From assembly GCA_976551045.1 (NCBI GenBank), contig CDPCPM010000010.1:17050001-17114000 (forward strand): a DNA stretch of 64,000 bases, given 5' to 3'. Source of the DNA: Glaucostegus cemiculus (lineage: Eukaryota). Below the pieces are notes generated by a model. The model was not told the origin of the DNA. It did not search any database and was given only the letters and a program-made list of their open reading frames with translations. Positions within the stretch are counted from its first letter, which is position 1. Each line of letters starts with the position of its first letter. The position numbers and the translations under genes are program-made. This document shows, piece after piece, positions 1-64,000 of this stretch.

Positions 1-1840
1 CAATGTAGTCGACGCCTGTGGCTGGGGTGGTCACTGAATGGATGTGGGGGCGGGACAGCGTGTCAGCGACCACATTGCTCTTCCCAGCAATGTGGCGGAT
101 GTCGGTGGTAAACTCCGAAATGAAGGAGAGGTGCCGTTGCTGCCGAGCCGACCACGGGTCCGACGTCTTAGCCAGGGCAAACGTGAGGGGCTTGTGGTCC
201 GTGTAGAAGGTGAAGTACCTCCCCTCAAGGAAATAACAGAAATGGCGGACAGCCAGGTAAGAGCCAGCAGCTCCCTATCAAAAACGCTGTACCTGACATC
301 TGGCGGCCGCAAATTTTGGCTGAAAAAAGCGAGCGGTCTCCACTGGCCCTCAACGAGTTGTTCCAAAACCCCACTGACCGCCGTGTCGGAAGCGTCGACA
401 GTGAGCGCTGTGGGGACGTCGACTCTTGGGTGCACCAAAAGTGTTGCCTTGGCCAGTGCCTCCTTAGCCTGATCGAAAGCTGCCGAGGCCACCGCGTCCC
501 AAACAACATCCTTGGCCTTGCCAGCCATGAGTCCGAACAAGGGCCGCATGATGCATGCTGCTGCGGGCACAAAACGGTGGTAGAAGTTCACCATCCCCAC
601 GAATTCTTGCAGGCCCTTGACCGTGTAGGGCTTGGGAAATTGGAGGACGGCCTGCACCTTGTTGGGTAGCGGGGCGGCGCCATGCTGGTTCACCCTGTGG
701 CCCAAGAAGTCGCTCTCCCGCAGCCCGAACTGGCACTTCGCCAAGTTGATCACCAACCCCTGGTCGCTCAGGCGCTGGCAGAGCTGACGGAGATGGGCTG
801 AGTGCTCCTTGCGTGACTTGCTGGCTACCAGGATGTCATCCAGGTACACAAAAGCGAAATTGAGGCCTCTGCTCACTGAGTCCATTAGCCGTTGAAAAGT
901 CTGGGCGGCGTTCTTTAGGCCGAAAGGCATTCGGAGGAACTCGAACAGCCCAAAGGGGGTGATAAGGGCTGTTTTGGGCCCGTCGTCGGGGTGAACAGGG
1001 ATCTGATGGTATCCCTGGACCAGATCAATCCTAGAGAAAATGGTTGCCCCATGGAGGTTCGTTGTGAAGTCCTGGATGTGGGGCACAGGGTACCTGTCGG
1101 CAGTTGTGGCATCATTGAGCCTCCTGTAGTCTCCGCAGATTGTCCAGCCCCCCGCTGCTTTGGGCACCATGTGGAGCTGGGATGCCCATGGGCTGTCGGA
1201 ACGGCGGATGATGCCCAACTCCTCCATCCTGCGAAACTCCTCCTCGGCGAGGCGGAGCTTGTCGGGCGGGAGCCTGCGGGCACGGGCATGTAGTGGAGGT
1301 CCCTGTGTGGTGATGTAGTGCTGCACGCCGTGCTTGGGGACTGCAGTGGAGAATTGCAGGGTGATAATGGAAGGAAACTCTGCCAACACCTTAGCAAACC
1401 CGTCGTTGGAGAGTGCAACAGAGTCAAGGTGGGGGGCAGGTGACCGGGTGTTCCCGAGCTGGTAGCTTTGGAAAGTCTCAGCATGGACCAGACGCCGGCC
1501 CTTCAGATCGACCAGCAAGCGGTTGGCGCGCAGGAAATCCGCCCCTAGCAGTGGCTGCGATACCGCTGCTACTGTGAAAGTCCAGGTAAACGAACTGGTC
1601 CCAAAACGTAACGGGATAGTGCGCAGGCCATAGGTGCGGATGGTAGAGCTGTTCGCAGTGGTGAGTTCAGGGCCTTTGACCGCGTTGTGGGTATCCATGT
1701 TGGAGGGGGGGAAGGACGCTGATTTTGGCCCCTGTATCCACCAGGAAACACCGCCCAGTGAGCCGGTCCCAAAGGAAGAGTAGGCTGTCTCGCTGGCCAG
1801 CCGTCGAAGCCACTAACGACGGCTGGCCTCGGCGTTTCCC
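1..1840 (-). pseudogene. pol: pol (protease, RT, RNase H) with frameshifts at about 1705 and about 260
   Basis: Protease in ORF 1667-1906, RT/RNase H in ORF 31-1698; the frame breaks at a G-run near 1705 and again after DRELLAL, where YTDHKPL continues in another frame. Confidence 0.92.
1795..1840 (-). promoter_or_regulatory. Programmed -1 ribosomal frameshift signal at the gag-pol junction
   Basis: G GGA AAC slippery heptamer (1834-1840) in gag phase, 5-nt spacer, perfect 12-bp stem GGCCAGCCGTCG/CGACGGCTGGCC; the -1 frame leads into the protease. Confidence 0.85.
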
Positions 1841-2505
1841 AGGAAAGGACACAGCGGCTGGCAGCGGCGCGCATTCGTCCCCCACCTCTTGTGGTAGAAA
1901 CACCACTGCCCTGGGCCTTTGTCTTTGTCCTCTGCGGGCCCTGACGGTTTGGGTTTTGGAACCTTAGCCAGAGGCTGTGAGGCCGCCGCTACCCAGGTGG
2001 AGGCCACTCCTTACCGCCGACTGCACCAAATAACATCCGCTGTGGCCGCAAGGGCGCGCGGGTCACTGAAATCTCCACTGGCGAGGAGGGGGCACATATC
2101 ATCTGGGAGTTGCTCGAGGAATAGCTGCCGAAACAGGAAACATGGCTGATGATCGTCCATGAGTGCCAGCATCTCGTCCATCAACTCAGAGGGCTTGCGG
2201 TCGCCTAGGCCATCCATATGGAGGAGCCTCGTGGCTCGGTCACTGAGGGAAAGGCCGAACGTGCAGATGAGGAGAGCCTTGATTCGGGCGTACCTGTCCT
2301 CCGTCGGTGGCTGGCGTAGGAAATTGATGACGCGACCGGCCGTGACCTGGTCGAGGGCGCTGACCACATAGTAATACTTAGTGGTGTCGGCTTCGATGCC
2401 CCTGACGCTGAACTGGGCCTCCGCCTGTTCAAACCAGACTTGAGGCTGTGAGGTCCAGAAAACCGGGAGCTTGAGTGCCACTGCGTTGTGAGAGTCAGTA
2501 TCCAT
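1813..2505 (-). pseudogene. gag: gag, interrupted by one in-frame TAA at 2011-2013
   Basis: ORFs 2011-2505 and 1813-2007 are in the same frame; N-terminal KLPVFWTSQPQVWFEQAEAQF motif; C-terminal CFYHKRWGTNARRCQPLC zinc-knuckle-like motif. Confidence 0.88.
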
Positions 2506-2527
2506 GATTCCAGATGCCGTCTGGAAT

Positions 2528-2541
2528 CGTCGGGGTCACCA
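2528..2541 (-). promoter_or_regulatory. Primer binding site complementary to the 3' end of tRNA-Trp
   Basis: Minus strand TGGTGACCCCGACG matches the first 14 nt of the tRNA-Trp PBS known from avian retroviruses (TGGTGACCCCGACGTGAT). Confidence 0.85.
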
Positions 2542-2543
2542 AA

Positions 2544-2779
2544 TGTAGCAGCCAGCAGGGTGCGACTTAAAAGAACACAAGGACACGGAGATTCGATCGA
2601 GCATGTTTTAATAACTCACCACAAGCCACACATAACCCGAACGAACTAAAAACATGGCCGGCGGAAAGTGACGTCATACTCCCGCCGGAAGTCCCGCCTT
2701 CCGGCGCTGTCGCGGGAACTCGCGCGTTTCCCCGCGACGGCCGACGGCGTTTCCGATCCCGACATCGTGAGTCGCTACA
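2544..2779 (-). repeat. 5' LTR (236 bp)
   Basis: TG...CA ends with 6-bp inverted termini TGTAGC/GCTACA; ATTAAA on the minus strand at 2607-2612; PBS 2 nt downstream. Confidence 0.9.
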
Positions 2780-4610
2780 GATGCCACATTTTCCCACAGG
2801 GCAGACTGCTGGGATTTTATTCTTAGCTGGATATAAGGCAGATGATGGGCAAAATCAAGAAGAACAGCTTGCTGCCAGTATGCTGCTGATCCCTAACCTT
2901 ACTGTGGAACTACCCTGCAAGTGATTGTAATCACTAGAAGAAGGGAGGCACTTGATTAACAAATTCAAACACTTGAACCTAAATCTGACATTAATTTGCT
3001 GAGTCAGATTTCTCTCTTTAACTGACGCCTATCTGACTTGCAGAAATTGCTGTCTGAGAGCACACATATTTTCTGAAAAAGTCCCCGACACAATTATAAA
3101 CAGGGAGTTAAAATAATCTGTATATGAATTCTGGAACAGCAGGTAACTTGTAAGGTTATCCTGCTACCTATCCACACAGTGCATTCTTTCTGAGAGAACC
3201 ATTTGACCTCACCTTTGCTAACTCTGTGCTTCTGGTAGTATGTCTTCTCCTTCCTTGCTAAAATTCGAAGAGTTAGTCATTTTAGACATGGTTTACATAG
3301 ATTAATTTTTCAAAAAGGTGCACTTGGCAGACTTGGTTGTTGTTGAACTGCACTATATAGTTTTCTTTGTGCAAAGGAAAATATGGCACCTAGGATCGGA
3401 GTCTCATCCAGGAGGTCAGAGATGAGAGAGGGCTGGCATTAAGGGGTCCCATTGTGGCTGGCTGGAGATCAAGGGCTTAATGGAGACATAGGAATCGGGG
3501 TGAAGGTGGTTGGCCAGAGATTTAGGGTGGTGGGAAATTCAAGGCCTCGAACTGTTTGAGTAGGGGGATTGGGACAAATGGATATCAGGGATTGGATAGT
3601 TGGTCCATTTGGGGATGGGGGTAGGGGGCTGAGTCTAAGGCTGCTTGGGGCTCAAGGAGTAAGATTGAAGTGGGTGCAAGGGATGTTACTGTGGGGGGGT
3701 TGCTCACTGAAGAGGTGCAAGGGCGACTTATCTTAGTGTGGCTCAGGCAGGAGCAACATTATTAAAGTATTGTGATTAATTTCCCTGGCAATGCTCTGAG
3801 GTTGCCCACCAATTGGTCACATTTGCATTTCCCTTCAGAGTGATAGATAATCAGATGCATTGCTGCAATACACATCTAAATTTCTAGGGACACCTCTGTT
3901 TGCCTAAATCTTCAACCAAGGAATGGTGTATTGGACACAGGGAACTAAAATAAACAAAGGCAAGGAAGGTTTAAACTTCAGTCTGTAATTTTTGTTTTAT
4001 AATGTTAAACATTGTTTTTTTTTCATTCATCTTCTTTGGATAAATAGTTTAAAAATGTTTTCAGGGATAGGATACAATACTGATGCTGCCATTTTAGCTG
4101 ATCCAATTTTAATGTAGTCATCACCTCTGGAGCAACAAAACCTAAACAGAGAATGTTTTAATAGCACTAAACATGATATGCAGATCAAATTATTTTAATA
4201 TCGAATTCATAACCAAGGAACAGTGACAGCTCAGAAGGAGGCTGCTCTGCCCATCCAGTCTGTACAAGTTCTGTGTCAGAACTCTTCCCATCCTCTCCAT
4301 AAAGCTCTGCAAATTCCTTTCGGATACCCACCCATTGCTGTGAAAGTCCATTGTGCACTGTTTTGCAGCTGTAACATTAAACTCTTTCTCACACATTTGC
4401 AAACAGTATGGCTCCAAGAACAAGATTTCATATCCAAATTCAATAGCTTGGTTCAAATTCAATAATGATTCAAATTCAACACCTTGATCTATTTTGTTAA
4501 GGCAACATTAAGCAGCATCTTGTGACATCATCTGTGCCTTGTAACAATAATATTAATTAAAATAAGGAAAGGACACTAATTACTTATCTTCACTTATCTT
4601 TTCTATCTAG

Positions 4611-4659
4611 ACTGGTGACCCTGTTCAAATGAATGGGGCTTTGCTCTCTAAGGCGCCAG
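4611..4659 (+). CDS. Candidate 49-nt internal host exon (TGDPVQMNGALLSKAP), gene unidentified
   Basis: Branch-point-like CACTAAT at 4574-4580, pyrimidine tract, TAG acceptor, CAG|GTAAAA donor; only one frame is open. Confidence 0.5.
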
Positions 4660-5619
4660 GTAAAAAGTGCATCTGATCTCTCAGCTCAAGATGTTGGTGC
4701 TCTGCTCCAGTCCAACAGCAGGTTGATAGATCACATGCCCCAGCATGTGACCTTCAGGATGTTTCCCACTTACTGCAATGTGCAGAGGTCAAATCCAGAA
4801 AATTCTGGCCCCCAAAGGAGCACCTCACCGATGGTCTCTTCCACAACACCAACTCAAATTGAGTACATTTTTGCCAATTTCGTTATTTTAATCTGTAACC
4901 TTCTGCCCCAAAGTAAAATGTTTTCTTCTACTTTAGACATTGTATTCATCAGAGTTGTTTCTCTTCCTGTCCTAACTCTATTCACCATGTCAAAAGCAAT
5001 AACATGAATAGATTTATTTCTCAATATCCCAGCATTTGCATTCTCTTGTATCTATATGAATAGAAGTGCCAGTTATTCATCTATTGTTGTGGTGATTTAA
5101 AAGTTTAACATCTAAATATCTGCAAGTAATTTAAATGTTGGATAGATATGTGGGAGATCTTGAAACAAGACAGCATTTACCATGACTCTCTTTATAACCT
5201 CCCTAAATCTTTATAAATTCATCTTATTTTAGCTGCTCAATACCCCACTTGGTTGCTGAACAATTAACAATGCAGCTTATTTACTGCTGAGGGCATTTGG
5301 CACTGCTTGACAGAGACCAGAAATCAGACACATCTGTTCATTAGTAACCTTTCAAAACTTTTTCTTCGAATGAATAAAGAAGGATGAGTGTAAGACAGAA
5401 ATATCTATGCCTTCAGAGGAGATAGACATCTAATGCAGAATTTTAGCTTTGGATGTTTCAAATACAAGACACTGAAATCAGAGAGAGGTTTTTGCAACCT
5501 CTCGTTTGATTGGAGCTTTTAAAAGGAAATGGGGATAGGATCTGCCAGATCTAATACTTTCCATGCATTCTTGAGGGCTAAGTAGAGCACGTCCCTCAGT
5601 TATCTTCCCCTTCTACATA

Positions 5620-5710
5620 ATAAAAGCAGAAAATGTTGGAAATACTCAGCAGGACAGGCAGTATTTGTGGAGGGTATATGCTTCAGATTGGCGAACTATC
5701 ATCACAACAT
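5620..5710 (-). mobile_element. Decayed Penelope-type terminal repeat fragment
   Basis: gcagaaaatgttggaaatactcagcaggacaggcag resembles the repeat ends at 35650-35720 and 36500-36540. Confidence 0.5.
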
Positions 5711-6416
5711 GAATGTCCAACCCCTTCTCTTTCCCTGTGAGCCACACATCCTCTTCCTCACTCCATCCCTCCTTTCCATTATACCATGGGACTTCCAACT
5801 TCACTGATCACCTAGGTTACCAGTGATCTGCTTCTGAATCTCATTCTGGCAGACTGAAGCTGGGAAATGGAGTAAAAGTATTTAAGTGAGGTATTGTTGT
5901 TAAATTTGGTTTGACTCTGGCTGCTGATAGGTACCTTCTCCTCCTCTCCATGAATACTGAGAATACAGACTCATCAGCCAAAAACTGACAGCCTTAAAAT
6001 TGGCAAACAGTTGCACTTCGAGGTTCATCTGTAAAGCAGTGTTGCTTCACTTGGAGAATGGATACAAACTAATACATATAGAAGAATCCTAATAGCTATC
6101 AAGTATTTTATTAGGATAACAGCTAATAACTTGATGATTCCAATTAATTACTTGCATCATTTTGGTGATGGATCCTTTCCCACTTATTTGTTAAACAATA
6201 AAATGATGAAGCTTTCATTACATCAGTCTGGTCCCTGTCTACATTATTCTCCAGATCACAAGTACTAACGTCAGTGGTGAATAGCAAGTTAAAGGACATC
6301 CTATTTAATTGACCAATCATGCATGCATTCCTTTAGGCTACTGTGTACCCATTCACAACTGGAAGTAAGGTAAACACCCTCCCAGTGATTGTTTCTGAGT
6401 TTCCAGCAAGTGGATA

Positions 6417-7890
6417 TAGACAATAGACAATAGGAGCAGAAGTAGACCATTCGGCCCTTCGAGTCTGCTCCGCCATTTTGAGATCATGGCTGATCCTCAC
6501 CCAATATCCCGTTCCTGCCTTGTCCCCATATCCCTTGATTCCCCTATCTATAAGAAACCTATCTAGCTCCTTCTTGAAAGTGCCCAGAGAATTGGCCTCC
6601 ACTGCCCTCTGAGGCAGTGCGTTCCACAGACTCATAACCCTCTGGGAGAAGAAGTTTTTCCTCACCTCTGTCCTAAATGGCCTACCCCTTATTCTTAAAT
6701 CATGCCCTCTGGTCCTGGACTTCCCCAACATCTGGAACATATTTCCTGTCTCTATCTTGTCCAATCCCTTAACAATCTTGCATGTTTCAATCAGATCCCC
6801 TCTCAATCTTCTCAATTCCAGCGTGTACAATCCCAGTCTATCCAACCTCTCTGCATAAGACAGTCCTGACATCCCTGGAATTAACCACGTAAACCTACGC
6901 TGCATGCCCTCTATAGCCAGGATATCCTTCCTTAACCCCGGAGACCAAAACTGTACACAATACTCCAGGAGCGGTCTCACCAGGGCACTGTACAACTGCA
7001 AAAGAATCTCTTTGCTCGTACTCAATTCCCCTCATAATACAGGCCAACATTCCATTAGCCTTCATCACCGCCTGCTGCACTTGCTCATTCACTTTCAGCG
7101 ACTGATGAACAAGGACTCCTAGATCCCTTTGTACCTCCCCTTTACCTAACCCCAGACCATTCAGGTAATAATCCGCCTTCCTGTTCCTGCTCCCAAAGTG
7201 GATAACCTCACACTTATCCACATTAAACTTCATCTGCCAAGTATCTGCCCACTCACCCAACCTATCCAAGTCACCTTGAATCCTTCTAACTTCCTCTACA
7301 CATGTCGCACTGCCACCCAACTTTGTATCATCAGCAAACTTGCCAATTTTATTCTCAATGCCTTCATCTAAATCATTAACATAGATTGTAAACAGCTGCG
7401 GTCCCAGCACCGAGCCCTGCGGCACCCCACTAGTCACGGCCTGCCATTCCGAGAAACATCCATTCACCCCTACCCTTTGCTTCCTATCTGCCAACCAGTT
7501 TTCTATCCAAGTTAATACCCTCCCCCCAATTCCATGAGCCCCCATTTTACCCACCAATCTCCTGTGCGGCACCTTATCAAATGCCTTCTGAAAGTCGAGG
7601 TACACAACATCCACTGAATCTCCCTCGTCTCTTTTCCTGGTTACATCCTCAAAAAACTCCAGTAGATTAGTCAAGCACGATTTGCCCTTGGTAAATCCAT
7701 GTTGACTTGACCCAATCCTATCATTGCTATCCAAATATTCCGCTATTTCATCCTTAATAATGGACTCTAGCATCTTCCCCACCACAGACGTCAGGCTAAC
7801 CGGACGATAGTTCCCTGTTTTCTCCCTCCCTCCTTTCTTAAAAAGTGGGATAACATTGGCCATTCTCCAATCCTCAGGAACTGACCCAGA
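6417..7890 (-). mobile_element. Young 5'-truncated CR1 LINE (RT and 3' end), one frameshift near 7018
   Basis: RT motifs YLDFQKAFDKV, GVPQGSVLGP, KFADDTKLGG; (TATTGTC)n tail; near-identical to 37859-39213. Confidence 0.95.
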
Positions 7891-8689
7891 TATTAAGCTT
7901 TTTTTTTGAAAATTTTCTGTAAAACCAAAATTCTCATGGGAAATGAAAAGAAATATGAATACTTAAGTAATGTTTAAATGCACTTACTGAAGAAGTTCAA
8001 TTTTTATTTTCCAGTGTTGACTCAGGTATTGTCACTTCCAGAGAAAACACTAAAATTGCAAAGGTTTATTGATTGCACAAAGATAAATAACAAGGTAAAT
8101 CAATTTACAATTAAGATCTCCAACTCAAAGCTCAAAACATTGCACTTTTATTCAGAAAGAACTTTTAAATGTAAAGTCAAAAATGATGAAAGATCACATT
8201 TAAATATTGCAAAACTAAATTCCATTTGACGGCCCTTGGGGATCAGTGCCAGGTGTGATTGGTTTCTTGTTGAATAGGCAGAAACCATTTCTTGTTTGCT
8301 GCAAAGTAAATTTAGCAGAAAGCACAATAATCAGTGATGGTTAAAGGAAAATCAGCAAACATAAACAATGACACACATAGTTAATATGCTGAATGAAGTT
8401 CTGAAGTGAGCTGAGGTTCCTGGGGATTGCATGGGGTGTGAATATTAGGTATAAGCCATGTTCTGCACCAAATGGTTGTCAGGGTGGTCCAGGGGTTGTG
8501 GCCTCAGGATCTAACACCAGGGGCTTAGTTGCTACTTGTGGCCTATTCTGCTTTGTAAAAGGGGCACAATCATGAGGTATCTTGTACAATGGACCTTGCT
8601 GGGCTATGAAAGGTTAGTCCATTCGTGGGGTTGCATAGGATGTGAACACGAGCCAGGTGCAGTATAACTCAGTGCAATGTTTTACATTG

Positions 8690-8825
8690 AAGACCTTTCT
8701 ATAGAATTGGTCATCAACCTAATAAATTAACTGTGTCTCTCTATAAAAGTGCTACCATCCTGCTGTGTATATGCACAATTTACTGTTTTCATTTCGGATT
8801 TCCAACATCAGCACTACTTTGCTTT
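8690..8825 (+). mobile_element. Decayed Penelope-like terminal fragment
   Basis: actgttttcatttcggatttccaacatcagca resembles the other Penelope-type ends in the window. Confidence 0.35.
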
Positions 8826-8959
8826 TATATTTTAATGAGAGCTTGAAGCAGCTGTGCTTGAATCACTGTGAGGAAAAATTGCTTAATGCCAGTAAGTTCA
8901 TGCCAGTTATAGATTCTTAAAGGCAGAGTCAAAGTGTCCTTCAGTTCACGATGTCCACG

Positions 8960-9260
8960 CCTACTTTGAAACACCTATTTACACTAATCCTACACCAATC
9001 CCGTTCTATACTCCTTACATTGTCATGAATTCCACCCCTTCCCCCACCCCAGTTTCTACCACTCACCTACAAAAAGGGGCAATTTTCAGTGGCCTATTAA
9101 CTTACCAACCCTCATATTTTTGCATGTGGAAGGAGACTGGAGCACCTAAGGTAAATCCATTCAATTACAGGGAGAATATGTAAACTTCACACAGACAGCA
9201 CTGGGGGTTCAGGACTAAACCAGTGTTGCTGGAGCTCTGTAAGCTGAGTCACAATACTGC
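8960..9260 (-). mobile_element. V-SINE (HE1-like) remnant
   Basis: Reverse complement contains V-domain-like TTCTCCCTGT...GGTGCTCCAGTCTCCTTCCACA. Confidence 0.6.
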
Positions 9261-9479
9261 CTGAGTTCTTGTTTGAAATTCCAAAAGTAGAAAACAAATT
9301 AATTCTAGCAGAGTAATACTGATACAAAAAATACAGTGAATCATTTAAAAATAATGAATTAATGAAAGCCAAATGGGGAAAGCCAGTCTCAGTGAAAGGA
9401 ATCTGATTTAAAAAAATACACCTTTGAGGGTAGGAGAATAAAAAGAAGTAACAAAATAGAGAAAGATAAACCCTTTAAA

Positions 9480-12400
9480 AAGTTTGTGTTTTCACGGCCT
9501 TTTTACTTAGGAGTGAATCAGGAGCTGAGAGACCAAGGAGCAGTGGGTCCCTCACAGGTCCAGGCTAATTTAGAAGGGCCAATAAAAAGGAGGTCGTGTC
9601 AAGTGGAGCAGCCATCTTGGAGCAACCATTGTTGAAATGGACAGTGTCAGAGTGAGTGGCCTTGGCACAAGAGGTGTCGGCATCAAGAGGCAGAGGCCAT
9701 CTGCAACAATACTGGTGAGTAGCTGGTAAGTAAAGGTTATGTTATTATTATAACTTTTAAGTAGAATACAGCTAGGTAAGAAAAAAATAGTTCAGATGGA
9801 GGGTAAGATGACGTGCTGCAGCTGCGTGATGTGGGTGCTAGTGGACTCTGCTGTGGTGCACGGTGACCACATCTGTAGTAAGTGCTTGAGGCTGGAGGAA
9901 CTTCAGCGTAGAATTGCTGTGCTGGAGTCTCAGCTTCAAACGCTGCGAAACATCAGGGAGGGAGAGAGTTATGTGGATGCTGTGCATTGGGAGGCCGTCA
10001 CCCCCACTTAGACCAGGTACTTCTAGGGTCCAGGAGGCAGATAGATGGGTGACTGTCAGAGGAAAAAAAGAGAAAGGGAACAGGCAGACATTGCAGAGGA
10101 CCCCGGAGGCTGTTCCCCTTAAAAACAGGTATTCCACTTTGGATGCTGTTGAGGGGGATGACCTACAGGGATCAAGCAGCAGAAGCCAGGTCTCTGACAG
10201 TGGGACTGGTCCTGCTGCTCAGAAGGGAAGGGAGGAGAAGGGGAGGGCAATAGTGATAGGGGCTCGATAGTCAGGGGAACAGACAGGAGGTTCTGTGGAC
10301 ATGAGCAAGAATCCCGGATGGTATGTTGCCTCCCAGGTGCCGGGGTCTGCAGCATTCTTGTGAGGGAGGGAAAGCAGCCAGAAGTTGTGGTACATGTTGG
10401 TACCAATGACATAGGTAGAAAGAGGAATGAGGTCCTGAAAAAGTGAGTTTAGGGAGCTAGGCAGAAGCCTGAAGAACAGGACCTCAAGGGTAGCAATCTC
10501 AGGATTGCTGCCAGTGCCACGTGATAGTGAAGGTAAGAATAGGAGGAGATGGCAGATGAATGCATGGCTGAGGAGTTGGTGCAGGAAGGATGGTTTTAGA
10601 TTTTTGGATCATTGAGATCTCATCTGGGGGAGGTGGGACCCGTACAGAGAGGATGGGTTACATCTGAACTCGAGGGGGACCAATGTCCTTGCAGGCAGGT
10701 TTGCTAGTGTAGTTTGGGAGGGTTTAAACTAGTTTGCAAGGGGGATGGGAACCGGAGGGATAGGTCAGTAGAAGAAATGCATGGAGTAAAGCCAGATCTA
10801 ACATATAGAAAGGCTTTGAGGAAGGAGAAGCAGAGTATAGGGTATAAAAGTAGTAAGGTGGATGGGCTAAAGCGCATTTACTTAAACGTAAGAAGCGTCA
10901 GGAATAAGGGTGATGAACTGAGAGCTTGGATAAATACATGGAACTATGATTTTGTGGCTCTTTCAGAGACTTGGCTATCACCAGGGCAGGAATGGATACT
11001 ATACTGAATATTCCCAGATTTCAGTGTTTTAAAAGGGATAGGGAGGGGGGAAGAAGAGGACAAGGGATGGCGTTAATGGTCAGGGATACTATTACAGTTG
11101 CAGAAAGGGTGGATAATGTAGCAGGATCCTCTCTAGAGTCAGTATGGGTGGAAGTTAGGTACAAGGAAGGAGCAGTTACTCCACTGGGAGTAGTCTATAG
11201 GCCCCCAGGTAGTAGGAAGGATACTGAGGAGCAGATCAGGGGGCAGATTTTGGAAAGGTGCAAGAATAACAGGGTTGTTATCATGGGAGACTTCAACTTC
11301 CCAAATATTGATTGGCACCTGCTTAGTTCCAAAGGCTTAGATGGGGCAGAGTTTGTTAAGTGTGTCCAGGACGGATTCCTGTCACAGTATGTTGACAGGC
11401 CGACTAGGGGCAATGCCATATTAGATCTAGTATTAGGTAATGAACCAGGTCAGGTGACAGATCTCTCAGTGGGTGAGTATTTAGGGGACAGTGACCACTG
11501 CTCCCTAACCTTCAGCATTGTCATGGACAAAGATAGGAGCAAGGATTACAGGAAATTATTTAATTGGGGAAGGGCAAATTATGAGGCTATAAGGCTAGAA
11601 CTTGCAAATGTGAATTGGGATGATATTTTTGAAGGGAAATGTACTATCGAGATGTGGTCATTGCTCAGCGATCTCTTGCAGGATGTTAGGGATAAATTTG
11701 TCCTAGCGAGGCAGAGAAAGAATGACAGGGTGAAGGAACCATGGTTGACAAGAGAGGTGGAACATTTAGTTAGGAGGAAGAAGGCAGCATATGTAAGGTG
11801 TAAGCAGCAAGGACCAGATAGGTCACTTGAAGAATATAGGGTAGCAAGGAAGGAACTTAAGAAGCGGCTGAGGAGACCAAGAAGGGGACATGAAAATGCC
11901 TTGGCGGGTAGGGTTAAGGAAATCCCCAAGGCATTTTTCACATGTGAAGAGCAGAAAGATGATGGGAGTAATGGGAGTAAAAATAGGACCAATTAGGGTT
12001 AAAGGTGGCAAGATGTGCCTGGAAGCTGTGGAAGTGGGTGAGGTTCTCAATGAATACTTCTCTTCAATATTCACCACGGAGAGGGGCCTTGATGACACTG
12101 AGGACAGTGTTGGTAAGTTTAATGTTTTAGACCATGTTGATATCAAGAGAGAGGATGTGTTGGAGCTGTTAGAAAATATTAGGACAGTTAAGTCCCCATT
12201 GCCTGACGGAATATTCCCCAGGCTGCTCCGTAAGGCAAGGGAGGAGATTGCTGAGCCTTTGCCTAGGATCTTTAAGTCCTTGTTGTCCACGGGAATGGTA
12301 CTGGAGGATTGGAGGGTGGCAAATGTTGTCCCCATATTCAAAAAAGGAAGTAGGGATAGTCCATGGAATTATAGACCAGTGAGCCTTACATCTGGGAAAG

Positions 12401-13738
12401 CTGTTGGAAAGGATTCTTAGAGATAGGACCTACGGGCATTTTGAGAATCATGGACTGATTAGGGAGAGCCAGCATGGGTTTGTGAAGGGCAGACCATTTC
12501 TCACAAGCCTCAGAGTGTTCTTTGAGGAGGTGACCAGTCAGAGTGATGAGGTTAGTGCAGTAGATGTGGTCTACATAGATTTTAGTAAGGCATTTGAAAA
12601 GGTTCCACATAGTAGGCTTCTTCAGAAGGTCAGAGAGCTTGGAATCCAGGGTAGCTTGGCCATGTGGATTCAGAATTGGATTGCCTGTAGAAAGCAGAGG
12701 GTTGTGGTGGAGGGAGTGCATTCAGATTGGAGGGCTGTGACTAGTGGTGTCCCACAAGGATTGGTTCTGGGACCTCTACTTTTCGTGATTTTTATTAATG
12801 ATTTGGATGAGGGGGTAGAAGGGTGGGTTGGTAAATTTGCAGATGACACAAAGGTTGGTGGTGTTGTGGATAGTGTAGAGGATTGTCGAAGATTGCAGAG
12901 GGGCATTGATAGGATGCAGAGCTGGGCTGAGAAGTGACAGATGGAGCTCAACCTGGAGAAGTGTGAGGTGGTACACTTTGGAAGGACAAACTCCAAGGCA
13001 GAGTGCAAAGGATTTTGGGTAGTGTGGAGGAGCAAAGGGATTTGGGGGTTCATATCCACAGATCCCTGAAAGTTGCATCACCGGTGAATAGGGTAGTTAA
13101 GAAAGCTTATGGGGTGTTAGCTTTCATTAGTTGAGGGATTGAGTTTAAGAGTCACGAGGTAATAATGCAGCTTTATAAAACTCTGGTTAGACCACACTTA
13201 GAGTACTGTGCCCAGTTCCGGATGCCTCATTATATGAAAGATGTGAAAGCATTGGTAAGGGTGCAGAGGAGATTTACCAGGATGTTGCCTGATTTAGAGA
13301 GTATGTATTATGAGGAGAGACTAAGGGAGCTGGGGTTTGCTCATTGGAGAAAAGGAGGATAAGAGGAGACATGATAGAGGAGTACAAAATATTAAGAGGA
13401 ATAGATAGAGTGGACTGCCAGCGCCTCTTTCCCAGGGCACCAATGCTCAATACAAAAGGGCATAGCTTTAAAGTAATGGGTGGGAAGTTCAAGGGAGATA
13501 TCAGAGGAAGATTTTTTACCCAGAGAGTGGTTGGGGCATGGAATGTACTGCCTGGGTAGGTGGTGGAAGCAGGTACATTGGGTCACATTCAAGAGATTGC
13601 TAGATAAGCATATGGAGGAATTTAAACTAGAGGGATATGTGGGAGGAAAGGGTTTGATAGTCTTAGGCAAGGTTTAAATGTCAGCACAACATTGTGGGCT
13701 GAAGGGCCTGTATTGTGCTGTACTGTTCTATGTTCTGT
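9480..13738 (+). mobile_element. Near-full-length decayed CR1 LINE: 5'UTR, ORF1 (zinc finger, coiled coil, SGNH esterase-like), ORF2 (APE endonuclease and RT), 3' tail
   Basis: ORF1 CCSCVMW...HICSKC and AIVIG(D)S...GTND; EN motifs YLNVRS, SETWL, MGDFNFP, SDH; RT GVPQG, KFADD; ends in gctgtactgttctatgttct; many stops and frameshifts; 5' boundary approximate. Confidence 0.93.
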
Positions 13739-13855
13739 AAAGAGAAAAGCAAAGGGAATGAAAGATAAAGAGAAAAACAAAGAATAAATGAGAGAGAGAG
13801 TGAGAGAATGAGAATGAAAGAGAGAGAACGAGAGAGAGAGAGAACAAGAAATAAA
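13739..13855. repeat. GA-rich low-complexity tract
   Basis: Runs of (GA)n and A-rich purines. Confidence 0.8.
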
Positions 13856-14329
13856 GTACACACTGCTAATGGTTTTGCTAACATAGCAAATCAGAGAGAG
13901 CACCTATGGGAAATACCAATGATAATGAGATAATGCTAATCAGAGAAAGCTAATCAAAAGAGCTGAGTATATTGGGATAATAGGAATGAGAGAACAACAA
14001 CGGAAGAATGCCAGTGGGAGATATTATCCTGAGTTTGCCTAAGTACTTCTCAAACTCATGCACCATAGCTTGCAAAATAGTAATTCAATCTCATCAAAAG
14101 TTTATATTATTTTGTGACAAGCTGTTATTTGCTAATCATTCCCAATCTAGATATTCACTTTTTTTCATTAATGATTTTTACTTTACAGAAATAGACCCTC
14201 AAGGGAAACTATTTTCACAGCTGATTTAAAAAAAGACTGTTTGTATTTTTACAGCATCTTTACCATTGTAAAAATATCTCAATTTGCTTCCCATGAAGTT
14301 TGCCAACCAAAATTTGGTACCACAGAACA

Positions 14330-14765
14330 TATAAGTTTAGGGCAGGTGCGAAAAATACTTGCTCAAAGAAGGTTTAGGGTATATCTTAAAGGAGAAAAGA
14401 GTGATAGAAAGGCTGAAAGGTTTGTGGAGGGAATGCCAAAGCCCTGGGTATTGGCAGCTGAAGCACAACCACCAGTGATGGAGCAATTAAAATGAATATT
14501 CTCTGGGGCACAGAAACGAAAGATCTCAGACAATTTGCAAAGAGGTGAGGTGAGGAAAATTGTTTTAATGCAATGGGCTGTCATGATGCCTGAAAGAGTG
14601 TGGAATAATAACATTCAAAAGAGGAGCAGATAAATATTAAATGTTGAACATTTGCAGGGCTGTGGTGAAAAAGCAGGGCAGTGGAACCAATTAAGTAACT
14701 CTCTCAGAGGCATCAATCATTTATTAGACAGACTGGCCTTTTTTTTGTGCATTATCATTCTATGA
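14330..14765. mobile_element. Old L2-like and CR1 3'-end fragments
   Basis: Degenerate similarity to LINE 3' ends elsewhere in the window. Confidence 0.4.
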
Positions 14766-15604
14766 TTCGGAACAGGATCAAGCTGCTGCTGGTGACCTAA
14801 TCTGCAAGAGGGCAGGCCAGAGAGGGTGTGTGGCTAATATTGTCCAAAATATGCTGGTCTGTCATAGTGCTGTGAGAAATCCATCTGTGATCATCATCAT
14901 TCTCTCCACTCAATCACATCAGGCCTGAGCACCATTCATGAATGCCTCCACTCACTGTGGCCTGGAATCTTTTATGTGTCATGGAATGTTTCACAGAACA
15001 TAGAGCAATACAGCACAGGAACAGGCCTTTCAGCCCATGATGTGTATGCAATTGCTGTTGTCATTCATTTTGTTATCATTTTAAGTAGTGTCCATCTGTG
15101 AGTGCGGCACAGAAGCTGCCATTTTTGTAAATCCCTTTGCTGTTTTCCACGAAGGTTAAAAGAGTCTTTCAGAGTTATTCCACTACACAAATTATATTTC
15201 TTTAAATTCAAATGGGTGTGAATGACTCTAATATAAATATTCAGTGCTTGGCTCATTAACAATAACCTCCTCTGCTTCAATAGCTGCGGCACATGGCTAT
15301 AAATGGCATAGCAACCAATCCTAATCCACTTTAATTGGAAAGAGATCACTGAACTGAAACTCATTTCCGAATCTTTTATGCAGGTCAAATGATCAAAAAT
15401 TCCTGAAAAGCCAATGGAAATATGGCTTGGGTCAAGCTCGAATCAATGAATCTGGCTTCCAGAAATTGCAAACAATGAAGAAAATGCCAGAATTTTCATA
15501 ATGGCAAGGCTCTGAGGATATAATGGAAACGAACTGACTGTGTTCAGAAAAGTCAGATTTCATGAATGCCACCATTTTGACAGGTCATTTGGAGCATTGT
15601 ACTT

Positions 15605-16885
15605 ATTGGTATGGGTATTGGAATTGGTTTATTGTTGTCACTTGTACCAAGGTACAGTAAAAAAACTTGTCTTGCATACCATTCGTACAGATCAATTCAT
15701 TACACAGTGCATTGCGGTAGTCCAGGGTAAAAACAATAACGGAATACAGAATAAAGTGTCACAGCTACAGAGGAAGTGCGGTGCAGGTAGACAATAAGGT
15801 GCAAGATCGCAATAAGGTAGTTTGTAAGGTCAAGAGTCCATCTCGTTGTATAAGGGAACTGTTCAATAGTCTTATCACAGTGGGACAGAAGATGTCCTTG
15901 AGCCTGGTGGTATGTAACCTCAGGCTCCTGTATCTTCTGCCTGATGGGAGAGGGGAGAAGAGAGAATGACCCGGGTGGGTGGGGTCTTTGATTATGCTGG
16001 CTGGTTAACCAAGGCAGCGAGAGGTATAGACAGAGTCCATGGAGGGGAGGCTGGTTTCTGTGATGTGTTGGGCAGAGTCCACAACTCTCTGTAGTTGCTT
16101 GCAGTCCCGGGCAGAACACTTGCCTTACCAAGCCATGATGCATCCAGATAGGATGCTTTCTATGGTGCATCCATAAAAATTGGTGAGTGTCAAAGGGGAC
16201 ATGCCAAATTTCTTTAGCCTCCTGAGGAAGTAGAGGCACTGTTGAACTTTCTTGGCCATGACATCTATGTGATTGGACCAGGACAGGCTATTGTTGCTAT
16301 TCACTTCTAAGAATTTGAAGTTCTCAACCTTCTCAACCTCAGCACCATTGATATAGGCAGGTGCATGCAAACTGTCCTCTTTCCAGAAGTCAATGGCCAG
16401 CTCTTTAGTTTTACAGACATTAAGTGAAAGGTTATTGTCATGACACCATGTCACTAAGCTCTCTATCACCTTCCTGTACTCTGACTCATCATTATTTGAG
16501 ATACAACCCACTATTGTGGTATCATTTGCAAACTTGTAGATGCAATTAGAGCAGAATCTGGCCACACAGTCATGAGTATATAGGAAGTGGAGTAGAGGGC
16601 TGAGAGCACAGCCTTGTGGGGCATCAGTTGAGAATGATCATGCTGGAGGTATTGCTGCCTATCCTCTCTGATTGCAGTCTATTGGTTGGAAAGTCAAGGA
16701 TCCCGTTGCAGAATGAGGTGTTGCGTCCCAGGTCTCGGAGTTTGGTGATGGGTTTGCTTGGAATTATTGTATTGAAGGTGGAACTGTAGTGAGTAAACAA
16801 TATTCTAACGTAGGTGTCTTTACTGTCCAGATGCTCCAGAGATGAGTGTAGGGTTAGGGAGATGGTGTCCACTGTAGACCTGTTT
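15605..16885 (-). mobile_element. Rex1/Babar LINE, 5'-truncated and decayed
   Basis: YKFANDTTIVG RT motif; C-terminal KKVQQCLYFLRRLKKFGMS...TIESILSGCI motif; 3'UTR shared with 24217, 45405 and 61400. Confidence 0.88.
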
Positions 16886-18269
16886 TGATATTGAATCATG
16901 TTCCAACAGGTGATAGTGCATGGGCCTTCAAAAACTTTCCATTACCAGAGCCTAAAGGCAGAAATCTTTTAAATGACTGCAGCATTCTAGTGTTTATTTC
17001 TTGGGCTGCGTTTTACTACAGATTTAATTACACTGAAATTGAAAAACAACAAATAGAAATGTATGATGCACTAATAATACATTAAGTGTCAATAGGAACT
17101 AACAAAAGGATATAGTTCTGAAGAGCATCTGGTACTTATTGTAGAGCTGAAAATTATTTGTTATGACATTATTCAAGCTTGCTGCCCTTTAGAATATACA
17201 AGTGAAAGCTGCAGAAAGGGGAAATAAATTACTATATTGTATAAAAGCTGGGGTTTGAGACTACATCAGAGAGCTTTCTCAATGAACTGACACTACAGGC
17301 CAGATGGCCCATTTTCTGTGCTGTGAGATTCAACGGGCAAAAAATTCATTGTCGGGTGCTTGCACTAAACAGGGAATATGGTAGTCAAAGGAACTGAATT
17401 CCAGAAGTGGAGTACAATGAGCGGGCATTACCTAGAGCTAGCAAACTAGGACAAATTTTTACTCCTTGATTCTCTGGTGAGTTTGACTTAACACAAAATT
17501 GTTAGAAAAACATGGACAAATGAAGAGAGGTAGTGAAACTTCTTACGCAAATTGTTTAACCAAGGGATCTTATTGAACGGTGGAGCAAACTAGAGGGGCC
17601 AAATAGCCTAAAGCTGTCATTTTTCTTATTTTCATGGCATCAAGAATATATAATATTTATTAGGCTTCAGGAAGATTTGTGTCACAATGGCTCATTGTAG
17701 GGAAAGATATACAATACTCAAAAGAATTCAGCTTGAGCTAGATCATTCAGAATTCATAAACTGATGATATACAGAGAGAAAACAACTGTGCTGACTTGTA
17801 GTAGTAATCCTAAATTGCTTTATACAGAGCTTTTCCTTTTGTAATTGTCATTTATGTTTTGAATATCTTGGGTATTCTGGCAGCTCTGCTTTTGCTGCAG
17901 CAGCATGTAGCTCAAATGTAAAACAAATATTCTGTTTTAATCAGGAGTGTTAATCTTCAAAAGTGATTTTGCTGCAGTTCTAATGTCAGTGCTCTTTCAG
18001 TCAGTAAGAGCACAGCCACAAGTTCAATAAGGAAAATTTTTAGTTTCCACTCCCCATTGACGTGGAGTCTGTAATTCCAAGGCTATAGAGTAATCTTAAC
18101 CCTTCTCACCAGATGGGAAGGTCATTAGAGCTGATCGATTCACTTTCGTGCTCTATTTCTGCTATAATTGCCCTGGCTACCACTTCAGTCACTCACATCA
18201 CTTAGGCTGCTGAATCTCCTGGAAACGTGAAGAAAATACTTCTCTTACATCGCACCTCTCATGACCTCA

Positions 18270-18575
18270 AGCTGTTCTGCAACATATTGCAACAATGAAG
18301 TATTTTCAAAGTGTTGTAATGCTGAGGCAATTTGTGTGGGATCATCAATATAATAATGATAAGATAATTTGTTTCAATTATGTCAGTTGAGGAAGAGATT
18401 TTAGGTGGAACACGATGAGTATCTCCTCTGCTCTTCCTCAAGATAGTGCCTGGGTTCATTTTACCTCGACATAGGTTCATGAACAGGACGTTAAATTAAA
18501 GCTTGTTGATTAGATAACATCATTGACAGTGCAGGCCTCCCTTAGTACAGCATCAGCTGAGATTTTTGTGCTTTG
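18270..18575 (-). mobile_element. DeuSINE (SacSINE1-like) remnant
   Basis: ctcctctgctcttcctcaagatagtgcc...gacagtgcaggcctcccttagtac...gatttttgtgct matches the reverse DeuSINE pattern as remembered. Confidence 0.55.
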
Positions 18576-18586
18576 AATTGTGAATT

Positions 18587-19212
18587 GGTAACCAGGGACA
18601 CAGTCTGGGCCAGATGCTTTCCTCAGATTCACTCTCCGGAAGACTAATCTTACATCCTTGACAGTGACCATGGGTTCAGTTGCATTGAAGGCTGTCAGGG
18701 TGGGTGGTGACAATCCACTTCCCATCTGTTCAAAACATGCATAGAATCCTATCTGGATGCATCACAGCTCGGTATGGTAACTGCTCTGCCCAGGACCAGA
18801 AGAAACTACAGAGAGTTGTGGACACAGCCCAGTGCATCATGGAAACCAACCTCCCCTCCATGGACTCTGTCTATATCTCTCACTGCCTTGGTGAAGCAGC
18901 CACACCTACCTGGGTCATTCTCTCTTTTCTTTTCTCCCATCAGGCAGAAGATACAGGAGCCCGAGGGCGCATACCACCAGACTCAAGGACAGCTTCTATC
19001 CCACAGTGATAAGACTATTGAACAGTTCCCTTATACGATGAGATGGACTTTTGACCTCACAATCTACCTTGTTTGACCTTGCACCTTAATGTCTACTTGA
19101 AATGCACTTCACTGTAGCAGTGACACTTTATATTCTGTTATTGTTTTTTACCCTGTACTACCTCAATGCTCTCTGTACTACCTCAGTGCACTGTGTAATG
19201 AATTGATCTGTT
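18587..19212. mobile_element. Rex1/Babar fragment with an inverted 5' segment
   Basis: 18587-18746 encodes VTVKDVRLVFRRVNLRKASGPD on minus; 18740-19212 is the Rex1 3' end on plus. Confidence 0.8.
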
Positions 19213-19229
19213 TTGGAGCTGTTGTTGGA

Positions 19230-19490
19230 GAGACACACGTTAGCCAAGTTTCTGAATAGAAATCGACAGTTCTTCTGAAGAATTCTGTTGAATTTTTTTT
19301 CTATCCACCTTAGAGTGCAGATGGTGTCATGGTTTAATATTTTAATAGAAAGACAGCACCTCCTTTGTAATGATACTCCTTCACTACTACATTAAAGGAT
19401 TAGTCTGGATTCTTTGCCCTACTTGCTGGATTAGGACTTGAATTAAAAACCTTGTGACTTGAGAGGGGAGATGACCTTTACCACTAGGTG
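19230..19490 (-). mobile_element. DeuSINE remnant
   Basis: agacagcacctcc...ggacttgaa tRNA-head-like region. Confidence 0.5.
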
Positions 19491-19662
19491 CATCCTCTTT
19501 GGCTTTTAATAATGCAAGTTGGTTTGAAGTGGTGCTAGCCACTCATAAATTGGGCTGATGCACCAAGGCTGTACATTGTGTGGTTATCATTGGCTGCATG
19601 TTGAAATCATTGAATTGAACATGCAGCAATAATTATTCACATGTCTCTGCTTTGTCAAATAG

Positions 19663-19677
19663 GCATGGATCAATCAG
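19663..19677 (+). CDS. Candidate 15-nt microexon (GMDQS, phase 1-1)
   Basis: tgtctctgctttgtcaaatAG acceptor, CAG|GTAACA donor, frame-preserving, phase-compatible with 4611-4659. Confidence 0.4.
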
Positions 19678-20559
19678 GTAACATGGTCCCCATGCCCATT
19701 TTCCAGCTCTATCCAATTTAGCTTCTAATTTGATTAAAGAAATTCACAAGTTAGATACCTAAGGTTCAATTTATATTCCCTTTGTCCAAACTTCACATTC
19801 AATAGACTCTTGACTATTTAGTCTGTAGTCTACTAAATATTAGTTCTCACTAAAATAATGCTATCAAAGACACTTAATTTCACTTATTTATGATAGAATT
19901 TAGAAACTGCAGTGTCACTGGTGATAGAATCTCCATGTGGGAGGCAAATTGTCTCCACACAGGACAGAACATAATTAATACACTGGCTTATTATTTCTTG
20001 ATTCACTTTGTCTTCTCTCCAATAATGTTTTGCTTGTTAGTTTCCTGGAATAGAGCTCTTCAATGAGATATCTTCAACATATTTTTTAAATTATTGATTG
20101 TTTTTCCAGCAATATGCGATTAGGTTTGGCAGTGTGCCTGCTAATACATGTTATTTGGTGAGGTGCCCTTGCTATGTATATTTTATACATTTATGTGCCT
20201 AATTCTATAAATTTTACTTGATGTGTGTTAACAAGCACCAGCCTTTGAATATTTAAACTTTCATTTGAAGATATTTCCATGACACTACTGCTGAACACAT
20301 TTTAAAAAAAATGATTTAGAAACAGAACTTGCTATTATATCTCTGCAAGCAAGCAAAGGTTTAACATCTAACTAAAAATTTAAAACTAAAATCTGAATAG
20401 AGTTTGGAAACAATTTCTTCAAATTTCAGATGATGTCATGTTGGAAAATAACCCGAGTGATTTTGGTTAAGTTTCCTTGTACAATACACACCCCGCCCCC
20501 CCAAAAAAAAGCAATATGGTAGGTATATTTTTTTTGTTGTAAACATGTTTTTTTCTCAG

Positions 20560-20615
20560 CATTTCCGTGTCAAGAACCTGACCTTCTTTATGCAGGATTG
20601 AGGAAAGCATTCTAA
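20560..20615 (+). CDS. Candidate terminal coding exon (AFPCQEPDLLYAGLRKAF*)
   Basis: Strong T8-CTCAG acceptor; phase-1 reading; AATAAA near 20793 and 21303. Confidence 0.35.
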
Positions 20616-21399
20616 TGCTCTGTAATCTGATGAACTATGTTTGTTCCTGATCCAGTACTGCACTCCTGATAATTCAGAGCTTTTACTGAGCTCAGTAAAA
20701 ACCAGATTGTACCACAATTCAAATTAAGTCCTGTAAATAACCTCACAACACATTAATTTAGTGCCAAAAATTGGTTTGTTGGATAATTAGAAATAAATTA
20801 CTTCAAATGAATAGGAAGGGAGCGTAGGACAAATTTTTATCTTCATTGCACCTGTCAGGCGACCAGGCAAGTGAGGAGATAATGGGACAATCCCCAATGA
20901 CATTACTGGACCTGCAATTGCAACTTAAAAGCAAAGGAGAAGTCCAGCAGAAAAAAAATCCCAATGCAGCTGAGCCACCCAGAGAAACTACATTCCTGAA
21001 TATTTGAAATTTACTCTTTCTTAATTTGGGATTCTGTTAATACTATTTTGACTTTTTGTTATATATTCCCAGTAAACTGGAATGACTGCTGAATAATTTA
21101 AGAATAGGTTATTAAGTATAATGAGAGATTGATGCAATTTAAATAGGTTTAAGATTTTAATGGTTAGATTTGGTAATGGGCAGTTACATCTGCAACACCT
21201 GACATACCAGGTTCAACATCGCCTTTTTTTAATACTCTGGATTTTGGAATAATTGGGGTATGTAAAATATGACTCCTTAAATCATCCAATATTTGAATTA
21301 ATAATAAAAATAAAACAGATATTCAACTATGACAGGCACAAAGTCTTCTGAACACGTTGTGCAATACTGGCCAGCAGTCTTCCTTCTCTTGTAGATCAA

Positions 21400-21960
21400 C
21401 TGACAGGTGGCAGGGCTGAGAGCATTGAAGGCAGTGGTATGCTTAGACACTCAGCTACCAGCTCAAATGCAGGCAATATATGTATTGATGGGGCGAGACT
21501 AGAGACAGGATCTGCACGTGGTGAGCCACTGTGCATGAGGAAAATAACTCTGGTGGCAGTAACTGAAGAGCAAAACTGGATGCAGAGTTGGATTTAGAAA
21601 AGGCAGGAGCACCTTGTCAATGCACAATGATGTAGGAAAGCATGTGGAATATCAAAGAGGATGGGGAAATCCACCACCAACCTTGCCCATTCCTTTGTAC
21701 AGAGCTTGGAAGCCATCCTGACCAGCATGTACGAGGTGGCCAACTCCATTACAACACTTGCATACTCGTGTAGCATCTCATGGCTGATGCCTCAGCTTCC
21801 ACTGCAGCATACTTTGGACGGACAATACCTGAGCGCTGCCCTGCAAGCTAAGACCGTTGCTCTCATGGCTGTTCAGGAACCTGCCTTCCATCTGATATTA
21901 AGATGGCTGAAGCAGAGCCAGACTGCGGCCTATTGGCCAGCCAGGCCAGACTGTGGCCAC
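21400..21960 (+). mobile_element. Old DNA-transposon-like (possibly Harbinger accessory ORF) remnant
   Basis: STTNLAHSFVQSLEAILTSM resembles repeat-derived chondrichthyan uncharacterised ORFs, from memory only. Confidence 0.3.
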
Positions 21961-21964
21961 TATT

Positions 21965-22400
21965 GCTTGGGGTGATCTTCTGCTGCCTCCTCTACTGCCA
22001 CGTTGAGGCCAGGTGCAGGTTGGAGGAACAACACCTCATATTCCACCTTAGGAGTCTCCAACCCGAAGGCCTCAACATCGATTTCTCTAACTCCACCCTT
22101 CTTTTTCTTCCCCCCTCCCCCAACTCCATTGTCTTCCCTTATTGCTGTAGCTCCCTTCCCCCGCCTCGATGACCTGCCCATCTCCTCTCCTCCCCTCCCC
22201 CATCTTTTATTCCATGGTCCACTGCCCTCACCTACCGGATTCCTTCTTCTTCATCCCTTTGCCTCTTCTACCTATCACCTCTCAGCTTATTACATCATCT
22301 CTCTCTCCCCCACCATTATTGTTGCCTGACCTGCAGAGTTCCTCCAGCACTTTTTGTGTATTGCTCCAGATTCCAGCATCTGCAGAATTTTTTGTCTCTC
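21965..22400 (+). mobile_element. Penelope-like element 3' fragment (GIY-YIG C-terminus and terminal repeat)
   Basis: EARCRLEEQHLIFHLRSLQPEGLNIDFSN, pyrimidine-rich tail, gagttcctccagcacttt...ccagcatctgcag end. Confidence 0.8.
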
Positions 22401-23664
22401 CTGAGGTGACCCTGTAAGGTCATCTGAAGTCACCTCCACTGAAAGCAATCAGCCTTCCACTAACCCCACTGCAACCTCTGGAGAAGCATTGACTGAAGCA
22501 TGTGGAAGATGGATACTGAGGGAATGAAGAAAGACTATCGCATGATATTTGCATGCGATTCAGAATGATTTTGTGTTTAAATGTGGTTTGGAATTTTGAT
22601 TTTTGGTTGTCATTTATTTTGGCATTGTAGTTACATGAAGAATCTATACCCATCTCCAATACCTTCCCTTCACACCCCAGCACACAGATGCAGTGGCTGA
22701 GCCCAGAGGATCCTGAGGCTGTGTAAGATGCAGAAAAACATCATGAATCTTGCGATCTTCTCTGCAGAATTGTCCAAGCACCCAGTCTGTTCTCTTAGAT
22801 TGAAAGTTTCGGCATGGATTTGTTGTGACACAGAATGTCCTGCTATGTGTGTGGTGCATTGGAATCTAGAATTGCCCTTGCTACCCTTTGATATGGTACT
22901 GCTGTGGAAATATGAATCCGTCAGAGAATGAGTACAAAATATACACTGCTTCCTGAACCTCTGTCAATCACCATTATGATGAGCTGGGTACAATCACACA
23001 TCAGCTGTACCATCATAGACTGCATTTTATATACACTTATGGTATATCTTGGAGTTCAGGTGACATCATCAATCTGATATGAATGTTGTCAATGGTACCC
23101 TACATCACATAGAGTGTTTAAGGCTGACGATGTCCTGTCCTGCCTCTGTCTGGTGCTCTCTCGAGAGGAAGCAGAGCACATCTGTGATTTCCTTAATGCA
23201 ACAGTCTGCTGTAAGCTGTGAAATGTTGCAGATGTCTCCTGGTCCAGTCTTGCAAGAGCCATAAACTTAATAGCGCTTGACAAAACTGTTCTGTACCTGT
23301 GGTAGAATTTGTGGCTGACATATTTCAGTAAGGACACTCTTACTAAATTGAAGTGATCTCCTTCAATCCCTGGTGGATAAAGCAGCCCTTGTGAATAAGG
23401 GCCCTTCTTTCTCTCCTCCATTCTCTTCTAGCAAGTTGCCCTGTGCCATTTTCTCATGCTCCCTGCTATCCATTCTTGAAGAACGGTAAACTGAAGCATT
23501 CAAACCTGGAAGAAACTAGGGTTAGCTGAAGCCTTGAAGTGAAGACAGAATCCTTGCTTCTGCTATATAATTCCATGCTGATTTTGCAGTCTACAACAGG
23601 GAGCTTCATGTTCGTTCGTTAACATTCCAAACAAGTAAATCAGCAACTAACCGGCAAGTAGTAA

Positions 23665-24215
23665 TGTAGAGCATAGAACAGTGCAGCAGAGGAACAGGCC
23701 CTTCGGCCCACCATGTCTGTGTCATGCATGATGCCAAATTAAATGAATCTCTTTCTGCCTGCACATGATCCATAACCTTCCACCCCTGAATATTCGCGTG
23801 CCTTCTTAAAAGCCTCTTGAACACCACTATTGTACCTGCTCCCACTACCACCCCTGGCAATATGTTCCAGGTGACCTACCACTCTCTGCGTGAAAAAAAA
23901 TTGCCCCACAGAGCCCCCTTAAATGTTCCCCCTCTCAACTTAAAGCTGTGCCCTCTAGTATATGACATTTCTATCCTGGAAAAAAGATTTTAGGTATCTG
24001 TACTATCTATGCCTCCCATAATTTTGTAAACTTCTATTAGGTCTCTCATCAGCCTCCTTCATTCCAGAGAAAACAATCCGAGTTTGTCCAACCTTTTCTA
24101 GTAGCTAATACCCTCTAATCCAGGCAGCATCCTGGTAAACCTCTTCTTTACCTTCTCCGAAGCCTTCACATCCTTCCTGTAATGGGGTAATCAGAACTTC
24201 TTGCAATACTTGAAG
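23665..24215 (-). mobile_element. CR1 3' fragment, resuming at about 25128-25190
   Basis: AEGPVPLLHCSML-type 3' end and CR1 ORF2 C-terminal sequence. Confidence 0.8.
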
Positions 24216-24216
24216 T

Positions 24217-25128
24217 ATTGGCATTGGTATTGGTTTATTATTGTCACTTGCACCGAGGTAAAGTGAAAAACTTGCCTTTGCATACCATTTATAGATCAAT
24301 TTATTACACAGTGCATTGAGGTAGTACAGAGATCACTGAGGTGGTACAAGGTCAAAACAATAGTAGAATACAGAGTAAAGTGTCACAGCTACAGGGAAGT
24401 GCATTGCAGATAGACAATAAGGTGCAAGATCAAACAAGGTAGATTGTAAGATCAAGAGTCCATCTCATTGTATAAAGGAACCGTTCAATAGTCTTATCAC
24501 TATGGGATAGAAGCTGCCCTTGAGCCTGTTGGTATGTGCCCTCACGCTCCTGTATCTTCTGCCTGATGGGAGACGAGAAAAGAGAGAATGACCCAGATGG
24601 GTGGGGTCTTTGATTATGATGGTTGGTTTACCAAGTCAGAGAGAGGTATAGACAGAGTCCATGGAGGGGAGGCTGGTGTCATGATTCTGAGTACTGGCCC
24701 TTGATTTGGCTCCTTGGATGCCTCATTGTACAGCTCATGGATTCCATGCTGGACTGATTGCATAATGACACACACCTGAGCCCCATCAGGGGTCTAGCAT
24801 AAGTACCTGGGTTTCTCTAGCACTAGTTACCAGAGTATTGGTCAATCTTGAAGATTCAGTTTGGTTCCTAGCTGCTTAGAGTGGTCTACTCCAGAGCAGT
24901 CCTGTGTTCTCTTGTCCTGCTTGAAGATTCAGTTTGTGTTGGGATTACTACTCGGAACTCTGAGGCAAGATTTCCTTCCAGTGTTGCCTGTGTCTGGTCC
25001 TGAGGAAGTATCCTGACTCCAGTTTTGTACCAATATGCTGCATTTGGGTTCTCTGTGATCTTGCTCTTCAATCAACATTGTGACAGCTGGTTTCTGTGAT
25101 GCACTGGGCTGTGCCCACAACTCCCTGC
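24217..25128 (-). mobile_element. Rex1/Babar 3' fragment interrupted by a solo LTR
   Basis: High similarity to 15605-16100; sequence resumes after the TSD at 25086. Confidence 0.85.
24677..25085 (+). mobile_element. Solo LTR (409 bp) with 5-bp TSD GCTGG
   Basis: TGTCA...TGACA termini; GCTGG at 24672-24676 and 25086-25090; strand inferred from an AATCAA polyA-like motif near the end. Confidence 0.9.
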
Positions 25129-27184
25129 AGTCTGGTGTAACCAAAGTTTTATACAACAGTGACATGAGTTCCTGACTCTTATACTCTGCTAAATGTTAGA
25201 TTCTTGTTGTAAGTTCAAAACATAACATTGTTGGAGTCCAATATAGTGGTGTTAATTCAGCATTGCTGGCAGTTTGATGTCACAGTCTGTCTGAGCTGAA
25301 TCCTCCCAGGGTGTAAGAGTGTCTTGTGCACCCTTCCCAATGTGGTGTCTGTCATGACATTTGACTCCCACTACAAGTGTGCAAGGGCAGCACATCACAA
25401 GCCAAGTTGGATTCAAGCTGACTCCCATTGCCCCCATATAACAGGCAGTATGCTGATGAATGTTGCAGCTATTGAGTTTTGATTGCTGGTTTACTGATAG
25501 TACGTGAGAAAACATACCATTGGAACAGTTCAGCTGCTTGTTTTAAATTATAAGAGTTTCACAGGCCATTAGCAAAATGAGACTTCAACTTGGCATCCCA
25601 TTAAGCCACAAATGCTGCTTTTCTGCAGGCCAGCATATTAACCATGTGTCACAGAAGATAAAGTGTGAGAGAATTTGGCAAGTCCGATTTGCAATACTCT
25701 GTTGTTACAGCTGTAAAAACTGGTACAATCAATCTTGTTAATCCAGGTGACTCTCTCAATGAAAAGCTAAAATCTTATCTCAGTCTGTTTGATGCAGACT
25801 GCAACAAGCACAGCTGCTGCCACGGTGATTTCAGCTGGAATAAAGCCAATCCAGTTTAACCTTTTCAGTATTAATGCTACATGGTGCTGATGGATTGGCA
25901 CGAGCAATACCCTTTAGCAACATAATCGTCTTATCATTATGTGATCAATCCTGAATCATAGCAAAGACACAAACTGCCTGAAGCATTTGGTACTCAGACA
26001 TTTATGCCTTCTGTCCTGAGTCTGGTGGGTTTCTTGGTTTTATATTCCTCCTTAATTTATAGATTGGGCTTGATTTCTTCTCTTCACTGTTGTTTCTCTT
26101 TCAATATTGGATCTGGGCAAAATTCAAGGAGGTTAGATCAAAGACTGATAAATCCAGATGGCTCAATTATAGTTATTCAATTACTTTTTAGAGGCTTGTC
26201 TTGCACAAGTGTGTCATGCTTGGCAGCTAGTCTGGGAAGAGGATTTGAACTTGGTGCCACTGTGTTGTTTGCGTTCTCCACTTTGGGATACCTGGAATGC
26301 ATAGTACACCTGCAGAGAAAAAACTAAGTTTGCTCTGTAACTTTGCAAATTGTATTTATTCTGATTTATTCTATGTTCATCAAGTCAGAAGCTTCTAAGT
26401 ACCCATACTTTACTGTTTTCTAGTGCAATAATTATCTGTCCCCTGTCTGACTGATTATGGGAAATGCTACATTTTGGAACCTGTAATGATACTTGACTGT
26501 ATCTATTTTGGGAATTTTGCCTGTTGGACTGCCCTTGAACAATCAGCAGAGGGAGGGCGGGACAGTGGTTCAGAAAGAGTGGATGATAAATATCAGTCGA
26601 CAGGTGTGCAGACGGAGGGAGCTACCAAAGAAGGGAAGAAGAATAACTGGTAGAGGTAAGGGCACTGATCTTGAGAGAAGGGGAGAAAGCAGCAAGTTAA
26701 TTTTGTGGGTAGAGCACTATGATATGATTATTTAGCATGTTTAATGCTATTAACTAGGGGTGAACTTCTAAGTAAGTTATCCCAGCAATGTAGTAGCATT
26801 TGCTTAGTGATTCACCAGATTGTCAGCCTGGATCATGTGCTCTAATTCAGGAGAGGATATAGTAATCTTCTAAAGAATAATGGAAAAATTATAGCAAAGA
26901 AGGAGGCCATTCAGCCCATTGTGAACTTACTGCCCAGATAATGGGCTCTCTGGCTCAGTCTTGGGGGTCTTGGACTGTCACCTTATGGAACTCCTTGAAT
27001 TCTCCCTCAACACCTTTTTTGAATGCCATGAAAAGTTCTGCCTCCTCCACCCTGAGGAGACTTACAATGGGCAGTAAATATATCAAAATAAATATGATAT
27101 ATTCACCGTCAGGTAAAAGAAATGTTCTTTCCACCTTCCTTTTAAACTTTCTGCTATTAAGTGAAATCCACGGCGCTGGATACT

Positions 27185-27470
27185 GGTCTATGACTCTTTT
27201 TTTTTCCCCCCCCAATCCACTCTGTCTATGACTCTTCCCCCACCCCCCATCCACTCTGTCTATGACTCTTCTCCCCCCCCCCCCCCACCTCCTCTCCCCC
27301 CCGCCCCTGGCACTCCACCTACAACCGCACCCCATTCTCCACCCACACCCTGTGCCCCACCTGCACACTCTCTCTCTCACACACAAAATCCATCCCCTTA
27401 CATACACATCACCCACCCACCCACCCCTTCCCCATCATACACATACAATCCACTCTCCACCTCCTCCAGA
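27185..27470. repeat. About 33-bp minisatellite (2.5 copies) and C-rich low complexity
   Basis: tctatgactctt...atccactctg repeated; C-runs. Confidence 0.75.
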
Positions 27471-27779
27471 TTATCCAGATCTTTCTCTTTGCTCACATTT
27501 ATCCTGTCATATAACATATATTCCCTTGCCTTGTTAGGTCTCTGTAAATGCATTCCATTCCATTTGGCATTTTTCTCTCTGCCTGACAAGTTCATTTATA
27601 TCCTCCAGCAAAATGCAGCTTTGTTCTTCACTAAAAACCACAGCCAATTTTTAAAACATCTTCAGACTTCTTAATCTTTCTCCTCCTTTTTGCAGTCTAA
27701 ATCACTGATATTCAAACAAAGGGGGAACCTGTGACTGAGCCCTGTTGAACCTTACTGCAGAATAAAATGCAGAGGTATA

Positions 27780-28720
27780 AAATACATATTTAGTGTCCCA
27801 CAGAAATGACACAGTGGTAACTTAATGCACAAATAACTATTTTTTCACAGCTACAGTCTTCCCAGTCACAACAATACTTGATAATCATTACTATTTGCTT
27901 CCTGCCACTGAGCCAATTTTGAGTCTAATTTGCCATTCACCCTTGGATTCCAATCTGCCATCTGGAACCTTATCAAAAGCATTGTTAAAATCTATGTAAA
28001 CCACATTAAACATGCTATCTTCATCAACCCTCTGTTATCTACATGAAAAGTTTAATCAAGTTTGTCTGACAAATCTATGCTGGCTGTTCTTGATAAATGA
28101 TCTAAGTAATGATTAATATTGTTTATTGATTAATACTGTTTCTTTTACCCTGCAGCTAGTCTTTTTGCATATGCCCCGTTGTTTTGACAATACGTTAAAG
28201 TAATTACTTCCAGTCCACTTTTGCTAAGTGGAATTGTCACTACCTAATTGAGAATTTTTACTCCTGGCCTTTGTCTTCTTCCATGACAATGCTAAATATA
28301 ATTAATGTATAATCACTATTCTAAAATATCCTCCCACTAATATCTCCCACTTGGCTAGCTTCATTCCCTAAAACTCTGCAGAATTGACATCACACTTGTG
28401 TTTGCTGCGTACAGATTAGATAAGCTCTCCCAAAAGTGTTTAAAGACTGCTATGCCCTCTATACCTTCTACATTATTGTTTCTAACACACTTAATAGATG
28501 GGTAATTGCTACCTCCTTTTGCTGCCTTATTGATTTGGCACGTCAGTGATTTGCCTGCACATTTGCTCTTAAATCTGTCTCTGTCTATGGTTCATAGTAT
28601 ATTCCGACCAATATCATTGCCCCTCGTGTTCTTTGGTTCAACACCTTGTTTATTGATTCTTCCTTCCATGTCAAGGAGATCATGTCCATTAAAAGAATAT
28701 CCTTAATTCAGAAACAATCC
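27780..28720 (-). mobile_element. Highly decayed CR1 fragments
   Basis: ggaaccttatcaaaagc...atctatgtaaaccac is the reverse of the DVVYxDF..AFDKVP region. Confidence 0.55.
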
Positions 28721-29849
28721 CATTGTCTGCTGATAAAATACAATGCAATGACAATAATTTTATCACTCACTCAAGGCAGATTAATTCAGCAGATATCTAC
28801 CATGTTACAGTTTTATGCATGGGTTTTGATCTCCCATCACTATGTTGCAATGTGTCTTCTGTTTTTGTGCTCTGGATGCTGGAAGCCTGCTCTCTTTCCC
28901 CTTGATGACCAATGGAATGCTCTTTCTTAGATGGTTCAACTTCTGCTTGCAGCAGGGGCTGAAGGAGTATCTGAAATTGTGGGCTTTGGGGCATAAATGC
29001 TAATGCTGCATTAGATGCTGTGGGGGTGGGGGGTAATTCATGAAGTGGAGACACTGGTGTTCCAAACCTGCACATCAAACCACCTCTCAATGGTACAAAG
29101 ATTTGCTGATATTCAGTTTGCTCTACCATTGGTTGAACTTCCAGACCTGGAACTGAGCTGGCTGTCAGATGCTGAATCACAGGCCCCTGGTGTAAGCTAT
29201 TTACACTCATTTCCTCAGATTCAGCTGTCTCAGCTCATGATGAAGAGAGGTGCCAGTGGCTGGGGGTTGGGAGCTTGGTTCATATCACTGCTCCTGCAAA
29301 GAGATACAAATTCCTGTGTGCTCTCCCTCTGCTCTTCCAACAGAGAAATTGGCTGATGTGTGGCAGCTCTTAGTTCATTCAGAACAACTAGGTGCTCATG
29401 AGCACCATCACTTTCACCTGTAGAGCAGAGAGCTGCTCATGAGGTGCATCTGAGTTTGTTGAGAGCAGCAACCGGCTCATGAATGGCATCTTGCTGCTCA
29501 TTGAGAATATCAGGCTGCTCCTAGGTGTACATTGTAATTCCTTCAGAAGATCACGCTGTTCCCAATAGCAGAAGCAAACCTCTAGCTTGATCAGTATGAG
29601 GCAGCATTGGAGCAGTCTCCTGTCTGTGCCTCCATGGGAACTGAGTTAGTTGGCACGTGACAGGACTGTTACTGATTCCCCAGCAAAGAAGTGTGCATGA
29701 CATTCAGAATGGAGGTTGTGATGTCCTGGCTCCGTATAACCCACTCTGAGGGATGCAGTTGGATTCCTCTGGTTTCTTGTCATTTGTTGCATTTAGTCAG
29801 GCAACCTTTCCAGCTTGCTGACCATCTCACTCTGTACTTCATTCACAGA

Positions 29850-30590
29850 ACTGCAGAGTCATAGAATGATGACAGCACAGAACGAGGCTACTTGTCTCAC
29901 ATGTACTGGTTCTATACGAAAGACACCTGCACTCGTACACCCTCTCCACACAGCCCTGCAAATTATTTCAGATACATATCCGGTTCCTTTTCGAACAGAA
30001 TAATTGTACCTGTCTCAACCCAGCAGTGATACCCAAATGCTAACCACTCACTGCGAAAAATATTTTTTCCTTATGTCACTTTTACCAATCACCATTATTC
30101 TCTATCCCTTGGTTTTTGAGCCCTTCACCAATGCTGATAGTGTCTAGTTATCTACAATGTTTAATATCTACAATTCTTTGATAGTTTTAAATATTTCTTT
30201 TTAATATCCTGGCAATCAACTCTTTTCAAAGGAGAACATTGGATCTTGGAGTTGTACCTGTTAGTATAGATGGCCTCTTATTCTTCCAAACAAAATGTAG
30301 CACTTGGTATTCCAAACATTAAATTGCATCTCCTTGAACACTATTTGTATCCTTCACACAGTTTGCTATGCCTCTGAGTTTTGTGTCACCTGCAAATTTA
30401 GAAATAGTATCCTGAGAAGTCTAAGCAATTAATATATTAAAAAAAAGTTCTAGTATCATCCCACAGGGAACTCTGCTCTAGTTCAAAATTACCTTTTAAT
30501 TACTGCTGTTTCTTGTTACATTGTTCCAACACCTTCAGTTTATGGACAAGCCAACTATGTGGCCTTTCTTTGATGCCTTTTGGAAGTCCA
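29850..30590 (-). mobile_element. Decayed CR1 3' fragments
   Basis: Reverse KFAGDT-like motif at about 30385-30400 and CR1-like 3' end. Confidence 0.5.
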
Positions 30591-30594
30591 TGTA

Positions 30595-30720
30595 CAGGTC
30601 CTCCCCAGGTTATGACAGGGTTCCATTTCTGTGAACTGTTCTGGTTACAAACAATTCACAATTCAGAAATGTGGCCACAAACCAAATTCCCACACAGCAG
30701 AAGTGCGAATGTATGACATG
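30595..30720 (+). mobile_element. Tigger/pogo-like terminal fragment
   Basis: TA followed by CAGGTCCTCCCCAGGTTATGAC TIR-like sequence; the partner end was not found. Confidence 0.4.
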
Positions 30721-32117
30721 GATGCCTCTAACATATTCTGCTCATCCCTTGTGGTGTCACTCACTGAGGAGGTGCTGTGGTATATCAGACACAATGAATA
30801 GTACTGGGGTCATCATTACCATAGTCATTGTCATCTGACCCCCACCCACCCCCTCTTCCTCCTCTCCTCCTGTGTGTCATACTTTATCCTGCTATGTCCT
30901 GTTCTAGGGATTGGGGAAACAAATGGCATATCCTGCTAACTAGCAAATGCAAAACAGCACTTGTAAGCTGTGGCAAAAACACCTTTAGGGTGATGTAGCA
31001 CCACAGATGGCAATGATGGTGTCTATCATTCATCGAATCTAAGGGTTGTGATAATCACAGTGAAATATTGATAGTGGACACACCTGCCAGATTATGTATT
31101 TTATGTGTTTGAAATTGCTTGAGGTTCAATGGCCCCTCTTCCTATCTGAACATAGAACACAGAACAATACAGCACAGTACAGGCCCTTCAGGCCACAATG
31201 TTATACTGACCTATATAAACCTACTCCCTGATCAATCTAACCCTACACAGCCCATAACCCTCAATTTTTCTTACATCCATGTGTCTAAGTCTTTTAATTT
31301 GGTGCAAGATGATCTCCTTTGTATATGTTGGTGTACAGCAGATCTTGACTTAGCTCGGATTTGAAGTTCCTTCTGGCATTGTTTCTTGTTCTGCAGATTC
31401 TCACTTCTGGCTGATGCAATTTGATCAAACATCTTTTCTGGCCCCTTGGCGCACAGGACATCCTTCCTAAAATATATCATTGATAAGGATTTCTATAATC
31501 CCTCTGTGTGAATCCAGGAGCTCTTTCTCTCTCTCCTGCAGCCTCACAGCCCATAGTAGCCATTATGTGTGTTGGTCCTGTCTGGTTCTGTGCTTTAAAG
31601 GCTAAAATCTTTCTGACAGTGGTTCAGAGCAAATTGTTGACCCTATCCCAAACTGACTGTGGTCCCACCAGGAATCATTCAATCTCATTATTGTGCATCT
31701 TTCTGGGTGAGAACTATTTTAACACTGCTTCTGATGTCCTTTTAGGTGATTTTCACCATGATTTCTTTGAGAACTCCAAAATAGAGTGAAACACTGCTAG
31801 GCAACTATAGCTCAAGCCATCCATTTGTTATGTCATGTGCAATTTGCATCAATCATAAAGATATTATATATTAATTTTTGCACAATTATTTATTGAATTC
31901 AAATGTAATGCTGTTTTACCTTTTAATTATGTGATGTGGTGCATAGCTAATCTTTGCTGGCATATTTCCTTTTAGGTTTGCACAGAATGCTTAAGCTATC
32001 AAATAAGGAAAAAGTATTTTACCATCTATAATCGGCTTGATCATGGGGTCAACTGCAACTATTTAATATTCTGAGTTAAGATTTTGCATAAACTAGCCTG
32101 AAGAGTAACTAACATTG

Positions 32118-32399
32118 AGGTCATAGCTTTAAGGTGAGAGGGAGAATGTTTAAAGGAGATTTATAAGGTAAGTTTTTTTACACAGAGTGGTAGGTACCTG
32201 GAGCACACCGCCAGGGGAAAGTGGTAGAGGCAAATTATGACAGCAATGTTTAAAAGGCTTTTAGACAGTCACATGAACAGGCAGAGAATGGAGGCAATGA
32301 ATCATGTGCAGGCAGATGGGATTAATTTAGGTTGGCATAATGATCAGCACAGACATTGTAGGCTGAAGGGCCTGTTCCTGTGCTGTATTGTTCTATGTT
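32118..32399 (+). mobile_element. CR1 3' end
   Basis: ggtcatagctttaaggtgag...gaagggcctgttcctgtgctgtattgttctatg. Confidence 0.85.
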
Positions 32400-32404
32400 T
32401 TAAC

Positions 32405-32813
32405 TGTCACAATGTTGATTGAAGAGCAAGCTCACAGAGAACCCAAATGCAGCACACTGGTACAAGACTGGAGTCAGGATGATACTTCAGGACCAATCAC
32501 AAGTAGCAACTGGAAGGAAATCTTGCCTCAGAGATCTGAATAGTAATCCCAACACAAATTGAATCTTCAAGCAGGAATAGAGAACACAGGACTGCTCTAG
32601 AGTAGACCACTCTAAGCAGCTAGGAGCCAAAGTATACCTGAACGTTGACCAATCCTCTGGCAACTAGTGCTAGAGAAACCCAGGTACTTATGCTAGGCCC
32701 CTGATGGGGCTCAGGTGTGTGTCATTATGCAATCAGTCCAGCATGGAATCCATGTGCTATACAACGAGGCATCTAAGGAACCAAACCAAGGGCCAGTACT
32801 CAGAATCATGACA
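32405..32813 (-). mobile_element. Solo LTR (409 bp) with 5-bp TSD TTAAC, inverted relative to 24677-25085
   Basis: TGTCAC...TGACA termini; TTAAC at 32400-32404 and 32814-32818; reverse complement aligns over the full length with the first copy. Confidence 0.9.
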
Positions 32814-32904
32814 TTAACAGAGAAATCAAGGGAATCAAAACCAAACACTTACCCTTGGTCTGATAGTCTTCACCCTGGAGCTTTTTTAAAAAGGTAGCCA
32901 TCCA

Positions 32905-33195
32905 ATCATAGAGTTGTACAGCCCATGGTGATCAAAGTGCCTTCCTGAGCTAGTCCCATTTACTTGTGTTTGGCCTATAGTATATCCCTCTAAATCTTTC
33001 TTATTCATTTATCTGTCTAAATGTCTTGTAAACATTGTAATTGTACCCATCTCTACCACTTCCCCCTGGCAGCTCATTTCATATTCCCACCATCCTCCAT
33101 TAAACCTGCCCCTCAGGACCTTTTAAATCTCTTCGCCCCCCCCCCCCCCCCCTTCACCTTAAACCTATTCCCTCTGGTTTAGAGTCCCTACCCTA
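32905..33195 (-). mobile_element. CR1 3' end
   Basis: Reverse of a CR1 3'UTR and ORF2 end. Confidence 0.6.
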
Positions 33196-33229
33196 CAGAT
33201 ATGAGCTCTCTAGCTTATAGAGATAGGAA

Positions 33230-34500
33230 TGAATTAGTGATAATCTTTCAAAATTCACTAGATTCTTGAGTAATCCCTTTTAAGCATCTTTTGTTTAAGA
33301 AGAGAAGAATAAAAATGGAGAATAATGGAATATTTGGCTTGAAATCCACTTAACAAAATACTGGAATCAATTATAAAATATGTAGTAGCACAGCACTTAG
33401 AAAATCATAATGTGATTATTTGGAGTCAATATGATTTTATGAAGGGGAAATCCTGTCTGACAAATCAAAAAAATGATTTTTTTTTTGTGAAGAAACAAAT
33501 AGGGTGGATAAAGAGGGACCAGTGCATGTAATACTTTCTTTTTCAAAATGCATTTGGAGGTACTACATCAAAGTCTGTTATATAGAATAAGGGCTGAAAC
33601 ACATTTGTAAGGATCAGTTAAAGGACAGAAAACAAAAAATCTGGAATTAAGGAGTCAATTTCAAACTGTTAGTAGAGGGGTCAAGGCAATTGATATCAGG
33701 CCTTGCCTATTCACAATCTATATCAATTACTTTATTGAAGAGATAGATGGCAATTTACCCAAGTATGCTGATGACCCCAAACTAGGTGAGAAAGTGAGTT
33801 GTGAGTCAATGTCAAAGGATGGATAAAAATTAAGGCATTGGATAAGAAGGTAGCAAATGGAGTATAATGTAGGAATAATCGATATTATGAATGGAAGAAT
33901 CAGGAAAAAAAACAATGTTTTTTATATGGTGAGAAAATAGTAAATGTTGTTTGGTAGAAGGATCTTGGAAAGCTAGTCCATGAGGTGCAGAGAGTAGGAA
34001 AGCAAATGGTAGGTTGACTTTTTTTGCAAGAAGGATGGAGCACAAATACATGAAGTGGGTGTGGTGAGTAGGTGAGCCATTTCCTTACAGAAGGAAGCAT
34101 AAACTTGTCCAGAGCCAGCGCAGTGTGGATTCACTAGATTGATTATTGGAATAAAGGGGCTGCCTTTGAGAAGGGATTGTGATTGGCCAATCTTAACTAA
34201 AGATTAGAAGAATGAGAAGTGATCTGTTTGAAACAAAGATTCTGAGAGAGGTTATCAGGATGGATATTAAGAAACTGCACCCTTGGGTCGAGTGTCTAGA
34301 AATAGAAGGCATAGTCTCAGGATCAGGGTTTGAGCTTTTAGGACTGAGGCAGAGAGAAGTGTCCACATGGGGAGCTAGTTTACAATTTTTGTAAACTTTG
34401 TAATTCTCGGCACAATGCTGTGGATGCTCAGTCTCAGGATATCCAAGGCTGATTTAACAGGTTTTGGCATACAAAGCGAATCTGAGGGTATGGGGAAACA
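33230..34500 (+). mobile_element. Decayed CR1 RT region
   Basis: Degenerate KGKSCLTN and KYADDPKLG motifs. Confidence 0.7.
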
Positions 34501-34959
34501 GTTGGGAATGTAGTCTTAAGTCTATTGGAGTTATTCACAGAGCCCTGCTGATCAAAGTCCTGAACTTCATGTTGAGGAGTGGAAGTTGTCTGTGTGTGTG
34601 TTCTCTTAACATTTTTCCACTCAGCTATCACATGAGGGTTGACAGACTGAAGTCTTGACCCAGTGGAAAGGAGGCCCAGGAATAACCATGACCAAGCTCT
34701 GATGTAGAGACATGAACAGAAATGTCAATGCCTATTGGCATGTATACACTTGTACACACAGACAGGTGGGCTCAGGCACAAACACATTTGCCCACAGCTG
34801 CTTTCTCGCACCCCCTGTCATTTTTTCCTCAATTTTATTCCTCTCACCCCCATTCCTCCAGCAACAAGTATGTCCGCTTTATCAGTGCCCCCATGCCTGC
34901 TAACCTCCTCCCAGCCTGCTTCAGTTCCTAAACTTCCTTTGTAAACTTGGCTCAGGATT

Positions 34960-35090
34960 TAATTCCCATTTTACTTCTGCTACATTATGGAAACAGGTTT
35001 ACAACTGTCTCAATATCAGTTCAAACTGGAGTTAAGCAAGGTTGCTTCATCACCTACACCCAAAACGTTTCTCAGTCTTTCTTCTGCAAT
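34960..35090 (+). mobile_element. RTE-like LINE fragment
   Basis: caaactggagttaagcaaggttgc reads QTGVKQGC, an RTE-type RT motif. Confidence 0.4.
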
Positions 35091-35629
35091 GCATAGTTGA
35101 TCCTATTAGGTCTGCACAGATCTCTTTGCTCACTGGTGCTGTGATGGAGCAGAAAATGATCCAGTTTATTTTAAAAGGAGTAAATTGACACAGGACTATA
35201 TACCTTTTTACTGGAAATATATTGTACTTCCTATATATTTTAAAATGGTGTTCTCTAGTTCTAAGTTTATAATCCTAGACATGTTGCCACAGCTCATAAT
35301 GAGTTTACCTGTGCATTTCAGCTGTTTAATTAGTAATCTCATATACACTTTAAAAGATTCTCTCTTGCCTACATAATAGGAAAGAAAGAGTTATCCTTCT
35401 GTGAACACACAGTGAGCCTTCTGGATTTAATGCTGAATTCTACAACTTGAGATGACTTTATTTCTATCCTTGTATCAGTTTGGTTGTATTTTTTTATCCC
35501 TTTTCTCCTTTTTTTCTGGAAGTGGAGGACATGCTCAGCCTGACCTGCCGGGCAAGTCTTCCTGCTCTTCTTTTCTCAACTTCTACATTATTTTGTCTGT
35601 GTTCTCCATCTGTAACTGATCCCATTCAC

Positions 35630-36760
35630 ACATTCAGAGGCACAAGAGATTCTGCAGGTGCTGGAATCTGAAGCAACACCCACAAAATACTGGAGGAACT
35701 CAGCAAGTCGGGCAGCATCTATGGAGAGAAATAAACAGTTGATATTTCAGGTTGAGACCCTTCATCAGGACTGGAAATGGAGGGCAGAAGATGGAATAAG
35801 AAGGTCAGGGGATGGGGAGAAGCATAGGTGATAGGTGATTTCAGGTGAGGGGAGAAGGTAGGAGGGTGGGGGTGAGGGAGGGGAAGGGTGAGAAGTAAGA
35901 AGCTGAAAGGTGATAGGTAGAAGAGGCAAAGGACTGAAGAAGAAGGAATATGGTTGGAGAGGGCAGTGGACCATGGAATAAAGGAAGGAGGTGGGGAATA
36001 GATGGGCTGGTCATGAGGGTGGGGTAAAGAGAAGGGGGGAGAGGGCCGCAAGAATGAGGGAAGACATAGGAGTAAAAAGGGGGGGGTAAGAAAAGAGGAA
36101 GGGTTCTACCACCTCCTATTTCGCCTTGGTAGTCTCCAGTCTGACGGCCTCAACATCAATTTCTCTAACTTCAGGTAACCCCCTCCCCTCTTATCCCCTC
36201 CCCACCTCCTTCCCATTATTCCATGGTCCACTGCCCTCTCCTACCAGATTCCTCCTCCTTCAGCCCTGTGCCTCTTTTACCTATCACCTTTCAGCTTCTT
36301 ACTTATTCCCCAACCCCACCATCATCATCCTACCTTCCCCTCTCACCTCAACTCGCCTATCACCTGAACTTGCCTATCACCTGCCTGCATGTGCTCCTCC
36401 CCCTCCCCCGACCTCCTTATTCTAGCTTTTGCCCTCTTCCTTCCCAGTCCCGATGAAGGGTCTCGACCAGATACATCGACTGTTTATTTCTTTCCATAGA
36501 TGCTGCCTGAGCTGCTGAGTTCCTCCAGCATTTTGTATGTGTTACCCCATTCACACATTGACCAGATATCCTTGTTTACAGCTTATTTCCATGGTGACCC
36601 CAGCTTTACCCTATCAGAAACCTCCCCCTTCCTCCCACCCTCCCTGCAGCTTCACAATCTTCTTTTGTCTCCTTCCCAGTTCTGATGAAGGGTTTCTGAT
36701 CTGAAATACCAGCTCTGTTTCTGACTTCCTTAGTATTTCCAACATTTTCTGTTTTTATAA
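35630..36760. mobile_element. Penelope-like inverted terminal-repeat cluster with hammerhead motifs
   Basis: 35630-36105 (minus) and 36106-36545 (plus) are inverted homologous arms; GIY-YIG tail HLLFRLGSLQSDGLNINFSNF; further repeat at 36600-36760. Confidence 0.85.
35736..35773 (-). ncRNA. Minimal (Penelope-type) hammerhead ribozyme motif
   Basis: CAGTC-CTGATGA-AGG GTCTCAA CCT-GAAA-T-ATC-AACTG: intact core, 3-bp stem II, helix I CAGT/ACTG. Confidence 0.65.
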
Positions 36761-37858
36761 TAGGGAGAGGGATGTTTTGTTTTATTCATGTAACTGTGAA
36801 AGAAGCAACTAAACGAGGAAAAAGGACAAAAGTCACTCAGAGGTTGTGGGATTTCTCAACACCTTGTATGTTTGGCCTCCAATGCGTTTCAACCCAGGAC
36901 CCTGCATTTGCAGTGCAGTGATACCGCTTTGTTTTGCAAGTAGGCACACTTAGTGTTGCATGCTAGGTTACAGTGGCTTGTACTTAATTGTGATTGGATC
37001 AGCTCAAGGTGTCTTGAGTGCTCGATTAGCTTTGTGGCAATGGCTGTGCGCACATCAAGTGAAAGCATCCAGTGGATGTTCAAGGAATGTAGTATAAGTA
37101 AATTTATCCCTGGAATCTCTTGCAGTGTGTTTCCTTGTATGCATCAACAGCCAAGGTGTCAGGAGTAAGCAGTGACAACTGAAGCCATGCATTTTAAGGC
37201 ATCTATCCCTTCGTTCGGGGTACCAGTAAGGCATTTTTTTTCGATGTATCTGTGCTCATTAAAGTGAAAAGTGACAGTATTGGGAAATGGAAACTTTCTC
37301 TGAAAATGGAATCATAGTATCAACCACCCCACAACAAGTTTTTATTAAGTGTGGCATGGAGAAATCCTGGTGCAGTTTGGGCTGTGCACTAATGAGCCCA
37401 GAACTGACAGCAGTAAACCAGCTGATGGTTTGCAATGTTTTCAAAGCAGAGAAAGTGAAACACCAAACAAAACTCACTCCATGTTCATTGCTAAGTGTTT
37501 TTTACATTGTAATTTTGCCAGGTAAGGAGGAATTATAGTGCTGGCTCAGCAAAGTCCCTTCTCAGAACTTTGTCTAGGTGATGTCTAGGAGGTTCCAGTG
37601 TGAAGAAAATTGCAACTGACTATATGCTGCTTACCTCATTAGAGAATTATAAGAAGGAAAGCATGAAAAAACTTTTAGTTCTGTTATCCCTGGTTGCTTC
37701 CCTGACTAGTTACAGCTAACAAAATGCTTTAATTTCATGTAAAATATATAACTATGGAGAAGATTTCCTTCCACGTCTGTGGTTTAGTGAAACTGACTCA
37801 AAGTAGATGAGATATAGGTCTTATTTTTCTGATTGATGTAAAGTGTCCAAATAAAATT

Positions 37859-39213
37859 AATAGACAATAGGAGCAGAAGTAGACCATTCGGCCCTTCAAG
37901 TCTGCTCCACCATTTTGAGATCATGGCTGATCCTCAACACCCAATATCCCGTTCCTGCCTTGTCCCCATATCCCTTGATTCCCCTATCTATAAGAAACCT
38001 ATCTAGCTCCTTCTTGAAGGTGCCCAGAGAATTGGCCTCCACTGCCCTCCGAGGCAGTGCGTTCCACAAACTCACAACCCTCTGGGAGAAGAAGTTTTTC
38101 CTCACCTCTGTCCTAAATGGCCTACCCCTTATTCTTAAATCATGCCCTCTGGTCCTGGACTTACCCAACATCTGGAACATATTTCCTGTCTCTATCTTGT
38201 CCAATCCCTTAACAATCTTGTATGTTTCAATCAGATCCCCTCTCAATCTTCTCAATTCCAGCGTGTACAATCCCAGTCTATCCAACCTCTCTGCATAAGA
38301 CAGTCCTGACATCCCTGGAATTAACCTCGTAAACCTACGCTGCACGCCCTCTATAGCCAGGATACCCTTCCTTAACCCCAGAGAACAAAACTGTACACAA
38401 TACTCCAGGAGCGGTTTCACCAGGGCCCTGTAGAAATGCAAAAGAATCTCTTTGCTCTTGTACTCAATTCCCCTCATAATACAGGCCAACATTCCATTAG
38501 CCTTCATCACTGCCTGCTGCACTTGCTCATTCACCTTCAGCGACTGATGAACAAGGACTCCTAGATCCCTTTGTACCTCCTCTTTACCTAACCCCACGCC
38601 ATTCAGATAATAATCCACCTTCCTGTTCCTGCTCCCAAAGTGGATAACCTCACACTTATCCACATTAAACTTCATCTGCCAAGTATCTGCCCACTCACCC
38701 AACCTATCCAAGTCACCTTGAGTCCTCCTAACTTCCTCTACACATGTCGCACTGCCACCCAACTTTGTATCATCAGCAAACTTGCTAATGTTATTCTCAA
38801 TGCCTTCATCTAAATCATTAACATAGATTGTAAACAGCTGCGGTCCTAGCACCGAGCCCTGCGGCACTCCACTAGTCACGGCCTGCCATTCCGAGAAACA
38901 TCCATTCACCCCTACCCTTTGCTTCCTATCTGCCAACCAGTTTTCTATCCAAGTTAATACCCTCCCCCCAATTCCATGAGCCCTCATTTTACCCACCAAT
39001 CTCCTGTGCGGCACCTTATCAAATACCTTCTGAAAGTCGAGGTACACAACATCCACTGAATCTCCTCGTCTATTTTCCTGGTTACATCCTCAAAAAACTC
39101 CAGTAGATTAGTCAAGCACGATTTGCCCTTGGTAAATCCATGCTGACTCGACCCAATCCTATCATTGCTATCCAAATATGCCGCTATTTCATCCTTAATA
39201 ATGGACTCTAGCA
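37859..39213 (-). mobile_element. Young 5'-truncated CR1 LINE, same subfamily as 6417-7890
   Basis: 386-aa RT ORF 37896-39056; one 1-bp frameshift near 39062. Confidence 0.95.
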
Positions 39214-39399
39214 TTTTGGGAAACTTAATCTATTTTCAACAAAGAAGTGCATAGTGCATAATTTGACAATTATTTGTCACTAACTGGGAAATTTCATCGA
39301 GTGGTACCATACAATGGAAAGTGTTACTCTGAGGAAAGGCCAATGTGCGGAATGTTTGGAAGATTCCCTTTTAATTTGTGTTGTTTGTGCCTTGTCTGG

Positions 39400-40030
39400 G
39401 AATACAAAATTGATAAAGACTTTATTGTGCAAAATCCAGAGTGATTTTTTTTTTGACCTTGAACTTCTGTGAGCACTGCTCTGGCTGAGGGGAAAATATT
39501 GAAGGCTTTGTCCAATGGTTAATACTTAGAGAGAGCAATGATAGGGTACAAATGATTGCAAAAGTGGTGGATCAAAAGTGATTCACGAGAGTACAAAGTT
39601 CATGGGTGAAGTTGAAGATGGCTTGAACATTCCAGGCATAACTGGAGGAAAGTGAAGATCATTCAAAACAAGAAGTTTAAAGACAGTGCAGGAGTTAAGA
39701 GGTGTTTGGAATTTTAAAGCTTATCATTGTCTGCAGACAATGATAGATAAGCAGACAATGGAATTAGCTTCCACATATTAATGACAATGTAATCAAGACA
39801 TAATATGATAATGAACAGGAGAATCCCATAAATAGATCCATAAACTCCTTCAACAGGATGGAGATACAGACGTTACTGGAGATACCTTATAATTACAAGT
39901 GGATGAGTAAGAATTGACTTCAATAATAGAGGAGAGATTTTATAGAAGAATAATGCTGATCAATTGTGTCAAAATTTGGAGTACTCAAGGAGGGTGAGGA
40001 GACCAAACATAGCATCATTGACATCACAGA
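39400..40030 (-). mobile_element. Highly decayed L2-like fragment
   Basis: Degenerate purine-rich sequence resembling reverse L2 RT/3' region. Confidence 0.35.
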
Positions 40031-42344
40031 AAAGATAACAGAATAAGATAATTTCACAGGGAGTCTGAGACTTAATTCTGACCATGCAGGCTGTTCTCGT
40101 TACAACCAATGAAGTCACTGCACTGTCACATAATGTCAGTGAGCTTCAAGGACCATAACAGATGCTTGTGTGTATCTCTCACTCTCTCTCACTCAGGATT
40201 GTGACAGATGTTCTCTTTCCAGCCAGCTTTAATGACAGAAAATGCAAATGCCTCAGGTCTGGACTTGGCATCTCTTCCAAATGTCACCAAAATAAGTCAG
40301 AAGTTCCATTCATGAAATTAGCATGGCAGAGAAAATCAATGCCAAAAATCCAACAGAGCTTTTAATCATGGAAAACCAAGTAGAATGAAAGGTCAAAATA
40401 TTCTAGGTTTAAAGGATTTTATTTTGAGAAATAGTTGCTATGTTTTAGTGATCCTAGCTGACACCTTTTTGGCTAAAATGCCGTATTTTTTCTGACATGG
40501 AAAAACCCTTACATGTATCTAAATCAGCAACAATGTACAACACCATGCAGGTGTAAAACTCATCAAGCACACCGCTTGCAGTACAGGTGAATCAAAAGGG
40601 TTAAACTCCTGCTCAATTTGAATGTCATGTTCAGTCTGAATTATTTTTGCATTCTTCTGCACTGTTATATTTATACCTGTTCTAACAAAGAGTTTGCTTT
40701 GCTCCAAGCAATTTTTGTTCTTTTCTGTCTTCAGTTTAGTAATACTTTTCCAAGAAGTTTTTACAGATTTTCTTACATTTCCTTACTAATTGCCTTTCTC
40801 AGCCTGTTAACCTCTTTTCAGGTTCCTGCCTGAACATTGCTTATTATTCATCTTGCCTATAACTTATGACAAAGATGGAATTGCACTTTGGGTTGGTTTC
40901 ACTGTCCCTTGACCAACAGGGACTGTGGTTATGGTTATATGGCCTCTTGCTGTTGATGGCTTACAAACCCAGGGATACAATGAGTTGGAATTCCATGTAA
41001 TTAACAGACTGATTTATTTGATTTCCCATCACGTCTATCTTTTACATGTTGTCTTTGCACATATTCTCAGAAAGGCAAGGAGAAAAGTTAACATGATCCT
41101 TTGCACAAAAGAGTAAGAAGCAGAAGTTTTCATGTTATAATATGTTGTTATTCAATTGAAAATTAGTTGCCAAAGTGTGTCGATACCAGGTGCACATATC
41201 TCTCGTATGTGTGCAACACAGTTCTTTGCGAAGCTAATCTGAATGGGATACCGGTAAAAAAGCCGTCAAACCTGTGAGCTCCTATACATGCAGCATCTTT
41301 CCCGCACACACCAATGCCGTGCCCATTCTATAATGACAGACCTGTGTCCACTGGGACTGGGCTTGAGCTGGAAATGAAGCTGCATCTGCACTTGGGCCCA
41401 GAAGATTGAAATGAACCTGAGAATGATAATTCTTTAGTTCTTTTGTGGGCTGTAGTAAAGTAGTGGTGTACGACCCTCTGACAAAGTGGATCAGATTTAG
41501 AATCAAAAGCTCTTCTGAGGGCCACTTATGTTTTATTTTAACTGTACATAACAAAATACGGATATTTTGAATCATGTTTAAAGACATAAATGTCATGGTT
41601 GTTTCTGCTAAGCCACAGTGTCTTCATTTACCACCACTCCACCCACTACTCCCCCTCGCTGTTCCATCGCTGACACTCACTACCTCCTCACTGCCCCAGT
41701 AAAATGCTCAAACGATCATCTTCAACTACTCCCATGAGCTTTGTCATCTCTTTCCTCCTTGTCAAACCTGTGCCTACACAGTGACCTACCTGTGCCCACC
41801 AATACACTGCCCCTGATATACAGCAATTTACCCACGCCTACAAGTACTTATGTGTTTTATATTGATGGATCTGTGCCCACTAATACAGTACAGCTATGTC
41901 TGGAGCTAAATATGACCTGTATCTGTTCTTGTGCCCATAATGTATGACCTGGCCCCTAAGTCTCTGGTGCTAAGTGTAGTTCAGACCCCAGGTGAGGAGG
42001 GCCCCAAAGATAGTTGTCAGGAGGGTCCCAAGGCCTTGTCAGGTGGGTCCTGAGGTCTAAAATCAGATGGACCTAGTTTGGAAAGGTATCTGGCCTAGCA
42101 TCATGTGGGCACCAAGGGCAGCAGGACTGACTGCAGGCCAGACATATCCATCCTGTGGGCCTGATATAACCCACGTGCTGTATATTGTGCACTGTGGTAA
42201 GAGAATTCAAATCTCATCAATAGACCTGAAAACAGAATTCAATATGTCAAGTAATCCAAAGCAATTCATTACACTTATTCTTTTTCAGTTTATCTTGAAT
42301 GCTGATGTACTAGCCACTCCTTCAGTAACCCATCTAGTGCAACA

Positions 42345-42510
42345 CAAATAAAACCACAAATGCTGGAATCTGAAACAAAAACAGTCAAAGTTAGGGTTAG
42401 TGGCCCTTCCTCTGTTCTGAAGAAGATTCACTGACCCAAAGCATCAACTAGTTTTGCTTTCCACAGATACAGCCTGACTAGGTGAGTTATTCCAGCATTT
42501 CTCTTTCTTT
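42345..42510. mobile_element. Small decayed Penelope-type inverted repeat
   Basis: aaatgctggaa...ttccagcattt arms with an internal CTGAAGA hammerhead relic. Confidence 0.55.
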
Positions 42511-43139
42511 TCCATCCAGTGCAAAATTTGGCTCAACTTTATAGATATCATCGATAGATTTTATTCATTGCAATTTTGCAGAAAGCACGCACATGAACGA
42601 AAAATTATGTGCTTGTCATCAATATACTGGATATTCTTCAATGTTACTTCATCACAGTGAAAACGTTAAAGAGATTCTTGTATTGATCTGCTAAGTACCA
42701 CAAGAATTCCAAGAATCTGTCCCGCTTCATTCTGGTATAATCAGGCTTTCATTCCAGATTCAAGCTGCATTATGACTGAAGAATTAAAATAGGACCTCAG
42801 TTTTTTATTGACTGGTATCGGTAGAGTTAACCCATCTCCAGTCCATACAAATGGTACACAATAAATTCACACATTACTTGACAGAAAGAAATGTTTCTCA
42901 CTTTTCCTAAAGTCATCTGGAAGCAACAAAAATTCTGGCTTGTTCTCAGATTACCAGTACTTTTCAAAGCCCAGAATATAAGAAATTGCACAAGCTGCTT
43001 TGCATGCATTTTCTTATAACACTAGCCTATGTGAGCTTTAAAAACTTCAATTTGGTCTCCACCTGACTACTTTGCAACCATCTGCAGAATATCACTTAAT
43101 TCAATTCCAAATAGCCAAAATATTCTCATCTCTACTGCA

Positions 43140-43250
43140 CAATGTGGAATAGAGGGATATGTGGGAGGAAAGAGTTAGATTGTGTGAAGTTTGATGAACA
43201 GCACAACTTGGTGGGCCGAAGGGCCTGTTTTGTGCTGTATTGTTCCAAGG
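43140..43250 (+). mobile_element. CR1 3' end
   Basis: Matches 13625-13735. Confidence 0.8.
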
Positions 43251-45204
43251 TTCATTCCTCCATTTCCCCATTGATTATTATTGTTTAACAATGGACAGTA
43301 GATAGAAAATCTGACCTTGGTAAGAGTGGTGGAAATCAAAGGGATTTACCATTATATGATATGCTATCTTTGTCACTTTGAGAATATAGAAGGACTAAGC
43401 TAGTCCTCAACTTTGACTGCTGAAACAAGCAGCAGCTCTGTATTTTACTGGCTCATATTGTATGCTGTCATCTGATTTCCCCAAGGACTTGATGATTTAC
43501 TGAAACTTCTGCCCTTGCCGTTATTTTTTTTTATTTTTATGCAGCACCTTCCAGCTACTTTGTTTAGCATCAGTAAGCTCATTTCAGCATTTTGTGAACA
43601 GCATTGCTCCAGCAATTTGTCAAAAGTGAAAGTAGGGCTAATTATTCGCATGGCACTGTTTCCTGGTCATTTAGAAATTTCCAGAGATTTCAGATTTCAG
43701 TATTGCTGAATTGTATGTGGAAAATGAATCTGCAAGAGGCCAGCTGGAACATAACGAACTACATTAATTCTGTGTACACAATTAAGAATAGGTACATTGA
43801 TATTGCTTCTGACAATTGCAGATGGTGCAACTGAGCAGTTGGGAAATGAATGGAATAGAAATTCGATGCTGTTTCTGTCACCACTCTATGGGTCCCCATT
43901 TGCTACTTAAGTTGTAAATTCTGACGGCAATGTTAGTTTTAGAGCTTATCTCATACCACTTGCAACGTTGCAGTGCACCTTTAGCAGCCTGGAAGTACAC
44001 AAAGCACCCTAGAGTGAGGTAATCCTCGCACAATGCTCTGTTGATGCCTGCCTTGCTACAATGAGTAGCTTAATTACAACATGCCCCATGCATAGGAAAC
44101 TTGGAAGAGCAGGAAGAAACCCTGCACAATCAAAGGAATCCTTTATTTTTTGCAGCATAGTTGCAGATTGACATGGTGGAGAGCTAGTTGTGCTAAGTAC
44201 CCTTGAATATCACTGGTGCAAGAACTTGAGGTTTTCTCTCATTACTGAATTCTTCCATATTTTTGTGAAAAAATGTGTGATCTGTTGATGGTCCCACTGA
44301 TCTTCCAACTTAACCAAAAGTAGGAGGTGAGAGCTTGAAGATAAAGCCATCTTACTGGAGAAAGCCAAAGGATGGGTATGTTGCCACTTGATATTGGCTT
44401 GAGCTCAGATCAAGAATACTAAAACCAACTAAAACAACTTGCCACATGATTTTATACATCCAAACAATTGTATAACCATTTAAACATTATCATCCATTAG
44501 TGCCTGCGTTCCACATGCCTTTGCCTGTTGCACTATTTCTGTGCTGTGCTTCCTCAGTGACTGCAGGATTTTGCTCCTTTGCCATAATAGGAAGGATGAC
44601 TGTGAGCAGCTCTGAGCACGGATGGCCTGTTTTGGACACCTCTGCTCCACGTGAGTCCTGGAGTGGGGAGGCAAGGGAGCAAGCCTATGTTGTCGCATCT
44701 TACAAAGGAGATACAAGGGCCAGAATGTGCTGTGAATTGTAAGCATTCCATGCTGCACAACCAGCCTATCCCTGCGAAAGTGCCACCAGGTTTGAGATTC
44801 CTGATTAATGCAGAGGTGTCAAACTTGTTGGTTGCTCTATGCTTGGATTTTCCCATCTGAAACCTAACATTGCTGACTTGCACCAAGCTAGTCTGCCCCT
44901 GGGACAGTGAATCCAATCATTTCAATGGCAAGGAGCTGCTTTGAGAGATAAGAGTAAATTACAATTTTCTTTGTTCAACATCTTCAATTGTTTCAAGTCT
45001 TTAATTTCTGAAAAAAAAAATTCATCTGGTTTATAATAATTTTTGAATGCTTTTGACTTGGTCACAGTTGATCCAAACACAATAGGAGCAGGAGCAGGTC
45101 ATAGAAGCCTGCTCTACCATTCAGTACGATCATAGTGGATTCAGTACTGACCTCAGCACCTTCTATGGTAGGTAATTCCACAGGTTCATTGTCCTCTGAG
45201 TAAA

Positions 45205-46125
45205 GCCATTGTTCTCATTGCCACACTTTAGGAAGGATGTGATAGCAACAGAGAGAGTGCAGAAGAGATTTACTGGGATGTTGCCTGGAATGGAGGTTGC
45301 AGTTATAAGGAGAGATTGGATAAGATGGATTTATTCTCACTGGAATATAGAAGGCTGGGGTGTCTTTACAGATGTTTATAAATTTATGGTGGTAAGATAG
45401 AGTAAATTGGTAAATTAGTTTATTATTGTCACATGTACTAAGGTATAGTGAAAACATTGTTTTGCATGCCATCCATACAGATCATGTCATTACAATGATG
45501 CATTGAGGTAGTACAAGGGAAAACAATAACAATGCAGAATAAAGTGTCTCAGTTACAGAGAAAGTGCAGTGCAGGTAGACAATAAGGTGCAAAGTCATAA
45601 TGAGGTAGATTGTGAGGTCAAGAGTCCATCTTATCGTACTAAGGGACTGAAATAGGACTTTTGTTTTGCTAACATTGAGGGAAAGGTTGTTGTCATGACA
45701 CCATGTCACTAGGCTGTCTGTTGCCTTCCAGTACTCTGCCTCATAGTTACTTGAGATTTAGGGCCCACTATGGTGGTGTCATCTGCAAACTTGTAGATGG
45801 AGTTAGGGCAGAATCTGGCCATGCAGTCATGAGTTTATAGGGAGCAGAGTGGGAGCCCCTGTGTTGAGGATAGTCTTTTTCATAGGATAAAGGGAGTCTA
45901 GAATCAGAGAGCACAGGTTTAAAGTGAGAGGGAGAAATTTAAAGGAGATCTGAAGGGTAACTTTTTCACACAGAGGGTGGTGGTCATTTATCTGGAATGA
46001 GCTACCAGAGGAGGTGGTAGAGGAAGATACAATTACAATATTTAAAAGCCATTTGGACAGTTACTTGGATAGGAATGGTGTAGAGGAATACAGGCTTAAC
46101 GCAGACAAATGGAATTAGCATAGAT
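45205..46125 (+). mobile_element. CR1 3' fragment interrupted by an internally deleted Rex1 copy (about 45405-45875, minus)
   Basis: PHFRKDVIATERVQKRFT CR1 motif; Rex1 3'UTR joined directly to the WCHDNNLSLNVSKTK region. Confidence 0.8.
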
Positions 46126-46149
46126 AGTCCACAATACTCCACAATACTC

Positions 46150-46720
46150 CACATGTACTCTCACCAAGGTCCTATGAAATTGTAGTGAGATAGGAAGGCT
46201 AAGGTTGCTGCAGCTGCACATTTACTTTTAGTTCAAAGAGACACCCAAGTGTCTTTGAACATCACATTTCCCAATCTAACATGATTTAAACAATACTCTA
46301 CCTTTCTGTTTCTCCACAAAGCAGTTGACGACATTATCCACATTCTACTGCACCAGACAAGTTTTGGCCAACATGTTCAATCTACGTCACCTTCAAGCCT
46401 CTTTGCATCCTCTTCACATTTCACAATCTCATCCAATTTAGAGTCATTGGAAAACTTTGAAGTGTTGTGTTTTGTGAGCTCATTCAAATCATTGATAATG
46501 AACAGCTGGTGCCTGCAGTACCCCATTAATTATTGCCTGCCACACCAAAAAAGACCCTTTTTTTTACTCATTTCCTGTCTATTAGTCAATTTTCAATTTA
46601 TACCAATATAATTACCCCCCAATAGCATGTATTTTAATTTTGTACACTAACCTTTTACTTGAAATTTCATAAAGATTTCTGAAAACCCAAGTACACCAGA
46701 GTATTTTTCTGCCGATGTAT
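46150..46720 (-). mobile_element. Decayed CR1 RT fragment
   Basis: Reverse of the KFSND..LD region and RLVYKIKIHAIGG. Confidence 0.55.
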
Positions 46721-47666
46721 AAACACCAATTAGTCTTTACTCTTATGAACAGCTCCAGATTCACATATGGAACACCACAAAAGTGTAGCCTACCTTCTGT
46801 CAACTCTTGGGAAGCCTGCATTCCAAGCAAATCCATGTGCTCCTGATGCCTTCTGCTCTGTACTTAATATGGAGATAAGTTCCATTCTACGCAAGTAGAA
46901 TTAATTCTCTCTGTGTCCAGCAAAGGGTCGCAACTTGTAAACAATTCAGCCTTTATTACCTGGAATGATTTGGTAGACAAGGAGTTCAGGCCAAATAGTC
47001 CTTATGTGAATGCAGAAGGTAGCAGAACTCTATAGCCACTGACTTAGCAACTTACCTTCTTTACTCATTGCTCCTTCAACAATTGGAGCTGGGTGCATGA
47101 CTTCTGAAAGACTCAAAGCAGAGGCTCTCCCGGCCAGAACCCTCCAATCTCTCTTCTGGAAAGGCCCCTTCCCTTTGGAATAAATCCTCTTGCTCCTATC
47201 AATGCAGGGGACTCTGCTAGATCACTGCATAAACACCCACTGTGGTCTATCTGACCCACTAAATTCTGCACTCAACTCCAGCTGACACACAACCAACCTG
47301 CAAGTGGTTAAGGATTTCATTAATTGGTGTAGACGTGGTCATGCTCTTTAGTTAAGATTTTCTTGTGTGGACCATGTTGTGCGTGCAATTTACATTTCCA
47401 TAATTCAACTTAGGCATTGTATGTTGTGCATGGATTGTGCACAATGTGAGTAATTTAGATGGAAGCTGCCTGTTGAACATCCCATCATGCCCGATTTGCT
47501 CTTCAGCATCTCATGGTCAATTTTGTGCAAAAAAAAGTCATGGTTAAAAAACACATAAACGTGTATTTGAATTTTTAAGTCACTTTTTCTTTGGTAAGAA
47601 AAGAAGAAGAAAGTTGGTTTTCTCTTTGGTGATTGCGTTATGGGTTTAAGCCCCATATTAGGCCTT

Positions 47667-48491
47667 AATCAGAATCAGAATCAGTTTTATTGTCACAACC
47701 ACATACATACAAAGTATGCAGAGGAGCGAGATACCGTCCTCCTCAGGTGCTCGTCCCATACAAAAAAATGACATAACAACCAACAGAGACACATACACAC
47801 TTGGCAGAATACATAGTATAGATCATTACACCTTAAAAGCTAAGGGGATTGAACTTAAATTCAGGATCGATTTATCGATTTTCACTTACACATATACATG
47901 TGCAGACAAAAACATCAAAACATTAACAGCCCCCCTGCCTCACCCCGCACCGACGACCACCTCCAACCCCCCCCAGTCCTACAACCTCAGGGCCCACAGA
48001 CCATCAACAACCTCCGGCCCACAGTCCGACCACCTCCGGCTCCTTCGCCTCCGGCACCACCTCCGGCCCACAGTCCGACCACCTCCGGCACCTTCGCCTC
48101 CGACTCCGCAGTCCGACGACCTCCGGCCCCGAACTCCGGCCTTGCAGTCCGACGACCTCCGACCCGAATTCCGGCCTCGCAGTCCGACGACCTCCGACCC
48201 TAATTCCGACTCCGCAGGCCGACCACCTCCGGCCCGAGCAGCCCCCTCACCGCCCGCATCCCGACGCCACCACGAGGCTCCCGGGCCTTCAAGACGCTGC
48301 CGCCTCCGATGAGCTCCGACGAGCCGTCGGAGCCGACAGTACCGACAACGACTCCATAAAACGGCACACAAACATCAGAACAAAGAACACACAAGAAAAA
48401 AACTACAGAAAAACACTAGAAGACTAACAAAAAAACACAAGGACTACAGACCTGGGAGAGGCCGCTGCAACCAGGTGCGCCGCCATCAGTC
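47667..48491 (-). mobile_element. Full-length non-autonomous LINE-type element (825 bp) with (CTGATT)n tail and internal CpG-rich minisatellite
   Basis: 5' GACTGATGGCGGCG (YY1-like), T-rich leader, repeats of cagtccgacgacctccgg, AATAAA then (CTGATT)3; flanked by a 27-bp direct repeat. Confidence 0.75.
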
Positions 48492-48518
48492 ATGGGTTTA
48501 AGCCCCATATTAGGCCTT

Positions 48519-48689
48519 AATCAGAATCAGAATCAGAATCAGTTTTATTGTCACAACCACATACATACAAAGTATGCAGAGGAGCGATATACCGTCCTCC
48601 TCAGGTGCTCGTCCCATACAAAAAAATGACATAACAACCAACAGAGACACATACACACTTGGCAGAATACATAGTATAGATCATTACAC
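48519..48689 (-). mobile_element. 5'-truncated second copy of the same element
   Basis: Identical to 47667-47831 except one substitution and one extra tail unit. Confidence 0.85.
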
Positions 48690-49859
48690 ATCTGAATTAC
48701 CAGTACAATACTGATGGACTAGCTTTATTGTTGTTGTTTACAATGTCGTAGTTATCACCATCCAGAAGCAGAAAAACTAAATAGTTTACAAAAAATGCAA
48801 AATAACCTAGATCACTATTTGAAGTCCAGTAGGCATTTTCCGGCTAAGATTCATTCCTCAGTTAATATTACCACAAATAAATTGCTCAAAAAAACATCTT
48901 GCAGTTGTTTATGTTCCAAAACACACATTAACTATAGAATGTGCTTACATACCATCAGTAATTACATATTTAAATACTTTACAAGGCATTTTTAGAAGTT
49001 CTTGAATAAAAGGTACTGTTTAAATACAAGCCTTATTGTAACGTTATAGTTTTCAGACTTTTCAGTTACCTAATAATTTAGAGTAGAGAAACTTAGATTG
49101 ATTTATTTTTGCAGCTACATTAAAAAGAGAACATGACAATAGACATTTGGCACTCAAAAGGTTACTCTGAAGAAAAACAGTTTTAATTGAGGCAACCTTC
49201 TTCAGCATGTCCCTCTGAGGATAATTAAATGGGGGCTGCTGTTTTTTACTGGATTTGCCTACTGCTTTGTATATCCCTGGGGATGGAATCCTATTTCTGC
49301 TACTGTCATTTAGGAGCTGTGATGGAAAGTGAGTGAAAGAAAAACTCTTGTGGTATATGTTTTGTACTAATGAGTCTGGGACTTGTTCATTCAGTACTAC
49401 TAAATATGATGTGTAGTAAAAGCAACACAGTTCTGGCTTGAAAATATATTTGCTACCTTTAGAGCAGTTAGTGCAACTAAGGGATGGAGTCTGTTTGATA
49501 CAACCTATTGGGCAAAAGGGTCTTGGTATGAAGTTGTATTCTATTATTTTACAGCAGAAGATTTAAATAGTTCTTATTGCTTTGTTATATGCTGCAACTT
49601 GTTATGGTCTCCTTTTTTTTGCAAAGATGCTTTATACTTGAAAGTTATTATGAAGTCTAGTATTTTATTTCTTATCTTGTCTAAGTATGACAACCTTTTC
49701 TGTTTTATGATTTTACTATCAAATCTTTATGAATTTTGACCATTTTATGAAATTTTAATTTAATTATTTTCACAATGTGCGGAGTGTGTTTATGTACATA
49801 CTTTTAGTTCACATACAAGGCCAATTGGCCCATAGCATGCATGCCAACTCATAGCAGAG

Positions 49860-50060
49860 CAATCCCATAAATTCAACCTTTTACCACTCACTTAAATTAA
49901 GAGCTAATATACATTGAAAATTAATCTATCAACAACACGACCCATGCATTCACAGTAAGAACACGTTAACTCCACATAGACAGCGCCAAAGGTCAGGATT
50001 GAACCTGAGTTGCTGGAGCTGTGAGTCAACAGCACCAACTGCTACACAACTGTACCGCCC
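49860..50060 (-). mobile_element. V-SINE remnant
   Basis: ggtcaggattgaacctgagttgctggagctgtgag tRNA-derived head on the minus strand. Confidence 0.55.
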
Positions 50061-50217
50061 ATCTGTGCCATTATGCCATCATTTATTAGAAAGCATAATA
50101 CAATCAGGAAACCATTCAGATTTTATACAAGACAACTATAGAAAAGTTTTACATATTCACTGCAAAATATTTGTTCCTTTCGTACCGTCTAATGATCTTT
50201 TCTTAGCTCCTTTCTAA

Positions 50218-50368
50218 GGAGCAGTTAAGAGACATTTGGACAGGCACATGAACAGGCAGGGAATGGAGGGATGTGCAAGCAGATGAGATTAGTTTAAATT
50301 TGCACCATGGTCAATACAGACTGAAGGGCCTGTTCCTGTGCTGTCTTGTTCTGTATTCTGTGTTCTAT
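50218..50368 (+). mobile_element. CR1 3' end
   Basis: Matches 32250-32399. Confidence 0.75.
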
Positions 50369-51059
50369 TTCTCATCTACAAGCTGCTTCTTGACAACATC
50401 ATCCAAAGAGATTGTTAGTTTCCATATACATGCTAATGATATTAACTACAAACTCACCACCATCTTTCAACCCCTCCCCTAAACTGTGACACTGTGTGTC
50501 CCAAATCCAGTTCTGGATACTAGGACATTTTTTTAAGCTAAACATTGTGAGACCAAAGCCATTTTCTTTAGTTACATATTCTGTTCTTTCTAAAAATACA
50601 AACAGTTAAACTTAATCCTTCCACTGAAATTAATGAGGGAGATCTCCCTGTGTATGTTCTTAGTTGGCTTAGTTGATTCAAGCAGGTTCCCAGAATCTAC
50701 TGCAACTTTGTATTCTGCTGCTTGGTTCCTCTTCTGCTGAAAGGAAGCTCAATTATCAAATATCATACTAGAACACTTGGCAGTGCTGTATCTTTACTTC
50801 CAGGGCCTAAGCATGCTAAAGAATTAAAGTAATGCCATTATCTATTCTTCTCCTAATGCCACATCTGCATTGCTTCAAATTATTTTACACATACATTGGA
50901 AAAATATCTGAAATAATTACACACAAACAATAGTGTTTGTTAAATTTAAGGGGTGATCATTAACTCAAATGCATGTTACTATGTTGCATTAAGATCTTTG
51001 TTTCCCTACAAAAGAACTAGCGGCACTTAAAAGGGACTTCCCATTCCCATCAGTGGAAA

Positions 51060-51145
51060 GAGAGAACAGAATTGACATTTCAGGCTGAAGACCCTTCATC
51101 GGAATGGTTCTGCTGAGCAGTTCCAGAATTTTCTGTTTTATTTCA
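51060..51145 (-). mobile_element. Penelope-type repeat fragment with a degenerate hammerhead core
   Basis: Minus strand CCGATGA-AGGGTCTTCAGCCT-GAAA-TGTC. Confidence 0.6.
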
Positions 51146-51289
51146 TTGAACATACACTACAGTTTTATGGTTTCCCTTCCCAGAAGCATTGGGGGGAAAT
51201 TTAACCTCAGCCCCCCCTTAATCATTCCTTTTCCATGCTGAATGCCCATTAATCAGAGCTGCTACAAATTAAAATTATAGTATTAATGA

Positions 51290-51565
51290 CACTAAAGAAG
51301 GCCATTTGGCCCATCAGGTCCAAGTTGTCTCCTTGGGGAACAATTCTCTCTCTTCCTGTAGCATTGCAGTTTATTCTCTCTCACACATTCCCGTCAATTC
51401 CCTTTGATTCCTTTTGCCATTAACCTACACAAAGAGGTAATTTACAATAGCCAGTTAACCAATCTGCATGTCTTTTGGATGTGGGAGGCAACTAGAGCAT
51501 GAGGAGAATAAAAAAAACTGCACAGTCAGACCTGGGAGATCAACACAAATGCTGTGCCACCATGT
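51290..51565 (-). mobile_element. V-SINE remnant
   Basis: tgcatgtcttttggatgtgggaggcaactagagca. Confidence 0.5.
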
Positions 51566-53539
51566 CACCAGGATGAGTCTGCTGAGTGCAACAAATTCAC
51601 TCCAGCGTCTCACCGGAGGGCGCATTACATTACATCACTTCACTGCACTGGCACTGGAGTACAAGGCAATTTGTGAGATTTATGACATACTCAGCGAAGT
51701 ATATAGCAGTGATATCTATTTTTCTCATCATCCTACGTGTGAGGTGAGTTAGAAGTGAATAGTATTTTTATATTAAGGCATATTATTACAATATTTTTCT
51801 TCTCCTTTCATGGGATGTGTTTAATGAGAGTATTTGAATAACAATTTCTTCAGGTCCTCATTGAATTCCAGTACACTTGCACAGTGGATTTTACCTAATT
51901 AGAATCATTCCATCAATGGTAAGTGGCCACTTCCCTCCAACTATCCTAGTTAACAAGGTTCTATTATCTATAAATAATTTGAATCACTATATCCTTCTGT
52001 AAATGTATATTAACTAATGGACTGCAGAAGAGTACAATTGAGGTTTTCAAGTCAGAATGATGTGCTTATGAAAATACTCAGTATGCAAGCAAATTTCATC
52101 AAAAACTGCAACCACAACTGGACAGTAACAATTGTGGTATTTCTGAACTGTAAATTAATTGCTATGTTTTTAAAACGTTGCCTTGAATTTTAATTTTGAA
52201 GTGGAATCATACAATTTCTCTTTATGTTCTAGCTGATCTCCAGTTTTAATGCCACTGATTTTGAAATGATTTTATGACATCAGTAGGATTCCAGTTTTAA
52301 CCTGGGGATGAGTGGGGAAACATATGTCTTCTTCCCCACCAGGTTAAAGAAGGTTGGCAGTATGATAAATATACAAAGAGACAAGGAAGCAAGAAAGAAA
52401 TGCTTTTTGAGGGCAAGGGGAACAGGATTTATTTTTGTCCTTTGAAAGACTGCCGTCCCATCTACCGTTCTAAACATTAATTCTCTCCACCACCAATGTA
52501 GTGTCTGCAGTGAGTACCATCTACTAAATGGAATGCTGTTAGTGGCCTAGCTTACCTTGATAGCACCTCACAAACCCATTATCTGCACCACCAAGAACAA
52601 GGGCTTCACCATGTCATAGATGTGAAAAAAACCAAAGCCAGTAAGGGATGGGTAAGAGGTCATAAACATGTGCCGAATAGATTTCATGAAGAGAGTCTTT
52701 GGAAGGTTTGGCATGGGGGTGTGGCAATTCATTACAGGAGAGAGAGGACACAGCTGGGAAGGAGATCGATATCACATGGGATAAAGAGTTACTCAATACG
52801 GCTGCTGAAGGAAGGAAAGAGGAGTGAGAAACCCAAGGTAGAAAGAGGTTGGGCAATAAACAATTGGAGTAATAAATTAGATTTGAGACGGTTGGAAAAG
52901 ACTGAAGTGTTTATAGAAAGAGATAAGAGTATGGTGAGAGATTGAGGGTGCTCTGATGATGCACTGTTTAACCATTTCCTGTCCTCTACTTAATTGCTTT
53001 ATGGCTCCCATATTCCAGTTGCATAGAAGTACATTTAGCATACAGACCAGTAGAAGGCTATTCACCCCAGCTGGTTCATCTCGATAAAAATGCTTCATCT
53101 GAGCTTCCTTCTGCTGCTTGTTATTAAACCCCATCAATGTATGATTCTGTTACTTTCTCCAGCTTACTCTTAAATATATCCACACTGGTTGCCTCAACTA
53201 CTCCTTCACATTCCAACCACTCCCTGAGTATAAACCTTTCTTCTGGATTTCCTATTGGACTTATTAGTGAATATTACTCTTGTTATTGGTCTGCATTGAA
53301 ATAGGATTCATTTCTCTGGAAAAGAATGATGACCTTATGATATGATTCAGCAGAATCAGTAGCCTCTGATGAAAAGGAGCAAACTAAGTTAATACCATGC
53401 AACGAGGAGATCCACAAGTATCCATGGATGATGTATGTCATGGTAGAACTCAGAATAAAGTTAGCAACTTGCTGGAGGTTTGATTTCAGGACAATAGCTG
53501 TGATAATATTTAAATTATCATGTAATAGTAATTTGATTT

Positions 53540-54360
53540 AAACAAGATTTACATTTATATAGCATGTTTTGTGTCCCTTTCAAGATGTGTCAAAGCCTGT
53601 TACAGCTGAATAAGTAGATGTTAAATATAGTCAAAATGTAAGAAGCATGGCAGCTGGTTTATGCACAGCAAACTCCCACAAGCAAGGTGATAACGATCAG
53701 GTAATCTGTTCAGTAATATTGATTAAGGGATATTATATAATTCCTTAATTAGCTAAAATAAACTGTGCTATATTTGAATATTAAAATTATGTAATTATTA
53801 AAAATCCTTATAGGTTTTAAAATATACACGTAAAGTTGGTTAGGTGCAGGTTTAAATTTAATTAAGTACCCCTCATGAAAGATTCCTTTTTGCAGGTTAA
53901 TGCCTTACCTCACAATGCTGCAAAGTTTCAGCATTTCTTCTCAATAGACTCTCCAACAGTCTACTCCAAAGTGCTATTTATAATGTGTATTTCCAATCCT
54001 TTTCAAGACACCACAGGGCACTTCAAAGCCAATTAAGTCCTCTTAAAATGGGGCTGGGGGTTTGTTTGTTATAATGTAGAAAACATTGCAGCCAAATTGC
54101 GAACAGCAAATTCCCATGAATGACAATGTGAAACTGACCAGAAAATCTCTTTTAGAAATGTTGACTGAGGGACTGACATAGGCTAGGGCATTAGGGTTAA
54201 CTCCACTGCTCTTTAAAATGGTCTTTTTTGTTCACCTGGGAGAGGAGATGGGGCTTTGGTTTCATACCTCATCCAAAAGGTGACAGCCCTAATAGTCATG
54301 TTGCCCTTCAGTAATGCCTGGAGTGCTCCGGTCTCTGATGTGGGACTTGAACCTGGAAAC
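53540..54360 (-). mobile_element. Two DeuSINE remnants (about 53540-53735 and 54000-54360)
   Basis: gcagccaaattgcgaacagcaaattccca...gtgggacttgaacc. Confidence 0.65.
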
Positions 54361-56609
54361 TACGGAGTGAAATTGCCATTTTTTTCCTAAAAGTTGGCAC
54401 AGGTTTTTTGTTGTTAATTTGAGCTATTTAAAAACTGGATGGGATTTCAGTGTAAGAAGTCTTGTGTATAGTTTCAAAATGTAAATATCAGGCACAAATT
54501 AAACAACAAAAAGATCACAAAGTGTTTAAAATATTAAATAATTCATTTTGGAGGGACCTGCATTATTCTTCAGAAAATGAATAAAACTGATCAATTTGTA
54601 ATTTGCATTGTAGCACATTTTGGCATCATTGTGCAGTTGGGTTTGGCTGTCCAATAAGTTTGAAAGTAAATATGTATGCCTTCATGCAATTTTGGGCCAG
54701 GGAGCAATAATTCCATGTAAATTTGATGTCAACAGAGGAATATGTCTGCTTTTTGGAATTAGACCAACTGAATTTAATCACATTCACAAATAATCTCACC
54801 ACTGCTTCCCATGTGTCTGAACTTTCAATTCATCTTTTTTTATTGTACTGTCTGTCTCTTACTTTGCAGATGATGCACATGTCCTTTCGAATTTCTTGTT
54901 ATAATAAGAAACAACGTTGACAGCGCCTTATTACATTTTAAAGGAACTGGCTTGAAGTTATGTAGATACATGCAGTTCACAAGTTATCACACTACACATC
55001 ACATCAGATTAGCAAGTGTAGTGTTTATTTTCATTGAGAATAATAAGTGACAAAAATCAGGTTAATACTTTCCACTGAAGTTAATTAGTGTTCACGAAGA
55101 CTCAGTGTCAAAAATATCTAGCCATTTTCATCATTGAGGTTTCATTCGAATAGATTTACTGTCAACTTTTCAGTTCCAAAATGAAGGCAGATATGCTCGC
55201 AACCAGTGTTGGTAGTAGATAATGATTTGAAGTCATATATTCCCTGCAACTACCTAACAACCACCTCCAGGAATATATATACATATATATAAAATATATG
55301 TGTGTGTTGTGGGGGTGAGTGCTGTTCAGTGATGGTTTTAAGGTATCTTTAAGTATTACACCTAATATAGGATGACAGACAAATAACAACTTGACCTGAA
55401 GTGACTGAAATGATGATAATATTTAGGAGGGAAGGTAAACTGTAATTGTTTTGGGAATTCAGGAACTTTCAGACTTGGATTGTCTTTATAAAAACAAAAT
55501 ATCACAACAGATTTGCACTTGCTCTCAATTTCTTAGTTTATGCTTTGGTTGGTTAATGTTTTCAATTTTGAAAGTGGCCCATAAATCTTTTCTCTTCTGG
55601 CAGTCAAGTGGAGCAGGTGGCTTCGGTATTTGATTCAGCCATACGAGTAATGGAGGTTGGCTGTGTGCTGCCCATCCCTTTTCACATTGTGCTAGGCAGC
55701 TCATTGTATTTGTGCTGCCTGCTAATTATCATGACTCACACGGGCAGCCAGCATTTCCTGAACTATACATCATCTGTTCCACTGTTAGTAAGTGTGTGTA
55801 ACCAGTGGCCTTAAAGGGAAGACGCACAAGCTGTACACACAAGAGAAAGCTTTTTAATGTGGAAAGTATTGTAATGAACACTGAGAGAATACCTGCATTT
55901 TTCAACATGACCTGGAGATCTTGTAGTTGTAATGGACAGGAAGAGGGAGATTCTCCTCTGTCCAGAGAGGTCAGCTCCTTCACCAGTAATGAGGATGTCA
56001 ATCACAGTAGCCTGGTTCCACGGACATGGCTGAAATGTGGGATAACATTCAATGCTTACTAGAGTTATTAAGGTAGAAATACTGCTCTGGTCCTCTCTGT
56101 TCATATGAAAACCAACTGATGATTCACAATTCAATATATCCCTGTCTTCCGTCTTCTTTGATGCTACCATTATCCTCTGTGCTTAAGGCAGGTTTATAAG
56201 GTTGCCATGCCTGCAGATAAACTGTTTGTAATGATGCCAGCAAGGACACAGTGTGCTAAGTCGCCTTCTTCTTTGCATAAATTTTGATGTTTCTATGAAT
56301 AGTGTAACAGAGTAAAACCTTCCCTCAGTATCAAACTGAACTTTCAATTGCATAAAATAAACCAATATCACCCAGAAATAAACCAGTAGCAGAAACTGTC
56401 AAACAAGGAACAAGTATTGCATGATCCCTATTAGAGCCTGACAGTATCACAAGTTGTAGGATGAGTTAAGCTCTGGGACATATCAAAATCCAGAAATATG
56501 TCTTTCAGGAAGCATAGAATTTAAGTGGTATTTTTATTGTCAAACAAACTTGCTGTGGGCTCTTGATGCCCATGGATAATGCAAGTGGGGTTTTATTGAA
56601 AAATAATTC

Positions 56610-58140
56610 CTGGCGGCAGTCTCCTGACTTGCTTCTTTCAATATACTGGGATATATGATAGCAGGCCCTGGGGACTTACCCACCTTAAAACTTTTCAGAA
56701 GGCCCAGCACTATCTCCTCCTTAATTTCAAAATGTCCCAGCACATTAGCATGCCCCACTCTGTTTTCAGTACCCTCCAATTTCTTCTCCTCAGTAAAGAC
56801 TGATGCAAAGTACTCATTTAGTATCTCGGCCACTTGCTCTGACCCATAGCACAAATTCCCCCCTTTGTCCTTAAGTGGACCTATCCTCTGCTTAGTCTCG
56901 ACCTGAAACATCGAATGTTTATTTCTCGCCATAGATGCTGCCTGATCTGCTGAGTTCCTCCAGCACTTTTTGTGTATTGCTCCTAATTCCAGCTTCTGAA
57001 GAATTTCTTGTGTCTTTCTTTAGTTATCCTCTTTTTCTTAATGTAAATATAAAATAATCCTTGACCCTGCTCTCCAAGGACATTTCATGGCCTCTTTTGG
57101 CCTTCCTAATTGGCTGCTTGAGTACTTTCTTGCTATCTTTATATTCCATAAGGACCCAGTCTGATTTTAGCTTCCTAAACCTTATGTATGCATCCTTTTA
57201 CTTCCTGACTACATTTAGGACCTCTTGGGTCATCCAAGGTTCCCTCACCTTACCATCCTTGTCCTTACTCCTTACCGGAACATACCAATCCTGGACTCTA
57301 CTCATCTGGTCTTTAAACAACTCCCACATGTCAGACATGAACTTGTCCAACAGCAGCTCCTCTCAATTAATGCCCCTTAGCTCCTGTCATATCAGTTGTA
57401 ATTTGCCCTCCCCAACAAGATCCAATTTTATCCTTAACTATCTTAACATAACATAACTATCTTAAAATATAATGAGTTGTGGTCACTATTTCCAAAATGT
57501 TCACCCCCCTATCAGGTCTGTCACTTGGCCTGGCTCATTTCTCAAAACTATGTCCAGTATGTTCTCTCCTCTAGTTGGACTCTCCACACACTGTTTCAAG
57601 AACCCCTCCTGGATGAACTGAAGAAATCCTGCCCCATCTAAGAATCTTGTTTTAGGGAAGTTCCATTCAATACTGGGGAGTTACAGTCTCCCACTACGAC
57701 AACCCTAATGTTTCTGCACCTTTCCATTATCTGTCCACGTATCTGTTCTTCCACCTGTCGGTGACTATTGGGAGGCCTATAGTATATTATAATCATAATT
57801 GCACCTATCCTACTTCTGAGCTCCACCCAAATTGCCTCCGTGGGTGAGCCCTCCAATATGCCTTCTCTTGAGTATTGCTGTGACATTCTCCCCTATCAGT
57901 AGTGCAACCGCTTCACCTCTTTTATCCCCTCTCTGTCACATCTAAAACAACAAAACCCAGGAACATTGAGCTGCCAGTCTGGTCCCTCACGCATCCAGGT
58001 CTCTGTAATGGCAACATCATAACTCCATGTACTGAACCAGATTCTAAGTTTATTCTCCTTGCCCAATATACTCCTAGTGCTGAAATAAACATATTATAGC
58101 TCATTAGACACACCATGTTTATTAGCCTGTCCCTTGCTCT
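56610..58140 (-). mobile_element. Decayed CR1 (endonuclease region) interrupted by a Penelope fragment at about 56895-57015
   Basis: EAIWVEL...YYRPP, EILNEYFASVFT motifs; insert gtctcgacctgaaacatcg...gagttcctccagc. Confidence 0.8.
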
Positions 58141-58514
58141 CCTTCCTTTCAACCATACTTGTCATAATATCTTTTTTGTCCTCAACCCTACCACCTGTTG
58201 CCCCGCTGCTGTGGTTCCCAACCCCCTGCCACTCTTAAGGTTCCCACTTCCCTTAACAATTGGAGCATAATCATTGCGAATAGAATAAAAGCACAGAAGA
58301 AGACCATTCTGCCCACCAAGCTTCGAAAGAACTATCCATTTAGTCCCACTCCATTGCTCTGCAATGCCTTTCACTTTAAGTATTCATCGAATTCTCTCTT
58401 GGATGCAAATATTGAATCTGCTTTCACCAGTTTTTCATGCAAAACATTTGAGATAATAATAACTCACTGCATAATTTTCTTTCTCTTCATGTCCCTCTGG
58501 TACTTCTGCTAGTT

Positions 58515-59260
58515 TGTTGATGATACTAGCTGGCACTGTGGATTGTGAGGAGGCTGCAGAGAAGCTTCAAGGAGATTTCAATGGCTTAAATGAATGGGAG
58601 AAGACATGGCAGATAAATTATAATATGGAAAAAATGAGGTCCTTTAGTAGAAAGAAAATAGTAAGTCGGTGTGCATTTTTAATGAAGATGGATTGAAAGA
58701 TATTGGTGCCTAGAGACATGTTGGGGACCTTGGACACAAACAACTGAAAATTTATAGGCTGGTTCAGCAACACTCAGGAAGGCAAACGGTATGATATCCT
58801 TTATTGTATGAGTATTGAACATATCTTACTGCAATTATATAACTCCATGGCAAGTCTGCACCTGGAATATTGTGTGCAGGTCTAGTCTCCCTGCTGAGGG
58901 AAGGATATACTTGCAAAAGAGTGAGTTGCAAGTATATCCTTCTGCTTCTGCAATGAGAAGGTAATTTGTCTTATGAAAGTAGATAAAGCATGTGATCTCA
59001 TTGAATCACACAAAATTCTTTAGGGGTTAACACGCTAATTCATTAATAAGGTTTCTCCTGGGGCTAGAATCTGAAAATAACGGGTTGGACATTCAAAACT
59101 AAGATGAGAAGAAATTTCTTCATCCCAGTGTTGAATCATTGGCATTCTCTACCCAAGAGAGCTGTGGAGTCACTGAGTATGTTCAAGACAGAAATTGATG
59201 GATTTTGGGAATTCCTGGGATTCAGGGTGCTGAGGGTAAAGGATCAGCCATGATTTTACT
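58515..59260 (+). mobile_element. Decayed CR1 RT C-terminus and 3' end
   Basis: KLQGDFNGLNEWEKTWQI; ggatcagccatgat. Confidence 0.7.
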
Positions 59261-59269
59261 GAAGATAAT

Positions 59270-59575
59270 ATGTTTCCAAATCAGGATGGTGCTTGACTCT
59301 GAGGGAAAATTGCCGGTGGTGTGTTTGCATGTACCTGAAGCCTTTGTCCTTCTTGATGGTGTGATTATAGGTTTGGGAGGATCTACTGGAGTTTCCCAGG
59401 TGAGTAACCACTGTATATTTTGTAGATAGAACAGACCTCAGCCACAGTGCACCAGCAATGGCAGAATTAATATTTAGGATGGTAGATAGAACACCAATCA
59501 AGCAGCAAGGTGCTTTGTCCTGGATGGAGTTGAGCTTCTTGAATGTTAATGGAGCTGTACTCATCCAGCAAGTGG
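59270..59575 (-). mobile_element. LINE 3' fragment of uncertain clade; related piece at about 52450-52610 (plus)
   Basis: LKKLNSIQDKA...LIG-type motif. Confidence 0.5.
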
Positions 59576-60899
59576 GAATGGGAAATGTAGACCAGGTATG
59601 TGGCCTAGGCTGGGCATTGGGAATGTGGGCTGGATGTGCATTTGTAACTGGGTATTTGGCAATGGACCAGAAATGTGGATGGAACCAGGGAATGGGAACA
59701 TAGACCAAGTATACAGTTGTAGCCGGGACTGGGACTATTCCATATGTGATGGCTTATCACATTCCTCTCTTCCTATTTGTTAATTTTCCTCTGTGGATGA
59801 AATTGATGCTCTTCACAGAATTCCACTTTAAACAATAGTTAGAACAACAAACTTGTGTTGATATCCTCATCACATTGCTAGCACCAGGGAATCTTGTACT
59901 CCTACTGTGAGGCTAATTGAACTACCATCACAAGGTGAGTGAGACATTCTTTGAGCATAGAATTTACTGCATGCATTCTCTTCTGTGCCTTATAGTTTAT
60001 TCCAGACATGAATTATCTTTTCTTCCAATTCTTGCACTCTGTTGTTTAGACCCAGCAATGATTAAGAGGTCTGGGGTCAGGTTGTTAGGCATCTCACTGA
60101 GGATAAATGTGTTGGGCACCCAATTATTTTGAATTCCACATATCTGAGTTGACTATGTACCATTTTTGTATTAAGCTGTGTTCCCTCTGCTAGTTTGTAA
60201 GGATTAAAGATATAGCTTCTAGCCAATTCTAATTAATAAAGTCACAATGGAAATAACATTAGTTGGCCAGATCTTCAAATGAGAAAATAGAACATTCTAA
60301 ACTGTTTGTACTTCATGTGTGAAGTAAAATCAGATCCTCATTTTACTTAAGGAAGACTTAATAAAATCTAATTACTGAACTTGAGGATTATGTTACTGCT
60401 GATTGATTCAATTGACCTGATGATTGGTCTCACTTTGAAGCTGTCTTGTGTCTGTACCAGAGCATGTTCATACTGCACTGTACAAACAACACTCAAGCAT
60501 GACAAGGTCATCAAGAATTCCACCCTGAGATGTGGGCATCATTGACAGGGTCTGTGTTCATTTATCCATTCACTGAATGTCCTCGAGAAAGTGGTGGTGA
60601 GCTCCTTCTTTATCTTCTTTATGCCAATATAACTTGACAGATAAGATAGTGGCAGATCGTAAGATCCAGGATCCTAACCCAGCAGTTATGAAGGATTAAT
60701 GGCATATTTCCAGGTAAGGATGGTGTATAATTAGGGAAAATTTGCAGTTGGTTGAACTACCATGGGACTAAAGCCCTAATCTTTCCAGTTAACAGAGGCT
60801 GTGAACTTGGGAGCTTCTGACTATTTCAGGAGTGCAGTTAAAAGTCAATTGCACTGACACACAAATCACATCAAGGCCAGACTGGTTATGAGCGCTGGT

Positions 60900-61680
60900 T
60901 ATTAACTTCAGGAAGTGGGGGTGGGTGTGGGGGTGAAATGATGCTTATGCTCCTGTTTACGTCAATGGTGCTGAGGTCAAGAGGGTTGAAAGCTTCAAGT
61001 TCTTAGGAGTGAACATCACCAAAAGCCTGTCATGGTTCCACCACATTGATGCCATGGCCAACAAAGCACACCAGCACCTCTACTTCCTCAGGAGGCTAAA
61101 GAAATTTGGCATGTTTGAACATCAGCAATTTTTATTGATAGAAAGCATCCTATCTGGACGTATCATGGCTTGGTATGGCAATCGCTCTGCCTGGTACTGC
61201 AAGAAACTGCAGAGAGTTGTGGACACAGCTCAGCGCATCGCAGAAACCAGCCTCCCCTCCATGGACTCTGTCTACATTTCTCACTGCCTCAGTAAAGCAG
61301 CCAATATAATCAAAGACCCCATCCACCCTGGACAATCTTTCTGCCCCCTTCCATCGGGAGAAGATATAAAAGCCTGAAAGCACATACCACCAGGCTCAAG
61401 GACAGCTTCTATGCCACTTTTATAAGACTAATGAATAGTCCTCTTGTACGATAAGATGGATCCTTGACCTTACAACCCATCTTGTTATGGGCCTGCACCT
61501 TATTGTCTGCCTGCATTCCACTTTCTCTGCAACTGTAACACTTTATTCTGCACTCTGTTATTGTTTTCCCTTGTACTACCTCAATGCACTGTTGTAATGC
61601 AACAATCTGTATGGGTGGCATGCGAAGCAAAGTTTTTCACTGTACCTTGGTACATGTGACAATGATAAACCAATTTACAA
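60900..61680 (+). mobile_element. Rex1/Babar 3' fragment
   Basis: KAHQHLYFLRRLKKFGM...IESILSG motif and shared 3'UTR. Confidence 0.88.
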
Positions 61681-61853
61681 ATCAGCTGGTTACCATAGGT
61701 TGTTTTTGTTTCAAGATTTATTAACTTAACTGAGGTAAACTTCCAGGCTTCTGTGGTGAGCAGTAAGTTCATGCATTGGATCATTAGTTGAAATCTCTAA
61801 TGTTACCATTCCACAAACATAAGTATATGCTACCAGAGATGCAGTTTAGTGCT

Positions 61854-62123
61854 CTGGATGCCGGAAAATAGCATCGGGGTGCTAAAAATTCTCATTCTAA
61901 AATTTACATACTTTTTAAAAAATGTGTTAAATGAATTAGAAACATGCACAAAGTTAATTAACAGGACTTCTGTCTGTGCAAAATTGTTTTTGGGCATTGC
62001 ACAGATGAATTTCCAGGCTCAAATATTTTTCAGCAATTAAAGAGACCATTAGTGAGAATTTAAGAAGAGTTATGTGTGGACTCTAAAAACTTATTTGCTC
62101 CATGATCACAAATAAAAATTCAT
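61854..62123 (+). repeat. About 270-bp direct repeat, copy 1
   Basis: Aligns by eye with 63671-63947 with scattered substitutions. Confidence 0.9.
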
Positions 62124-63670
62124 TAAAATCGCATAGGCAAAATGGTAATATTATTAGACCATACATTATAGTTGATGTACTAATTCATAGGTATCTTTTG
62201 CAATGTTCAGACATATCAGATATATTAAAAAAAAAGGTAAATAAATTTGCCACAAAATTTCTCTGTGTTGCTATTCTCGTGTTACAATGGTGTTAGTCAT
62301 TTCCACAACACTATTTCAAAAGGTTCCAAAACGTCTGTCAGTGCCAGTTCCAACAGTGCAAGTGGACCCATTCATGCAATGCTACTCTGTCTCAGAAACA
62401 ATAGGGGCTGGAAATCAAATGTCCTGCGTTAGTAGCACCTTTCTTCACTGCTCTGACCTTTGGAAGTAGTCCTTAAAGGGTTGCACTACCGTACAAGCTG
62501 CTGGGGATTGTGGCAAGGTATGAGTGTATGTCACAATGATGGGAGTGGGGATGGGTGACCCTTCCTACAACTTGCAGGGGCTTCTGAAGAACAGATAGTG
62601 TAGGAGGCAACCCCCTTGTCAAAGTAATCTCAGAAGAAGTTGTTGCCAGGAGGTTTTTCTTGGGGATACGTGTCTTCTATGAACGCTTGCACTTTTTGGA
62701 TCCTTGCTCTGCAACCAAATGACTCGCCTAGATGTGGATTAAAGAGTATAATTTATCAAAAGTCAAAGGGTATGCTCTTGAATTCTGCAACGCATCAGTG
62801 AGTAGCAAAGTGTCATATATAGCACATTGCAGCAGAGGCTGCCTGCAAGGATCAAGAGGAAAGGATTCTGAGAGTGAAGGTAACCCTGACTTTGACTCTG
62901 AGCAGCCACTTGAGTTTGTTTGGTGGACACTGCTTGCAAAGTCAAAGTCACCCTCACTCAATGAAACGTTACCCTAGACTGCCTCCAATGAGACGTGCTG
63001 TTCATGTCCCTTTGCTGCCCACTGCTGCTCTGTGGAATTTGTGATAAGCTCCATCAACAAGGAGGAAGACTTCTGATTTTTGAATGTTCTTACTTTGCAA
63101 TCAGACCAGGAAGGGGAATTTTTCTGTTTTACAGGGCTCTCAAATGTTCAGGCACTCAAGCCCTTAAAGCAGCTTCCTGCTCTGAATGCCACCTCATTTG
63201 TCAGATGTCTTTCTCTGTATTTTCACTCACTCCTGATCTCATGAATATGGAACTGGTCTGCTGTCACAGGATTTCTTCCAGCGTTTCTGTCCACTTAATT
63301 TCAAGTGGGAGACTGGTGAAACCATCTGATATGGTGATGACGGGATCTCAGTTTTCATCGGTCTACTTGAAGGGTATAAGGACACAAGAAAATAAGTCAC
63401 TCAGTCCAACAAGCCTCCCCATCCATTCAATATGATCATGGCTGACCTGCCCCTGTCTCACTTCCTCTCCTGTGCCAGTTCCTCATCACTTTAAATCCCC
63501 AAATCTTTCAAAAAACAAATTATGTCCCCTTTAAAAACTTCTAATGAACTAGCAATGTGTAGCACTCTGCCTATGATGACAGGAGCGAATAAAGCTCCAG
63601 TTGTGGTTCAAACCAATGTTCAACTGGTTTGAAATTATCTTCACGTTTTGCATAATTGTTGACAATAATT

Positions 63671-63947
63671 CTGGATGCCAGAAAACAGCACCAGGGGTGC
63701 AAAAAATTCTCATTCTAAAATTTATATACTTTTTAAAAAAAATGTGTTAAATGAATTAGAAACATGCACAAAGCTGATTAACAGGATTTCTGTCTGTGCA
63801 AGATTGTTTTACGACATTGCAGAGATGAATTTCCAGGCTCAAATATTTATCGGCAATTAATGAAGCCATTAGTGAGAATTTAAGAAGAGTTGAGTGTGGA
63901 CACTAAAAAAAACTCCTTTGCTCCATGATCACAAATAACAATTCATT
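63671..63947 (+). repeat. About 270-bp direct repeat, copy 2
   Basis: See copy 1. Confidence 0.9.
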
Positions 63948-64000
63948 ATTAGTATAAAACATGATTATTTGAAAGTTGAATCATGTACAGGTTTTGCCCA

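Follow-up and report, generated by a model that had tools for sequence, protein, structure and literature searches.

A rare, one-off double insertion of a young retroelement lies in the 64,000-nt stretch of Glaucostegus cemiculus DNA analysed here (the window; contig CDPCPM010000010.1, positions 17,050,001 to 17,114,000). Two head-to-tail copies of a non-autonomous family are joined by a duplicated 27-bp piece of host target DNA, a layout that is not the family's normal way of spreading. We propose, with a probability of about 0.55, that both copies arose in one integration event, in which the reverse transcriptase (RT) of a partner LINE would have been primed twice at the same nick and would have carried out two rounds of reverse transcription.

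Both elements, with all their parts, lie on the minus strand. Read in that direction, the window sequence gives copy A, the 27-mer, four extra bases, copy B, and the 27-mer again. Copy A (48519-48689) is 5'-truncated; its 171 bp comprise a 147-nt core and a 24-nt tail, (CTGATT)4. Copy B (47667-48487) is a full-length non-autonomous element of 821 bp, with an 18-nt tail, (CTGATT)3, on its 3' side (47667-47684). The four extra bases at B's 5' junction (48488-48491) replace the family's usual (T)nAA. The 27-mer duplicate between A and B (48492-48518) is identical to the original copy downstream of the elements (47640-47666), at a spacing of 852 bp. A sequence-only reading of this DNA had described the head-to-tail layout with identical 27-mers, a single substitution between the copies, intact CpGs, and the lack of an RT, and each of these descriptions is borne out. 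Across the 147-nt core, a single position separates A from B (plus strand, T at 48588 in A and G at 47730 in B), B carries 58 CpG at an observed/expected ratio of 1.05, and B gives no match to the coding part of the partner LINE at low stringency, its longest sense frame being 131 aa. That reading also had the coordinates right; the element that it put at 825 bp is itself 821 bp long, 825 being B plus the four extra bases. Copy B has 0 private substitutions in 557 aligned bases, with a median of 1 among 62 aligned rows (one locus is counted twice in this set). Elsewhere in the window, positions 1-2000 resemble a CpG island, with a GC content of 59% versus ~41% in the remainder.

The 27-mer is ancestral single-copy host target DNA and not part of the element, since it occurs only at this locus and the orthologous contigs of relatives run through it. 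Its two exact occurrences in the 2.85-Gb genome are both at this locus. Contigs of two related organisms (X3 and X5) align across the left flank and the 27-mer, up to position 47668, and are ~92% and ~89% like the flank as judged from the listed differences. Beyond 47668, they run on unaligned for 124 and 1,351 letters, and they represent the left half of the empty site only; none of the contigs listed for the closest organism spans 47536-47666. The 27-mer adjoins both tails exactly, and its duplicate lies at most 4 nt from B's 5' end, which ties the duplication to insertion. The earlier suggestion that the 27-mer is a duplicated target is thus upheld by its uniqueness genome-wide and its presence in the flanks of relatives. 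The hairpin and palindrome that had been pointed out within it carry no signal: folding of the 27-mer is not above that of shuffled sequences (z -0.20 and -0.21), and the same is true of the element's head and 3' end (z -0.74 and -0.87).

The family comprises 892 exact 5' ends and 2,458 exact 3' ends in the genome. Other copies start at the GATGGCGG head, finish in the hexamer tail, and stand in unrelated flanking DNA. Of 30 unselected heads measured, 28 belong to full copies of 743-1183 nt, and the length variation resides in a GC-rich minisatellite of 35- and 49-bp units (48005-48240 in B) that varies among family copies. Copies display 5' truncations and variable tails, and the family has spread by retrotransposition as a unit. 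In 19 of the 30 unselected full-length copies (L066-L095), AAGATGGCG is preceded by a poly(T) stretch whose length ranges from 5 to at least 43 nt. There is no sign of a small-RNA-derived Pol III head: a simple consensus finds neither an A nor a B box in the element, and Rfam gives no notable match. Individual loci show further rearrangement. L045 shows an additional internal deletion, its head and minisatellite running straight into the last 69 nt; L179:1120-1780 holds three family 3' ends within 600 nt, and a 34-nt flank unit that is present ~5 times ahead of a 61-nt piece reappears beyond the last tail.

A LINE with ends matching those of the element, which the sequence-only reading had proposed to look for, is present in the genome. 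The 5' part of B (48183-48485) aligns to a 3.5-kb LINE copy, L321, at 67% over 309 columns (E 5e-23). The 3' part (47667-47861, ~195 nt) is 81% similar to this full-length LINE and 89% similar to a LINE piece in L035; the middle of B has no match to L321. The hexamer tail is common to the element and the partner. On these alignments, the element is a bipartite, ORF-less LINE derivative (SIDE), composed of the two ends of the partner LINE around a GC-rich minisatellite. The other long LINE copy, L320, is without the first part of the 5' end, and ten other partner copies walked upstream are all 5'-truncated. L320 and L321 are ~3.4-3.5 kb long and 95% alike, both have broken reading frames, and L321 keeps its 5' end. 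The partner's RT domain matches RVT_1 (E 2e-35 and 2e-36) with PF09004 behind it, a pairing that we take to mark Rex1/Babar. Upstream of the RT lie matches to Exo_endo_phos_2 (E 0.0018) and Exo_endo_phos (E 0.046), both below the curated cut-off, and a PDB search of this region gives no match. We call the partner Rex1/Babar-like, a name that comes from its motifs and from features given in a review (PMC6274825). Shared with the Rex1/Babar LINEs described there are the partner's RT, a conserved 3' UTR, an oligonucleotide tail, and copies that are mostly 5'-truncated, and the weak upstream APE-like region may be a further such feature; the window element differs in encoding nothing. Together, the scarcity of private substitutions, the family counts, and the partner LINE matches support the earlier view of a young, non-autonomous family that probably depends on a Rex1/Babar-like LINE.

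The junctions of copy B depart from those of its relatives. We surveyed 135 distinct 3' ends in loci L001-L155, 133 of them with enough flank; the set takes in the two focal copies as well as some LINE ends and segmental duplicates. The family's normal target duplications are 0-10 bp, and a flanking repeat longer than 12 nt is found in 1 of 133 junction pairs, that of copy B only. Next in length are the repeats of L106 (12 nt, one mismatch), L007 (12 nt, an artefact of the tail), and L042 (10 nt). Published target duplications are typically 3-5 bp in the L2 and CR1 clades, with those above 20 bp a minor class (PMC4245944), and the family's short duplications fit this pattern. At the 5' junction of copy A, no separate duplication is present. 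The B 5' junction is atypical: AA precedes the head in 27 of 30 unselected heads, and B is the sole one of 30 without any A. At the 5' junctions of L013, L034, L082, and L119, short repeats of the head's first letters or of the flank stand just upstream, like templated insertions. Variable 5' junctions with short target rearrangements are on record for R1 (PMC2718515).

General self-targeting or site specificity, one half of an earlier model for this locus, is rejected genome-wide. Tail pairs number 55 within 220 nt and 41 at 221-440 nt, and ~50 each are expected by chance; the survey covered spacings up to 440 nt and full-length heads at most 70 nt from a tail. A count of tandem copies places the focal layout in 1 of 892 full-length heads. 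A tail is followed by a full head within 70 nt at three loci (the focal locus, L034, and L035), with 0.40 expected by chance, and the count without the focal locus gives P = 0.06. At L034 and L035, the spacer between tail and head is not repeated. None of these three loci has a head within 20 nt of a tail end, where 0.11 would be expected. The genome contains 36,030 occurrences of the wider Rex1-type tail motif, and it was with these related tails included that self-targeting as a general property was discarded. Some local self-preference exists within the family's own 3' end, where nested joins fall at one offset in 5 of 55 cases (P ~0.001 after correction). Tails are joined there at two recurring points, which lie 10 and 18 nt ahead of CAATAAAA (L157, L159, L170 (= L007), L172, and L250; and L160, L167, and L180), and these joins are a mixture of nested insertions and short duplications.

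Adjacent tails elsewhere in the genome provide look-alikes of this locus. From the 96 close-pair matches, we examined 94 adjacent tail pairs, nine of which repeat at least 11 nt of flank after both tails; L261 (an element-only triplication) and L268 (a microsatellite) were set aside. In all nine, the downstream piece copies the upstream element's own end; seven are clean tandems and two are rearranged. Background tandem duplication, gauged from 197 kb and 315 kb of flank and from 1 and 2 events only, predicts 16-43 such loci. The nine are best read as ordinary tandem duplications, which call for no special mechanism, and the idea that tail-target-tail dimers form a recurrent class, which seemed real at 5/30 and then at 9/94, was abandoned on this account. 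The focal locus itself is not a tandem duplication, because the 198-bp block made up of A and the 27-mer, a repeat of B's own 3' junction, is placed at B's 5' junction, 654 bp from its twin. This non-tandem layout appears in none of the 94 other adjacent tail pairs. On the minus strand of L077 (2540-2620), a full copy with its tail is followed by 7 nt, a tail-only run, and the identical 7 nt; this arrangement may be the focal layout in miniature, and a plain slippage duplication also fits.

The tails and the one differing base bear on the origin of the two copies. Tail length is kept in both copies of 8 of 9 tail-spanning DNA duplications, and the focal tails are 24 and 18 nt. The sole core difference falls on a family-polymorphic site, with 44 exact copies for B's base versus 414 for A's; A's haplotype accounts for 414 of ~2,458 3' ends. 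The minor base, that of B at 47730, is the partner LINE's base at this site. It is found on many haplotypes among the aligned copies, so it is recurrent or recombined and no proof of two templates, and its value as a lineage marker is weakened by homoplasy. The LINE-type base (window 47730 / 48588) and a 30-bp deletion carried by B both recur on many non-autonomous haplotypes, suggesting frequent template switching or gene conversion among copies. Taken together, the tail lengths and the polymorphic site would favour two primings over a DNA copy.

The steps of such a coupled event can be laid out in cDNA order. Priming at the nick beside the 27-mer would have copied a full-length RNA, giving B as the first product. 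The end of the B cDNA, after four extra bases, would then have rejoined the target 27 nt back, so that the 27-mer was copied. Copying the 27-mer would have rebuilt the original primer end and allowed a second priming on a family RNA tail, likely that of a second RNA. Copy A would be the short product of this second round; its joining to the upstream flank would have left no duplication, the usual outcome in the family. We favour a coupled event over independent hits because the latter would have to strike exactly the same site and also produce a rare long duplication, and because close pairs are not in excess, no head at the three head-after-tail loci lies within 20 nt of a tail end, and repeats above 12 nt flank only 1 of 133 junction pairs. 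Two primings are preferred to a DNA copy because the tails differ (24 versus 18 nt) and the sole base difference falls on a polymorphic site. Against coupling stand the single locus, a head-after-tail count slightly above chance, and the family's partial local self-preference. Moreover, the locus was chosen for its oddity, which weakens arguments from rarity, and the order in which A and B arose cannot be read from the sequence by itself.

An unlikely but serious alternative is that A and B inserted separately, at different times, and that one of the insertions left a rare long target duplication. A may have come first, with B primed on A's microsatellite tail and generating a duplication of 27 bp (up to 45 bp with the tail); or B may have inserted first with the long duplication, followed by A at the duplicated site. 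The layout is that of a classic double insertion (PMC5932611), A and B differ in tail and at the polymorphic site, and L007 offers a precedent: there, a full copy sits inside a 5'-truncated one from another subfamily. LINE junctions with duplications longer than 20 bp are, moreover, a recognised minor class (PMC4245944). However, separate hits require one exact site in addition to a duplication seen in 1 of 133 junction pairs, close tail pairs are not in excess, and A and B are otherwise identical over 147 nt, and A's haplotype makes up 414 of ~2,458 ends. We consider it improbable, more so than separate insertions, that one cDNA was copied 1.2 times at the DNA level through a template switch, such that second-strand synthesis or repair began inside the cDNA, passed through the tail and 27 nt of target, and returned to the cDNA end. 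The 198-bp block, which repeats B's 3' junction at B's 5' junction, is what such copying would leave. In addition, B's 30-bp deletion occurs in seven other sampled copies, and all seven have A's (major) base, so B's base could be a later change. The differing tail lengths, unlike those of 8 of 9 DNA duplications, speak against it. Furthermore, aligned copies average 1.6 private changes per ~557 nt, which makes a later change on the sole polymorphic site with a known minor base unlikely without gene conversion.

An assembly artefact is very improbable. The junction of B, 27-mer, and A is taken from the assembly, but a doubled or collapsed read would give identical copies, and the two copies here are unlike in tail length and at one base, with four new bases at the junction. 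Least credible, almost to the point of dismissal, is the other earlier model, which makes the 27-mer part of an 852-nt RNA unit and has that unit copied 1.2 times from circular or concatemeric RNA (a pseudo-LTR arrangement, Penelope- or retrozyme-like). A partial copy, a full copy, and a short extension do resemble the layout of Penelope-like elements. Nevertheless, the model fails once the 27-mer is recognised as host target DNA: it is absent from all other copies and ancestral in relatives, which refutes the circular-RNA unit as a family property. The layout is found in 1 of 892 heads, and the partner is an RT-bearing LINE with a matching tail. An Rfam search of the element at E up to 10 returned 6 weak, unrelated matches and no ribozyme, with the proviso that minimal ribozymes can escape such searches.

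Should the coupled event be right, a broader possibility follows, which we put forward tentatively: a Rex1/Babar-type RT may loop back on its target, rebuild the primer end, and begin a second round on another RNA, with dimers as the result. If so, dimers with long target copies at their junctions would be expected even from a low-duplication family. L077 and some of the nine tail-flank-tail loci would then reflect such an event with an abbreviated first round, and loop-back re-priming would have a bearing on the way in which the 5' ends of LINEs are joined. Among the papers listed by a literature search on re-initiation of reverse transcription, none was relevant. As a single locus, the case carries little weight, double insertion being already described as a route to TE tandems; it is a clean fossil of complex LINE integration, and unequal exchange could start from its 198-bp direct repeats. 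The family, a high-copy bipartite derivative of a Rex1/Babar-like LINE, holds modest interest. Our literature searches turned up no Rex1-derived SIDE; Repbase and Dfam lay outside these searches and may contain the family.

Known systems offer three points of comparison. Tandem Alu insertions, reportedly described by El-Sawy and Deininger in 2005, are similar in that non-autonomous copies are inserted side by side at one target; they differ in using L1 machinery with routine 13-15 bp duplications. Among SIDEs, the sources named in the consulted parts of two papers are RTE, Ingi, Vingi, and R2 (Kojima 2018, PMC5786205) and, for Persaeus, CR1 Zenon (Wang 2019, PMC6740152); those parts do not name the Rex1/Babar clade. 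Such elements, like the present family, combine both ends of a partner LINE with an unrelated variable middle, lack a coding region and a tRNA-like head, and occur in many copies; here, the differences are a Rex1/Babar-like partner, a CpG-rich minisatellite middle, and 5' poly(T) on many heads. Closest to the locus itself are the TE tandems described by McGurk and Barbash (2018, PMC5932611), in which double insertion leaves the target within the junction, as in R1 copies 33 nt apart. These dimers likewise have head-to-tail copies, a target duplicated in the junction (33-nt rDNA duplications in R1 tandems), and differing 5' ends. Their target duplications are routine and R1 is site-specific, whereas the family described here makes duplications of 0-10 bp and is not site-specific.
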